Source: Alphaproteobacteria bacterium
GTDB lineage: Bacteria; Pseudomonadota; Alphaproteobacteria; Bin95
Reading direction: 5' to 3'
Assembly (NCBI GenBank): GCA_963665325.3
Contig: CAXXWS020000002.1
Span: 896,001 to 960,000 of the forward strand
Length of the DNA: 64,000 nucleotides
Below are positions 1 through 64,000 of the stretch, in pieces (the first letter of the stretch is position 1; each line of letters starts with the position of its first letter). Below the pieces are notes generated by a model. It worked only from the letters and a program-made list of their open reading frames with translations. It was not told the origin of the DNA and did not search any database. Position numbers and translations under genes: made by a program.

Positions 1-1078
1 CGTCATCGCGGAATGCCGGGCTCTCGACCGCCCAGCCTTCAGGCAGCGCATCGGAGAAATCCGACACGACGACACCGTTGCGGGTCCGGCGCAGCTCCAG
101 TTCCACGCTTTCGCCCCAGCGCACCGCCAGCGTCTCTCGACGGACCGAATCGACTTCCGGGTGCGTAACGACATCGGCGGTGTCGGTGTGGGGTGTGGTC
201 AATCCCCATGCAATGCTGCCGTTATGCCCGAGCACCATCAGGGGAACGCCGGGCGCCGTGGCGCCGGCCAGCGTGCCTTCCGGCGTCTCGATACGCGCCA
301 GATACCAGATGTTCGGGATCGAGAAGCCGAGATGCGGATCGTTGGCGAGCACGGTCGGTTCGCTGACGGCCCAGACATTCGAGGCGCCGCCGCTTCCGAC
401 GCCCGGCAGGGTTACGGGATCGTCCACGGCCGAGAGCGGCCAGAGGTCCTCTATCTGTTCCTGCGTCAGCCGCTCGGCCATGCGCGCGCGCATGGCCTCT
501 GCCTGCCAATTGCCGATGAGCCTAAAGGCCATCATCCGCCCCCAGATCATGGAATCGGCGATCCGCCAAGGCTCGGGTTCGTAGAACAGTAGGGCGACTT
601 CCCAAGGCAATGCGCCGGCGCGCGCGCCGAGCCAGGCATTGACGCCGGCGGCGTAGGCTTCGGCCGTGCGGCGAAGGTCGGGCGGCAGAGCGGCCGCTTG
701 GCCTTCTGCCTGCTGCAAGAGGCCGAGGCCGCGCGTATAGCGGTCGAGGCCGAGCGCCATGCTCCCGACAAGTTCGCTCATGCGCCCTGACCCCCCGCGG
801 CGCATGAGTTCCATTTGCGCGAACCGGTCCTGGGCGTGTGCGTAGCCGAGACCGAAGGCGGCGTCGGTCCTGTTGTCGGCCCGGATGGTCGGCACGCCGT
901 AGCGGTCGCGCAGAAGCTGGACGGGCCCCTCGATGCCTGCCAGCCGCAATTCTCCGTCGAGCTGCGGCAGAGAGCTGCTCAGCCAGAGCAGCACGGCACC
1001 GACCGTCATAATTGCTATAACCGGAAGAGCGACGGCGAGGCGCAGCACCCAGCGCCAGAACCGCCGCCGAAGGCTCAC
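1..1078 (-). CDS. Penicillin acylase (Ntn-hydrolase) family protein, 3' end truncated by window edge
   Basis: Manual translation from GTG 1078: N-terminal TM anchor, RDRYGVPTI, AFGLGYAHAQDR, catalytic Ser in ASNVWAV, ANDPHL, LGHNGSIAWGLT. Confidence 0.9.
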   Translation of the reverse strand, partial: MSLRRRFWRWVLRLAVALPVIAIMTVGAVLLWLSSSLPQLDGELRLAGIEGPVQLLRDRYGVPTIRADNRTDAAFGLGYAHAQDRFAQMELMRRGGSGRMSELVGSMALGLDRYTRGLGLLQQAEGQAAALPPDLRRTAEAYAAGVNAWLGARAGALPWEVALLFYEPEPWRIADSMIWGRMMAFRLIGNWQAEAMRARMAERLTQEQIEDLWPLSAVDDPVTLPGVGSGGASNVWAVSEPTVLANDPHLGFSIPNIWYLARIETPEGTLAGATAPGVPLMVLGHNGSIAWGLTTPHTDTADVVTHPEVDSVRRETLAVRWGESVELELRRTRNGVVVSDFSDALPEGWAVESPAFRDD

Positions 1079-1088
1079 GGCAGCCAGC

Positions 1089-2270
1089 TCACGGGGAGGC
1101 TGCGGCGGCGCGCACCGCCAATTCCTCCAGGATGCGTTCGCGGTCCTGATCGACGTCCGGAGCCGTCGCGCGGGCCGGTGGATCGTCGAAGCCGGAGAGC
1201 TTGATTGGATTGCCGGCGACCTCGAGCCGCCCGGCGGTCGGGTCGTCCACCTCGACCACCATGTTGCGGGGCTCCACTTGCGGATGCGCCATCACCGTGG
1301 CGATGTCATTGATGCCGCTCGCCGGGATGCCGGCCGGGTCGAGCAGTGCAAGCCAGTCGGCCGTGCTGCGGGCGACGAGCATGGACTCGATCTCCGGCTC
1401 CAGGCTCGCCTGGTTTTCGTTGCGCAGGTTGTTGGAGGCGTAGCGCGGGTCGTCCTTCAGGTCCGCCCGATCGAGAATGTCGCAGAATCGGCGGAACATG
1501 ATGTCGTTCCCCGCGGCCACCACCATCCAGCCATCCAGGGTGCGGAAGGTTTGGAACGGCGTGATCGAGGGATGCCGCCCGCCGAGCGGCCCCGGCGCCA
1601 CGCCTGTTGCGCCGTAGCGGGCGACCGCGTTCTCGCAAAGCGCGATCTGGCAGTCGAGCATGCCGATGTCGAGCTTGCGGCCCCGGCCTGTCCGGGCGCG
1701 GTCGTATAGCGCGGTCACGATGCCGATGGTCGTGAACAGCCCGGCGCCGATATCGCCGATGGACATGCCGACGCGGGTCGGCTCCTGGCCCGGCTGGCCG
1801 GTAATCGACATGATGCCGCCCATCGCCTGCACCACCATGTCATAGGCGGGACGCTTGGAATGCGGGCCGGTATGGCCGAAACCCGAGCAGGCCGCGTAGA
1901 TCAGCGCCGGATAGCGGTCCTTGAGGTCGTCCCAGCCATAGCCGAGCTTCTCCATCGTGCCGGGGCGGAAATTCTCGGCCACCACGTCGGCGCCCGCCAG
2001 CAGCGCCTCGAACACGGCGCGGTCGCCATCGCTCTTGAGGTCGAGCGCAATGCTCTCCTTGCCGCGGTTGACGGAGATGAAATAGGCGGACTTGCCGTTG
2101 ACGAACGGGCCGTATTCGCGGGCGTCGTCGCCGCGGCCGGGCGTTTCCACCTTGATGACGCGGGCGCCGAGTTCGGCGAGGATCATGGTGGAATACGGCC
2201 CCGCCAGCACGCGGGTGAGGTCGATGACGGTGACGCCGCTGAGCGGCCCCTGGGTCTCCTGGGTCGGCAT
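1089..2270 (-). CDS. CaiB/BaiF (family III) CoA-transferase
   Basis: GPLSGVTVIDLTRVLAGPY, LGARVIKVE, NRGKESIALDLK, ENFRPG. Confidence 0.93.
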   Translation of the reverse strand: MPTQETQGPLSGVTVIDLTRVLAGPYSTMILAELGARVIKVETPGRGDDAREYGPFVNGKSAYFISVNRGKESIALDLKSDGDRAVFEALLAGADVVAENFRPGTMEKLGYGWDDLKDRYPALIYAACSGFGHTGPHSKRPAYDMVVQAMGGIMSITGQPGQEPTRVGMSIGDIGAGLFTTIGIVTALYDRARTGRGRKLDIGMLDCQIALCENAVARYGATGVAPGPLGGRHPSITPFQTFRTLDGWMVVAAGNDIMFRRFCDILDRADLKDDPRYASNNLRNENQASLEPEIESMLVARSTADWLALLDPAGIPASGINDIATVMAHPQVEPRNMVVEVDDPTAGRLEVAGNPIKLSGFDDPPARATAPDVDQDRERILEELAVRAAAASP

Positions 2271-2426
2271 GGGCAAAGCGGTTCCCGGTTGCGGATACGA
2301 ACGGCCAGCATAACCCCGACCGACCCGCCGTCACAGGGGCGGAGGGCGCACATTCCCGGCTCTTCTTGAAGCCGGTCTGCGGACGGGGTATCGGTGCGGT
2401 TGGAATTTTCGGGGGGAGCGGCGCCG

Positions 2427-2714
2427 ATGGCGTTGGACCGCGAGACCGTCGAGCGCATTGCCGCGCTCGCCCGTATCGACATCGCCGAGGAGGAGCAGGA
2501 CGCCCTCGCCGGGGAGCTCAACGCGATTCTGGGCTGGGTCGAAACCCTGAACGAGGTCGATACTGAAAATGTGGCGCCGATGACCTCGGTGGGCGGCCAC
2601 AGCCTGCCCTGGCGCGCCGACAAGGTGGACGATGGCGGCTACCCGGACCGCATCCTTGCCAATGCGCCCGACGCCGCAGGCGCGTTCTTTGCCGTGCCCA
2701 AGGTGGTGGAGTGA
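2427..2714 (+). CDS. gatC: Asp/Glu-tRNA amidotransferase subunit C
   Basis: [10 protein letters not shown]...[17 protein letters not shown]; directly upstream of gatA. Confidence 0.95.
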
Positions 2715-4180
2715 TGCGCCGCCTCGGCATTGCCGACATTCGCGCCGGCCTTGCGGGCGGGGATTTCTCGGCGGTCGAGCTGGTCGAAGACCGGCTGGCG
2801 GCGTTGGAGGGCGCCGAGGCGCTGAACGCCGTCGTCACGCTGATGCCCGACCGGGCGCTGGAAGCCGCGCGGGCGGCCGACCGCCGGCGCGCTGCCGGCG
2901 AGCCGGCGCTGCCGCTCGATGGTGTGCCGGTCGCGGTCAAGGACCTGTTCTGCACCGAGGGACAGCGCACCACGGCCTCGTCGGCCATGCTGGAAGGCTT
3001 CGTTCCTCCTTACGAGTCGACGGTCACGGCCAATCTCATCGCGGCCGGCGCGGCGCTTGCCGCCAAGACCAATCTCGACGAGTTCGCCATGGGCTCCTCC
3101 ACTGTGACCTCGTATTTCGGCCCGGCGATCAATCCCTGGAAGGCCGAGGCCGACTCGCGCCCGCGCGCGCCCGGCGGCTCCTCCGGCGGTTCGGCCGCGC
3201 TGGTGGCGGCGTCCGTCGTTCCGGCCGCTCTCGGCACGGACACGGGCGGCTCTATCCGCCAGCCGGCGGCCTTTTCCGGCATTGTCGGCCTCAAGCCTAC
3301 TTATGGGCGCTGCTCGCGTTGGGGCATCGTGGCTTTTGCCTCTTCGCTGGACCAGGCCGGCCCGATGACCCGGAGCGTGCGCGATGCGGCCATCCTGCTC
3401 GCCGCCATGGCGGGTCACGACCCGAAGGATTCGACCAGCGCGCAGCAGACCGTGCCCGACTTCGAGGCTGCGCTCGGCGGCGGCGTGCGGGGGCTGCGCA
3501 TCGGCGTGCCGCGCGAATATCGCGTGGACGGCATGCCCGATGAGCTGGATGCGCTCTGGAAGCGGGGCGCTGCCTGGCTGAAGGAGGCCGGTGCGGAGAT
3601 CGTCGATATCTCGCTGCCGCACACGCATTATGCCCTGCCGACCTACTACATCGTCGCGCCCGCGGAGGCGTCGTCCAACCTCGCCCGCTATGACGGGGTG
3701 CGCTACGGCCTGCGCGTGTCGGCTGACGCTATCGAGGAGCAGTATGCGCGCACCCGGCGCGCCGGCTTCGGGGCCGAGGTGCGCCGGCGGGTGCTGATCG
3801 GCACCTATGTGCTCTCCGCCGGCTACTATGATGCTTACTATACCAAGGCGCAGCGTGTGCGCCGGCTGATCGCGCGCGATTTCGAGCAGGCGTTCGAGGC
3901 GGTCGATGCGGTGCTGACGCCAACTGCGCCGACCGCCGCGTTCCCGCTCGGGGAGAAGATGGACGACCCGATTGCGATGTATCTGAACGATGTCTTCACC
4001 GTGCCAGCGAGCCTGGCGGGCCTGCCCGCGGTTTCGCTGCCGGCCGGGTTGGACAGCGAGGGCATGCCGCTCGGCTTGCAGCTCATTGGAAGGCCGTTCG
4101 ACGAGGAGACGGTGTTGCGTGCGGCCGAAGCGCTGGAAGAGGCTGCCGGCTTCGACGTCGAGCCGGAGTTCGTGCTGTGA
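2711..4180 (+). CDS. gatA: Asp/Glu-tRNA amidotransferase subunit A
   Basis: Amidase signature [32 protein letters not shown]. Confidence 0.97.
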
Positions 4181-5616
4181 GCGCCGTCATCGAAGGCCGG
4201 GACGGCGTGTGGGAATACGCTATCGGTCTGGAGGTCCATGCGCAGGTGGCCTCGGCGGCGAAGCTGTTCTCCGGGGCGCCGACCGACTTCGGCGCTGACC
4301 CCAATTCCCAGGTCAGCCTCGTCGATGCTGCCATGCCGGGCATGCTGCCGGTCATCAACCGGGTCTGTATCGAGCAGGCGGTCCGCACCGGCCTCGGCTT
4401 CGGCGGCACTATCGCCCGCCACTCGGTGTTCGACCGCAAGAACTACTTCTACCCGGACCTGCCGCAGGGCTACCAGATCTCGCAATATTCCGACCCCGTC
4501 GTGGTGGGCGGGACGGTGGAGATTCCGGAGCGCACCGTGCGGATCACCCGCCTGCACCTGGAGCAGGACGCGGGCAAGAGCGTGCATGATCGCGACCCGG
4601 ACCGGACCCTGATCGACCTGAACCGCTCCGGCGTGGCGCTGATGGAGATCGTGAGCGAACCGGACATGCGCAGCCCCGAGGAGGCCGCTGAGTTCCTCAC
4701 GCGCCTCCGCGCCCTGCTGCGTTGGCTCGGCACCTGCGACGGCAACATGCAGGAGGGCTCATTGCGCTGCGACGCGAACGTGTCGGTGCGCCGACCCGGC
4801 GCGGAACTCGGCACGCGCACGGAGATCAAGAACCTGAATTCGATCCGCTTCCTCCGCGAAGCCATCGAATATGAGGGACAGCGCCAGGTCGGGGTTCTCG
4901 AGTCGGGCGGCGAGATCGAGCAGGAGACCCGGCTGTTCGATCCCGACCGGGGCGAGACCCGCGCGATGCGCACCAAGGAAGACGCGCACGATTACCGCTA
5001 TTTCCCCGATCCGGACCTGCTGCCTCTGGAACTCGACGAGGCCTTTATCGAGGACATCCGCACCTCCATGCCGGAACTGCCGGAGGCGCGGCGCGAGCGC
5101 TTCGTCGAGCAACTCGGCCTCTTGGATTACGACGCCGAACTGCTGACGGCGGAGCGTGCCCGCGCCGACTATTTCGAAGCCGCTTCCGAGGGACGGGACG
5201 CCAAGCAGGCCGCGAATTGGGTCGCGGGCGAACTGCTCGGGCGGCTGAACAAGGAGGGGCTGGAGATCGAAGCCGCGCCCATTCCCGCGGCCGGGCTCGG
5301 CGAACTCATCGACCTGGTCTCCGACGGCACGCTCTCGGGACGCATGGGCCGCGAGGTGTTCGAGGCCATGTGGGAAACCGGCCGGCCCGCCCCCGCCATT
5401 GTCGAGGAACGGGGCCTGAAGCAGATCTCGGACACGGGCGCGCTGGAATCGCTGGTGGAAGAATTACTGACGGGCGAGCCCGACAAGGTGGAAGAATACC
5501 GCGCCGGCAGGACGAAGCTGCTCGGCTTCTTCGTCGGGCAGGTGATGAAGGCGACCGGCGGCAAGGCCAATCCGAAAGTGGTGAACGAACTTCTGCGGGC
5601 CAGACTGGAGGAATAG
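4177..5616 (+). CDS. gatB: Asp/Glu-tRNA amidotransferase subunit B
   Basis: [38 protein letters not shown]-terminal YqeY domain. Confidence 0.97.
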
Positions 5617-5621
5617 AGGAC

Positions 5622-6392
5622 ATGGCGAAGGACAAGGCGGTTCTGATTACCGGAGCCGGCAGCGGCATCGGGGAAGCCTGCGCGCATGCGTTCGCGGCTG
5701 CGGGCGCGCGTCTGGCGTTGGCGGACATCGACCGGGCGGCGGCGGAGCGGGTCGCGGAGGCCTGCGGCGGCGTGGCAGCGGTCATCGAGGCCGATTGCGG
5801 CGATGTCGCTTCCATCGAGGCGATGGTGGAAGCGGCCGCCGGCGCGTTGGGCGGCCTCGACGCCTCGGTCAACAATGCCGGCGTCACCCGTCATGCGGAC
5901 ATCATGGACCTGACGGAGCATGACTGGGACCGCATCCACCGGGTGAATTCCAAGGGCGTCTTCTTCTGCCTGCAGAGCGTGGCGCGGCAGATGATCGCCC
6001 AGGGCAGGGGCGGGCGCATCGTCAACATCGCCTCGATTGCCGGACGCGGTTTCAAGGGGACTTCCAACGCCGCTTACGCCGCCAGCAAGGGCGCCGTCAT
6101 CTCGCTCACCAAGACCGCGGCCCAGCAATTGGGACGCCACGACATCAATGTGAACGCGGTCTGCCCGGGCGTGACCTTCACCGCTCTGGTGGAACAGCTC
6201 GTCCGCGACCGGTCCGCCGCGCGCGGCATCTCTGCCGACGAGATGCGCCGGAGCATGGAGGCCCCGATCCCCATCGGGCGGGGCAACGATCCTGCCGACA
6301 TCGCCGCGCTTTGCGTGTTCCTGGCCGGGCCTGACGCCCGCAATGTCACCGGGCAGGCCTGGAACGTGGACGGGGGGCTGGTGCCCAGCTGA
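5622..6392 (+). CDS. SDR family oxidoreductase
   Basis: TGAGSGIG, NNAG, YAASK, NVDGG; GAGGA RBS before ATG 5622. Confidence 0.93.
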   Translation: MAKDKAVLITGAGSGIGEACAHAFAAAGARLALADIDRAAAERVAEACGGVAAVIEADCGDVASIEAMVEAAAGALGGLDASVNNAGVTRHADIMDLTEHDWDRIHRVNSKGVFFCLQSVARQMIAQGRGGRIVNIASIAGRGFKGTSNAAYAASKGAVISLTKTAAQQLGRHDINVNAVCPGVTFTALVEQLVRDRSAARGISADEMRRSMEAPIPIGRGNDPADIAALCVFLAGPDARNVTGQAWNVDGGLVPS

Positions 6393-6401
6393 CCCGGGCG
6401 T

Positions 6402-7253
6402 TCAGCCCTCTATTTCGAGAACGCGGAGGCGGGCGCTTCCCGCTTCCAGTTCGGCGCCGTCTTCGATGCGGTCGAGGCGCAGCAGCGCGAGGCCAAGGCC
6501 GTTCCGGCTGGAGCGCATTTCCCCGACCGGCCGGCCTTCCGCGAGAATGCGCGTGCCGGGGTCGGCAGAGCCGTCCAGCGCCACCGGCATGAGTTGCCGG
6601 CGCACCGTGCCGCGGTAGTGCGTGCGCGCAGTTACCTCCTGCCCGACATAACAGCCCTTCTCCCAGTCCACCCCGTTCAGGCGCTCGAAGCCGCTCTCCA
6701 GCAGGAAGGCCTGGCCGGCCGGCATGTCGCGCGAGCCGTCGGGCACGCCCAGGCGGTAGCGCAGCGCCTCATAGGCGGTGAAATCGCCTTCCGGCAGTGC
6801 CGTCGGCGTGTCGGCCGCGCGGAGCAGCCGGGCCCCGAGGGCGCTGTGGCGTGGATCAATATAGGCGATGCCCCGATCGAAGGGCTCGGTGTCGCCCGGC
6901 CCGGCATCGGCGAGGCCGAAATGCGCGGCTCCATCCGGCGCTGCCTCGACCGTCCATGATGCGCTCACATCATCGATGGCGATCCTGGCCCGAAGCCGGT
7001 AGCGCTTGAGGCGTTTCGTAAGATCGTCCAGCCGGTCCGCTTCGCAGTCGAGATAAACGGTCCCGCTATCTTCGACGACGAAGACGTCGTGCAGGAACTT
7101 GCCCTGCGGCGTCAGCAGCGCGGCATAGACGGCCTCGCCGTTGCGCACCCGTTCCATGTCGTTCGAGAGCAGCCCCTGCAGAAAGCCGTGGACGTCCTCA
7201 CCGGAAAGCGCCAGAACGCCCCGGTTGGGCAATGAAATGCAGGCGGGGATCAT
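6402..7253 (-). CDS. ygfZ: Folate-binding Fe-S repair / tRNA-modifying protein YgfZ
   Basis: KGCYVGQE signature, FLQGLLSND, LLTPQGK. Confidence 0.92.
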   Translation of the reverse strand: MIPACISLPNRGVLALSGEDVHGFLQGLLSNDMERVRNGEAVYAALLTPQGKFLHDVFVVEDSGTVYLDCEADRLDDLTKRLKRYRLRARIAIDDVSASWTVEAAPDGAAHFGLADAGPGDTEPFDRGIAYIDPRHSALGARLLRAADTPTALPEGDFTAYEALRYRLGVPDGSRDMPAGQAFLLESGFERLNGVDWEKGCYVGQEVTARTHYRGTVRRQLMPVALDGSADPGTRILAEGRPVGEMRSSRNGLGLALLRLDRIEDGAELEAGSARLRVLEIEG

Positions 7254-7302
7254 GGGCGCCTTTGTCGCCTTTCCCGCTCCAGCGCGCAAGGGATGAGAGG
7301 CC

Positions 7303-8328
7303 ATGGACCGACTGGAGATACGCTGCCCGGACGACTGGCATGTCCATTTCCGCGAGGGGGAGGTGCTGCGCGCGGTCGTGCCCTTCACAGCCCGGCAATT
7401 CGCCCGCGCCATCGTGATGCCGAACCTGGTGCCGCCGGTAACGGACGGCGCGCGCGCCCGCGCCTACCGCGACGAGATCATGGCGGCGCTGCCGCCGGAC
7501 ACGAGCTTTGAGCCGTTGATGACCTGCTATCTCACAGACGGGCTCGACCCGGCGGTCATGGAGGACGAGGTCTTCACCGCCGCCAAGCTCTACCCGGCCC
7601 ACGCGACCACCAATTCCGCCCACGGCGTGACCGACATTGCGGGCTTGCGCCCCGTGCTGGAGCGGATGCAGCGACTCGGCAAGCCGCTGCTCATCCACGG
7701 CGAGGTGACGCATCCGGAGGTCGATGTCTTCGACCGCGAGGCGGTGTTCGTGGAGACCGTGCTGGCCGGCCTCCGGCGCGACTTCCCGGAGCTGAAGATC
7801 GTGCTGGAGCATGTCACCACGGCGGACGGCATCGCTTTCGTGGAGGAAGCGGACGGGCCGACCGCGGCCACGATCACGCCGCACCATCTCGTCATCGACC
7901 GCAACGACCTGCTAGTGGGCGGCATACGCCCGCACCTCTACTGCCTGCCGGTCGCCAAACGCCGCCGCCACCGGGACGCGCTGCGCCGCGCGGCGGTCTC
8001 CGGCAGTCCGCGCTTTTTCCTCGGTACCGATACCGCGCCCCATGCCGTCCGCGACAAGGAGACTGCCTGCGGTTGCGCCGGCATCTTCTGCGCACCGACG
8101 GCGCTGGAAGTCTATGCGGAGGTGTTCGACGAGGACGGCGCGCTCGACCGGCTGGAAGCCTTCGCGAGCCTGAACGGCCCTGCCTTCTACGGCCTCGCCC
8201 CAAACGAGGAACGCATTGTGCTGGAACGCTTGCCGGTCGAGGCTCCCGGCCCCCTCGCCGTCGGCGGCGACTCGATCCTCCCCTTCCGCGCCGGCGAACG
8301 CCTGGAGTGGCGGATTGGGGAAGCCTGA
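7303..8328 (+). CDS. pyrC: Dihydroorotase, short homodimeric (E. coli-type)
   Basis: PDDWHVHFR, AIVMPNL, KLYPAHATTNS, FLGTDTAPH. Confidence 0.96.
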   Translation: MDRLEIRCPDDWHVHFREGEVLRAVVPFTARQFARAIVMPNLVPPVTDGARARAYRDEIMAALPPDTSFEPLMTCYLTDGLDPAVMEDEVFTAAKLYPAHATTNSAHGVTDIAGLRPVLERMQRLGKPLLIHGEVTHPEVDVFDREAVFVETVLAGLRRDFPELKIVLEHVTTADGIAFVEEADGPTAATITPHHLVIDRNDLLVGGIRPHLYCLPVAKRRRHRDALRRAAVSGSPRFFLGTDTAPHAVRDKETACGCAGIFCAPTALEVYAEVFDEDGALDRLEAFASLNGPAFYGLAPNEERIVLERLPVEAPGPLAVGGDSILPFRAGERLEWRIGEA

Positions 8329-8341
8329 CCTCTTATCGCAC

Positions 8342-8941
8342 TCAGTCGCGGGCAAGCGCGCATAGCGGGCGGGCGAGGAGGCGGTCCACATAGCGGCGCA
8401 ATGCCGGGAACTCTTCGAGATGGCCCAGGCGCCGTGCCCAGTTGAGGCACCATCCCACGACGATGTCGGTCACGGTGAAGCGATTTTCGACGAGATAGTC
8501 GGCCCTCGCCAGATGGGCTTCCGGCACCGCCGCGCTGCGCTTGAACATCTTCACGTTCTGCTCGAAGCCGGCGGTAATGCGCTCCTCCTCGGGCAGGACA
8601 TACGTATTGACGCCGGAGTTCCAGAGCCACGACTCCATCTCGCTAAGGCAGAATGCGGCCCACTGGTCGTGCTCGGCGCGCGCGAATGTGCCGGGTTTGG
8701 CGATCAAATCGGCAGCCGGGGCGCGGTCGGCGATATGGGTGCAGATGGCCGCGGACTCGAACAGCGCCCGTCCGTCAATGACCGCCGCCGGTATCTTGGC
8801 GAGAGGATGAAACCGCCTCAGCTCGTCCGCACCGGCCAGTTCGCGCCGGTCGATCTGGACATACGCCACGCCCGCCTCCTCCAGGGTCCACTTGCAGCGC
8901 GCTGACCGGTTGGTGCCCGTGCCGTAGAGGGTCACTTCCAT
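8342..8941 (-). CDS. Glutathione S-transferase family protein
   Basis: HPLAKIPAA, LFESAAIC, FTVTDI. Confidence 0.9.
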   Translation of the reverse strand: MEVTLYGTGTNRSARCKWTLEEAGVAYVQIDRRELAGADELRRFHPLAKIPAAVIDGRALFESAAICTHIADRAPAADLIAKPGTFARAEHDQWAAFCLSEMESWLWNSGVNTYVLPEEERITAGFEQNVKMFKRSAAVPEAHLARADYLVENRFTVTDIVVGWCLNWARRLGHLEEFPALRRYVDRLLARPLCALARD

Positions 8942-8960
8942 CGCGGTAACTCCTTTGCCC

Positions 8961-9719
8961 CTACAACCCGCCGACGAATTCCGAAATTGCATCCGCAACC
9001 CGCTCGGGCGCTTCGATGGGGGCGCCGTGGGCGAGGCCGTCGAGCACGAGAGCCCTTGCATCCGGTATCACCCGCGCGAGTTCGCGGCTCATGGCCGGGG
9101 TAGAGTTGATGTCATGCTCGGCCGTGATCGCAAGCGTGGGGCAGGCGATCCGTCCGGCCTCGCGGGCGAGTTCGCCGTCCGCTGTCGCGAATACCCGGTA
9201 GGCGGCGAGATAAGCTGCCGGGTCGTTGGCCAGCAGGCGGCGGCGGACAGCCCCGACAATCTCCGGCGCGCCCTTGCGGAAGCCTTCGGTGAACCAGCGC
9301 CGGATAGCTGACTCGGCCATGCCTCCGGGGCCGTCCCGCTCCACCATGGCGAGGCGCTGCAGTATTGCCGCGTTCTGGTGCTCGTCGCGGTCGAACACGG
9401 CGTTCATCAACACCAGTCCCCGGAGCGCCTCGGGCCGGTCGAGCGCGAAGCGTTGCGCTACCATCGCCCCCATCGAAAAGCCGACGACAACGGGTGCGGA
9501 TTCAAGGCCGTCCGTGACACTGCCCAGCGCATCGGCGAATGTCGCCAGGGTGACCTCGCCCGCCGGCATCCCGGCCTCGCCGTGGCAGGGCATGTCGAAA
9601 GCGGTGCAGTCGAGCCTGCCGGAGAGGCAGCGTATGACTCCGCCCCACATCGTCCGGTCGAGGCCGACGCCGTGGATCAGCACCACGGGCGGGGCCTTGT
9701 CGGATGCCGATACGGTCAT
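8961..9719 (-). CDS. Alpha/beta hydrolase (PcaD-like)
   Basis: LIHGVGLD, GFSMG nucleophile elbow, C-terminal His (GLAHG); overlaps LLM stop. Confidence 0.88.
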   Translation of the reverse strand: MTVSASDKAPPVVLIHGVGLDRTMWGGVIRCLSGRLDCTAFDMPCHGEAGMPAGEVTLATFADALGSVTDGLESAPVVVGFSMGAMVAQRFALDRPEALRGLVLMNAVFDRDEHQNAAILQRLAMVERDGPGGMAESAIRRWFTEGFRKGAPEIVGAVRRRLLANDPAAYLAAYRVFATADGELAREAGRIACPTLAITAEHDINSTPAMSRELARVIPDARALVLDGLAHGAPIEAPERVADAISEFVGGL

Positions 9720-10753
9720 GCGAAGGCGGGCATCACTTCGTCGATGAACAGGCCGAGCGACTTCCGCTTCTCGCTGAACGGCATGCCGTTGTCGATCCAT
9801 AGGCTGTACTGGTCGAAGCCCATCGCCTCGTAGGTCTTGAGTCGCCTGGTCACCTCCTCCGGCGTGCCGACCGCATTGTTGGCGCGCATCGCCTCGGGCG
9901 AGAAGATTTCGAGCTTCGCCATCTCCTCCTCCGAGAGCGGTTCCATCATGCCCTGGCTGATCGGCCGCTCGTTGCGGAACCAGGCGCCGAAGTGGCAATA
10001 GAACCGGCTGAGCGCCCGCGCGCCCTCGGCGACGGCCTCTTCGTCCGCGCCGACATGGGTGTGGCGCAGCAGCATGATCTTCGGCCGCGGCACTTCCGGG
10101 CACGCGGCGCACGCATCCTCGAACCGCTGCATCAGCCGCTCCACTTCGTCGTCGCCCTGCCAGAGCGGCGCCACCTGCACATTGCACCGCTCGGATACCG
10201 CAAATTTGTGGCTGTCGGGATCGCGGGCGGCGATCCACAGCGGCGGGTGCGGGCGCTGGACGGGTTTCGGCGACGACGTGGTCTTCGGGAACTGCCAGCG
10301 CTCGCCGTCATGGGCATAGTCGCCCTGCCAGAGCTTCTTTACCGCCGGCACCGTTTCTCGGAGCGCGGCGCCTGCGGAGGCCGCATCGAGGCCCGGCGAC
10401 AGCCGCTCATATTCGAAGCTGTAGGCGCCGCGCGCGATCCCCAGTTCCAGCCGCCCGCCGGTCACGATATCGGCCAGCGCCGCCTCGCCCGCCAGCTTTA
10501 TCGGGTGCCAGAAGGGCGCCACGATGGCGCCGGTGCCGAGGCGGACATTCTTCGTCCTGTTCGCAATGTCGGCGAGCGTGATGAACGGGTTCGGCGTGAT
10601 GGTGAAATCCATCCCGTGATGCTCGCCCGTCCAGATGGCCTCGAAGCCGCCGTCGTCGGCCATTTGGCAGAGTTCCAGGGACTCCCGGTAGAGCTCGGCA
10701 TGGTCCCGGTCCGGCGTCAACCGCTCCATGTGGACGAAGAGGGAGAATTGCAT
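9716..10753 (-). CDS. LLM-class flavin-dependent oxidoreductase
   Basis: WTGEHH, VRLGTG, GRLELGIARG, PKPVQRPHPPLW. Confidence 0.92.
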   Translation of the reverse strand: MQFSLFVHMERLTPDRDHAELYRESLELCQMADDGGFEAIWTGEHHGMDFTITPNPFITLADIANRTKNVRLGTGAIVAPFWHPIKLAGEAALADIVTGGRLELGIARGAYSFEYERLSPGLDAASAGAALRETVPAVKKLWQGDYAHDGERWQFPKTTSSPKPVQRPHPPLWIAARDPDSHKFAVSERCNVQVAPLWQGDDEVERLMQRFEDACAACPEVPRPKIMLLRHTHVGADEEAVAEGARALSRFYCHFGAWFRNERPISQGMMEPLSEEEMAKLEIFSPEAMRANNAVGTPEEVTRRLKTYEAMGFDQYSLWIDNGMPFSEKRKSLGLFIDEVMPAFA

Positions 10754-10854
10754 CGCTCGACCTCCGGAAGCCAATGTGGAGAAGGCTCCGCGCCCTCATA
10801 TCACGACTTACCGTTTTTTGCCGCCCGGAATCCGTCCCTCGCTTCGCGCCCGGC

Positions 10855-12522
10855 TCAAGGCACGCCGACGGCGATGTCCAGCAGCGCCTGGCGGCCCTCT
10901 CCGGTCACGGTTTCGATGGCGCGGGCAAGTGCGTCCGGCAGCGCTTGCGCGTCCTCCACGCGCTCGCCGTGCCCGCCGCTCGCCTGCGCGATGAGGTCGT
11001 AGCGCGGTGCGGGGTCCAGAGAGGTCAGCGGCATGACATTGGCGCGGCTTGCATGGCCGTCGGGATAGACCGACAGCGCGGCCCGCCGGACGGCGTTGTA
11101 GATGCCGTTGTTGAAGACGAGCGTCAGCACCGGCAGGCCGAGCGATGCGCCCGCCTGGTGGCAGGCGACGGGATTGGCGAACATGTAGGAGCCGTCGCCG
11201 ACGCAGGCGACTGCGAGGCGCTCCGGCCGGGCGAGCTTCGCGCCCATCGCCGCCGGCAGCCCCCAGCCGAGTCCGCCCGCCAGCGAGCCGCCGAAATAGC
11301 CGAGCGGATCGCGCACCGTGAGCGCCGCCAGCGGCGCGCCCAGCTCGTTGAAGATCATGGCATCGTCCGGCAGCGCCCGGTCGAGGCAGCGCGCGACCCA
11401 GCCCGGCGACATCGGCGTGCCGTTGCCGGCTTCCGCCGCGGCGAGACGCGCCTCCCGTCCCTCGCGGCAGCGGCGGGCCACATCCGCCCCCCGTCCCTTC
11501 GGCGGCAGCTTCATTTCGGCCGCCAGCGCTTCAAGCGCGGCCGCCGGGTCCCCGGCAATGGCGACATCGGCTGGAAAACCGCGCATCGGCACGTCGGAGA
11601 ACAGCGGATCGGCGCCGACCTGCACTACCTTGCAGCCGGGCCGGATATCCTGCTCGACCGGCATCCACGGCACCATCGCGTCCAGCACCAGCACGGCGTC
11701 CGCGTCCTTGAGCCAGGGGCCGGGGTCGAAGCCGCCATGCATCGGATGGTCGCCCGGCAGCGATGCGCGGCTCGCCCAGAATTCCACCACCGGCATCGCG
11801 AACCGCTCGGCGAAATCGGCCAGCACTTGCCAGCCCGCGCCCCGGTTAGCGACGATCAGCGGCCGCTCCGCCGCCGACAGGACGGAAGCTGCATCGGCTA
11901 TGGCGGACGGGTCCGGCAAGCCGGCAACCACGGGCTTCTGGCGGGGTTCGGGCGAGATGCTGAAGCCCGGCAGCGCCTCCGCCATGATCTCGCGCGGCAT
12001 GGTGAAATAGACCGGTCCCATCGGCGGCGTGGAGGCGACGGCGAGCGCGCGCTCCACGACCGCCTCCAGCTGGTCGGCGAGGCGCAGCTCATAGTCCCAC
12101 TTGACCGCCTCGCGAAGCATCCCCGCCTGGTCGTACATGTCCTGGCCCCAGTGGATGCCGCGGTCGCGCGCGCCCTTGCGGCCCTTCTCGGTCACAGGCG
12201 AGCGCCCGGCCGCCATGAAGATCGGCACATTGTCGCGCCGGGCATTGATGAGGCCCATCAATGCGTTGGCGGTGCCGACATTCACATGCGCCATGACGGC
12301 GGCCATCCGGCCCGATGCCTGCCAGTAGCCGTCCGCCATGCCGACCGCCACCGTCTCGTGCACGATGGTGTGGGGCGTGGGAAAGTCGAGCCCGGTCTCC
12401 CCGGCCCGCGCATAGGCCTCGACGATGGGCGCGAAGTCGGTGCCCGGATTGGCGAACAGCACGTCGACGCCGCGCGCCTTGAGCAGCGCGAGATAGGCCT
12501 CGGCAACGGTGACTTCGGTCAT
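10855..12522 (-). CDS. Thiamine-pyrophosphate-dependent enzyme (ALS/benzoylformate decarboxylase-like)
   Basis: FANPGTD, HETVAVGMA, TPP motif GDGS...FNN. Confidence 0.9.
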   Translation of the reverse strand: MTEVTVAEAYLALLKARGVDVLFANPGTDFAPIVEAYARAGETGLDFPTPHTIVHETVAVGMADGYWQASGRMAAVMAHVNVGTANALMGLINARRDNVPIFMAAGRSPVTEKGRKGARDRGIHWGQDMYDQAGMLREAVKWDYELRLADQLEAVVERALAVASTPPMGPVYFTMPREIMAEALPGFSISPEPRQKPVVAGLPDPSAIADAASVLSAAERPLIVANRGAGWQVLADFAERFAMPVVEFWASRASLPGDHPMHGGFDPGPWLKDADAVLVLDAMVPWMPVEQDIRPGCKVVQVGADPLFSDVPMRGFPADVAIAGDPAAALEALAAEMKLPPKGRGADVARRCREGREARLAAAEAGNGTPMSPGWVARCLDRALPDDAMIFNELGAPLAALTVRDPLGYFGGSLAGGLGWGLPAAMGAKLARPERLAVACVGDGSYMFANPVACHQAGASLGLPVLTLVFNNGIYNAVRRAALSVYPDGHASRANVMPLTSLDPAPRYDLIAQASGGHGERVEDAQALPDALARAIETVTGEGRQALLDIAVGVP

Positions 12523-12535
12523 GGTTCCGCCCGGC

Positions 12536-13033
12536 TCAGGCGTCGGCGGGCGCGAAGCCCGGCTGGTCGCCGAAGCGCTCCTCGGTCCAGCGGGCGAGGT
12601 CGTCGTCGCTGAGCGCCGGATCCCACGCTACCGCCTGCGGCTGGGCCACCTTCCAGGGCGTGTCGCAGAAAATCTCGATGCCGTTCCGCTCCGGGTCCTC
12701 GAAATAGATCGACCAGGTGTTGCCGTGGCTGCGTGGACTGTAGGAGACCCCCTCTGCGTCCAGGGACGCCGCCATGCCCCGCAGCGCCGTGAGGCCCTCG
12801 ATGCGGAACGCCGCATGGTTGACGCTGTTGGAAGGGCCGGTTTCCTTCCTGCCGTCGATGAACGCAACCTGGTGGTGTTCCTCCGGATTCTGGCTCAGGA
12901 AGACGATTTCCTTGTCGTCCTTGCCGAGGGGCCCACGGTCGGTGATCTCGAAGCCGAGCACATCGGTGTAGAACGCCAGCATCCGCTCCACATCCTCGAC
13001 ATAGAGCACCATGTGGGACCATGCGAGCGCCAT
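12536..13033 (-). CDS. VOC/glyoxalase family protein
   Basis: HMVLYV...FYTDVLGF, EHHQVA, SIYFEDPERNGIE. Confidence 0.88.
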   Translation of the reverse strand: MALAWSHMVLYVEDVERMLAFYTDVLGFEITDRGPLGKDDKEIVFLSQNPEEHHQVAFIDGRKETGPSNSVNHAAFRIEGLTALRGMAASLDAEGVSYSPRSHGNTWSIYFEDPERNGIEIFCDTPWKVAQPQAVAWDPALSDDDLARWTEERFGDQPGFAPADA

Positions 13034-13050
13034 CGCCTCTACTCCCGCCG

Positions 13051-14877
<1,827 letters not shown>

Positions 14878-14945
14878 GATGGCAGTCGCCTAGACGCGCG
14901 CCGTGGGCGCGGCCGGCATTGGTAAAGGGATCGGAAGGTTTGGCG

Positions 14946-16046
14946 GTGCGCGCTTCCTACATCAATCCGCGCAGCGGCGCGAATTGGCCTGCGGACCGCG
15001 CGCTGTGGCGCGCGCCCGACGATGGCGGCCTGCTGGGCCTTACGTCGGGCCGGGGCTTGGTGCGGGACGAGATCGAACGGTCGGAGACCTCGCTATGGCG
15101 TTACCGCGCCGCCATCCGGGTCGACGACAGGGATCGGGTCAGTCTCGGCGAAGGGCTCACGCCGTTGGTCGAGACGGAATGGGAAGGCCGCCGGCTCCTC
15201 TTCAAATGCGAGCACCTGATGCCGACCGGCTCCTTCAAGGACCGGGGCACTGCTGTCATGATGTCGCACTTGAAGCAGGCGGGCGTGGAGGCGCTTCTGG
15301 AAGACAGCTCCGGCAATGCCGGGGCGTCCATCGCCGCCTATGCCGCCGCCGCCGGAATCCGCACGCGCATCATGGTGCCGGAGAGCGCGCCGGCGGCGAA
15401 GCGGGTGCAGATAGCCGCGGCCGGGGCCGAACTGCAGGAGGTGGCGGGAGACCGCGACACCGTGGAGCGCGCGGCGCTCGCAGCCGCCGAGACGATGTTC
15501 TACGCGAGCCACAACCGACAGCCCTTCTTCCTCGAAGGCACGAAGACGCTCGCTTTCGAGCTATGGGAGCAGATGGGTTTTCGCGCGCCGGCCGCTGTCG
15601 CGGCGCCCTGCGGCAACGGCGCGAACATACTCGGCCTCTATCTCGGCTTCCGTGAATTGCAGGAAGCGGGTCAGATCGACGTGCTGCCCAGGCTCCATGC
15701 GGTCCAGGCGGCCAACAGTTCGCCGATCCGGTCGCTGTTCGACGGCCGGGTCCTGCCGCGGGGGGCGACGGTAGCCGACGGCATCGCCACGTCGCAGCCG
15801 ATTCGGGGGCAAATGGTCGCCAACGCCGTGAGCGCCACCGGCGGCTCGGTTCCCGTCGCGAGTGAGGACGCGATAATGGAGGCCGTTGGGCGGTTGGCCC
15901 GCTCCGGCTGGTTCCTCGAACCGACCTCCGCAGTCGTTGCCGCTGCGCTGCCGCAGATACCGGAGGAAGACCTCGTTCTGATCCTGACAGGCTCAGGGCT
16001 CAAGGCCCTCGGCGTTCATGCCGGCCTGGCGGGCGTTGCAGATTAG
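14946..16046 (+). CDS. Threonine synthase-like PLP enzyme
   Basis: SLGEGLTPL, PTGSFKDRG, DSSGNAG, EPTSA, LTGSGLK; start (GTG 14946 vs TTG 14919) uncertain. Confidence 0.87.
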   Translation: MRASYINPRSGANWPADRALWRAPDDGGLLGLTSGRGLVRDEIERSETSLWRYRAAIRVDDRDRVSLGEGLTPLVETEWEGRRLLFKCEHLMPTGSFKDRGTAVMMSHLKQAGVEALLEDSSGNAGASIAAYAAAAGIRTRIMVPESAPAAKRVQIAAAGAELQEVAGDRDTVERAALAAAETMFYASHNRQPFFLEGTKTLAFELWEQMGFRAPAAVAAPCGNGANILGLYLGFRELQEAGQIDVLPRLHAVQAANSSPIRSLFDGRVLPRGATVADGIATSQPIRGQMVANAVSATGGSVPVASEDAIMEAVGRLARSGWFLEPTSAVVAAALPQIPEEDLVLILTGSGLKALGVHAGLAGVAD

Positions 16047-16184
16047 AGCCCGGTCCATTCCAACCGAGACGACTACCTTTGCCGGGTGCATCCGGCCTTG
16101 GCGTCATTCGTCGCCCTGGGCCCCGGTCCGGGGCCCAACCCGAACCGGACCGCCTCGGCACGAACGCCAGCAGATGCCCCCGGT

Positions 16185-17201
16185 TCAGTGATCGGACTTG
16201 GGGTAAATGCCTGAGCCGATGACAACCTTCTGGTCCGAGTTCGGCGCGTTGAAAGTGACGGCATATCCGAACTTGGGGGAGCCGGTTTGCTCATCGCCCG
16301 AGATTTCCGGGTTGTCGTAGTAGTACTCCAAGAACTGTCTGCCATTCTCCAACGCTCCCCCGATTAGCAGCTTGGGAAAGGGAAGGCCGTTTGAGTCGAC
16401 GCGGTCCATGTCGGTCGGTTTGCCTTCCCGGTACTGCTCGGCGGCGTGAAGGATGGTCATTCCCTCGCTGCCTACAATCCAGAGATAGACCGATCCGGCC
16501 TTCCAGTGCCCACCTTCTTCACGAAAGGCGTTTCTGGTAGCCATGATGTTTCCTTGGTTTTCAGACTCATAGGCCCGTCGATATGCGGCTGCGGCTGCGT
16601 CGACAAACGCGACCAGCGTCTCTTTGTCTACCACCTTCGATGCCGTGACTGTGGGCTTCGGAATGTCCATCATCGCCGATGGAGCGGAAGAAAGGTCCTG
16701 CGAATACCCTCCGATCACGTAGGCGGTTAACTTGCCCACAGCAGTCACGAGTTTGGTGACGTAACTCGTCTTGAGCTCTCCATCGACATAGTTGACGAAC
16801 GCACCGCCATTGTCTGCGGCCTCCATCATTTCTTTCACGACTTCCACTCCCCGGTCGTCGCGCATGCCCAAGGCGTTCTTGCCCTCGGCCGACCTATCCC
16901 CGGCGTGGAACGAAACAGATCCGTCCGTCAGCATGAACACGAGGTAAGTTTCGCCTGCAACCCAAGTCGGCTGTTCCCGGAGTGTTTCCCGCAGGGCAAT
17001 CACATCGTTGTAGTCCGTGAGGCTTTCGACATACCGCCTGGCGTCCATAACGAACGCCTTGAGGCTCTCCTTGTCAGTAACCATGTCGGCGGTTGTCTTT
17101 GCCACCGTCGCCGTGGGCGCGACGGCAAGCAGCAAGACCGCAACAGCAGCGAACAGGGGTCGCCGTACCCTGCGTACATCATTTCGGAAGTCGGTCGTCA
17201 T
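16185..17201 (-). CDS. Secreted protein with two tandem Cache-like sensor repeats, no output domain
   Basis: Signal peptide; internal repeat ADMVTDKESLKAFV / ASKVVDKETLVAFV; W..G..Y and D.NG motifs, C-terminal VIGSGIY; lower GC than flanks. Confidence 0.72.
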   Translation of the reverse strand: MTTDFRNDVRRVRRPLFAAVAVLLLAVAPTATVAKTTADMVTDKESLKAFVMDARRYVESLTDYNDVIALRETLREQPTWVAGETYLVFMLTDGSVSFHAGDRSAEGKNALGMRDDRGVEVVKEMMEAADNGGAFVNYVDGELKTSYVTKLVTAVGKLTAYVIGGYSQDLSSAPSAMMDIPKPTVTASKVVDKETLVAFVDAAAAAYRRAYESENQGNIMATRNAFREEGGHWKAGSVYLWIVGSEGMTILHAAEQYREGKPTDMDRVDSNGLPFPKLLIGGALENGRQFLEYYYDNPEISGDEQTGSPKFGYAVTFNAPNSDQKVVIGSGIYPKSDH

Positions 17202-17525
17202 TGGATCCCCCCGTGGTGGACAGATATCCGTCTCAATAGTTAGCTTCGTCTCGATATTAATGCATCGGCGGCTTCCAGGACAAGCCGGTCGCCTCTGGAA
17301 CTGGCGGAAAGTATATACCGGGCCGCCGCGTGGACTTGCGAGTTGCAATGCTGCCGCCAGGAGTGGACGAGAACCCGAGTTTCCCTCGGAGTACAGATGA
17401 CCTCTCCGGTCAGGAGTCCGTCTCGTAGTCCTGCCTCGAAGCTCTCGACGTAGCCGTTCCCCCGAGGAGGCCCTGGCGAGGCTTATTCAGTTTCGAAGCC
17501 TGAGTGTCGGTATCGACAAAGCCGC

Positions 17526-18467
17526 TTAGCAATTCTCCCGGACCCAGGCTCCAAGCCACTCCGAAATCCCGGCCGAGTGCTCGTCCATCATGAACATGTG
17601 CGTCGCGCCGGGGAACCCGGCATCGGGAAGCTCGACCAGTTCCGCCCGTCCGCCGATGGCCTTCACCCGTTCGCCGAAGGCGGCGGTTGCCTCCCGGGTT
17701 GCGGTCCATCGCGGCGAGAAGTCGATGAAATCGCCGAGCAGGAGCAGCCACGGCCCGCCCGCGACCGTCGCTGGCGACAGCTGTTCGTCCGCGGGCAAGG
17801 TCGAGCCCTCGCAGCAGACGACACCGCGAATGCATTCGGGATTTTCGATCGCTGCATGGCTGCCGAGATAGCCGCCCTGGCTGTGGCAGACGAGCACGCA
17901 CGGTCCGATCCGTTGCAGCGCTGCGCCGACGCCCCGGATCTGGGCTTCCGACGTCGAGGTCCAGCGGGGTACGAACTGGCGCTGGAAGCTCTCCATCGCC
18001 TCAAGGGGGAACCGCTGGCCCTCGAACGGTTTGCCCGCCGCGAAGTCCTCCGGCCGTCCGAAGCGGAACAGGTCCCATGCCTCGGCGGCCGTCCGCATGA
18101 CCGGTTCGCCCTCCCACACGCCTTCGACCGCGCAGAAGCCCGAACGCCCGCGCTCGACATTGTCGATCACGTAGACGGCGAAGCCCTGGCGGAGGAAATC
18201 GTGCAGCCAGCCGGGCCGGCCGTCCGGCGTGGTCTCCCAGCAGGCGCCGGTCAGGCCACCGCCGTGAAGCAGGACGAGCGGATGCGGGAACCTCTGTTCG
18301 GCGGGAATGAAATACTGGACATAGACCTGCTCGACCAGGAACTCGCCATTGGGGTCGTAGTCCAGGATCAGGCTCGGCGTAAACGCCACGGGGCGCTTCT
18401 CCCGGCCGGACACGGTCACCATCCGCCCGCCAACATGAAAGCTTCCGAAATCCTTGAGTGCATACAT
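17526..18467 (-). CDS. Alpha/beta-fold esterase-like protein
   Basis: LLHGGGLTGACWETTPDGRPGW, CHSQGG, GATHMFM. Confidence 0.85.
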   Translation of the reverse strand: MYALKDFGSFHVGGRMVTVSGREKRPVAFTPSLILDYDPNGEFLVEQVYVQYFIPAEQRFPHPLVLLHGGGLTGACWETTPDGRPGWLHDFLRQGFAVYVIDNVERGRSGFCAVEGVWEGEPVMRTAAEAWDLFRFGRPEDFAAGKPFEGQRFPLEAMESFQRQFVPRWTSTSEAQIRGVGAALQRIGPCVLVCHSQGGYLGSHAAIENPECIRGVVCCEGSTLPADEQLSPATVAGGPWLLLLGDFIDFSPRWTATREATAAFGERVKAIGGRAELVELPDAGFPGATHMFMMDEHSAGISEWLGAWVRENC

Positions 18468-18711
18468 CGCCGATTCCCTCTCGGGCCGGGATTGTGAATC
18501 TCCCTCTTCGCGCTTGCAAGCAGCGCTTCGTGTCGGTCGGCGAGGACCGCCGCACGTTCCGTGCCCTCTGGTCGTTTTCCGCAAATTGTGACAATTATGC
18601 GTCTCAGGGACGCATTCGGGCGCGGCAAGGGTTGCGTCGGTCTGCGAGTTCGCGGATACCCGCCGCTTTGCTTGAACGGGATGGGCGGGAGCGTTGCGAG
18701 AACCCCCAACC

Positions 18712-19350
18712 ATGGGAAAATCGGCACAGGCAGGAAAGAAGAGCGCGCGCCCCGCTGTTTGTAGTCTTCTGGCGCTGTTCTGTCTCGCGGCTGCGCCGGT
18801 AGGCGCCGGCAACATGCCGCCGCCGGCCGAGACCTTTGGCGATGCCATGCGCTGGTACGGACGCGCCGCCGAGGCCGGCGACCCGCAAGCGCAATTCTAT
18901 CTGGGCTATATCCACGATCGTGCCCTGCATGGGGCGAACAGCATGTCGGATGCGCTTTCCTGGTATCGCCGCGCGGCGGCCCAGGGGGAGGTCCGGTCGC
19001 AGTTCCGGCTGGGTCTCCTGTTCGACACGGACCCTCGCCTGCCCCGCGACCCGGCGCAAGCGCAAACCTGGTACGAAGCCGCTGCGGCGCAGGGCCATGC
19101 AGAGGCGCGCTTCAACCTCGCGCGGCTGATCGAAGCGGAAGATGCCGCTCGCGCCGTCACGCTCTATACGCTCGCGGCGGAAGCTGGAATCGCGCCTGCG
19201 GCCTTCAATCTGGCGCTGCTCCGCATCAACGGGCCGGATGAGGTTTACGATTCCGCAGAGGCATGGCGCTGGACCCTACGGGCGCAGGACCTGGGCGCTC
19301 CGGGGGCGAAGGAACTGCGGAAACGGCTGTCCGCCGCCTTCGACGAGTAG
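18712..19350 (+). CDS. Exported Sel1-like repeat protein
   Basis: Repeated WY.RAA..G...AQF.LG units after a hydrophobic leader. Confidence 0.9.
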   Translation: MGKSAQAGKKSARPAVCSLLALFCLAAAPVGAGNMPPPAETFGDAMRWYGRAAEAGDPQAQFYLGYIHDRALHGANSMSDALSWYRRAAAQGEVRSQFRLGLLFDTDPRLPRDPAQAQTWYEAAAAQGHAEARFNLARLIEAEDAARAVTLYTLAAEAGIAPAAFNLALLRINGPDEVYDSAEAWRWTLRAQDLGAPGAKELRKRLSAAFDE

Positions 19351-19375
19351 GCCGGCAAAGGCAGTTCTGGCGCAA

Positions 19376-19570
19376 TCAGGACGCCGCCGCCGCGCCCCCG
19401 GCCAACCTGCGCGGCAGGTCGGCCATTACGGCGTCGCGCTCCGCCTCCGCCATCCGGGCCCAGCCCGCGATCTCGGAAAGCCGGCGGCCGCAGCCTTCGC
19501 AGTACTGCGTCTCCGGTGAGATACGGCAGACTTTGACGCAAGGGCTGGAAACGGGGCGCGGCGCGGTCAT
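19376..19570 (-). CDS. DUF1289 family small Cys-rich protein
   Basis: SPCVKVCRI....YCEGCGRRLSEIAGW. Confidence 0.85.
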   Translation of the reverse strand: MTAPRPVSSPCVKVCRISPETQYCEGCGRRLSEIAGWARMAEAERDAVMADLPRRLAGGAAAAS

Positions 19571-19678
19571 GGTCGACGAAGATAGAGTGCGGTCGCAGTT
19601 TGCGGCAAGCGTGCTTTGGCTTGGCGCCCGGCTTGGGGTAAACCGTGCGGGCGCAGCGAGAGGGGGAAGCGGCGGATC

Positions 19679-20338
19679 ATGGGACAGACCATCGCGATCA
19701 TCGGCGGCACGGGCGCGCTCGGCACGGGCTTTGCGCGGCGCTGGGCGGATGCCGGCCACAAGGTGGTGATCGGGTCGCGCACGCAGGAGCGGGCCGATGC
19801 CGCCGCGGCGGAAGCGGGCCACGGCGCCGTCGGCCTCGTCAATCCCGAAGCGGCGGCCGCTGCCGACATCGTGGTGCTGACCGTTCCCTACGCCCACCAC
19901 AAGAGCACCATCGAGAGCATTGCGGATGGCCTCGAAGGCAAGATCCTGGTGGACGCAACCGTGCCGCTGATGCCGCCGAGGGTCGGCACGGTGCAGCTTC
20001 CCGAGGCCGGATCGGCGGCGGTGGAGGCGCAGGCCTATCTCGGCGAGCGCGCAACCGTCGTTTCGGCGTTCCAGAATGTGGCGGCTGCGCACCTGCAGGC
20101 CCTCCACGACATCGACTGCGATGTCCTGGTGGCGGGCGACAAGCTCGCGGCACGCGAGACCGTGATCGCGCTGGCGGAGGATCTCGGCCTGCGCGGCTGG
20201 CACGCCGGGCCGCTCGCGAACTCCGCCGCTGCCGAGGCGCTGACCTCCGTTATCATCCAGATCAACCGGCGCTACGGCATCGACGGCGCCGGCCTCCGCA
20301 TTACCGGTCTGCCGGCGGCGGAGCAGGGCCGCGCGTGA
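19679..20338 (+). CDS. npdG: NADPH-dependent F420 reductase
   Basis: IIGGTGALGTG, VIGSR, GSAA, VVSAFQNVAA, AGLRITG; adjacent to cofE/cofD. Confidence 0.92.
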   Translation: MGQTIAIIGGTGALGTGFARRWADAGHKVVIGSRTQERADAAAAEAGHGAVGLVNPEAAAAADIVVLTVPYAHHKSTIESIADGLEGKILVDATVPLMPPRVGTVQLPEAGSAAVEAQAYLGERATVVSAFQNVAAAHLQALHDIDCDVLVAGDKLAARETVIALAEDLGLRGWHAGPLANSAAAEALTSVIIQINRRYGIDGAGLRITGLPAAEQGRA

Positions 20339-21090
20339 CACGTCGCCTGGAGCTGATCGCGCTGCCCGGCCTGCCGATGGTGGAGCCGGGCGACGATCTT
20401 GCCGGAATTATCTCGGACGGTCTGGAACGGGCCGGAACCGGGCTTGAAGCAGGCGACATCCTCGTGGTCGCGCAGAAGATCGTCTCCAAGGCCGAGGGAC
20501 GCTACGCCTTCCCGGCGGAGACGACGCCGTCCCCCGACGCGAAACGGCTGGCGGCGCTGACGCACAAGGACCCCACCCATGTCGAAATCCTGCTGGAGGA
20601 AACGGCCGAGATTGTCCGCCACCGGCCGGGCGTGGTGGTCGTCGAGCACAGGCTCGGCCATGTGATGGCGAATGCCGGCATAGACCACTCCAATATCGAG
20701 GCCGGGCGCCTGCTGCTGCTGCCGCGCGACCCGGACGCGTCCGCAAGGGGGTTGCGCGCTGCTTTAGCCGAGCGCTGGGGCATTGCTCCCGGCGTCATCG
20801 TTTCCGACAGCTTCGGGCGAGCCTGGCGGGTCGGCACATGCGGTGTTGCGATCGGCATTGCCGGCCTGCCGGCAATAGACGACCGGCGCGGCGAGCCCGA
20901 CCTGTTCGGCCAGCCGCTCGAAGTCACCATTGTCGGCCAGGCGGACGAGATCGCGGCCGCGGCCTCGATCCTGCAGGGACAGGCGGACGAAGCGACGCCG
21001 GTGGTGCTGGTGCGCGGGCTCAGCCTGCCGGAAGACGATAGCGGCGTCGGCCCGCTGCTGCGCGACCGGGCGACGGACCTGTTCCGGTGA
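20335..21090 (+). CDS. cofE: Coenzyme F420-0:L-glutamate ligase
   Basis: GLPMVEPGDDL, QKIVSKAEGR, ANAGIDHSN, DSFGRAWR, terminal DLFR. Confidence 0.94.
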   Translation: MTRRLELIALPGLPMVEPGDDLAGIISDGLERAGTGLEAGDILVVAQKIVSKAEGRYAFPAETTPSPDAKRLAALTHKDPTHVEILLEETAEIVRHRPGVVVVEHRLGHVMANAGIDHSNIEAGRLLLLPRDPDASARGLRAALAERWGIAPGVIVSDSFGRAWRVGTCGVAIGIAGLPAIDDRRGEPDLFGQPLEVTIVGQADEIAAAASILQGQADEATPVVLVRGLSLPEDDSGVGPLLRDRATDLFR

Positions 21091-21989
21091 AAGTCGCGGC
21101 GCTCTCCGGCGGCGTCGGCGGCGCGAAGCTGGCTGAGGGCCTCGCACGCACCGGCGCGGACCTGACCGTGATCGCCAATACGGGCGATGATTTCGAGCAT
21201 CTCGGCCTATCGATTTCGCCGGATATCGACTCGCTGGTCTATGCGCTGTCAGGTCTTGCCGACCGGGAACGCGGCTGGGGACGCGCGAACGAAAGCTGGA
21301 ATTTCATGGCCGCCGTCGGCGCGCTCGGCGGCGAGACCTGGTTCAATCTCGGAGACGGCGATCTGGCGATGCATGTGGTGCGCAGCGCGCGCCTCGCAGC
21401 CGGGGAACCGCTCTCGGCCGTGACGGCCGGCATCCTCCGGCAGCTTGGCGTGGAGGCGCGGGTGCTTCCTGCGACCGACCGACTGTTGCGTACCCTCGTC
21501 GAAACAGAGTCCGGGCAGCTTGCCTTCCAGCACTATTTCGTGCGCGAACGCACGGCCCCGCGCGTCACGGGCTTCGTTTTCGAAGGCGCCGAGACGGCCC
21601 GGCCGGCGCCGGGCGCATTGGAAGCCCTGCGGGAAGCGGACCGTATCGTCATCTGTCCGTCCAACCCCTATATCAGCGTCGACCCGATCCTCGCCGTCGT
21701 GGGCTACCGGGAATCGGTGCGCGATGCGGTCTGCGTGTCTCCCATCATCGGGGGCAAGGCGGTCAAGGGGCCGGCGGCGAAGATGATGGCGGAGCTCGGT
21801 GTCGAGCCCTCGTCGCTCGCAATCGCCCGCCACTATCGCGGCATGATACGAACGCTGGTGATCGACGAAGCCGATGCGCATGAGGCCGAGGCGATCGAAG
21901 CGGAGGGCGTGTACGCCATCGTTGCGCCCACGCTGATGGGCGGGCCGGCAGACGCGGAGCGGCTCGCCCGGATCGTGCTGGAGGCCTGA
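21087..21989 (+). CDS. cofD: 2-phospho-L-lactate (LPPG:FO) transferase
   Basis: LSGGVGGAK, NTGDD, SPDID, WFNLGDGD, PSNP, KGPAAKMM. Confidence 0.94.
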   Translation: MKVAALSGGVGGAKLAEGLARTGADLTVIANTGDDFEHLGLSISPDIDSLVYALSGLADRERGWGRANESWNFMAAVGALGGETWFNLGDGDLAMHVVRSARLAAGEPLSAVTAGILRQLGVEARVLPATDRLLRTLVETESGQLAFQHYFVRERTAPRVTGFVFEGAETARPAPGALEALREADRIVICPSNPYISVDPILAVVGYRESVRDAVCVSPIIGGKAVKGPAAKMMAELGVEPSSLAIARHYRGMIRTLVIDEADAHEAEAIEAEGVYAIVAPTLMGGPADAERLARIVLEA

Positions 21990-21990
21990 G

Positions 21991-22605
21991 ATGCCGGACC
22001 CGCTCGGCGATTTTTCCTTCACCTGGCCGCTCTATGCAGCGTTTCTGGCGGCATATCTGCTGGGTAGCGTTCCGTTCGGCCTGCTGCTTACCCGCCTCGC
22101 TGGCACGGGCGACCTGCGGCAGATCGGCTCGGGCAATATCGGCGCGACCAACGTGCTGCGCACCGGGCGCAAGGGGCTGGCGGCGCTTACGCTGCTGCTC
22201 GATATGGGCAAGGGCGCGGGTGCCGTGGCGATTGCGGACTACTGGTTCGGCCCGAGCATGGCGGTGTTCGCCGCGCTCGGCGTTGTCGTCGGGCATATCG
22301 CGCCGGTCTGGCTTCGCTTCCGGGGCGGCAGGGGCGTGGCGACCGCTTTCGGGGTGCTGTTCGTCTTCGCATGGTCCGTCGGCCTTGCGGCAGCGGCTGT
22401 CTGGCTCGCCGCGGCCGCCCTGTTCCGCTATTCGTCCCTCGCGGCGATCCTTGCCATCGGCTCCTCGCCGGCATGGGCCTGGGCGCTTGTCGGCGCTGCC
22501 GAAGCGGAGGTAGCCGGCCTGATTGCGATTGCCGTGATCGCCCGCCATGCCGGCAATATCCGCCGACTGCTGAAAGGCGAGGAAAGCCGGATCCGGCTTC
22601 GATGA
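21991..22605 (+). CDS. plsY: Glycerol-3-phosphate acyltransferase
   Basis: YLLGSVPFG, GSGNIGATN, GGRGVAT, HAGNIRRL. Confidence 0.95.
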   Translation: MPDPLGDFSFTWPLYAAFLAAYLLGSVPFGLLLTRLAGTGDLRQIGSGNIGATNVLRTGRKGLAALTLLLDMGKGAGAVAIADYWFGPSMAVFAALGVVVGHIAPVWLRFRGGRGVATAFGVLFVFAWSVGLAAAAVWLAAAALFRYSSLAAILAIGSSPAWAWALVGAAEAEVAGLIAIAVIARHAGNIRRLLKGEESRIRLR

Positions 22606-23683
22606 TCGCGAGATTGCGTCTGGCGCGGACGCCCGGTATCGGGCCGATCCGCTACTTCGAACTCGTCGAGCGGCTGGGCTCGGCGGAGGCGGCGCTGGAG
22701 GCGCTGCCGGGTTTCGGCTTCCGGCCCCCCTCCGGAAGAAGCGCGGAAGAGGAACTGGAGGCGTTGGACCGCCTCGGCGCAACGCCCGTCTGGTTCGGCG
22801 ACGACGACTATCCGGCGGCGCTTTCGCGGATTGCCGACCCGCCGCCTGTCGTTGCAGCGTTGGGCGACCTCGCGCTGGCTGCGGCGCCGGTTGTCGCCAT
22901 GGTGGGCGCGCGCAACGCCTCCGCAGCCGGTCAGCGCATGGCGGAGCAACTGGCGCGCGCACTCGGCGAGGCCGGATTCACGGTGGTCTCTGGGCTGGCG
23001 CGCGGAATCGACGCGGCCGCCCACAGGGGCGCGCTGGCCAGCGGCACCATCGCTGTGCTGGCCGGTGGCATCGACCGGCCCTACCCGCCGCAGAACCGGG
23101 CCCTGTTCGACGCCATAGCGGCCGAAGGCCTCGCGCTTGCCGAAAACCCGCCAGGATTCCAGGCGCGGGCGCAGGACTTTCCGCGCCGCAACCGCGTTGT
23201 TGCCGGGCTCGCGGCCGGTGTCGTCGTGATCGAGGCGGCGGCTCGGTCCGGATCGTTGATTACGGCGCGTCTGGCCGCCGAGGAAGGGCGCCAGGTGTTC
23301 GCCGTGCCGGGCTCGCCGCTGGACCCGCGCAATGCCGGCGGCCACGACCTGATCCGCAACGGCGCGACGCTTGTCACCGGCGCGGAGGATATAGTCGAAG
23401 CGCTGGCCGACAGCATCGCAGCGCCGCCTCGTGTTCGCCCGACTGCAAGCCGACCGGTTCGCGCCGTAACGCCGCCTCCGCCCCCCGCCGCGCCGTCCGG
23501 CCAGGACGGGCCTGAGGCCGAAGACAGCCTGCTTTCGGCGCTCGGTCCCGTTCCGGTCACAGTTGACGAACTGGCCCGCCGGTGCCACTTGTCGAGCGGC
23601 GCTGTGGCCGCAATGCTGCTCGATCTTGAGTTGGCAGGCCGTGTCGAACGCCATCCTGGACAACGGGTTTCATTGATATCGCG

Positions 23684-23687
<4 letters not shown>
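22602..23687 (+). CDS. dprA: DNA-processing protein DprA
   Basis: VGARNAS, SGLARGID, FPRRNR, SGSLITA, PGSPLDPR. Confidence 0.95.
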
Positions 23688-26304
<2,617 letters not shown>

Positions 26305-26308
<4 letters not shown>

Positions 26309-28380
26309 CGCTCCCCGATCGCGAAAGCCTGCTCGCCTTCGTTGCCGAACGCGGCGGGCCGGTGGATCGCAAGGAGATCGCCCGCGCCTTCCGGCTCAAG
26401 GGTGCGGAGCGGGCAGCGTTGCGCGACCTGTTGCGCGATCTGGAGGATGAGGGCGCGATAGACCGCCGCCGCGGCCGCCGCGTTGCCACGGGACTGCCCG
26501 AGGTAACGGTGGTGGAGGTCGCGGGCCGCACCGACGATGGCGATCTGCTGGCACGCCCTGCCGGCCGCCGGGGCGTGCCCGCGCCGGAGATCGTCGTCGA
26601 CGAGCCGGGTCCGGGCCCGCTTCCGGCCGAAGGCGCCAAGCTACTGGTGCGTCTCAGGCCGGCGGGCGACGGCGGCTATCTGGCCCGCGTGATGCGCCGG
26701 CTGACGGCTGCGCCGGCGGATGTACTGGGCGTCATTTCAGAGGAAGAGGGCGAACTGGTGCTCCGCCCGGCGGACCGCGGCCGGAACAGGGAATTCGCTA
26801 TATCGGAAGCGGCCGGCGCGGAGCCCGGCGATATCGTGCGCGCTTCTGTGCTGCCCGGACGGCGCGGGCCGCGGCGCTCGGTCCGGGTGGTCGAGTGCAT
26901 GGGCCGCCATGACGGTCCGGGCGCGCTCTCGACCCTGACGCTGCTGGAGCACGGCATCGAAGAGCCGTTCCCGCCCGAGGTGCTGGCCGAGGCGGAAGCC
27001 GCGCGGCTTCCGGACCCCGACGGGCGCACGGACCTGACGGGCATGGCGCTGGTGACTGTGGACGACGAGGACGCGCGCGATTTCGACGATGCCGTTTATG
27101 CCGAGCCGGACGAGGACGGCGGCTGGCGCGTGACCGTCGCCATCGCGGATATCGCCAGCTATGTCCGGCCGGGAAGCGCGCTGGACCGGGAGGCCGCGCG
27201 GCGCGGCAATTCGGTCTACCTGCCGGATCGGGCCGTGCCCATGCTGCCCAAGCAGCTTTCCAGCTGGCTCGGCAGCCTCATGCCCGGCGAGGACAGGCCG
27301 TGCCTGGCGGTGGAGCTTCGTGTCGGCCCGGGAGGCGCGCTTCGCGGCCATCGTTTCCGGCGGGCCTGGATGCGGTCTTCGGCGCGGCTCACCTACCGCG
27401 CGCTTCAGGATGCACTGGATGGACCCGATTCGCCCCCGCACCTCGCCCATCTGGAAGGGGCGTTCCGCGCGCTGGAACGCGCGCGGAAGCGGCGCGGCGC
27501 GCTGGAACTCGAACTTCCCGAGCGGAAGATCGTGTTCGACACCGCCGGAAACGCGGTGGCGGTGGACGCGCGCGAGCGGTTGACGGCGCATCGCATCGTC
27601 GAGGAGTTCATGATCGCGGCCAATGTCGCCGCTGCCGAGACGCTGGAGAGCAAGGGCCAGATCTGCATGCGGCGGGTCCACGAGCGGCCCGACCCGGCGC
27701 GAATCGAGGCGATGCGGAGCCTGCTGCGCGATCTGGGCCATCCGGTTTCCTTCGGCGAGTTGCAGCGCCCCGGCCAGTTCAACACCCTGCTCGCGCGGCT
27801 TGCGGGCACACCCTTTGCGGCGCTGGCGCACGAACTGGTGCTGCGCGCCCAGGCCCAGGCCGTTTATACGCCGGAAATGCGCGGGCATTTCGGCCTCGGG
27901 CTTGCGCGCTATGCGCATTTCACCTCGCCGATCCGGCGCTATGCCGACCTGCTCGTACATCGCGCACTGATTGCAGCGCTCGGGCTCGGCGCCGGCGGGC
28001 TGGAAGACGAATCGGGCTTCCACGAGCTGGCCGAGAACCTTTCGACGACCGAGCGCCGCGCCGCGGCGGCAGAGCGCCGGGCGGTGGACCGCTATGCTGC
28101 GGCGGTGCTGGAAAGCCGGGCGGGCGAAGTCTTCGAGGGGCGCATCGTCGGCGTGCAGCGCTTCGGCCTGTTCCTGCGCCTCGCCGGCCAGGGCGCGGAC
28201 GGCATCCTGCCGGTGGGCGCGCTCGGCGGCGAGTATTTCCGCCACGATGCGCGCCGCCACACGCTGGCCGGCAGCGCCACCGGGCGCACATTCAGCCTGG
28301 GCGACACCCTCTCCGTCAGCCTCACGGTAGCCGACCCGGTCAGCGGCGGCGTGGTGCTGGCCTTGGGAGAAGGAGCGTAA
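26305..28380 (+). CDS. rnr: Ribonuclease R
   Basis: DARDFDDA, RGNSVY, EEFMIAAN, HFTSPIRRYAD, S1 domain. Confidence 0.93.
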
Positions 28381-28438
28381 CCGCACTATGCTGCCTCGAC
28401 CCGCCCGATTGTCGATGGCGGCGAGTATGGGGACCGGT

Positions 28439-29440
28439 ATGCGAAGCAAGTTGTTTTCCCTCGTGGCGATCCTGTCGGTCCTGACGACCGCAACGGCATT
28501 CGCCGGAGAGTTCAAACCCGCCGTCGTCTATGACATCGGCAGCAAATTCGACAAGAGCTTCAACGAGAGCGTCTGGAACGGCGTCCAGAAGTTCTCGAAG
28601 GAGACCGGCATCAAGGTCGCCGAGTTTCAGATTACCAACGAAACCCAGCGTGAGCAGGCCATGCGTCGCCTTGTCGAACGCGGCGCGACCATGGTGATCG
28701 CTGTCGGCTTCTCGCAGGCGGACGCAATCGATGCGGTGGCGGCCGAGTTCCCCGACCGCCAGTTCGCGATCATCGACGTCTCGTGGCTCGACCGGCCCAA
28801 TCTGCGCCAGTATGTCTTCAAGGAGCATGAGGGCAGCTACCTGGTCGGCATCGCTGCGGTCATGGCCAGCAAGACCGGCAAGGTCGGCTTCGTCGGCGGC
28901 ATGGACATCCCCCTCATCCGCAAGTTCCAGTGCGGCTATCTCCAGGGCGCGAAGGCCGCGAACGCCGATGTCGAGGTGCTGCAAGCGATGACCGGCACAA
29001 CCCCGGCCGCGTGGAACGACCCGACCAAGGCATCCGAACTGGCCAAGGGGCAGATGGATCGCGGCGCGGACGTCGTCTATCACGCTGCCGGCAGAAGCGG
29101 CCTTGGCGTGATCCAGGCCGCGGCCGATGCCGGCAAGCTCGCCATCGGCGTGGATTCGAACCAGAACGGGCTGGCGCCGGGTTCTGTGCTGACCTCGATG
29201 CTGAAGCGCGTCGATGTCGCCACTTACGAGACGCTGAAGGACGGCCTGACGGGCGAATTCACCGCCGGCGTGCGCAGCCTCGGCCTCGCGGAAGGCGGCG
29301 TGGACTGGGCGCAGGACGAGCACAATGCCGGCCTGCTGACCGACGACCTCAAGGCCGCGGTCGAGGGCGCCAAGGCCGACATCGTGTCGGGCAAGATTCT
29401 TGTCCACGACTATATGAGCGACTCGACCTGCCCCGGTTGA
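28439..29440 (+). CDS. BMP-family ABC substrate-binding protein (nucleoside-type)
   Basis: KFDKSFN, FKEHEGSYL, AIGVDSNQ, TSMLKRVD. Confidence 0.92.
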   Translation: MRSKLFSLVAILSVLTTATAFAGEFKPAVVYDIGSKFDKSFNESVWNGVQKFSKETGIKVAEFQITNETQREQAMRRLVERGATMVIAVGFSQADAIDAVAAEFPDRQFAIIDVSWLDRPNLRQYVFKEHEGSYLVGIAAVMASKTGKVGFVGGMDIPLIRKFQCGYLQGAKAANADVEVLQAMTGTTPAAWNDPTKASELAKGQMDRGADVVYHAAGRSGLGVIQAAADAGKLAIGVDSNQNGLAPGSVLTSMLKRVDVATYETLKDGLTGEFTAGVRSLGLAEGGVDWAQDEHNAGLLTDDLKAAVEGAKADIVSGKILVHDYMSDSTCPG

Positions 29441-29452
29441 GGCGGCGGCCCG

Positions 29453-31006
29453 TTGGCCCGGAACGGCGGCTCGGGCGGGGCTGACGGCCCTGCGGTCCGG
29501 CTTCGGGGCGTCACCAGGCGCTTCGGCGCCGTTCTGGCGAATGACGATGTGGACCTGGACATCCTGCCGGGCACGATCCACGGTATCGTCGGCGAGAACG
29601 GGGCCGGCAAGTCCACGCTCGCCTCGATAATCTACGGCCTCTACACGGCCGACCGGGGCTCCATCGAGATCGACGGCAGGGCGGCGTCCATCCGCAGCCC
29701 GGCGGACGCCATCGCGCTCGGCGTCGGCATGGTCCACCAGCACTTCATGCTGGTGCCGACCTTCACCGTGCTGGAAAACGTCATGCTCGGCATGGAGGGC
29801 GGGTTCCTGCTGGGCAGCGGGGAAGCCGGTATCCGCGCGGAGCTGGAGAGCCTGGGCCGCAGGCACGGCCTTGAGGTGGACCCGGACGCCCTCGTTGACG
29901 ACCTGCCGGTCGGCCTGCGCCAGCGCGTCGAAATCCTGAAGGCGTTGTTTCGCGGCGCCCGCATCCTGATCCTCGACGAGCCGACCGGGGTGCTGACCCC
30001 GGACGAGACGGACCAGCTCTTCGCCGTCCTCAACGCGATCCGCGACGCCGGCGGCACGGTCGTGCTGATTACCCACAAGCTGCGCGAGGTGATGGCGGTC
30101 TGCGACACGGTCTCGGTGATGCGCCACGGCAGGCTGGCCGGCCAACGCAGCGCGGCGGACACGACGACCGGCGAACTCGCCGAGCTCATGGTCGGGCGCA
30201 AGGTCGGCCAGCCGGCGCGGCCGCCCGAAGGCGCAGTGCGAACCCCGGTCCTGCGGGCCTCGGGGCTGGGCTGGAAGAGCGCTGCCGGCGCCGTGCGCCT
30301 GGAGGGAGTCGACCTGGAGTTGCGGGCCGGCGAGATACTCGGCGTGGCCGGCGTCTCGGGCAACGGCCAGTCCGAACTGCTCGACATCCTGTCCGCCATG
30401 TCGCCTGTGCAGGAGGGGTATATCGACTTCGCCGGGCGGCGGATCGACGCGGCCCATCCGGCGACGCCTGCGGAAATGCGCGCGCTCGGGCTGGCGCATG
30501 TCCCGGAAGACCGCCAGCAGCGGGGGCTGGTCCTGCCGTTCGAAGCTCGGGAAAACGCCGTGCTGGGCAGGCCGGAGAGCGCCGGGCCCGGTCTGTGGAC
30601 GAGCGGCGCGGCGATGCAGGCGCATGCCGAGCTGCTGATCGCGCGCTTCGATATCCGTCCGCCGGAGCCGGGACTGCCGGCGGCGGGGTTTTCCGGCGGC
30701 AACCAGCAGAAGATCGTGCTGGCGCGGGAGTTCGACGGCGTGCCCCATGTGCTGCTCCTCGGCCAGCCGACGCGCGGCGTCGATGTCGGCACCATCGAGA
30801 CCATCCATGCGCAGGTCCTGGCGCTGAAGGAACAAGGCTCGGCCATCCTGCTGGTATCGACGGAACTCGACGAGATACTCGCGCTCGCCGACCGGATCGT
30901 GGCGATGAATGCCGGGCGCGTGACCGGTACAATTGCGGCGGAAGGCGCGACGCCGAGGCAGCTTGGGCTGATGATGACCGGCGCCGGCGACGGGGCCGCG
31001 GTGTGA
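29453..31006 (+). CDS. ABC transporter ATP-binding protein (double ATPase)
   Basis: GENGAGKST, LDEPT, SGGNQQK, QPTRGVD. Confidence 0.94.
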   Translation: MARNGGSGGADGPAVRLRGVTRRFGAVLANDDVDLDILPGTIHGIVGENGAGKSTLASIIYGLYTADRGSIEIDGRAASIRSPADAIALGVGMVHQHFMLVPTFTVLENVMLGMEGGFLLGSGEAGIRAELESLGRRHGLEVDPDALVDDLPVGLRQRVEILKALFRGARILILDEPTGVLTPDETDQLFAVLNAIRDAGGTVVLITHKLREVMAVCDTVSVMRHGRLAGQRSAADTTTGELAELMVGRKVGQPARPPEGAVRTPVLRASGLGWKSAAGAVRLEGVDLELRAGEILGVAGVSGNGQSELLDILSAMSPVQEGYIDFAGRRIDAAHPATPAEMRALGLAHVPEDRQQRGLVLPFEARENAVLGRPESAGPGLWTSGAAMQAHAELLIARFDIRPPEPGLPAAGFSGGNQQKIVLAREFDGVPHVLLLGQPTRGVDVGTIETIHAQVLALKEQGSAILLVSTELDEILALADRIVAMNAGRVTGTIAAEGATPRQLGLMMTGAGDGAAV

Positions 31007-32097
31007 CGGCGCTCCCGCGCTGGCTCGACATCGGCGTCCTTCCGGTCGTCAACCTCGTGCTTGCACTGCTGGCGGCGGCGGTCGTGGTCGCGCTGGTCGG
31101 CGAGAACCCGCTGGAGGTCTTCGCGGTTCTCCTGCAAGGGGCGTTTTCGCCGGGATCGCTCGGCTACACGCTCTACTACGCGACCAATTTCATGTTCACC
31201 GGCCTCGCAGCCGCGCTCGCCTTCCAGGCCCGGCTGTTCAATATCGGGGCGGAGGGGCAGGCGATGCTTGGCGGTCTCGGCGTCGCGCTTGTCTGCCTTG
31301 CGCTGGAACCGGTCCTGCCGGGCTACCTCGTTGCTCTTGTCGCGATCGCCGCCGCCGCACTCTTCGGCGCTGCCTGGGCCGTCGTGCCGGGCTGGCTGCA
31401 GGCATACCGGGGCAGCCACATCGTCATCACCACCATCATGTTCAACTTCCTCGCCTCCGGGCTCATGGTCTGGCTGCTTTCGGGGCCGATGATGCGCCCC
31501 GGCCAAGGCTCGCCGCAGACCCGGCTGTTCGGCGAGGCCGTGCGCCTGCCGGCGATCCACGACTTCCTTCGCGGCCTCGGCTTCGAGGCCGCCCGCTCGC
31601 CGCTCAACCTTTCCTTCCTGTTCGCGCTGCTCGCCTGCGCGGCCGTCTGGGTGCTGATCTGGCGCACCAAGTTCGGCTACGCGCTGCGGGCCATTGGCCA
31701 CAGCGAGGAGGCGGCGCGCTATGCCGGCATTCCCGTCCGGCGCGCGACGGTCGTCGCGATGGCACTTTCGGGCGCGCTCGCGGGCTGCATGGCGCTCAAC
31801 GAGGTGCTCGGTGTGCAGCACAAGCTGGTGCTCAACTTCTCCGCCGGATACGGCTTCACCGGCATCGCGGTTGCGCTGATGGGCCGTAACCATCCCCTCG
31901 GCATACTGGCGGCGAGCCTGCTCTTCGGCGCGCTCTTCCAGGGCGGCGCGGAGCTTAACTTCGAGTTCGAGACCGTCACTCACGAACTGGCGCTGGTGAT
32001 CCAGGGGCTGGTCATCCTGTTCTCCGGCGCGCTCGCCTACATGTTCACGCCCTGGCTGGCGCGCCTGCTCCTGATGCGGAGCGCCGCGCATGGCTGA
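31003..32097 (+). CDS. ABC transporter permease
   Basis: FNIGAEGQ, GYGFTGIAVALMGRNHP. Confidence 0.92.
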   Translation: MTALPRWLDIGVLPVVNLVLALLAAAVVVALVGENPLEVFAVLLQGAFSPGSLGYTLYYATNFMFTGLAAALAFQARLFNIGAEGQAMLGGLGVALVCLALEPVLPGYLVALVAIAAAALFGAAWAVVPGWLQAYRGSHIVITTIMFNFLASGLMVWLLSGPMMRPGQGSPQTRLFGEAVRLPAIHDFLRGLGFEAARSPLNLSFLFALLACAAVWVLIWRTKFGYALRAIGHSEEAARYAGIPVRRATVVAMALSGALAGCMALNEVLGVQHKLVLNFSAGYGFTGIAVALMGRNHPLGILAASLLFGALFQGGAELNFEFETVTHELALVIQGLVILFSGALAYMFTPWLARLLLMRSAAHG

Positions 32098-33064
32098 GAC
32101 ATGGATCGACATTCTCGCAGTCCTCGACGGCACGGCCCGCCTCGCCACGCCGCTCATCCTCTGCGCCATGGCGGGCCTGGTGTCCGAGCGGTCCGGTATC
32201 GTGGACATCGGCCTGGAGGGCAAGCTGCTCATGGGCGCCTTCGCCGCGGCGGCGGTGGCGGCGCTGACGGGGTCTCCCTGGGCGGGGCTGGCCGCCTCGC
32301 TCGCGGCTTCCGTCTCGCTGGCGCTCGTTCATGGCTTCGCCTGCATCACCCATCGCGGCGAGCAGATCGTCTCCGGGGTCGCCGTGAACATCCTCGCACT
32401 CGGCATGACCGTGGTGGTGGCGAACGCGCTCTTTCGCCATGGCGGCCACACGCCTTCGCTCGGCGCGGAGGAGCGGTTTTCGGCCATCTTCCTGCCTTTG
32501 TCGGAGACCCTGCGCGAGGTTCCGGTCCTCGGCCCGCTCTATGCGGAGCTGGTGTCCGGCCACAATCTGCTGGTCTATGCGGCCTTCCTCTCCGTCGCGC
32601 TGGTCTGGTGGCTGGTCTGGCGCACCCGCTTCGGCCTGCGCCTGCGCGCAGCCGGCGAACTGCCCGAAGCCGTGGACAGCGCCGGCGTTTCGGTGTCGGC
32701 GCTGCGCTATCGCGGCATACTGATCGCCGGCCTGCTCTGCGGCCTCGCCGGCGCTTACCTGTCGATCGCCCACGGCGCGGGCTTTGTGCGGGAGATGAGC
32801 GCGGGCAAGGGCTTCCTCGCGCTGGCCGCATTGATCTTCGGGCGCTGGAGGCCGCTGCCGGTGCTCTTCGCCTGCCTGCTGTTCGGTCTGTTGGACACCG
32901 TCGCGCCGAGGCTCCAGGGCATGGACCTGCCGCTGATCGGCCCCGCCCCCGTGGCGCTGGTCTCGGTGCTGCCCTACGCGATGACGGTCGTGCTGCTCGC
33001 CGGCTTCTTCGGCCGCGCCGTCCCGCCCCGCGCCCTCGGTCGCCCTTTCGTCAAGGAACACTGA
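32090..33064 (+). CDS. ABC transporter permease
   Basis: [30 protein letters not shown]. Confidence 0.92.
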
Positions 33065-33131
33065 CAGCGGCCGCTTCCGGGGCGCGGGCGTGGGCGCTAT
33101 GTTCGGCGCATCGGAGGAGGAGGGGCCGGAC

Positions 33132-34247
33132 ATGCCCGCCAACAAGAAGATGCTCATTCTCGCCGGCGACGGCATCGGCCCGGAGGTCGTGGGGCAGGTG
33201 CGCCGCGTGGTGGACTGGATGGACCGGCGCCGCCATGTCTCCTTCGATATCGCGGAAGGGCTGGTGGGGGGTGCTGCCATCGACGCGCACGGCCTGCCGC
33301 TCACCGACGAGACGCTCGCCGATGCCGTGGCCTCGGACGGCGTGCTGTTCGGCTCGGTCGGCGGCCCGAAATGGGAGACGCTGCCCTTCGACGTCCAGCC
33401 TGAGCGCGGCCTGCTGCGCTTGCGCAAGGAGATGGACCTGTTCGCCAATCTCCGCCCGGCCATCGTGTTCGACGCTCTGGCGGACGCCTCATCGCTCAAG
33501 CGCGAGCTCGTCTCCGGCCTTGACATCATGATCCTGCGCGAGCTGACGGGCGGCATCTATTTCGGCGAGCCGCGCGGTATCGAGGACCTGGGCGGCGGCA
33601 TAAGGCGCGGCATCAACACGCAGGTCTATACGACGCCCGAGGTCGAGCGCGTCGCCAGGGTCGGCTTCGAGCTCGCCCGCAAGCGCTCGAACCGCGTCAT
33701 GTCGGTCGAGAAGGCCAATGTCATGGAGAGCGGCGTGATGTGGCGCGAGGACGTCCAGCGCATCCATGACGACGAGTTCCCCGATGTCGAGCTCGCGCAC
33801 ATGTATGCGGACAACTGCGCCATGCAGCTCGTCCGCAATCCCAAGCAGTTCGATGTCATCGTCACCGACAATCTGTTCGGCGACCTGCTGTCGGACTGCG
33901 CGGCGATGCTGACCGGCTCGCTCGGCATGCTGCCCTCGGCCTCGCTCGGCGCGGAGGATGCCACCACGGGCCGGCGCCTCTCGCTCTATGAGCCCGTGCA
34001 TGGCAGCGCTCCCGACATCGCCGGGCAGGACCGTGCCAACCCGCTCGCCGAACTGCTCTCCTTCTCGATGATGCTGCGCTACAGTTTCGACATGGGCGAG
34101 GACGCGGACCTGGTGGACGGCGCGGTCGAGAACGTGCTTGCCGCGGGCGTGCGCACCGCCGATATCGCGGGAGAGGGCCAGCAGCCTGTCTCCTGCTCCG
34201 CCATGGGCGACGCCGTGCTCGCCGAACTGGACAGGTTGGCGGCGTGA
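33132..34247 (+). CDS. leuB: 3-isopropylmalate dehydrogenase
   Basis: [40 protein letters not shown]. Confidence 0.97.
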
Positions 34248-34789
34248 GTCGTCCCTGGGTAGAAAGGCGCGAACGCCTGCTGCGCGGCTCGCTGGGGCGT
34301 GTGGGTCGGCCGAAACGCCTGCCGGACTGGTGGCCCCGGGCCAGGGCGCTGCTGCAGCAGGGCCATTCCCTGAAGTCGGTCGGCGAGACGGTGGGTGTCT
34401 CCCGCCAAAGGGTCCAGCAGATAGCCAGCAAGGCCGAGGGCATGGGGGAGACTACCGGGCGGCGGCGGCACAACCCCCCCGCGCCGAGGCCTTGCGCCCA
34501 ATGCGGGACCCTGTTCCGGCCTCACGGCGAGAAGGCCGCCTATTGTTCCCGGCAATGCGCCGGCCGGGCCCGGGGCGAAAGGGCCCTCTCCGATGAAACG
34601 GTCCGGCGCGCATTCGACCTGCGCTGCGCCGGAAAGTCGTTCTGGGAAATCGCCGACATCCTGAGCATCCTGCCGGACCGGCCGCGACAGGCCCGCCAGA
34701 CCCGGGCACGGCACTATGTCCTCGCATGGACCCGGCGGGCAGGCCTCGACATGCCCGAAGCACCGGCCAAGCGCGGTTCATCCCGGTAG
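34244..34789 (+). CDS. Putative DNA-binding protein (HTH + C4 Zn-finger + HTH)
   Basis: [23 protein letters not shown]...[17 protein letters not shown]; GTGA overlap with leuB stop. Confidence 0.65.
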
Positions 34790-35062
34790 CCGGCCGGGCG
34801 ACGATTGAGGCTTTGCGGACGAGCCCGTTTCGACCCGAATGGATCGTTCCTACCCGAACCCTGTCAATCGGCTTTCAATAATGACCCCCTATCGGCGTGC
34901 AAAATTGACCCCCTGAGAGGCACGGTGGAGGTTGTCCCGGTAGTCAATAGGGGGGACCCGCGCGGCTTCGTGTAGCGTCTCACGCTACGCGGAGCGAAGC
35001 CGCGTGGGGGGTCCCTGTTGACCCACCGGGGCAACCGGGCCGCAGGGGAGGCCGGCGGCGGG

Positions 35063-35791
35063 TCAGGAGCGGTTCTTGAAGCGCCAGCTCTCGTTGCCGG
35101 TCTCGATGATCTCGCAATGGTGGGTGAGACGATCGAGCAACGCCGTGGTCATCTTGGGATCGCCGAAGACGGACGGCCACTCGCCGAAGGCGAGGTTGGT
35201 GGTGATGACGATCGAGGTTCGCTCGTAGAGCCGGCTCATGAGGTGGAAGAGGAGCTGTCCGCCGGCTTGGGCGAAGGGCAGGTAGCCGAGTTCGTCGAGG
35301 ATGACGAAGTCGCGTCGGACGAGCTGGTCTGCGGTGCGGCCCTGGCGCCCGGCACGGAGTTCGGCCTCGAGGTGGTTCACCAGGTCGACGACGTTGTAGC
35401 AGCGGCCACGGGCGCCCTTGCGGATGCAGGAGCGCGCGACGGCGACGGCGAGATGGGTCTTGCCGGTGCCGGTGCCGCCGACCAGGACGATGTTGCGCTG
35501 GCCCTCGAGGAAGCCGCCGCCGGCGAGCTCCTGGATCAGGGGCTCGTTGACCGGCGAGCCGGCGAAGTCGAAGTCGGCCAGTTCCTTGGCCGTGGGCAGC
35601 TTGGCGGACGCCATCTGGTACTTGATCGAGCGTGCCCTCTTGTCGGCGATCTCGACCTGCAGCAGCGTACCGATGATCTGCTGCACCGGATGACGGCGCT
35701 TGAGCCCGTCGGCGAGGATGTCGTCATAGGCGGCTCGCATGCCTGCGAGCTTCAGCTGGGTCATCATCTCCAGCACATCATGACGCTCCAT
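35063..35791 (-). CDS. istB: IS21 helper ATPase
   Basis: GGTGTGKTH Walker [20 protein letters not shown]. Confidence 0.95.
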
Positions 35792-37292
35792 GACCGGCCT
35801 CCCTCAGGCTGTCGTAGCGCTGACAGTCGGCCACCGGCTGGTGGCGGAGCTTCAGGCCCTCGGGCGTCGGGATGATTGCCGGCGGTGCCGGCTGGCGCTG
35901 CCGGGCGAGGATGTTGAGCACGACGTCGGCGCTGCAGGCGCCGCAGGCGAGCGCCTCGGCGCAGGCCGCCTCGACCGCCTCCAGCCCGTCCTCCAGCACC
36001 GCCGCGAGGATCTTGACGAACTGCCGGTCGCCGTCGTCGTGGCCGGCGAGCCGGGTTCGCAGGCGGCCCAGCGCGTTGGGCAACTGCCAGTCCTTGAAGG
36101 GTGCGCCGTTCCTCAGTGCGCCGGGCTTCCTCGTCAGGATCGGCACGTAATGCCACGGATCGTAGACGAACCGACCGCGCCCGAAGCTCCGGGGATGCTC
36201 GGCGACGATCTCGCCGTCCTGGCGGATGACGATCCGCTCGGCATAGGCCCGCACGTCCACCGGCCGTCCCACCGCGCGGGCAGAGACGCTGTACTGGTTG
36301 TTGTCGAAGCGCACCAGGCAGGTCTTCGAGACTGACACCTCGCTGGCATGGAAGCCGTCGAAGGGACCGCGGTATGCCATCAGGAAGGGCCGCTCCTCCT
36401 CGAATACCTGCCACACCGTCTTGCCCTCGATCGTCGGATGCGGCTGCTTCCTGGCCTCCTCGATGCACCGATCCATCAGCCACTCGTTGATCTCGGTGTA
36501 GGAGCGGCCCCGCGGGCTGCGCGCGAACAGACGCCCGCGAAGGTCTCCCACCTGCTTCTCAACCTGCCCCTTCTCCCAGCCCGCCCCTGGCGTGCACGCC
36601 ACTGGCTCCACCAGATGGTGCGAGCACATCTCCTGGAAGCGGCGGTTGTAGGCACGCTCCTTGCCGACGAAGATCGTGTTCACCGCCGTCTTCATGTTGT
36701 CGTAGATGCCCCGTCGGCAGACCCCGCCGAAGAAGCGGAAGGCACGCTCGTGCGCCTCAAAGACCATCTCCTGGCTCTCGCGGGGAAAGATCTGCACCAG
36801 ATACATGCGGCTGTGGCACAGCCGCATGTGCGCCGCCTTCACCTTGGTCGTCGCTCCCGCCAGACGCGCATACTCGTGGCTCCAGTCGAACTGGTAGGCC
36901 TCGCCCGGATCGAAGATCAGCGGCACATAGGCCTGCGACGGCGATAACAGACGGCGTCGGCGCCGCCACGCCCTGGCGTAGCGCCGGACCGCGTCATAGC
37001 CGCCCTTGTAGCCCAGCTCGCCAAGGTCCTCATGGATCTGCAGCAGGGACAGGCGATCCCGGCGCTTCTTCTTCTCGTTGGCCTCCAGCTGGCGCTCAAG
37101 CTCTGCCACCCAAGGCCCAAGCTTCGGCATCGGCTGGATCTTGCGCTCATAGCTGTGCGAGGTCGTATCGCCCCGAACCACCTTGCGTATCGTGTTCTTC
37201 GAAACCCTCAAATCCCGCGCCAGCTTCTTGATCGGAACGCCCTTCACCAGATGATCCCGACGGATCCGCGCTATCGTCTCCACAACCAGCAT
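35778..37292 (-). CDS. istA: IS21 DDE transposase
   Basis: [25 protein letters not shown]. Confidence 0.95.
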
Positions 37293-37464
37293 CTCCCCCA
37301 CCCCGTCCGTCCAACGACAGGGCGTGTTCATGGACACAATCCATGGGGGGTCAATTTTGGACGCCGATAACCCCCAACAGGGGGTCAATCTTCCACGCTT
37401 AACAACACGAACCCCTCTGTCGCGGGCCAACGGACCGGCAGGATCGGGCAAGGTCGACCGGGAC

Positions 37465-37857
37465 TCAAAGAAGCTCGATTTCCGCGCCGTGGCCGGCGGC
37501 GCCCGCGAGCCGCCGATCGCGCGTGACCAGCGGCGCGTCCAGCGCTTCGGCAAGGGCGACATAGACGGCGTCATAGGCCGTGAAATTGTGCCGCAAATCC
37601 CATACCCGAGGCAGCAGAATGTCATGCGGATACCGCCGGATGGGCATGTCGGCGAGGTCCGCCACGGCCTCGCGACCGCGCCGGTCGTCGATCTCTCCCG
37701 CCAGGACGTATCGGCGAAGAACATGGGCGGTTTCGACATCGATGAGATGCGGCGCGGCGACGGAGTCGCCCGAATCGAAGAGCCGCGCCGCGACGGCTCC
37801 GGCGGCGTCCGAGGGCAGAAGCAGTTCGATTAGGGCGGAGGCGTCGACGACGATCAC
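37465..37857 (-). CDS. vapC: VapC PIN-domain toxin
   Basis: VIVVDASAL, AYDAVYVALAEALDAPLVTRD. Confidence 0.92.
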   Translation of the reverse strand: MIVVDASALIELLLPSDAAGAVAARLFDSGDSVAAPHLIDVETAHVLRRYVLAGEIDDRRGREAVADLADMPIRRYPHDILLPRVWDLRHNFTAYDAVYVALAEALDAPLVTRDRRLAGAAGHGAEIELL

Positions 37858-38084
37858 CGGTTGTCGCGTTCCCGGCGGACCGCCTCGGCGGGCGGCACCG
37901 AGGGCGACACGCTCGCGCGGCTTGCAATGCGCCTGCGCAACTCGTCGACGGTCGGCCGCGCTGCAACCTCGCGAATCTCGGCGAGCAGGAAGTCGGAGAG
38001 AGACATGCCGGCCAGCGCGGCCCGCGCCTTGAGCGTGCGGTGCAGCGTTTCGGGGACGTTGCGAATCTGGATCATGGTGGGCAT
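37854..38084 (-). CDS. FitA-like ribbon-helix-helix antitoxin
   Basis: IQIRNVPETLHRTLKARAALAGMSLSDFL; GTGA-coupled to vapC. Confidence 0.88.
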   Translation of the reverse strand: MPTMIQIRNVPETLHRTLKARAALAGMSLSDFLLAEIREVAARPTVDELRRRIASRASVSPSVPPAEAVRRERDNR

Positions 38085-38119
38085 GTGAAAAACATGCTTT
38101 CATCATATTTGAATGTCAA
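38082..38119 (-). promoter_or_regulatory. Promoter/operator of the TA operon, probably leaderless
   Basis: TTGACA-17 nt-CATGTT-6 nt-ATG; palindrome CATGT-N5-ACATG covers the -10 element and start codon. Confidence 0.55.
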
Positions 38120-38207
38120 GGGGACGAGAACGACTTTGTGCTTGACCGGGCGAGCGCAACCGGTGGATTTCTGGTCGGCATGGCTACCGCGATAGCCGAG
38201 CCCCGAA

Positions 38208-39476
38208 TTGACTAGCTCGGACAAGCCCGAACCGGGAACCGGGCGGCGGCTCTTCGCCGTCGCAGTGCTCCTTGTCTCCACCTACCTGGTGATGGTGGCC
38301 AGCGGCGGCATGTATCTGCTGGTGGTGAGCCTCAAGCAGATCGCGGGCGATTTCGACTGGCCGCGGGCCGTGCCGTCTCTCGCCTACGGGCTTTTCTTCG
38401 CCGGCACCGGGCTCGGCGGCATAGTCATGGGCTACTGGTTCGACCGCTCGGGCGCGGGGCCGGTGACCCTGTTCGGCATGACCATGATGGGCGGCGGCGC
38501 GGTGCTCGCCAGCGGGATCGACTCCGAGTGGCAGCTTTACCTCGTCTATGGCGCCATGATGGGACTGCTCGGTTACGCATCCGTTTACGGCCCGCTGTCC
38601 ATCAACATCATGCGCTGGTTCGAGCGCCGGCGCGGCCTGGCCGTTGGCATTGTTACGGCCGGGGAGAGTATCGGCGGCACGATCTGGCCGCCCGTGTTCC
38701 GGCACTTCAACGAAACGGTCGGCTGGCGGGAGACGTTCCTCTGGTTCGGCGTCTTCTTCCTGGTCACCGCGCTGCCGCTCAGCGCCGTGCTTTGGCGCAG
38801 GATGCCGGCGCGGGACGGGGTAGGCCCCACCGTCGATTCGCAGGCCGGAGAGCCTGCGGGCCGTCAGCGGGCAACCGGCCTGTCGATAGTCGCGACCCAG
38901 GGTGCGGTCTGTCTCGCAATCGTCGGATGCTGCGTTTCGATGGCGATGCCGGTCGCACACCTCATCGCGCATGCAAGCGACCTCGGGCACGCGACGGCGC
39001 GCGCGGCGGAGATGCTGGCGACCGCATTGCTGGCCGCCACGGTCGTGCGCTTCGTGGGCGGCGCCCTCATTGTGGACCGGTTCGGCGGCCTCGTTGCGCT
39101 GCTGGCGTTCTCCGGCCTGCAGACGGCGGCGTTGCTGTTCTACGCGGCTGTGGACGGCATGGTCGCGCTTTACGCCGTCTCGGCCCTGTTCGGGATCGGA
39201 TACGGGGGTATCAGCATCTGCTACCCGGTGATCGTCCGTGAGCTTCTGCCGCCGGCGGAAGCGGGCCGGCGGCTCGGCGTGATCCTGCTGTTCGGCACTT
39301 TCGGCATGGGGTTCGGCGGGTGGCTCGCCGGATACATCTTCGACTGGACCGGCAGCTATACGCCTGCATTCCTGGTGGGAGCCGCCTTCAACGCCGCCAA
39401 CCTGGTCGTCGTCCTCGGCCTCATCTACCGCACGCGGGCCGGCGGCGGGGCGTCGATTCGGCCGTCGCCAGCGTGA
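38208..39476 (+). CDS. MFS transporter
   Basis: About 12 hydrophobic segments, GYWFDRSG, RRRGLAVG, GYIFDWTGSY. Confidence 0.9.
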   Translation: MTSSDKPEPGTGRRLFAVAVLLVSTYLVMVASGGMYLLVVSLKQIAGDFDWPRAVPSLAYGLFFAGTGLGGIVMGYWFDRSGAGPVTLFGMTMMGGGAVLASGIDSEWQLYLVYGAMMGLLGYASVYGPLSINIMRWFERRRGLAVGIVTAGESIGGTIWPPVFRHFNETVGWRETFLWFGVFFLVTALPLSAVLWRRMPARDGVGPTVDSQAGEPAGRQRATGLSIVATQGAVCLAIVGCCVSMAMPVAHLIAHASDLGHATARAAEMLATALLAATVVRFVGGALIVDRFGGLVALLAFSGLQTAALLFYAAVDGMVALYAVSALFGIGYGGISICYPVIVRELLPPAEAGRRLGVILLFGTFGMGFGGWLAGYIFDWTGSYTPAFLVGAAFNAANLVVVLGLIYRTRAGGGASIRPSPA

Positions 39477-39536
39477 GCGGCCGACCGGGGGTTTCGGCAG
39501 CCGATTTGCAATCTGGCAAAATTTTCCTTCCAGGGG

Positions 39537-39750
39537 GCTTGACCACAAAATATCTATGGTAGAATGGATTCGAGGGAAGAGGCATCCGCGCGGACCGCTT
39601 CCCTTCGCCCGGCCCGGCCGGACAGACCCCGATTCAGCAGACAGGTGAAGTGTGCCCTGCGTCCGGCTCGCGCGCGCAATCAGGCGCGCGAACCGCGCCG
39701 GCGCAAAGGCGCGCCCCCGCGCGCGCACGATACGCGCGAAAAAGGGGGGC
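39537..39750 (+). repeat. Promoter-like motif plus structured GC-rich leader, copy A (homologous to 56885-57135)
   Basis: GCTTGAC-N16-TAGAATGG, then hairpins; core GCAATCAGGCGCGCGA(A/G)CCGCGCCG is 24/25 identical to copy B. Confidence 0.8.
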
Positions 39751-39915
39751 GTCCGGAACAGGCAGCAGAGTGAACGAAACAAAAACTGGAGAGACCGATG
39801 AGAAGCATGATGACTCCGTGCGCCGCCGGGCTGCACGCAGCCTGTCGGCAAGCCGCCGGCAGGGAGACGGTTGCGGTTGCCCGCCGCGAGCCGCATCGTG
39901 CTGCCGGGAGGAAGC

Positions 39916-40512
39916 ATGGGGACCATGGACCCGGACCTGACCCTTATCGAGCGGGACCGTTCCTGCCTCGTGGTCATCGACGTGCAGCAGCATTTCCTCG
40001 ACAAGCTGCCGCCCGGCTGGCGCGTCCCGCTGGTAGAGCGCATCGCCTGGCTGATGCGGGCGGCGCGCGCGCTTGATATTCCGGTCGTCGCCACCGCCGA
40101 GGACATGGAGCGCCTCGGGCCGCTGGTGCCGGAGCTTGCCCGCTGCCTTCCCCCGGATGCGCCGCCGGTCTTCGACAAGACGGTCTTCGGAGCGTGGGGC
40201 CAGTCGGATATTCGCGCCGCGCTGGAGGGATCGGGGCGGGACAGCTTCGTGCTGGCCGGGTTGGAGACCGACGTATGCGTGGCCCAGTCTGCCCTCGGGC
40301 TCAGGGCGGGCGGTTGTCGGGTGGCGGTGGTGGCCGACGCCTGCGGCTCACCGCCGCCGAACCACGAATACGGGCTCCGGCGCCTGGGCAATACCGGGAT
40401 CGTGCTCACCACCGTCAAGGGCGTGTTCTACGAGTGGGCGCGGGACGTGGAGGCCGCTTCCCGGGTGCGCGCGGAACTGGGCGGCCCCGGCCCGCCGGGC
40501 GTCATCCTGTAG
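39916..40512 (+). CDS. Isochorismatase family hydrolase
   Basis: LVVIDVQ, FDKTVFGA, AGLETDVCVAQS, VADACGS. Confidence 0.9.
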   Translation: MGTMDPDLTLIERDRSCLVVIDVQQHFLDKLPPGWRVPLVERIAWLMRAARALDIPVVATAEDMERLGPLVPELARCLPPDAPPVFDKTVFGAWGQSDIRAALEGSGRDSFVLAGLETDVCVAQSALGLRAGGCRVAVVADACGSPPPNHEYGLRRLGNTGIVLTTVKGVFYEWARDVEAASRVRAELGGPGPPGVIL

Positions 40513-40554
40513 GCGCGTCATGCCCGGCGAACGGCGCTGCGGCGCAAGGCGCCT

Positions 40555-40581
40555 CATGACAAAACATGACATTTCATGACA
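40555..40581 (+). repeat. 10-bp-periodic CATGAC array (3 units), copy A
   Basis: CATGACAAAA CATGACATTT CATGACA. Confidence 0.85.
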
Positions 40582-40655
40582 TCCCGGTGGAGTGGGCCCA
40601 CTCCGGCCGGGGGGGGGTAGTGGCGGTACTGCCGCACCGCCTCCGCAAATCCGGG

Positions 40656-41456
40656 TTAGACCGGCTCCAGCGGCGGCGGGGGCGGCGGATCGGCGAAGAG
40701 GGCCTGCGCGCCCACAATGTCGAGGTCCCGGCCCGGCGACCGGGCTATCGTGGCATGCACGGTCCCGGCCGCCAGCGCCATGGCATCCGCCCAGCCGTTC
40801 CGCCACCGGGCCGCGAAGAGCGACGTGAACAGGTCGCCTGCCCCGTAGCCCGGATGCGCCAGGTGCGGCACTGCGGCCTGCAGTGCCTTGCCCTCCGACA
40901 CGCCGACGCAGGCGATGCGCCCCTCATTCGCCGGCACGCTCGTCGCCACGACGAGGGACGGCCCGAGCGTTGCGGCAATCCCGGCGGCGCTCCCCGGCCC
41001 TTCCACTTCACGGGCCCCGAGCAAGGAAAGTTCGAACCGGTTGGGCGTTGCGGCTACGGCCCTTGGCAGGAGTTCCCGCCGGATCGCATCGGGCAGGTCG
41101 GGGGCCACAAACAGCCCGCCCGGGTCGTCGCCCATCACCGGGTCGAGCAGGTACGGGGCGCCCACCCGGTCCACCGTTCGCGCCACTGCCTCGGCGTTGG
41201 CGGCCGAGCCCAGATAGCCGGAGACCACGAGGTCGATGTCCTTCAGGAAGCCGCGTTCTTCCAGGCCGCTGACGATGGCGTCGATGCTCTGCGCCGGATG
41301 CACCTCGCCCCGGAAGCCGCCATGGGCCGGGTGGTTCGAATAGGCAACGGTGTCGATGCAGGTCACAGCATGGCCGAGGCGCTGGAGCACGAAGACGGCC
41401 GTGCGGTTGCCTACGAAGCCCCGCGCCACCGAGGACTGGATGGATAGAATGTGCAT
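40656..41456 (-). CDS. Pyridoxal kinase (PdxK/PdxY family)
   Basis: ILSIQSSVARGFVGN, SGYLG, DPVMGD, TPNRFE, GAGDLF. Confidence 0.92.
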   Translation of the reverse strand: MHILSIQSSVARGFVGNRTAVFVLQRLGHAVTCIDTVAYSNHPAHGGFRGEVHPAQSIDAIVSGLEERGFLKDIDLVVSGYLGSAANAEAVARTVDRVGAPYLLDPVMGDDPGGLFVAPDLPDAIRRELLPRAVAATPNRFELSLLGAREVEGPGSAAGIAATLGPSLVVATSVPANEGRIACVGVSEGKALQAAVPHLAHPGYGAGDLFTSLFAARWRNGWADAMALAAGTVHATIARSPGRDLDIVGAQALFADPPPPPPLEPV

Positions 41457-41505
41457 GATGACCGCCCCATTGCCGACGACTCGCCCGCACAAGGAATCCG
41501 CCTTC

Positions 41506-42378
41506 ATGCCCCAGGCCGTCAAGCCGCGCCGCAGCGCCCTGTACATGCCAGCCTCTCGAACCGGGGCGCTGGAGAAAGCGAAAACGCTGCCGGCCGACGT
41601 GCTCATCTTCGATCTCGAAGACGCCGTGAGCCCCGATGCGAAGGAAACGGCCCGCGAGCAGGCGGTGGCGGCCGCGCGCTCGGGCGCCTATGGGCCGCGC
41701 GAGATCGTCATCCGCGCCAACGGGCTGGACACGCCCTGGGGACATGACGACCTCGCGGCCGTTGCGGGCTCGGGCGCCGACGCCGCGCTGCTGCCGAAGG
41801 TGGAGAGCGATGCAACAATCCGCCAGTCCGCCGCCCTGCTCGACCGGCATGGCGGTGGCGAGATGGCAGTCTGGGCGATGATGGAGACGCCGCTGGCCAT
41901 GCTGCGCGCGGATGCCATTGCAGGTGCCGGGCATCGCCTGTCCGCTCTCGTAATGGGCACCTCGGACCTCGCCAAGGAGCTGGGCGCCGCACATACGCGG
42001 GACCGCCTGCCCTTCATCACCGGCCTCGGCCTCTGCCTGCTGGCCGCCCGTGCCCACGGGCTTGCAGTTCTCGACGGCGTCCATCTGGACCTTGCGGACG
42101 ATGAAGGCTTTGCCGCCGCCTGCTGCCAGGGCGCCGAGCTCGGTTTCGACGGCAAGACTCTGATCCACCCGAAGCAGGTCGCGCCCTGCAACGATGCGTT
42201 CTCGCCGGCCCCCGGTGCCGTGGCCGAGGCGCGGCGGATCATCGCCGCCCATGCGGAAGCCGAAGCGGCAGGCCAGGGCGTCGTCGTGTTGGACGGGCGC
42301 CTGATCGAGAACCTCCATGTCGAAATGGCGGAGCGGACGGTTGCGCTCGCCGAGGCCGTTGCGGCCCGCCGGGACTGA
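41506..42378 (+). CDS. CitE/malyl-CoA lyase family CoA-ester lyase
   Basis: RRSALYMPA, FDLEDAV, GTSDL, GFDGKTLIHPKQ. Confidence 0.92.
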   Translation: MPQAVKPRRSALYMPASRTGALEKAKTLPADVLIFDLEDAVSPDAKETAREQAVAAARSGAYGPREIVIRANGLDTPWGHDDLAAVAGSGADAALLPKVESDATIRQSAALLDRHGGGEMAVWAMMETPLAMLRADAIAGAGHRLSALVMGTSDLAKELGAAHTRDRLPFITGLGLCLLAARAHGLAVLDGVHLDLADDEGFAAACCQGAELGFDGKTLIHPKQVAPCNDAFSPAPGAVAEARRIIAAHAEAEAAGQGVVVLDGRLIENLHVEMAERTVALAEAVAARRD

Positions 42379-42449
42379 GCCCGCGCTCCGGTCACAAAGC
42401 CGCCGATGTCGGCTACCATTCTCCACCCGGCAAAGGGATGCCTTCCTGC

Positions 42450-43823
42450 ATGACCTATCGCACACTCCGTTCCTGGCTCGACCGGCTGCAGGCCACCGAC
42501 CGGCTTGCGGTGGCGCGGCCGGGCGTCTCGCTGGACTTCACTCTTGCCGCGCTCGCCAAGCGGTGGGACGCGCAGAAGGCGGTGCTTTTCCCGGAGCCTC
42601 TGGGTTTCGACGGCGACCGGCACGAGATACCGGTTGTCGCGGGCCTCGTTTCGGACCGGGGCTGGATCGCAGAGGCGATGGGCGTGGAGCCGGGTGCTGT
42701 GCTCGACCGCTTCCGCGCTGCCGCGGAGCACCCGCTACCCTGGCGCGAGGTCGCGGATGGCGCGTGCCAGGAGCGTGTCGACCGCAACCCGGATCTCGCC
42801 GGCTCGCTGCCGATCCCGAAGCACAATGCGCTCGACGCCGGCGCCTATATCTCCGCCGGACTGGTGATCGCACGCAACCCGAGGACGGGCATCCAGAACG
42901 TCTCTATCAACCGCCTCCAGATCACGGGGCCGAGGCGCATGGGCATCCTGATCCTGCCGCGCGACCTGCACCATTTCTTCGCCGCTGCCGAATCGGTCGG
43001 GGAGCCGCTCGATGTAGCTGTCGCGGTCGGCGTCGATCCGCTGACCCTGCTTGCCAGCCAGGCGATCCTGCCCATCGACCATGACGAGCTGGAAGTGGCC
43101 GGCGCCCTGCACGGTGCGCCGCTGGAAGTGGTGAAATGCGCGACCAACGAAGTCCGCGTACCTGCCGGTGCCGAGATCGTCATCGAGGGGCGCCTTCTGC
43201 CGGGCGTGCGCGAGACGGAAGGCCCCTTCGGCGAGTTTCCGCAATATTACGGGCCCGCCGGCGAGAACCCGGCCATCGATGTGCAGGCCGTGACGACGCG
43301 CGCGAAGCCCATCTTCCACACCATCGTCCCGGCCGCCATGGAACATCTCCTGCTCGGCGCCATTCCGCGCGAGGCCACCATCGCCGCGCATCTGCAGCGC
43401 ACCTGCCCGACCGTCCTCGACGTGCATCTCTCGCGCGGAGGTGTGTGCCGCTACCACCTCTATGTGAAGCTGCGAAAGACGCAGGAAGGCCAGGCGCGCA
43501 ATGTGATCATGGCCGCCTTCGCCGCCCATGCCGATGTGAAGCAGGTGACGGTTGTGGACGAGGATGTCGATGTCCACGACCCGACGGCAGTGGAATGGGC
43601 GGTGGCGACGCGCTTCCAGGCATCGAGGGATGTGATCGTCATTCCCCGCGCCCAGGGCTCGAAGCTCGATCCCTCCGCCGACAACGGCGTCTCGGACAAG
43701 CTCGGCCTCGACGCCACCATGCCGCTCGACCGCGACGATTTCACCTTCACCGTGGTCCATGTGCCCGGCGAGGACGACCCGAACCTGGACGCCCTGCTCA
43801 CCGAAGACCGCTACGAGTTCTGA
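42450..43823 (+). CDS. UbiD-family prFMN-dependent decarboxylase
   Basis: DAGAYI, EIVIEG, EGPFGEF, VVDEDVD, LDPS, KLGLDAT. Confidence 0.92.
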   Translation: MTYRTLRSWLDRLQATDRLAVARPGVSLDFTLAALAKRWDAQKAVLFPEPLGFDGDRHEIPVVAGLVSDRGWIAEAMGVEPGAVLDRFRAAAEHPLPWREVADGACQERVDRNPDLAGSLPIPKHNALDAGAYISAGLVIARNPRTGIQNVSINRLQITGPRRMGILILPRDLHHFFAAAESVGEPLDVAVAVGVDPLTLLASQAILPIDHDELEVAGALHGAPLEVVKCATNEVRVPAGAEIVIEGRLLPGVRETEGPFGEFPQYYGPAGENPAIDVQAVTTRAKPIFHTIVPAAMEHLLLGAIPREATIAAHLQRTCPTVLDVHLSRGGVCRYHLYVKLRKTQEGQARNVIMAAFAAHADVKQVTVVDEDVDVHDPTAVEWAVATRFQASRDVIVIPRAQGSKLDPSADNGVSDKLGLDATMPLDRDDFTFTVVHVPGEDDPNLDALLTEDRYEF

Positions 43824-43860
43824 GCCGGCGGCCCGATTGCCGACAGGAGATTTCCCACCC

Positions 43861-45240
43861 GTGACCGATATTTTCCTGGCCGACGCGGCCGATGCCGTGC
43901 CCGTCCTCCTGCTGAACGAGAAGGGCTTGCAAGGCTGGCTCGACAGCGCCGGAGCCGGCGACCGCAACTGGGTTGCGGCAAACGGCTTCGAGGCGGAGGC
44001 GGGAACCACGCTGGTGCTCCCGGACGCCGAGGGCAAGGCGGCGCGCGTGCTGGCGGGAGCAGAAGGGTCCGGCGACATGTGGGCCTGCGGCGGCCTGCCG
44101 GGCCGCCTGAAGCGCGGCGCTTTCCGCATCGAGAACGAACTCGGACCCGGGGAGGCCACACGGGCCGCCGCCGCCTGGGGACTCGGCTGCTATGCCTTCG
44201 ACGCCTATTCGGACGGCAAGAGCCGGAACCATGCGAGCCTCGTCTGGCCGGAGAACGCAGACCGGAGTGCGGCGCTCGCAACCGTCGAGGCGCACGCGCA
44301 GGCTCGCAACCTCATCAACACGCCCGCAAACGACATGGGGCCGGAGCGGCTCGAAGCCGCCGTCCGGCAACTCGGGGAACGCCACGGGGCGCAGGTCTCC
44401 TCCATCGTCGGCGATGAACTGCTCGCGCAGAACTATCCGACAATCCATGCCGTCGGCCGCGCCGCCGCCATCGCGCCGAGGCTGATAGACCTCGTCTGGG
44501 GCGACGAGGACCGGCCGAAGCTCACCCTGGTCGGCAAGGGCGTGTGCTTCGACAGCGGCGGGCTGGACCTGAAGCCGCCGGCCGGCATGAGGCTGATGAA
44601 GAAGGATATGGGGGGCGCGGCCAACATGATCGGCCTGGCCCACATGGCGATGGCAGCCGAACTGCCCGTGCGGCTCCGGCTGATGGTCCCGGCGGTCGAG
44701 AACAGCGTTTCGGGCAATGCCATGCGGCCCATGGACGTGATCCGCACGCGCAAGGGGCTGACGGTGGAGATCGGCAATACGGATGCCGAAGGCCGCCTCA
44801 TCCTCTGTGACGCGCTCGCGGAAGCCTCTGGCGAGTCGCCCGACCTGATCCTCGACTGCGCGACGCTGACGGGCGCAGCCCGCACGGCGCTCGGGGCCGA
44901 TCTTCCGGCCTTGTTCTGCAATGACGATGCCGTGGCGGCGGCGCTCCTGGAGGCCTGCGAGGCGGAGCAGGATCCGGTGTGGCGGATGCCGCTCTTCCAG
45001 CCCTACCGCAAGATGCTTTCCAGCGATGTCGCGGACATGAACAATGTGTCCGACGGGCCGCTCGCCGGCGCGGTGACAGCGGCGCTGTTCCTCGAACGCT
45101 TCATTGAGCCGGGCGTTTCCTGGGCCCATGTGGACATGATGGCCTGGAACCGCGAGAACCGGCCCGGCCGCCCTCGCGGCGGCGAGGCGCAGTTCATCCG
45201 CGGCGCAATGGCCATGCTCCGCCGCCGCTATGGCGGATAG
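43861..45240 (+). CDS. Leucyl aminopeptidase (M17)
   Basis: VGKGVCFDSGG, MKKDMGGAA, NTDAEGRL. Confidence 0.94.
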   Translation: MTDIFLADAADAVPVLLLNEKGLQGWLDSAGAGDRNWVAANGFEAEAGTTLVLPDAEGKAARVLAGAEGSGDMWACGGLPGRLKRGAFRIENELGPGEATRAAAAWGLGCYAFDAYSDGKSRNHASLVWPENADRSAALATVEAHAQARNLINTPANDMGPERLEAAVRQLGERHGAQVSSIVGDELLAQNYPTIHAVGRAAAIAPRLIDLVWGDEDRPKLTLVGKGVCFDSGGLDLKPPAGMRLMKKDMGGAANMIGLAHMAMAAELPVRLRLMVPAVENSVSGNAMRPMDVIRTRKGLTVEIGNTDAEGRLILCDALAEASGESPDLILDCATLTGAARTALGADLPALFCNDDAVAAALLEACEAEQDPVWRMPLFQPYRKMLSSDVADMNNVSDGPLAGAVTAALFLERFIEPGVSWAHVDMMAWNRENRPGRPRGGEAQFIRGAMAMLRRRYGG

Positions 45241-45246
45241 CAGTCC

Positions 45247-46215
45247 TCAGTAGAACAGCTTTTTCCGGTCCATTCCTTCGTAGAGATGGGCCACGAACTC
45301 TCCGTAGCCGTTGTACAGCAGCGTCTTGCGGCGTTCGTCGGTGCCGATCATGCGCTCGCTGGCCTGGCTCCACCGCCGGTGCGGCACCTCCGGGTTCACA
45401 TTCGCCCAGAAGCCGTATTCGCGGCCCTGCACCTTCTCCCAGAAGCTCTTGGGCTGCTTTTCGGTGAAGGTGAAGCGGGTAATCGACTTGATCGACTTGA
45501 AGCCGTATTTCCACGGAAGCGCTATGCGCAGCGGCGCGCCGTTCTGCGCCGGCACGGGCTTGCCGTAGAGGCCTGTTACGATGAAGGCAAGCTCGTTGGT
45601 GGCCTCCTCCATCGTGACCCCCTCGACATAGGGCCACGGATACCAGAATTCCTTCTGGCCCGACGCCATCTCCGGGTCGTTGAAGGTCTCCATGCGGACA
45701 TATTTCGCCTTTGCCAGCGGCTTGGCGAACTCGACCAGCTTCGCCATCGGGAAGCCGGACCACGGCACCGCCATCGCCCAGGCCTCGACGCAGCGATGGC
45801 GGTAGAGCCGCTCCTCGACGCCCATCTTGCGCACAAGATCGTCGAACCCGATCTCCATGGGCGTCTCCACATCGCCGTCGATATGGACGGTCCAGGGGCG
45901 GATGCGCAGATTGTCGCGCGCACGCTTCCAGATGCCCTTGCTCGAGCCGAATTCGTAGAAGTTGTTGTAGGTGGTCGCGACCTTCTCCGGCGTCAGCGGC
46001 CGGTCGAGGGTGTAGGCGGGATTGCGCGTCCCGGGATAGAGGTCAGCGGTCGGATCGGCTTCGGTCGTGGCCGCTCGCGCCGCCAGCGGGGCTGCCGCCG
46101 CCGCGATGCTACCGAACGCCGCCGCCTGGATCAGCCGGCGCCTGTCGCGGAACACCGCTTCCGGAGTCGCCTCGCGCTCCGGCAGTTCCCAGCCCCGTCG
46201 TTTCAGGATCTGCAT
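45247..46215 (-). CDS. msrP: Protein-methionine-sulfoxide reductase catalytic subunit
   Basis: Twin-Arg leader (DRRRLIQ), YNNFYEF, RHRCVEAW, NGAPLR..PWKYGFKSIK, GFWANVNP. Confidence 0.94.
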   Translation of the reverse strand: MQILKRRGWELPEREATPEAVFRDRRRLIQAAAFGSIAAAAAPLAARAATTEADPTADLYPGTRNPAYTLDRPLTPEKVATTYNNFYEFGSSKGIWKRARDNLRIRPWTVHIDGDVETPMEIGFDDLVRKMGVEERLYRHRCVEAWAMAVPWSGFPMAKLVEFAKPLAKAKYVRMETFNDPEMASGQKEFWYPWPYVEGVTMEEATNELAFIVTGLYGKPVPAQNGAPLRIALPWKYGFKSIKSITRFTFTEKQPKSFWEKVQGREYGFWANVNPEVPHRRWSQASERMIGTDERRKTLLYNGYGEFVAHLYEGMDRKKLFY

Positions 46216-46287
46216 GCCATGCACTCCTCTGCACATCTTGGCGAAACAAATGCGCAGGAAACGCCCCGGCCGCCAATCACTTTCGCG

Positions 46288-47490
46288 TTATGCCGGCTGC
46301 GCCAGCGGGCGCACGAGGGGCTTGTCGGCAATGGGCAGGTGAATCAGTGCGGCAAACAGGCCGAGCGCGATATTGATGAGCCAGATGGTTTCGTAGCCGC
46401 CCGTCAGGTCGAACAGGTAGCCGCCGAGAGAGGCGCCCAGGAATGCGCCCGCCTGGTGGCCGAGGAAAACGACGCCGAACAGCGTGCCGAAATAGCGCGT
46501 GCCGAAGATCTGCCCGACAATCGCCGAGGTGAGCGGCACCGTGCTGAGCCAGGCCAGACCGAGGCCGGCGGCGAAGATAAGCGTCGTCGTCGTCGTGACG
46601 GGCGAAAAGGCATAGATGGCGAACATGAGCGCGCGCACCGCATAGATGCCGCTCAGCAGGTATTTCTTGCGGAAACGGCTGCCGAGGAACCCCACCGCTG
46701 TGGTGCCGATCAGGTTGCAAATGCCGATAGTCGCGATCGCCCAGCCGGCAGTCGTGGCGGGCAGGCCGCTTCCGGCAATGAAATTCGGCAGGTGCGTCAC
46801 GATGAATTGCACATGGAAGCCGCAGACGAAGAAGCCCGCGGTCAGCAGCAGATAGCCGGAATGGCTCCCCGCTTCCGTCAACGCCTCGCGCAGGCTCTGC
46901 TCGGCTTCGAGCGCGCGCGACCGGGCCACGGGGCGCGTCCGCAGCACCGCGGCCAGCAGCACGACGATGCCGATCATCCCCATGAGGCACAGCAGCCCGC
47001 CCCGCCATCCGAAGGCATCGATGACGACGGGCGCGGCCGGGGTAACGAAGAACTGCCCGAGCGAGACCCCGGTTGCTGTCAGCGCCATGACCAGCGGATG
47101 GCGCTCCCTGGGAAAGGCGCGCACCACCGCGGTCATCACGATGGGCATGCCGCAGCCGGCGGCTCCGAGGCCGACCAACAGGCCGAGTGAGAGATAGGCG
47201 CCTTCCGGCGTCTCCATGCGGCTGGCGCTGAAGAGTCCGGCGGCGTAGATCGCGCTTCCAAGGACCAGCGTCCGCCCGGTGCCGAACCGGTCGGCGATCC
47301 AGCCGAAGAAGGGCTGGCCCAGGCCCCAGAAGATGCTCTGGATCGCCAGTGCGAGCGACACTGTGGCCACCGACCAGCCCAGATCGGTGCTGATCGGGTT
47401 CAGATACATGCCGAAGGACTGGCGGGACCCGAAGGTGAGTGCCAGCACAAGGCCCCCGGCGATGATGACGAACACGCCGTAGCGATGCAT
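46288..47490 (-). CDS. MFS transporter
   Basis: GWIADRFG, GFFVCGFH, GYLFDLTGGY. Confidence 0.9.
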   Translation of the reverse strand: MHRYGVFVIIAGGLVLALTFGSRQSFGMYLNPISTDLGWSVATVSLALAIQSIFWGLGQPFFGWIADRFGTGRTLVLGSAIYAAGLFSASRMETPEGAYLSLGLLVGLGAAGCGMPIVMTAVVRAFPRERHPLVMALTATGVSLGQFFVTPAAPVVIDAFGWRGGLLCLMGMIGIVVLLAAVLRTRPVARSRALEAEQSLREALTEAGSHSGYLLLTAGFFVCGFHVQFIVTHLPNFIAGSGLPATTAGWAIATIGICNLIGTTAVGFLGSRFRKKYLLSGIYAVRALMFAIYAFSPVTTTTTLIFAAGLGLAWLSTVPLTSAIVGQIFGTRYFGTLFGVVFLGHQAGAFLGASLGGYLFDLTGGYETIWLINIALGLFAALIHLPIADKPLVRPLAQPA

Positions 47491-47557
47491 CGTTGATTTC
47501 CCGAAGCGTTCCGTGTCGCTTACAATCTGGCCCGCCGCGAAACAAGGAGAAGCCGGT

Positions 47558-48355
47558 ATGGGCGACACGGTGCTTTGCGAAATCGACAAAGGGATCGCCT
47601 GGGTCACACTCAACAACCCGAAGGCGCGCAACGCGCTGAGCGGGCAGATGCGCATCGACCTCCGCGATGTCATCGGGGACCTGGAACATGACGACGGCGT
47701 GCGCTGTGTGGTGCTGCGCGGCGCGGGCGACCATTTCATGGCCGGCGGCGATATCCGCGCCATGAAGGAACGCCTCGATATCGACAGGGAGACCCGCAAG
47801 CGCGTCGTGATCGAAGGCATCCATGCCATCCACCTGCCGGTGTTTGCGATCCGCCGGATGCGCAAGCCGGTCATCGCCAGCGTCCGGGGCGCGGCAGCCG
47901 GTTTCGGTCTCGGGCTGGTTGCGGCCTGCGACCTGGCGATTGCCGCCGACGACGCCTTCTTCACGCTTGCCTATTGCCATATCGGCGCGAGCCCGGACGG
48001 CGGCTCCTCCTATTTCCTCGCCCGCACGCTCGGCATGAAGCAGGCGATGGAGCTGGCGCTCCTGGGCGACCGGTTCGGCGCCGACCGCGCGCTCGAACTC
48101 GGCATCCTGAACCGCGTCGTGCCGGCCGCCGACCTGGAGGCCGAGACGCGGGCGCTTGCTGAACGGCTCGCCAACGGCCCGACGGTCGCCTATGCGCAGG
48201 CCAAATCGCTCTTCAACACCGCCTTTCACACGCCCATGGAGCAGCAGCTTCAGTGGGAAGGCGAGCATATGGCGGTGTCGATGACGACTGACGACCATGC
48301 CGAGGGTGTCACGGCCTTTCTCGAAAAGCGCAGCCCCGTCTTCAAGGGCGCCTGA
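47558..48355 (+). CDS. Enoyl-CoA hydratase/isomerase (PaaG-like)
   Basis: FMAGGDI, GAAAGFG, SPDGGSS, AFLEKR. Confidence 0.92.
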   Translation: MGDTVLCEIDKGIAWVTLNNPKARNALSGQMRIDLRDVIGDLEHDDGVRCVVLRGAGDHFMAGGDIRAMKERLDIDRETRKRVVIEGIHAIHLPVFAIRRMRKPVIASVRGAAAGFGLGLVAACDLAIAADDAFFTLAYCHIGASPDGGSSYFLARTLGMKQAMELALLGDRFGADRALELGILNRVVPAADLEAETRALAERLANGPTVAYAQAKSLFNTAFHTPMEQQLQWEGEHMAVSMTTDDHAEGVTAFLEKRSPVFKGA

Positions 48356-48394
48356 TCCTCGCTATTCCTTCCGAACTGCGGCTGCGGAGTGGAC

Positions 48395-49336
48395 ATGAAC
48401 GAACTGCGCACCGTCGCCGACGGGCTGATGTTTCCCGAGGGACCGATCGCGATGCCCGACGGCTCGGTGGTCCTTGTCGAAATCCGTCGCGGCACGTTGA
48501 CGCGCGTGCATCCGGGCGGACGCACCGAGGTCGTCGCAGAGACCGGCGGCGGGCCAAATGGCGCGGCCCTCGGCCCCGACGGCCGCGTCTATGTCTGCAA
48601 CAATGGCGGCTTCGAATGGCTCGACGAGCCGGGCGGGCTGACGCGCCCCATCGGGCAGGCGCTAGACTATAGCGGCGGCCGGATCGAGGCGGTGGACCTG
48701 AGAACCGGCGCGGTTGAAGTTCTCTATACCGAGTGCGAGGGCCGGCCGCTCAAGGGGCCGAACGACATCGTCTTCGACGGCGAGGGCGGGTTCTGGTTCA
48801 CCGATCTCGGCAAGGTCCGTGACGACGAGCGCAAGTGGGACCGAACCGGCATCCACTATGCCCGCGCCGACGGGTCCTTCATCACCGAGGCGGCGTTTCC
48901 GCTGATTACGCCGAACGGTATCGGCCTCTCCCCCGACGACAGCGCGGTCTATGTCGCCGAGACGCAGACCGGGCGCCTGTGGGCTTTCGACATCGAGGCG
49001 CCCGGCGTCCTGAAGAAGCAGCCCTGGCCGAGCCCGCATGGCGGACGGCTGGTGAACCAGACGCATGGCTACCGCACGCTGGACAGCCTGGCGGTGGATG
49101 CAGAGGGGAATATCTGCGTGGCGACGCTGATGGACCCCGGCATCTCGATCATCCGGGCCGACGGGTCGGGGTTGGAGCATGTTCCGATGCCGGACCCTTA
49201 CACGACCAATATCTGCTTCGGCGGCGCGGACCTTCGCACGGTTTTCATCACCCAGTCGCGCGACGGCAAGCTGCTTTCCTGCCCCTGGCCCGCGCCCGGC
49301 CTGCCGCTGCACTACTTGAACGAACGGCCCGGCTAG
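48395..49336 (+). CDS. SMP-30/gluconolactonase family protein
   Basis: FPEGP, GGPNG, PNDIVFD, PNGIGLS, TNICFGG. Confidence 0.92.
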   Translation: MNELRTVADGLMFPEGPIAMPDGSVVLVEIRRGTLTRVHPGGRTEVVAETGGGPNGAALGPDGRVYVCNNGGFEWLDEPGGLTRPIGQALDYSGGRIEAVDLRTGAVEVLYTECEGRPLKGPNDIVFDGEGGFWFTDLGKVRDDERKWDRTGIHYARADGSFITEAAFPLITPNGIGLSPDDSAVYVAETQTGRLWAFDIEAPGVLKKQPWPSPHGGRLVNQTHGYRTLDSLAVDAEGNICVATLMDPGISIIRADGSGLEHVPMPDPYTTNICFGGADLRTVFITQSRDGKLLSCPWPAPGLPLHYLNERPG

Positions 49337-49352
49337 AGCGCGGAGCGCGCCG

Positions 49353-50116
<764 letters not shown>

Positions 50117-50120
<4 letters not shown>

Positions 50121-51037
50121 CTTCCGGGGCGGCTGTCGAGGAAGCCGCCCGGTCGATCCGCGCCGGCAGGCTCGTCGCCTTCCCGACCGAGACCGTTTAC
50201 GGCCTGGGCGCCGACGCAACCGACGACCGCGCCGTCGCCGCGGTATTCGAGGCGAAAGGCCGGCCGCGCTTCAATCCGCTCATCGTGCATGTCGCGGACC
50301 GCGAGACGGCCGAGGCGCTGGCGGTCTTCGACGACCGCGCCCGCCGGCTCGCAGGCAGGTTCTGGCCGGGACCGCTGACGCTGGTGCTGCCGCGCGCGCC
50401 GGATTCTCCGGTCTCGTGGCTTGCGTCGGCCGGCCTCGACACGCTGGCCCTGCGCTGGCCGGCGCACCCGCTGGCGGAATTGCTGATTCGGGCCGCCGGA
50501 CGGCCGCTGGTCGGACCGAGCGCCAACCGCTCCAGGCGGCTGAGCCCCACGACGGCGGCCCACGCAACGGCCGAGCTCGGCGAGCGGGTTGCCACGGTTC
50601 TGGACGGCGGCCCCTGCCGGCTCGGCCTCGAATCGACCGTGGTCGCGCTCGGCGACGGCCCGCCTGCCCTGCTGCGGCCGGGCGCTCTTGATGCCGAGGC
50701 CATTGAGGCCGAGGTCGGGGAGCTAGCGGAGCCAGCCCCTTCGTCGGGCGATGAGCCGCGCGCTTCGCCCGGCATGCTGCTGCGCCACTATGCGCCCGAC
50801 AGCCCGCTCCGGATGGAAGCTGCCGCCGCGCGTCAGAGCGAGGCCATGCTGGGCTTCGGTGCCGTGGACGGCGACCTCAATCTCAGCCCTTCGGGCGACC
50901 TTGCTGAGGCCGCCGCGAACCTGTTCGCCATGCTGCGCCGGCTCGACGGCAGGGCCGGAATTGCAGTCGCCCCGATCCCCGAGCGCGGCCTCGGCCGGGC
51001 GATCAACGACCGCCTTCGCAGGGCTGCCCGAGGGTAG
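50117..51037 (+). CDS. tsaC: L-threonylcarbamoyladenylate synthase (Sua5 type)
   Basis: AFPTETVYGLGADA, KGRPRFNPLIVH, PSAN, SPGM..HYAP. Confidence 0.94.
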
Positions 51038-51043
51038 CGCCGC

Positions 51044-51532
51044 CTACGCCGCGACGTCCTCCGCGTGGAAGCGGATGGCGAGGCGGGGACCGACAGGCCA
51101 GGGCTGGCGGCGGTGCGCTTCGACGATTTGTCGGGCCCGCGCCGCCGCCGCCTCGGGAAACGGCAGGCCCCGGCGCAGGCCCAGGTCCACATGCATGCAC
51201 AGGCACTCATAAGCGGCCAGCGCTGGGCCGTCCGGCGTCCGGTGGAGCGTTTGCAGATAGTGGACGCGCTTGAAATCCGCATCGGCGAAATGGAACCGGC
51301 AGATCAGCCGTTCGCCGGCGCGCGCATCGTCCAGATAGACGACGTGGCTCTCCAGCGCGAAGGTGCTGCAATTGGTCTGCTCCAGATAGTCCGGCGGCAG
51401 GCCGAGCGCCCGGTCGAACGGCTCCAGCACGGCTTCGAACAGTTCCAAATAGCGCACCCGCGGGACGAAGCCGTCCGGCCCCGCCCAGGCGGCCGGAATC
51501 TCCGGCGCGAACCCTTCCGGCCAGACGCTCAA
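51044..51532 (-). CDS. Hot-dog-fold thioesterase family protein
   Basis: STFALESHVVYL, DFKRVHY, MHVDL..RR..PFP. Confidence 0.7.
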   Translation of the reverse strand: MSVWPEGFAPEIPAAWAGPDGFVPRVRYLELFEAVLEPFDRALGLPPDYLEQTNCSTFALESHVVYLDDARAGERLICRFHFADADFKRVHYLQTLHRTPDGPALAAYECLCMHVDLGLRRGLPFPEAAAARARQIVEAHRRQPWPVGPRLAIRFHAEDVAA

Positions 51533-52539
51533 AGCCAGGCGTCGACGAGTTCGTGGGCGATCTGGACGGCGTTGGTCGCCGCGCCCTTGCGCAGATTGTC
51601 CGAGACGACCCAGAGATTGAGGCCGTAATCCACCGTCGGGTCGTGGCGGATGCGCGAGACGAATACGGAATCGTCGCCGGCGGCTTCCTTCGGCGTGACA
51701 TAGCCGCCGTCCTGGCGCCGGTCCACGACCTCGACGCCGGGGGCCGCGCTCAGCAGTTCAAGGGCCTCATCCTCGTCCATCGGCCCGTCGAACTCGACAT
51801 TCACCGCCTCGGCATGGCCGACGAAGACCGGCACACGCACGCAGGTCGCGGTGATCGCGATGTCCGCGTCGAGGATTTTCCGGGTCTCATTGACCATCTT
51901 CCACTCTTCCTTCGTCGAGCCGTCGTCCATGAAGACGTCGATATGCGGCACGACGTTGAAGGCGATCTCCTTGGTGAACTCGGCCGGCTCGCTCTCCTCC
52001 AGCTGATAGACGCCGCGCGTCTGGCCCCAGAGCTCGTCCATGCCCTTCCGGCCCGCCCCGGAGACCGACTGGTAGGTCGAGACCACGATCCGCCGGATCG
52101 GCTGCGCGTCGTGCAGCGGCTTCAGCGCCATCACCATCTGGATGGTCGAGCAGTTGGGGTTGGAGACGATGTTGCGCGCGGAGAAGCCCGCCAGCGCTTC
52201 CCGGTTCACCTCCGGCACGACCAGCGGCACGTCGCTGTCCATGCGGAAGGTCGAGGTGTTGTCGATGACCACGCAGCCGGCGGCGGCGGCGCGCGGCGCA
52301 TGCACCTTCGAGACCGCGCCGCCCGGCGAGAACAGCGCGATGTCCCAGCCCGAGAAGTCGAAATCGTCGAGGACCTGGACGTCCAGATCGTCGTCGCCGA
52401 AGGACACCTTGCGGCCCTGGGATTTACGCGAGGCCAGCGCCGCAATATCGTCCACGGGGAAGGATGTCTCGTGCAACCCTTCCAGAAGCTGGTAGCCGAC
52501 GGCTCCGGTCGCGCCGGCAACGGCGACCCTGTAGCCCAT
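51529..52539 (-). CDS. asd: Aspartate-semialdehyde dehydrogenase
   Basis: GATGAVG, NPNCST, TYQSVSGAG, DNLRKGAATNAVQ. Confidence 0.97.
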   Translation of the reverse strand: MGYRVAVAGATGAVGYQLLEGLHETSFPVDDIAALASRKSQGRKVSFGDDDLDVQVLDDFDFSGWDIALFSPGGAVSKVHAPRAAAAGCVVIDNTSTFRMDSDVPLVVPEVNREALAGFSARNIVSNPNCSTIQMVMALKPLHDAQPIRRIVVSTYQSVSGAGRKGMDELWGQTRGVYQLEESEPAEFTKEIAFNVVPHIDVFMDDGSTKEEWKMVNETRKILDADIAITATCVRVPVFVGHAEAVNVEFDGPMDEDEALELLSAAPGVEVVDRRQDGGYVTPKEAAGDDSVFVSRIRHDPTVDYGLNLWVVSDNLRKGAATNAVQIAHELVDAWL

Positions 52540-52920
52540 GAGCTCGTGTCCTTCGCAAATGGAGGGCGAGACTTACGGCGCGCCCGTCCGCATTTCAATC
52601 CCCGTCCCCGTTCGGAAGCACGGGAGGGCGGCGGCCGGGTTCCTTCCGGACACCCTCCGGGAACGGCGCCCGTGTCACAACCCCGCAACCAGGGCAGCGG
52701 CACGCATGGCCGCGATCCTCTGTCCCGAACTCTCGGACACGGGAGACCGCAAGGGGATCAAACGGATCGAAACGACTCATCCAGAGGTGTCGCTAGCAAA
52801 TGGAAGAGACCGGAAGTCGATCGTCGCAGTCGTTCGACGTAGGGCCTTTCTTGCGGCGGCGGGTTCGGAAAGAATGCGCGGCCAGCCTTGTCGATCCGTC
52901 GCTTCGGGAGCCGAGACTCC

Positions 52921-54078
52921 ATGGGTATTCCCACCACGCATGCCGGCAGCCTGCCCCGGCCGCTGGAACTGACCGGCCTTTACGGGCGCCGCGCCCAGGG
53001 CGGGGCCGTGGACGCCGAAGCGCTGGCGGCGGCCGGCCGCGAGGCGACGGACGCGATCGTCGCCCGGCAGATCGAGGCTGGCATCTCCGTCGGCAACAAT
53101 GGGGAGCAGCAGCGCGAGGGCTTCTTCCTGTACGTCCAGCACCGCATGAGCGGCTTCGGCGGGCGCTGGAAACGGCCGGGGCGGCAGGACGTGTTCCGCT
53201 ATCCGGGCTTGGTGCGCGAATACGAGACCTTCCTGCGCGTGCGGGCCGAAGCGGTTTCCAACATGGAGCCGCCGATGAACCTGGGCGCTGTCCGGTATGT
53301 GGACCGGGGCCCTCTGGAAGACGAATGCGAGACCTTCCGCCGGGCGCTCGAAAAGGCCGGCGGCGGCTTTGCGCAGCCCTTCATGACGGCACCCTCGCCG
53401 GGCATCGTCGTTTCGGCGATGCAAAGCAGCCATTATGCCGACCGGGAAGCCTATCTCGCCGATGTCGCGGCCGCGCTCCGGGTGGAATATGAGGCAGCGG
53501 TCGCGAATGGCTGGCTGTTGCAAATCGATGCGCCCGATCTCGCGATGGAGCGCCATTTCCTGTTCGCCGACGAGCCGCTGGGCGTCTTCCAGGACTGGGT
53601 GGAACTCGTGGTCGAGACGTTGAACGGCGCGCTGGCCGATGTGCCGCGCGAGCGCGTGCGCCTGCATGTCTGCTGGGGAAACTATGAAGGCCCGCACGAC
53701 CTCGATGTCGAGCTTCGCGACGTGCTGCCGATCCTGCTCAAGGCGGATGTGGGCGGGCTAGTGCTGCCGTTCGCCAATCCCCGCCACCAGCACGAGGTCG
53801 AGGAATTGCGGCGCTCGCCGCTTGCTCCGGACCAGTATCTGGTCGCCGGCGTGATCGACACCACGACCAACTATGTCGAGCATCCGGAAACGGTCGCCGA
53901 ACGGCTGGAGCGCGCCGCCCGCACCGTGGGCGATCCCGCGCGCATCCAGGCCGGGACCGATTGCGGCTTCGACACCTCGGCCGGCATGGGCCGGGTACCG
54001 GAAGACGTGGTCTGGGCCAAGCTCCGCAGCATGGCCGAAGGCGCCCGCATCGCCAGCAAGCGGCTGGGTGTGGACTAG
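52921..54078 (+). CDS. Cobalamin-independent methionine synthase II family (MetE C-domain-like)
   Basis: TTHAGSLPRP, LQIDAPD, HVCWGNY, TDCGF Zn ligands. Confidence 0.88.
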   Translation: MGIPTTHAGSLPRPLELTGLYGRRAQGGAVDAEALAAAGREATDAIVARQIEAGISVGNNGEQQREGFFLYVQHRMSGFGGRWKRPGRQDVFRYPGLVREYETFLRVRAEAVSNMEPPMNLGAVRYVDRGPLEDECETFRRALEKAGGGFAQPFMTAPSPGIVVSAMQSSHYADREAYLADVAAALRVEYEAAVANGWLLQIDAPDLAMERHFLFADEPLGVFQDWVELVVETLNGALADVPRERVRLHVCWGNYEGPHDLDVELRDVLPILLKADVGGLVLPFANPRHQHEVEELRRSPLAPDQYLVAGVIDTTTNYVEHPETVAERLERAARTVGDPARIQAGTDCGFDTSAGMGRVPEDVVWAKLRSMAEGARIASKRLGVD

Positions 54079-54083
54079 GGGCG

Positions 54084-55265
54084 TCAGGCCCGGTCGGCGG
54101 CCACCTGTTCGATGGCCTTTCGTGCGCCGCCCGGAGTGTGGGGCACGCCGTCTATCGCCAGATTGGCCTCGATGGCGCCAAGCAGGCCGAGGACCATCGT
54201 TTCGTTCAGGTCTCCCAGATGGCCGATGCGGATGATCTTGCCGGCGAGGTTGAGCAGGCCGTGGCTGATGGCGACGTTGAAGCGGTCGCGCAGGCTGTCG
54301 CGGAAGGCGTTGGGATCGTGGCCCTCGGGCCAGCGGACGGCCGTTACGGTGTCGGACCGCTCCTCCGGATGGCGTGCGTTGAGTTCGAGGCCCCACTCGT
54401 CGATGGCGAGCCGCACCAGGTCGGCCATCCGGCGGTGGCGGGAGAACACATTGTCCAGCCCTTCCTCGAACAGCATGTCCAGAGAGACGCGCATGCCGGA
54501 GAAAATCTGCGTGGGGGCGGTGCCGGGGAATTTCGGCAACTCGCCGCCGAGGTCCAGCATGCGCTGCCAGCTCCAGTAGCGGCGCGGCGAGCCGCCGTCC
54601 CTGGCCATGGCGAGCGCCCGGTCGTTCAGGCCGACAATGCCGAGGCCGGTCGGCAGCATCAGTCCCTTCTGCGAGCCGCCGACGGTGACATCCACGCGCC
54701 ACTCGTCCATGCGGTAGTCCATGGAGGCGAGCGAGGAGATGGTATCGACCATCAGGAGCGCGTCGTGGCCGGCCGCATCCATTGCCCGGCGCACGGCAGC
54801 CACATCGCTCAGCACGCCGGTCGAGGTCTCGCTATGGACGACACCGACCGCCTTGATCCGCCGGCCTGTGTACTTCCGCAACACGTCCTCGATGGCGTTC
54901 GGATCGGCGGCGCTGCGCCAGTCGCCCGGCAGCGAAATCACCTCGGCCCCGAACAGTCGCGCCATCTCGGCCCACCAGGTGGAGAAGGCGCCGGTCTCCG
55001 GGATGACGATGGTGTCGCCGGCCTGAAACAGGTTGACGATAGTGCTTTCCCAGGCGCCGTGGCCGGAGGAGGCCCAGCAGAGGATGGTGCCCTCGGTCTT
55101 GAACACCCGCTTCAGGTCCCGGTAGCAGCCGGCCGCGAGCGTCTCGAAGGCCGGGCTGTTGAAGTCCTCGGTCGGGCGGTCCATCGCCCTGAGAATCGGC
55201 TCCGGGATATTGGTCGGTCCCGGTAAAGCCATGAAGGGGCGCCCGGCGGCGCGTGGCATGTTCAT
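54084..55265 (-). CDS. Class V aminotransferase (serine/alanine-glyoxylate type)
   Basis: PGPTNIP, VHSETSTG, GSQKGLMLP, RIGHLG. Confidence 0.92.
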   Translation of the reverse strand: MNMPRAAGRPFMALPGPTNIPEPILRAMDRPTEDFNSPAFETLAAGCYRDLKRVFKTEGTILCWASSGHGAWESTIVNLFQAGDTIVIPETGAFSTWWAEMARLFGAEVISLPGDWRSAADPNAIEDVLRKYTGRRIKAVGVVHSETSTGVLSDVAAVRRAMDAAGHDALLMVDTISSLASMDYRMDEWRVDVTVGGSQKGLMLPTGLGIVGLNDRALAMARDGGSPRRYWSWQRMLDLGGELPKFPGTAPTQIFSGMRVSLDMLFEEGLDNVFSRHRRMADLVRLAIDEWGLELNARHPEERSDTVTAVRWPEGHDPNAFRDSLRDRFNVAISHGLLNLAGKIIRIGHLGDLNETMVLGLLGAIEANLAIDGVPHTPGGARKAIEQVAADRA

Positions 55266-56206
55266 GAGTGCGTACGGGTCCAGATTTCGTCGATGGCAGC
55301 GAGTTCCTCCTCGCTCATCGCCCAGTCGCAGGCGACTGCATTGCCCCGGATCTGCTCGGGCGACATGGCGCCGGCGATGACGCTGGATACCTGCGGACGG
55401 GCCGCCAGCCAGGACATGGCGAGATCGAGCATGGAGTGGCCGCGTTCGCGCGCAAAGGCGGTGAGTTCGCGCACCATGGCGAGATTGCCGTCCGTCCAGT
55501 AGCGGTCGGTGAAGCGGTTGCTGTCGGCCATACGGGTGCCGGCGAGGGGCTTGTCGCCATGCTTGCCCGTCAGCAGTCCGCTCGCCAGGGGGAAGAAGGG
55601 CAGCAGGCCGAGGTCGTATTTCTCCATCATGTCCAGGCGGTCGTCTTCCAGGTCGCGCATGGCGAGGCTGTATTCGTCCTGTGCGGAGACGAAGGCGTTG
55701 AGGCCGTGCATCTCCGCGGTGAGTTCCGCCTCGACGGTCTGCCAGGCGGTGAAATTGGAATGGCCGATATAGCGCACCTTGCCCTGGCGGATGAGGTCGT
55801 CGAGCGCGCGCAGCGTCTCCTCGATGGGGGTGAGGGGATCGGGCTGATGGAGCTGGTAGAGGTCGATCCAGTCCGTGCCGAGACGTCGGAGGCTCGCCTC
55901 GACCGCATGCATGATGTACCAGCGCGCCGCGCCGATGCCGTAGGGCCCGTCGGCCATGCGCATCCCGAATTTGCTGGCGAGCACGATGTCCTTACGGCGG
56001 GAGCCGAGGGACTTGCCGAGGAACTCCTCGGACTTGCCGCGCCCGCCATAGATGTCGGCGGTGTCGAACAGCGTGATGCCCGCGTCGAGCGCGGCGTGGA
56101 CCACGGCGTCAGTGCCGGCCTGGTCGAGGCGCTGGCCGAAATTATTGCAGCCGACGCCGACGAGCGACACCTGAAGGCCGGAGCGGCCCAGATTGCGGAA
56201 TTGCAT
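55262..56206 (-). CDS. Aldo/keto reductase
   Basis: LGRSGLQVS, FDTADIYG, SLRRLGTDWIDLYQLH, GKVRYIG. Confidence 0.94.
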   Translation of the reverse strand: MQFRNLGRSGLQVSLVGVGCNNFGQRLDQAGTDAVVHAALDAGITLFDTADIYGGRGKSEEFLGKSLGSRRKDIVLASKFGMRMADGPYGIGAARWYIMHAVEASLRRLGTDWIDLYQLHQPDPLTPIEETLRALDDLIRQGKVRYIGHSNFTAWQTVEAELTAEMHGLNAFVSAQDEYSLAMRDLEDDRLDMMEKYDLGLLPFFPLASGLLTGKHGDKPLAGTRMADSNRFTDRYWTDGNLAMVRELTAFARERGHSMLDLAMSWLAARPQVSSVIAGAMSPEQIRGNAVACDWAMSEEELAAIDEIWTRTHS

Positions 56207-56365
56207 GATGTGGATATCCCGTGTGAAGGCAGCGGCAGTATAGGCCCCTGCCGTCCCCCTGTCGGCCGCCCCTGCCTCTGCCGCATCCACCCATCCCGTC
56301 CGGGTATGCGTCCGGTATGCCTGCGGCGCCCTCCGCCGGGGCGGCGGCCGAGAGACCGGCGGAAG

Positions 56366-56402
56366 TGTCATGGACTGTCATGAAATGTCATGTTTCGTCA
56401 TG
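56366..56402 (-). repeat. 10-bp-periodic CATGAC array (4 units), copy B
   Basis: Minus strand CATGACGAAA CATGACATTT CATGACAGTC CATGACA. Confidence 0.85.
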
Positions 56403-56846
56403 GAGGCCCGCCGCGACGCCTTGCTTCTCCCCGCCGCCGCCGGTCTGCGCGGCCAGAGCTTTTTTCTTCCTCTTTTTCCTCTTCCTCCTGCGTTCTTTCC
56501 GGCGGTCCTGCCGTTCGGCCCATGCGTAGAACTCGGGCGTGTCCTGGCTGCCGGTCCATATCTTGCCGAGATAGTGGAACTCGTCCCCGCTGCCGTCATG
56601 GTCGTCCTCGCCGGGGTCCGGGGCCGGTTCGGGCCGGTGCCGGGCGCTCCAGTCGAGCACGGCGAGGAGCTGGCGCAGATGGGCGAGTTGGGCGCGTCCG
56701 GCGCGGTGGTGTTCGGCGCGGTCGCGGTCGTCCAGGGGCGGCGGCTCCGGGTTCATGTCTTCTGCACAGGCAGCGGCGAGGGCTTCGGCGGCAGGGGCAA
56801 AGTGCTCCTGCAGCGCCGCCGCCAGTTGGGGGCGGGGGTCGGTCAC
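56388..56846 (-). CDS. Hypothetical protein with acidic linker and poly-basic C-terminal tract
   Basis: Host-like codons, AGGAGG 11 nt upstream of GTG, RRKERRRKRKKRKKK; stop falls inside the CATGAC array. Confidence 0.6.
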   Translation of the reverse strand: MTDPRPQLAAALQEHFAPAAEALAAACAEDMNPEPPPLDDRDRAEHHRAGRAQLAHLRQLLAVLDWSARHRPEPAPDPGEDDHDGSGDEFHYLGKIWTGSQDTPEFYAWAERQDRRKERRRKRKKRKKKALAAQTGGGGEKQGVAAGLHDET

Positions 56847-56884
56847 GGTCGTCCATGCCTCCTTCGGGGCCAGGGGCGGGACGG

Positions 56885-57135
56885 GGGGTCCCTGTTTCGC
56901 GCGTAATGTGTGCGCGGGGGGGCGGGCCTAACGCGGCGGCGCGGCTCGCGCGCCTGATTGCCCGCGCGCCCGCACGCGATGCGGCTGGCCGGGCGCGGGA
57001 CGCACCTTTCCCGTCCGCTCGCGCCGGGGGTTTGCGGCCCCCAGCCATTGCTTCCCTGCGCAGAAAAGCGGAAGGGCGGCCCCGGGAGCCGCCCTTCTCC
57101 ATGCCCATTCTACACCATTCTGCCCAAAGTCAAGC
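56885..57135 (-). repeat. Promoter-like motif plus structured leader, copy B (homologous to 39537-39750)
   Basis: GCTTGAC-N16-TAGAATGG, perfect 10-bp stem at 57071-57097, conserved core and TACGCGCGAAA.AGGG. Confidence 0.8.
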
Positions 57136-57143
57136 AGTTTTGG

Positions 57144-57169
57144 GAACAAAAACCGAAAATATCCGGAAC
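57144..57169. promoter_or_regulatory. Possible alphaproteobacterial LexA-type boxes (GAAC-N7-GAAA-N7-GAAC)
   Basis: Two overlapping one-mismatch matches to GAAC-N7-GAAC just upstream of the copy-B -35. Confidence 0.4.
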
Positions 57170-58358
57170 TTTCTCACAGCCCGTTGAATCGGCGGGATAA
57201 TCGGGGGCTCCTTCGATGCGCAGCCGTGCTGCTGGCCAGGATGGAGGGCTACCGGATTCACACATCCGTTTCAGGTGGCTTCGCGCTGTATGCCCTCATG
57301 CGTCACCCCGGCCACGCCTGCCACCCAATGCCTCCGGGACATGGATTCTCCTGCGAATGGCAATTTTCTTGCCCGTTTCGCGCCGCTAATGACTGGAAGG
57401 AGGCGACAGGAAAACGGGCCGCTGCTTGCGCAGGGCCCGGGATCGAAAGGGGTGGACGATGTCTGTCGGCGGCCCTGGCGGATGGTGGCTGGCGTGCTGG
57501 CTCGGCTCCCGGTGAGGTAGTCACGATGATGGATTTCGGCAGGCAGGGAAAGCGCCGCGAACGCAGGCAAGGGGGGCGGCCCCGGCGGGCCCGGGCGGCG
57601 GAATGACGACTCCGGCGCGCAATGCGGTCCCCGACCCGATCGAGGCCTGGGAAGTGCGGACGCCGGACGGAGCTTCGATCTTCGTAAGGCGCTACGGCAA
57701 CCCCGACGGCGCGGCATTGCTTGTCAACCACGGCAACGGGTTTGCAGTCGACGCCTATTACCCGTTCTGGTCCCGTCTCGCGGACCGTTTCGACATTTTC
57801 GTCCACGACCAGCGCAACCACGGCTGGAATCCGGTCAGCGACCGAATGCTGCACAACATCCCGCAATTCGCGGAAGATACCGAACGCGTCCTTCGGAGCA
57901 TCGGCCTGCGCCTGAAGAGCGCGAAGCCGATAATCGGGATATTTCACTCGGTCTCTTCGGTGGTTGCGCTGCGGCACGCGGTAAATGGCGGCGAGTATTC
58001 GGCGCTTGTCCTGTTCGACCCTCCCATTTGTTCGCCAGGGGGGCAGCCGGAGGATATCGAAAGGGGCGGAGCCCAGTTCAGCGCGGCGACGCTGAAGCGC
58101 AGGCCCAAATTCGAGTCCCCGGACGAACTTGCAGCATCCCTGTCCCGAAACCCCCTGTTCGGGCGGGTGAGCCCCGGGGTCATCGACCTGCTTGCCCGGG
58201 CCAGTGTGCGCCCCTCGGCCGACGGGGTGGGTTGCGAACTCTGCTGCCCGCGCGAATACGAAGCCCAGATCTTCGAGTTTTTCTTCCTCTGGTCGACGAC
58301 CGTCGATCTTGGGCGCATCCCCTGCCCGGTCAAAGTTGTCGGGTCGGACCCCACACTG

Positions 58359-59618
58359 TGGAGTGGGCCCCTGGGGCCGGACAGGCGGCTTGAAATGATT
58401 TGACCGGTGGGTCGGGCATTCGAAGGATCGACGCCCATGGCCAAGCACCGAACCCACCGCACCCACGGCATCGCCTTCAAGCGCCAGGTCGTTCAGGAGT
58501 ATCTCGCCGGCGAGACGCTTCACGGCCTGGCCCGTCGGCACGAGCTCTCCCGCACCCTGATCCGGATCTGGGTGGACAAGTACGAGGCCGGCGCCTTCGA
58601 CGAGGACGCCGAGGCGGCCGACACGATCCAGGAATACGAGGCCCGGATCGCGGCCCTCGAGCGCCTGGTCGGCAAGCAGGCCCTGGAGCTCGAGTTCCTA
58701 AAGGGGGCTCAGCGGCACGGACGACGGCCGAGAAACGCGCCCATGTCCGTCATCACCGGCCCGAAGGCCTCTCCGTCGCCGAAGGATGCCGACTGATGGG
58801 GATCGCGCGCTCCACCTACTACGACAAGCCCAAGAGCTCGGCAGACGACACCGCCCTGGTCGAGGCCATGCACACGATCAAGGACGAGTTCGAGGCCTAC
58901 GGATGGCGCCGCATGCAGGCGGCGCTCAGGCATCGGGGCTGGGTGGTGAACCACAAGAAGATCAAGCGCCTGATGCGCGAGCATGCCCTGCAACCGCCGC
59001 GCCGGCGTCGTTTCGTCGCCACCACCGACAGCGATCACGACGAGCCCGTCTTCCCCGATCGCTCCAGAGACCGCGAGATCGATGGCCCGAACCAGCTCTG
59101 GGTCGCCGATCTGACCTACATCGCGATCCTCGGCGGCTTTGTCTATCTGGCGGCGATCATGGATGCGTGGTCGCGGCGCATCGTGGGTTACGCGGTCGGC
59201 CGACGGATCAATGCCCGGCTGACCGTTGCGGCGCTGGCGACGGCGATCGAGCATCGCAACCCGCTGCCCGGCTGCATCCATCACTCCGATAGAGGCTCGC
59301 AATACGCCGCCCAAGCCTACCGAGCTCTGCTCGACGAACACGGCCTGGTCGGCTCGATGGGCCGGCGTGGCAACCCCTACGACAACGCGATGATGGAAAG
59401 CTTCATGAAGACGCTGAAGGTCGAGGGCGTCTATCCCATGGCCTTCGAGAGTGCGGAAGACGACGCTGAACACCTGCCGCGCTTCATCGACAGCTATAAC
59501 GAGAGACGCCTACACTCCGCCCTCGGATATCTCAGCCCCAACCGTTTCGAAAAGGAACAACCCCGCACCCCGGTCAAATCCGCCGCATGAAACTGTCCGG
59601 CCCCAAGGGCCCACTCCA
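58359..59618 (+). mobile_element. IS3-family insertion sequence
   Basis: 26-bp IRs TGGAGTGGGCCC(C/T)TGGGGCCGGACAG, 3-bp target duplication CTG, orfA/orfB. Confidence 0.94.
58437..59590 (+). CDS. IS3 transposase OrfA (58437-58796) / OrfB (-1 frame, to 59590)
   Basis: HTH OrfA; candidate slippery A AAG GGG at 58700; WVADLTY, HHSDRGSQY, DNAMMESF, RLHSALGY. Confidence 0.92.
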
Positions 59619-59870
59619 CTGCCCTACTCATTCATGCCGAGCATGGACATGGGAGAACTTGTACTTGTCGATTACGATTTCCTGCCTGAGGCCTCCCACC
59701 TGCTCCAACTCGAACAACCGGAGGAATGCGCCGCCCTGACGCTGAAATTCCTCGCGCAGCATGGATTCGGCTGACGGCGGGGCGAACCGGTGGCGCGGCC
59801 AGAGTCCAGGGGCGGCGGCGGTGAGGCAGAGCCGGTGCACTCGCTGTTGCCCGGACGGAGCAACATCCAC

Positions 59871-59975
59871 TTGTCACCCCGGACGGTGCGGAGCGCCGGT
59901 CCGGGGTCCAGCCTGTCGAGGCCCCTGCGGGCTGCGCGGGCAGTGCTGGGTCCCGGATCAAGTCCGGGCCGACAA
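59871..59975. repeat. REP-like palindromic element (GTCACCCCGG...CCGGATCAAGTCCGGG type)
   Basis: TTGTC...GACAA ends, two internal hairpins; resembles common alphaproteobacterial intergenic palindromes. Confidence 0.7.
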
Positions 59976-60788
59976 TTGGAGGGCCGGTGCGACAATGTGG
60001 ACCCGTGGTCGCGGTTATGAGTCTCAACTCAAAACCGCTGGTATCACTCCTCCTGGGAAGGTCCGACCTATTTTGTGGTAGCCTTGGTTGCTGCAAAAGA
60101 AGCAAGCATCATGTTCCATATTTTTTCTGTTTTTTTGATTCTTTCTCTAAACAAAGGGGCCATTCGATCATGCACCACTTCCCGATATCGAGAACAGACT
60201 TCGACATCCCTTGCGCAAGATTCATCTTCCAGAAAAGCCTGTCTTTCTTTTTCTAACGGAAGGAATTTCTGGGCATAATCTCTCATTGTATTACAGTAAC
60301 GCAGAGTTTGTAGATATAACAATTTTTCAAAATGGTCTTTCATCGGGAGTTTGGCACAAGTCTCTGCATTCTGAATAGTTAACTGCAAATTATGCAGAAT
60401 GCAAGGTCTATATTGAGGGTAAAGCTTTAGCTTTAACTCCTTTTTGTTTCCTGTGTAGCTTGGAGATCTTATCAGATGGGATTTATGACTGGTATTTAAT
60501 CCATTTGAAGCTTGGCGATAAGCAAACAAAACCAAGTAATAATATGCATGCAATTCATACTGATCTGAATATTCCGGGTGAGCCATACCTTTAGGGTAAC
60601 TGTCTTGTTGTAGGTTGATCAGGTGTATCACCCGACCGAAAGCATGAAAAGCCTCTTTGTAACTGTGTCTGTCCCATTCTTTGCCATGCTTTGCTCCGTT
60701 CGTGGCAATATATAGAGCCAGCAATTAAGCCGCCGGTACATGGCCATTCTTAGCTGCCACCTCCAACATATTTAAAGCGCGGACATCA

Positions 60789-62028
60789 TGACCTGAGCCC
60801 GTTGGGTCCCTCGTTCATAAGGAAAGTCCTGGTTCTGCATAGCGCATCGTAAATGGGTTGGCACGCGCGCCGGGCGCGGAGCCCTCAGCCAGCTCAAGCG
60901 CGCGGCGCGCATCTGCGGGCGTGTTTCCGTTCAGCGCCGAGTGTGGCCTGACGGTGTTGTAGTCGTGGCGCCAGATGGCGAGCTTGCGCCTTGCGTCGGC
61001 GAGGCTCGCGAAGACCTCCTCGTTCAGCAGCTCATCGCGCAGCCGACCGATGAAGCTCTCGATGTAGGCATTCTGGGTCGGCTTACCCGGCGCGATGTAG
61101 TGCCAGCTCACTCCTGTGCTGTTCTGCCATTCCAGGATTGCACGGCTGGTCAGCTCCGTGCCGTTGTCGCTGACGATGACCGCAGGCTCGCCGTACAGCC
61201 GGATCAGCTTGTCGAGTTCGCGGGCGACGCGCTGGCCCGAGAGCGAGGTGTCGGCGACCAGCGCCAGGCACTCGCGCGTGCAGTCGTCGATCACCGCCAG
61301 GGCGCGGAACCGGCGACCGGGCTCGAACACGTCCGACACGAAGTCGAGCGACCAGCGTTCGCCCGCGCAAAGCGGCGCGTCTTGCGGCGCCCTCGTCCCG
61401 GTTGCCCGCTTGCGGCCGCGGCGGCGCTTCACCGCAAGCCCCTCCTCCTGGTAAAGCCGGCGGAGCTTCTTGTGGTTCATTCTCATCCCCTCGCGCTCGA
61501 GCATGAGCCCGATGCGGCGATAACCGAAGCGCCGGCGTTCGCCCGCGATCTCACGCATGCGAGCCCGGATCTCCGGATTGTCGGGGTCCGGCTCGCGCCG
61601 TACCGTCTTGGGATCGACGCCAACCAGCCGGCAGGCGCGGCGTTGCGACAGCCCATGCCTGGACATCGCCACGAGAGCCGCCTCCCGCCTGCGCCGGGGC
61701 GTCCTCAGCCCTTTCCCAGGAGATCCTTCAGCGCAGCGTTGTCCAGCATCGCATCGGCCAGGAGCCTCTTCAGCCGCGCGTTCTCCGTCTCCAGGCTCTT
61801 CAGCTTGCGCGCGTCCGACACGTCCAAGCCGCCGAGCTTCGCCTTCCACTTGTAGAACGTGTTCTGGCTGATCCCGTGCTTCCGGCAGACCTCTGCCGTC
61901 TTCATGCCGCGTTCCTGATCGGCCAGGATCGCGATGATCTGCTCTTCCGTGAACCTCGATCGTCTCATGTCCGTCTCCTCGGTGACGGACCCTCCTATCA
62001 GACGAGGGACATTTCGGGGCGCAGGTCA
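60789..62028 (-). mobile_element. IS3-family element, IS407 group
   Basis: IRs TGACCTG(C/A)GCCC...GTCCCTCGT, 4-bp target duplication ATCA. Confidence 0.93.
60815..61968 (-). CDS. IS407-group transposase OrfA (61705-61968) / OrfB via -1 frameshift
   Basis: [19 protein letters not shown] slippery site, [27 protein letters not shown]. Confidence 0.93.
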
Positions 62029-62311
62029 ATCATCCCCATCACCGCGCGCTAGCAAACATCTGGCATAACCCATCGCATAGCCACTTGCTGTAGGTGTGTT
62101 TTTGTAAAGACCGGCTGTATCTTCAAAATCACCACAACGAAAAAACCCTCTTTCGTAGTAAGTGGCAACTGCGGCGGGCAGAATGCCGGCCCGTCGCCAG
62201 CGCCGCCGCGGCAAGGCCGGTGAGTGCGGTGCGGATGAGCATGTAATGCCGGCGGCGGTTGGTCGGCCCCGATAGTGAGGGCGCCTATGCCGTCGGCCCG
62301 GTCCTCTACCC

Positions 62312-62417
62312 CCTTATCCCGAGTAGTGGCGCCAGCCGCGTATCGAGGGAGGCGTTTCCGCCGGCGTGCCAGTCCTTCGATACGCCCCCGCTGGCGCGGG
62401 CGCTACTCAGGATGAGG
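62312..62417. repeat. REP-like palindromic element (CCTTATCCCGAGTAG...CTACTCAGGATGAGG type)
   Basis: Outer stem plus inner GCGTATCGAGGGA / TCCTTCGATACGC stem. Confidence 0.75.
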
Positions 62418-62499
62418 AGAGAGCCGGCCGCGCCGAAAGCCGGGCAAGTCGAATTGCGGCTCCGCCAGCCTCGTTCATTCCGTTGCAGGCCGCTTCATC

Positions 62500-62910
62500 C
62501 TATTCCCAGCCGGGCTGGTGTATCTCGATGATCGTGCCCTCGGGGTCCTGGAAGAAGATCTGGTACCAGCCGCCCATGGCCCAGGCGCCATAGTCCGAGA
62601 AGGGGATGCCGAGGTCGGTCAGGCGCTGCTTGACCGCCTCGATGTCGTCGGTGCGAAAAGCGATATGGCCGCGCTCCAGCGGGTTGACGGCATGGCCCAT
62701 GCGGTGCCCGATGCCGAGGTCCTGCGTGGCGAGGTGGAATTCGGTGCGCCCGTCGGTCAGGAACGACACGCCGCCCGAATAGCCCCCGCTCAGGTCCCGG
62801 TTGCCTTCGCGGCCCTCCATGGACTCCATGCCGAAGACCGAGCGGTAGAACTCGTCCAGCCCGGGCACGTTCTTCGTGCAGACATTGATGTGGTGGAGTT
62901 CGATTTTCAT
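62500..62910 (-). CDS. VOC/glyoxalase family protein
   Basis: ELHHIN, FYRSVFG, GHIAFRTDD, IFFQDPEGTIIEI. Confidence 0.9.
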   Translation of the reverse strand: MKIELHHINVCTKNVPGLDEFYRSVFGMESMEGREGNRDLSGGYSGGVSFLTDGRTEFHLATQDLGIGHRMGHAVNPLERGHIAFRTDDIEAVKQRLTDLGIPFSDYGAWAMGGWYQIFFQDPEGTIIEIHQPGWE

Positions 62911-62938
62911 TGCTTTCTCCGAAAGTTGACGCCGGAGC

Positions 62939-63979
62939 CTAAGGCCCCCGGTCCAGAACGGCCATCAGTTCCCGCCATTCGCGCGGGGAGAGGCTGCTGC
63001 CGTCCTGCGTGACCTGTTCGCCCGCGAGCATACGCCGGACGACATCGAGAGCGCCGGCAGAGAGGGACGCCGCGCGGTGCACATAGTCCTGGAAAGCGCG
63101 GTATGTCACCGGAACCCAGCGCTGCACGATCTCGTCGAGGATGAGGTCTGCATAAGCCCGGATTTCGTATTGCGCGTGGCTGTCGGCCCTCAGCGAGAGG
63201 AAGTGCAGCAGGTTGTGCAGGTCGCACTTCCAGTAGAACTGCGTGTAGTAGTTGACCGGCAGGACGGACCGCGCAAGCTCGCGGGCGATTCCGGACCTGT
63301 TTTCCCGGATTTTTTCGCCGTCCTCGTCTTCGTTCAGCAGGTTGCGATAGACACCGTAGGACCGGCTCGAAACCCAGTCGAGGCGGGACAGGGAATCGTG
63401 GACCTCCGCTTGCGTCAGCTGGCCTTCCCGGCCCTGCTTGTTCGTGCCCGACTGGGCGGCGAGCGTGGCTGGCGCCTCGGGCTGCCTCGGTTCGAACAGG
63501 TCCGGCCAGGCTTCCCGCTCGCGGCGCTTGCGATTGCGTTCCTCCAGCAGGGCCTGCAGGTGTTCCGGATCGGGGATGTAGTATTCCCGGTCCATCTTCG
63601 AATATCTGGCCGAGTATTCGTTCACATTCGCCGTGCGGTGGCGGATCCATTGCCGGGCGACGAAGATCGGCAGCTTGATGTGCAGCTTTAGCTCGCACAT
63701 CTCGAACGGCGTGGTGTGACGGTGGCGCAGCAGGTAGCGGATGAGCGCCGCATCGGCCGATCTGCGTTTCGTGCCCTTGCCGTAGGAGACGCGCGCCGCC
63801 TGCACGATGGCATTGTCGCCGCCCATGTAATCGACGACGCGCACGAAGCCGTGGTCGAGCACCCTGAACGGTTCTTCCAGAATTTCCTCAAGCGCCGGCA
63901 CTGTCTCCCGGCGCGTCGGCACCTGCGCGTCTCTTTCCGGGCGGGCCGCGGGTTCGCCGGAGTCCGGAGCGTCGTTCAT
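62939..63979 (-). CDS. thyX: FAD-dependent thymidylate synthase (start uncertain, near window edge)
   Basis: [15 protein letters not shown], ThyX motif [26 protein letters not shown]. Confidence 0.96.
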
Positions 63980-64000
63980 GGCGTCAGTGTCGCCCAAACC

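Follow-up and report, generated by a model that had tools for sequence, protein, structure and literature searches.

The window, a stretch of 64,000 nucleotides from the genome of an uncultivated alphaproteobacterium, holds two loci in opposite orientation that share the same ordered parts. We refer to the plus-strand locus, which contains an isochorismatase gene, as copy A, and to the minus-strand locus, which encodes a member of the MTATDPRP family, as copy B. Their features are as follows.

Copy A
39505..39538, plus strand: AT-rich upstream zone, a degenerate counterpart of the family TTTGTTC...GAAATAATTCC motif
39539..39565, plus strand: promoter, with TTGACC at 39539-39544, a 15-nt spacer and TAGAAT at 39560-39565
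39574..39603, plus strand: 5' hairpin H1, GGGAAGAGGC, loop, CCGCTTCCC
39630..39787, plus strand: GC-rich conserved leader (covariance-model match G000:C3:935630-935787)
39676-39704, plus strand: invariant core GCAATCAGGCGCGCGAACCGCGCCGGCGC, within the leader
39788..39800, plus strand: ribosome-binding site GGAGAG and ATG of the family short ORF, a 92-aa frame at 39798-40076
39916..40512, plus strand: cargo, an isochorismatase-family gene (Pfam PF00857, E 3.5e-28)
40555..40581, plus strand: array of three CATGAC units with a 10-bp period, providing TGA and ATG in all three frames
40582..40604, plus strand: 3' tail ATCCCGG and hairpin GGAGTGGGCCCACTCC, the hairpin at 40589-40604

Copy B
57107..57150, minus strand: upstream motif TTTGTTC (57150-57144) and promoter
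57133-57128 and 57112-57107, minus strand: promoter hexamers TTGACT and TAGAAT, separated by a 15-nt spacer
57071..57097, minus strand: 5' hairpin H1 with a 12-bp stem (inverted repeat I5), then CGCTTTTCTG
56847..57070, minus strand: leader, with the core at 56961-56946
56388..56846, minus strand: ORF of 152 aa with a GTG start, a member of the 'MTATDPRP...' family
56366..56402, minus strand: array of four CATGAC units with a 10-bp period (direct repeat D1, spacing 10, 10)

A sequence-only reading of this DNA had described four parts shared by the two loci, and we recovered all of them at the same positions. The motif GCTTGAC-N16-TAGAATGG has the same spacing in copy A (39537-39567, plus strand) and copy B (57135-57105, minus strand), and resolves into the hexamers TTGACC or TTGACT and TAGAAT around a 15-nt spacer. 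The proposed homology of the leaders was borne out by an alignment spanning about 250 nt, within which GCAATCAGGCGCGCGA is identical between copy A (39676-39691) and copy B (56961-56946). The arrays agree at 26 of 27 positions (40555-40581; 56402-56366), with a fourth unit in copy B, and the cargo of copy A is indeed an isochorismatase by its Pfam match. The ends were rightly described as asymmetric: the 5' and 3' ends of the family differ, and no member was found with a transposase of its own, the transposases inside copies being later IS insertions. Likewise, neither copy A nor copy B has an inverted repeat joining its ends or a flanking target duplication. The description of the feature as two-copy is true of the window only, as 66-70 leader copies are present genome-wide.

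We identified 66 copies of the leader core in the genome, allowing up to 1 mismatch, together with 64 three-unit CATGAC arrays. Across the whole genome, the core pattern matched 66 times and CATGACATTTCATGACA 56 times, and the same patterns read backwards did not match at all, which excludes chance as the source of these repeats. The prediction that co-oriented leader-array pairs would be dispersed through the genome held: an array lies at most 700 bp downstream in 46 of the 66 cores and at most 3 kb downstream in 11 more, and no core (0/66) has an array of opposite orientation at such a distance of up to 700 bp. Conversely, a core lies no more than 3 kb upstream of 61 of the 64 arrays. The copies are intergenic and spread across four of the five contigs. 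Most are short, with a core-to-array gap of 100-399 bp in 124 of 157 units. Cassette orientation relative to the downstream gene split 43 to 21, as scored with a crude home-made gene caller. Variable internal modules occur as well, namely a 47-48-nt tandem unit in the leader and two to four CATGAC units per array. Family similarity begins roughly at the AT-rich zone of copy A, as judged from the 66-copy alignment and the terminase-like copies, and fades about 12-18 nt past the last CATGAC unit in a profile of 167 array ends.

Nearly all 66 copies carry the same promoter hexamers at the 15-nt spacing, and the sequence of the spacer is variable. The promoter of copy A may fit the Caulobacter-type consensus. 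A scan for E. coli-type promoters, which demands a 16-18 nt spacer, flagged neither the copy A nor the copy B promoter. In alphaproteobacteria, the LexA (SOS) box is GTTC-N7-GTTC at the promoter. With at most 1 mismatch, this motif was found in 14 of 26 MTATDPRP-type copies, compared with 157 of 3000 random windows, in none of 20 terminase-like copies and in 2 of 46 copies of the MPKT subfamily. Its first half-site is mostly TTTC or ATTC, and in copy B a TTTC-N7-GTTC motif lies immediately 5' of the -35 hexamer. PhoB-type sites (OmpR family) are direct TGTCAT repeats with an 11-bp period upstream of the -10 box. The array departs from this pattern: its reverse complement reads TGTCAT-N4 at period 10 (127 pairs) versus period 11 (3 pairs), and on that strand no -10-like box follows in copies A and B. 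We treat the LexA-type and PhoB-type boxes as no more than leads.

Downstream of the promoter, the two arms of hairpin H1 covary. Among 118 distinct copies, arms paired with their own partner gave -16.7 kcal/mol and swapped arms -13.7 kcal/mol (Wilcoxon p 5e-8). In copy B, H1 is terminator-like in appearance (12 pairs in a terminator scan). Hundreds of copies from 13 species keep the 24-nt leader core to within 2 mismatches. In 80 sequences of the core region there was no double-sided (compensatory) change, in a GCGC-rich segment where this test is low in power. When alignment A3 was scanned by column pairs, double-sided changes never exceeded one per helix, native and swapped core duplexes were equally stable (-31.5 vs. 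-31.6 kcal/mol, p 0.86; 51 anchor-pattern sequences only), and RNAalifold on custom alignments returned an invariant GGCGCG/CGCGCC hairpin and nothing else. As the core lacks compensatory changes, we claim no RNA structure for it. Compact copies are present in contigs of RNA libraries X17-X20, in which strand and transcript ends are not readable, DNA carry-over is possible and most of the 18.5 kb compared is uncovered; these contigs do not establish transcription of copies A and B.

We then considered the proteins encoded between leader and array. Of 148 units, 132 have a ribosome-binding site with an ATG, whose median distance downstream of the core start is 136 nt. The ORF of copy B had been called an orphan; this did not hold, as we found 88 homologous protein clusters. 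The copy B protein had no match in Pfam, PADLOC or NCBIfam, and among PHROGs it matched one weak family of unknown function (E 0.0012). The 326-aa protein of a second subfamily carries a terminase-small-subunit DNA-binding domain. Residues 11-80 of this protein match Pfam PF03592 (E 1.2e-12), covering only positions 2-71 of the 141-position profile, and residues 10-58 match the small-terminase DNA-binding domains of PDB entries 2cmp, 4zc3 and 3zqp (E 2e-4 to 8e-4). The predicted structure has a mean pLDDT of 55.9 and a sole confident domain at residues 11-60 (about 90); past the first ~70 residues it is helical or disordered, without a recognisable terminase oligomerisation core. Its PHROGs matches are terminase-small-subunit families only, and no PADLOC or NCBIfam family was assigned. 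The 326-aa protein is intact in five long copies of this genome (1.45 kb each), beside about 50 short copies, and occurs in many copies in 12 other genomes. The flanks of the five terminase-like copies are unrelated host DNA without phage genes.

In both conserved protein families, the ORF ends inside the array as HD[KER][TS] followed by a stop; in copy B the final codons read HDET and stop within the CATGAC array. Among the short ORFs, 105 of 132 reach the array, compared with 175 of 264 control frames. In the MPKT subfamily, reading frames shift while the nucleotide sequence is kept. The proposal that these units capture or swap cargo applies rarely, with the isochorismatase the sole clearly foreign gene seen. 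Nor did the copies examined include an autonomous one carrying a recombinase, HUH or RT gene; each long insert examined proved to be an ORF specific to the family, an IS that had inserted later, or a neighbouring gene with no relation to the family.

The family had no match in the Rfam, plasmid, phage and viral collections searched. Searching the window against Rfam 15 at the gathering threshold, as had been proposed, gave no match, and locus A searched at E up to 10 gave chance-level matches only (E 2 or more). The leader had no blastn match among plasmids and phages. The exact 24-mer core was absent from 2.9 million viral contigs, which contained only distant N-terminal relatives of the 326-aa protein. 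For related symbionts, a literature search covering repeats and promoters gave nothing relevant among the matches listed.

Next, we examined the distribution of the family across genomes. Of the 17 genomes of the genus, a group of uncultivated alphaproteobacteria, 14 contain both leader and arrays; neither was found in its three most divergent species (G001, G003 and G014) or in any of the 20 genomes of two sister genera. The 13 sister species carry about 45 to over 110 cassettes each, compared with about 70 here. In G009, the leader was matched 48 times and the array 29 times. The anticipated empty sites in relatives were found: of 26 comparable sites, 16 were empty and 10 filled, with locus A empty in G006 and locus B empty in G012. 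Six of the 10 filled orthologous pairs align at ~50%, so that different subfamilies or orientations are possible among them, and the filled and empty sites inspected carry several nested insertions that make exact ends unreadable. Locus A has several states among relatives. The full unit is present in G016, G011 has promoter and array without the leader, and in G006 the isochorismatase adjoins the same transporter gene with promoter, leader and array all absent. The leader-isochorismatase-array unit of G005 and G007 lies apart from the transporter gene. At locus B, synteny is broken. Elsewhere, a 40-kb island with three tandem tyrosine-recombinase genes is inserted into the leader motif ACGCGATAC and flanked by a 9-bp direct repeat.

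Copies within the genome are diverged, the best pair being 93-94% identical. When five copies 90-94% alike were compared, the 5' edge of similarity faded between the -10 box and TTTGTTC, and no common flank or duplication was found. The divergence of the copies (93% or less), set beside their invariant core, suggests that each copy is under selection and that the family does not stem from a recent selfish-MITE burst.

The explanation we favour, with roughly even confidence, is that these loci form a lineage-specific, high-copy family of co-regulated, self-contained expression cassettes that spread duplicatively and is maintained by selection. The first part of each cassette is a housekeeping-type promoter of its own, with AT-rich sequence upstream. 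It is followed by a covarying hairpin at what is predicted to be the transcript 5' end, and then by the GC-rich 5' leader (roughly 170-250 nt), which contains the invariant ~30-nt core. Next come a purine-rich ribosome-binding site, a start codon and the ORF; last is the CATGAC array with its 10-bp period, which could act as a translation stop for any incoming frame. The ORF encodes one or other of the two conserved family proteins, is a short frame that may have decayed or, in rare cases, is a host gene such as the isochorismatase of copy A. The origin of the family probably postdates the separation of the three most divergent species from the rest of the genus, and its multiplication may have followed a duplicative route that left behind neither a transposase nor inverted repeats at the ends nor a duplicated target. 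Later inheritance would have been mostly vertical, with gains, losses and rearrangements at individual copies. The invariant core may be where one trans-acting factor, a protein or an RNA, binds to co-regulate every unit, and the array could bind a protein or form an RNA 3' end, and in addition insulate or couple the gene downstream. In favour of this explanation are the linkage and common orientation of core and array, their matching phyletic pattern, the constant promoter spacing, the covarying hairpin, the ribosome-binding sites and protein families, the invariant core in diverged copies, the filled and empty sites, the states of locus A, the RNA-library contigs and the island integrated in a leader. 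Counting against it are the lack of compensatory changes in the core, the ambiguous coding of the short ORFs, the limits of the RNA contigs, the modest orientation bias and the E. coli-type scan that flagged neither promoter. A bolder form of this explanation, which we hold to be unlikely, is an undescribed self-propagating 'plug-in' cassette in which one trans-factor, possibly the terminase-like DNA-binding protein or the MTATDPRP protein, reads both core and array. The promoter, a protective 5' hairpin, the leader core, the ribosome-binding site and a universal three-frame stop/restart array would then be its standard parts, and dozens of units with an occasional captured host gene would make up one regulon that doubles as a landing pad for islands.

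The family could instead be a transposable element of the non-autonomous kind (MITE-like, or a 'mobile promoter') that depends for its movement on an enzyme acting in trans from another locus. A tandem tyrosine-recombinase set or an IS transposase would be the candidate enzymes, with the conserved parts as recognition sites. High copy number, intergenic placement on four of the five contigs and the filled and empty sites among species are consistent with such an element, as is the displaced isochorismatase unit of G005 and G007. Element ends can carry multiple enzyme-binding sites, and the 10-bp-periodic direct repeats at one end may be analogous to these. We nevertheless consider this explanation unlikely. 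There are no near-identical copies, the 5' edge is fuzzy, and terminal inverted repeats and target duplications are lacking. Moreover, the core is far better kept than the rest of these old copies, unlike in a neutrally decaying MITE, and at locus A the promoter, leader and array vary separately in G011 and G006. The recombinases point both ways: of about 17 paralogous tandem sets in the genome, 3 lie within 2 kb of a copy, but 14 are not near one.

Two further explanations concern the product and the role of the arrays. The product may be a non-coding RNA of a new structured class (an sRNA, ribozyme or riboswitch-like leader) with incidental short ORFs, which we regard as rather improbable. 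The strong promoter and covarying 5' hairpin would suit an RNA, as would the invariant, unpaired-looking AAUCAGG, CGAAC, GAUAC and GAAACAGGG between GC-rich segments, the frame shifts of the MPKT subfamily and the integration of a site-specific island in the leader, as with tRNA genes. However, the absence of an Rfam match and of covariation in the core argues against it, as does a ribosome-binding site with an ATG at a fixed distance; two subfamilies are clearly protein-coding, and the isochorismatase unit of G011 persists with its leader deleted. The remaining explanation, which we rate as very improbable, is a packaging- or partition-like module, in which the arrays are phased pac-like sites for the terminase-like protein and the family marks chromosomal sites for packaging by a phage, satellite or gene-transfer agent. 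Pac sites lie in or beside terS genes as phased repeats, and the 326-aa protein has an SPP1/SF6-type small-terminase DNA-binding domain encoded by a gene that ends in the array. Against this, the likeness to terminase is limited to the first ~70 residues, G009 has leaders and arrays without the 326-aa protein by the same query, phage genes do not flank the copies, and the viral contigs searched lack the exact core.

If each copy is kept by selection, about 1% of the genome (roughly 70 units of 0.4-1.5 kb) would be given over to one uniform expression module without a described counterpart, and the copies would amount to a large regulon or RNA family specific to one uncultivated lineage. The cassettes also offer natural compact parts: a promoter, a putative stabiliser of the 5' end and a stop in all three frames. 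The synteny breaks at locus B and the island in a leader make the family a marker of genome rearrangement, and it is a likely cause of fragmented assemblies in the genus. Even if the copies were selfish, their asymmetric ends, invariant core and lack of an enzyme gene would point to an unrecognised route of DNA mobilisation.

Among known systems, the pneumococcal BOX and neisserial Correia elements are transcribed sequences of 100-350 bp that can bring a promoter with them and influence the genes beside them; the Correia type is bounded by terminal inverted repeats and a TA duplication. The cassettes are similarly high-copy, intergenic and modular, with variable-number internal modules, but they differ in their asymmetric ends and in having their own start codon and ORF, with proteins of 150-330 aa in subfamilies. 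As with MITEs and their parent IS, many short copies stand beside fewer gene-bearing long ones; however, the protein of the long copies has no transposase fold, and the cassettes are old and have no terminal inverted repeats or duplication. Of the MITE hallmarks, presence/absence polymorphism was observed, and inverted repeats, target duplication, sharp ends and an autonomous transposase copy were not. Integron cassettes likewise have a conserved 3' element after a variable ORF, and the isochorismatase unit looks captured. They are, however, promoterless and arrayed beside an integrase at attI, whereas the units described here are dispersed over four contigs, have their own promoters and rarely carry foreign cargo. 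The 3' element was rejected as an attC site, being made of direct repeats and not an imperfect palindrome. Phage morons are stand-alone promoter-gene-stop units, and late-operon leaders precede terS. One subfamily similarly sets a hairpin-bearing leader before a terS-like gene, but the cassettes lie outside prophages, number dozens per genome and have no exact core in the viral collection. Mobile or reused promoters of prokaryotes are reported to recur ahead of unrelated genes in a genome and to be able to rewire the transcription of these genes (PMC3575422). The cassettes resemble them in placing a promoter-bearing repeat before unrelated genes. They differ in carrying, besides the promoter, a long conserved leader, an ORF with its ribosome-binding site and a dedicated 3' array, in numbering about 70 per genome and in being confined to one genus.

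Both cassettes were delimited by reading the window sequence part by part.

Cassette copies in the window
39537-40604, plus strand: copy A
57150-56366, minus strand: copy B

The shared ordered parts described by the sequence-only reading (promoter spacing, leader and array) were present in both copies, in the identical order of promoter, hairpin, leader, ribosome-binding site with start codon, ORF and array. The promoter consists of TTGACC or TTGACT, a 15-nt spacer and TAGAAT (GCTTGAC-N16-TAGAATGG in the earlier notation), with the hairpin directly 3' of it. The leader is GC-rich and contains a 16-mer, GCAATCAGGCGCGCGA, exactly alike in both, and the array comprises three CATGAC units in A and four in B at a period of exactly 10 bp. 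In agreement with the sequence-only reading, no terminal inverted repeats and no flanking duplication were seen in A or B. The ORF of A is an isochorismatase (Pfam, E 3.5e-28); that of B, previously called an orphan, is a short member of the MTATDPRP subfamily, which comprises 88 clusters, mostly of 190-235 aa, and matched nothing in any domain library searched. Two neighbours were noticed by eye: a putative IS3-family OrfA/OrfB pair (overlapping ORFs of 129 aa and 396 aa in translations, 58400-59590, plus strand), 1.2 kb away from the promoter side of copy B, and a putative toxin-antitoxin pair (37465-38106, minus strand; a 76-aa ribbon-helix-helix-like and a PIN-domain-like protein), directly upstream of the transporter gene flanking copy A.

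The cassette, first described as having two copies, belongs to a large family in the window's own genome (G000; 5.58 Mb, 5 contigs). The leader core (≤1 mismatch) occurs 66 times and CATGACATTTCATGACA 56 times, with no occurrence of either reversed pattern, and 70 matches were obtained with a covariance model based on 80 copies. A co-oriented three-unit array lay within 400 bp downstream of 41 of the 66 cores; the nearest was at 401-700 bp in 5, 701-1300 bp in 7 and 1301-3000 bp in 4, and 9 had no downstream array by the strict three-unit pattern. The proposed genome scan for co-oriented motif pairs thus returned many (46/66 within 700 bp), while no core in G000 had an opposite-oriented array within 3 kb (0/66). 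A core was found within 3 kb upstream of 61 of the 64 arrays, and in the remaining three either a truncated family ORF was left or the promoter could still be seen together with the hairpin. When G000 was pooled with loci of relatives, the core-to-array gap was 100-399 bp in 124 of 157 units. The gene downstream was co-oriented with the unit in 43/64 cases, according to a crude home-made gene caller that covers 78% of the genome.

Across the family, the upstream zone reads TTTGTTC, about 18 nt, then GAAATAATTCC; the promoter hexamers and their 15-nt spacing are constant and the spacer sequence is variable. An E. coli-type promoter scan, which requires a 16-18 nt spacer, flagged the promoter of neither A nor B. 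The family promoter would fit the Caulobacter housekeeping consensus, TTGACgS-N10-14-GCtANAWC. The arms of the 5' hairpin covary (-16.7 kcal/mol for native vs -13.7 for swapped pairs), a copy's own arm being superior in 73% of 118 distinct copies (p 5e-8); in B, a T-rich tract follows the stem, and the hairpin scored as terminator-like. The near-invariant leader parts are the core GCAATCAGGCGCGCGAACCGCGCCGGCGC and the motifs GATACGCGCG and AAACAGGG, in which no compensatory changes were found by a test of low power, because the sequence is GCGC-rich. In some copies the distal GC hairpin of the leader consists of 1-4 tandem units of 47-48 nt (GGCGGCGTCAACGCCGCCATCTGCAATGTTCGCCGCGTTCGGCGCG; G000 C3:1198917, C4:243224, C4:746647 and C1:2384764). 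Of 148 units, 132 have a ribosome-binding site and ATG, the median distance from the core start being 136 nt. Promoter geometry, covarying hairpin, invariant core and ribosome-binding-site distance are kept in 14 species despite 7-25% divergence elsewhere, which we read as selection on each copy, unlike the neutral decay expected of a MITE.

With a 10-bp period, three array units place TGA and an overlapping ATG in all three frames. ORF stops fall within the array, typically as HD[KER][TS] or ...KHDIS, and the array would terminate translation whichever the frame. Additional roles may be protein binding on one helix face or marking of an RNA 3' end. Family similarity dwindles 12-18 nt past the last unit. 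At several loci a second repeat, TGGAGTGGGCCCCTGGGTCCGGACAGTTTGGTTGAA..AATTGAC, stands directly 3' of the array (e.g. G000 C1:1379550 and C4:114320); in relative G006 (contig L128, 3440-3490) it stands behind the isochorismatase gene, with the array absent. The repeat may mark where another element ends. A site at G000 C4:435605 (minus strand; index 668446 of the reverse-complemented contig) carries CTGTCAT-CGCG-CTGTCAC at an 11-bp period, then a GCTACACT box and ATG, and looks like a canonical Pho box; it is one of only 3 TGTCAT-type pairs at an 11-bp period in G000, vs 127 at 10 bp.

In the 326-aa subfamily, the first ~70 residues are a DNA-binding domain of the SPP1/SF6 small-terminase type, and the remainder was modelled as long helices and disorder (mean pLDDT 55.9). 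G000 has 5 full copies (protein identity 92-100%), 12 other genomes have many intact ones, and public data hold at least 363 clusters; as a query, this protein found nothing in G001, G003, G009 and G014. Its C-terminal part shares with MTATDPRP proteins an aromatic motif before an arginine/lysine-rich stretch. Other units hold short frames of 11-65 aa between leader and array (e.g. MPKT.SR.NR.EYPEP). These shift from copy to copy and are open up to the array in 105/132 cases vs 175/264 control frames, a slight excess, so they are only putatively coding. The proposed capture or swapping of cargo may apply to A, whose isochorismatase is the sole clearly foreign gene seen. Other long inserts examined were family ORFs, an IS transposase inserted in the unit, unrelated neighbouring genes, or a repeat of at least 1.1 kb (99.55% identical between its two sites), located at the array or immediately 3' of it in two copies (G000 C1:1708390 and C1:1919200), which may be an IS targeting the array.

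RNA libraries contain the family: contigs from four libraries (two studies) join the leader end to the array without the cargo of A, and at their loose ends they match other compact family copies. These contigs give neither transcript ends nor strand, and they speak for the family rather than for transcription of A or B themselves; their depth is close to the depth of the few genes covered within the 18.5 kb compared.

The 24-nt core (≤2 mismatches) was found in 14 of 41 sampled genomes including G000, at 3 to 116 copies each. Within the genus, 13 of 16 further species had it, against 0/8 genomes of two more genera in the same taxonomic family and 0/16 from other families. The covariance model, with counts covering at most 78 scored candidates per genome, identified the same 14 among 37 genomes of the order, with 61 diverged copies in G012. 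Three-unit arrays marked the identical 14 of 17 genus genomes and numbered zero in G001, G003 and G014, the three genomes whose flanking kinase gene is least similar to that of the window (78-81% vs 85-91% for the others). Among the exact matches listed (one genome per species), records were titled uncultivated Alphaproteobacteria or Rhodospirillales MAGs, with the sole exception of L054, titled Bryobacterales. There, four leader cores lie in tandem over about 1 kb (about 5850-6820), which could reflect a binning error, transfer or tandem amplification.

Within G000 the five terminase-like units resemble one another most (about 90-94% over 1.0-1.4 kb). Alignments between the remaining pairs were shorter, mostly at 79-92%, and no near-identical copies were found. 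Flanks were long enough for comparison at 63 element sites of relatives, and for 26 of these both sides were collinear in G000; the core was present in 10 of the intervals and absent in 16, so that the anticipated empty sites do exist. In G016, locus A runs from the transporter gene through promoter and leader to an extra insertion, the isochorismatase and two arrays; G011 is missing about 200 nt of leader but retains the promoter, the hairpin's first half and the array. In G006 the transporter and isochorismatase genes stand 60 bp apart without promoter, leader or array, representing either a pre-capture state or a double loss. G005 and G007 carry the leader-isochorismatase-array unit apart from the transporter gene (77-78% identity), with similarity that begins in the region of the start site and ends about 10-25 nt beyond the array. 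At locus B, G011 has the unit beside the same reductase gene, G012 lacks it and has a different gene 55 bp upstream of the reductase, and in G016 the two flanks are 1.6 Mb apart. Short palindromic repeats, GTCGCCCCGGACCCC...GGGGTCCGGGGCGAC, lie in or beside family copies in L124 (G016, 3100-3340), L086 and other relatives' loci, and resemble a MITE- or REP-like family of their own. Outside the window, an insertion of about 40 kb (G000 C1:777089-817330), bounded by a 9-bp direct repeat, ACGCGATAC, splits one copy at a conserved leader motif; the 3' part of the leader, the ORF and the array continue at C1:817133. The insertion begins with three tandem tyrosine-recombinase-like genes (375, 435 and 462 aa), and its first 6.5 kb have a second copy on C4 (99.4% identical); G000 has about 17 paralogous recombinase sets.

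The most economical reading, to which we give about an even chance, is that the expression cassettes form a lineage-specific, co-regulated family which multiplied duplicatively. Multiplication would have occurred in the ancestor of the sub-clade, with slow turnover now, and the conserved motifs would most likely be recognition sites of a shared factor. Mobilisation in trans would be consistent with the empty sites; an autonomous copy had been predicted, and neither an enzyme gene belonging to the family nor inverted ends nor a duplication was found, and we consider this reading unlikely. A non-coding RNA as the family product would agree with the covarying hairpin and the shifting short frames; set beside the ribosome-binding sites and the intact 326-aa proteins, it appears quite improbable. 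A terminase-like or pac module draws on the N-terminal domain, the one small-terminase feature found, and is very unlikely.

The closest known concepts include mosaic intergenic repeats, for instance BOX and Correia elements. Reused or mobile promoters (PMC3575422) are another. MITE/IS pairs, integron cassettes and phage morons are also near. The defining tests spoke against a MITE, in agreement with the sequence-only reading, against an integron cassette and against any Rfam family. We therefore place it among dispersed promoter-bearing repeat or cassette families, and doubt that it forms a categorically new class beyond them.
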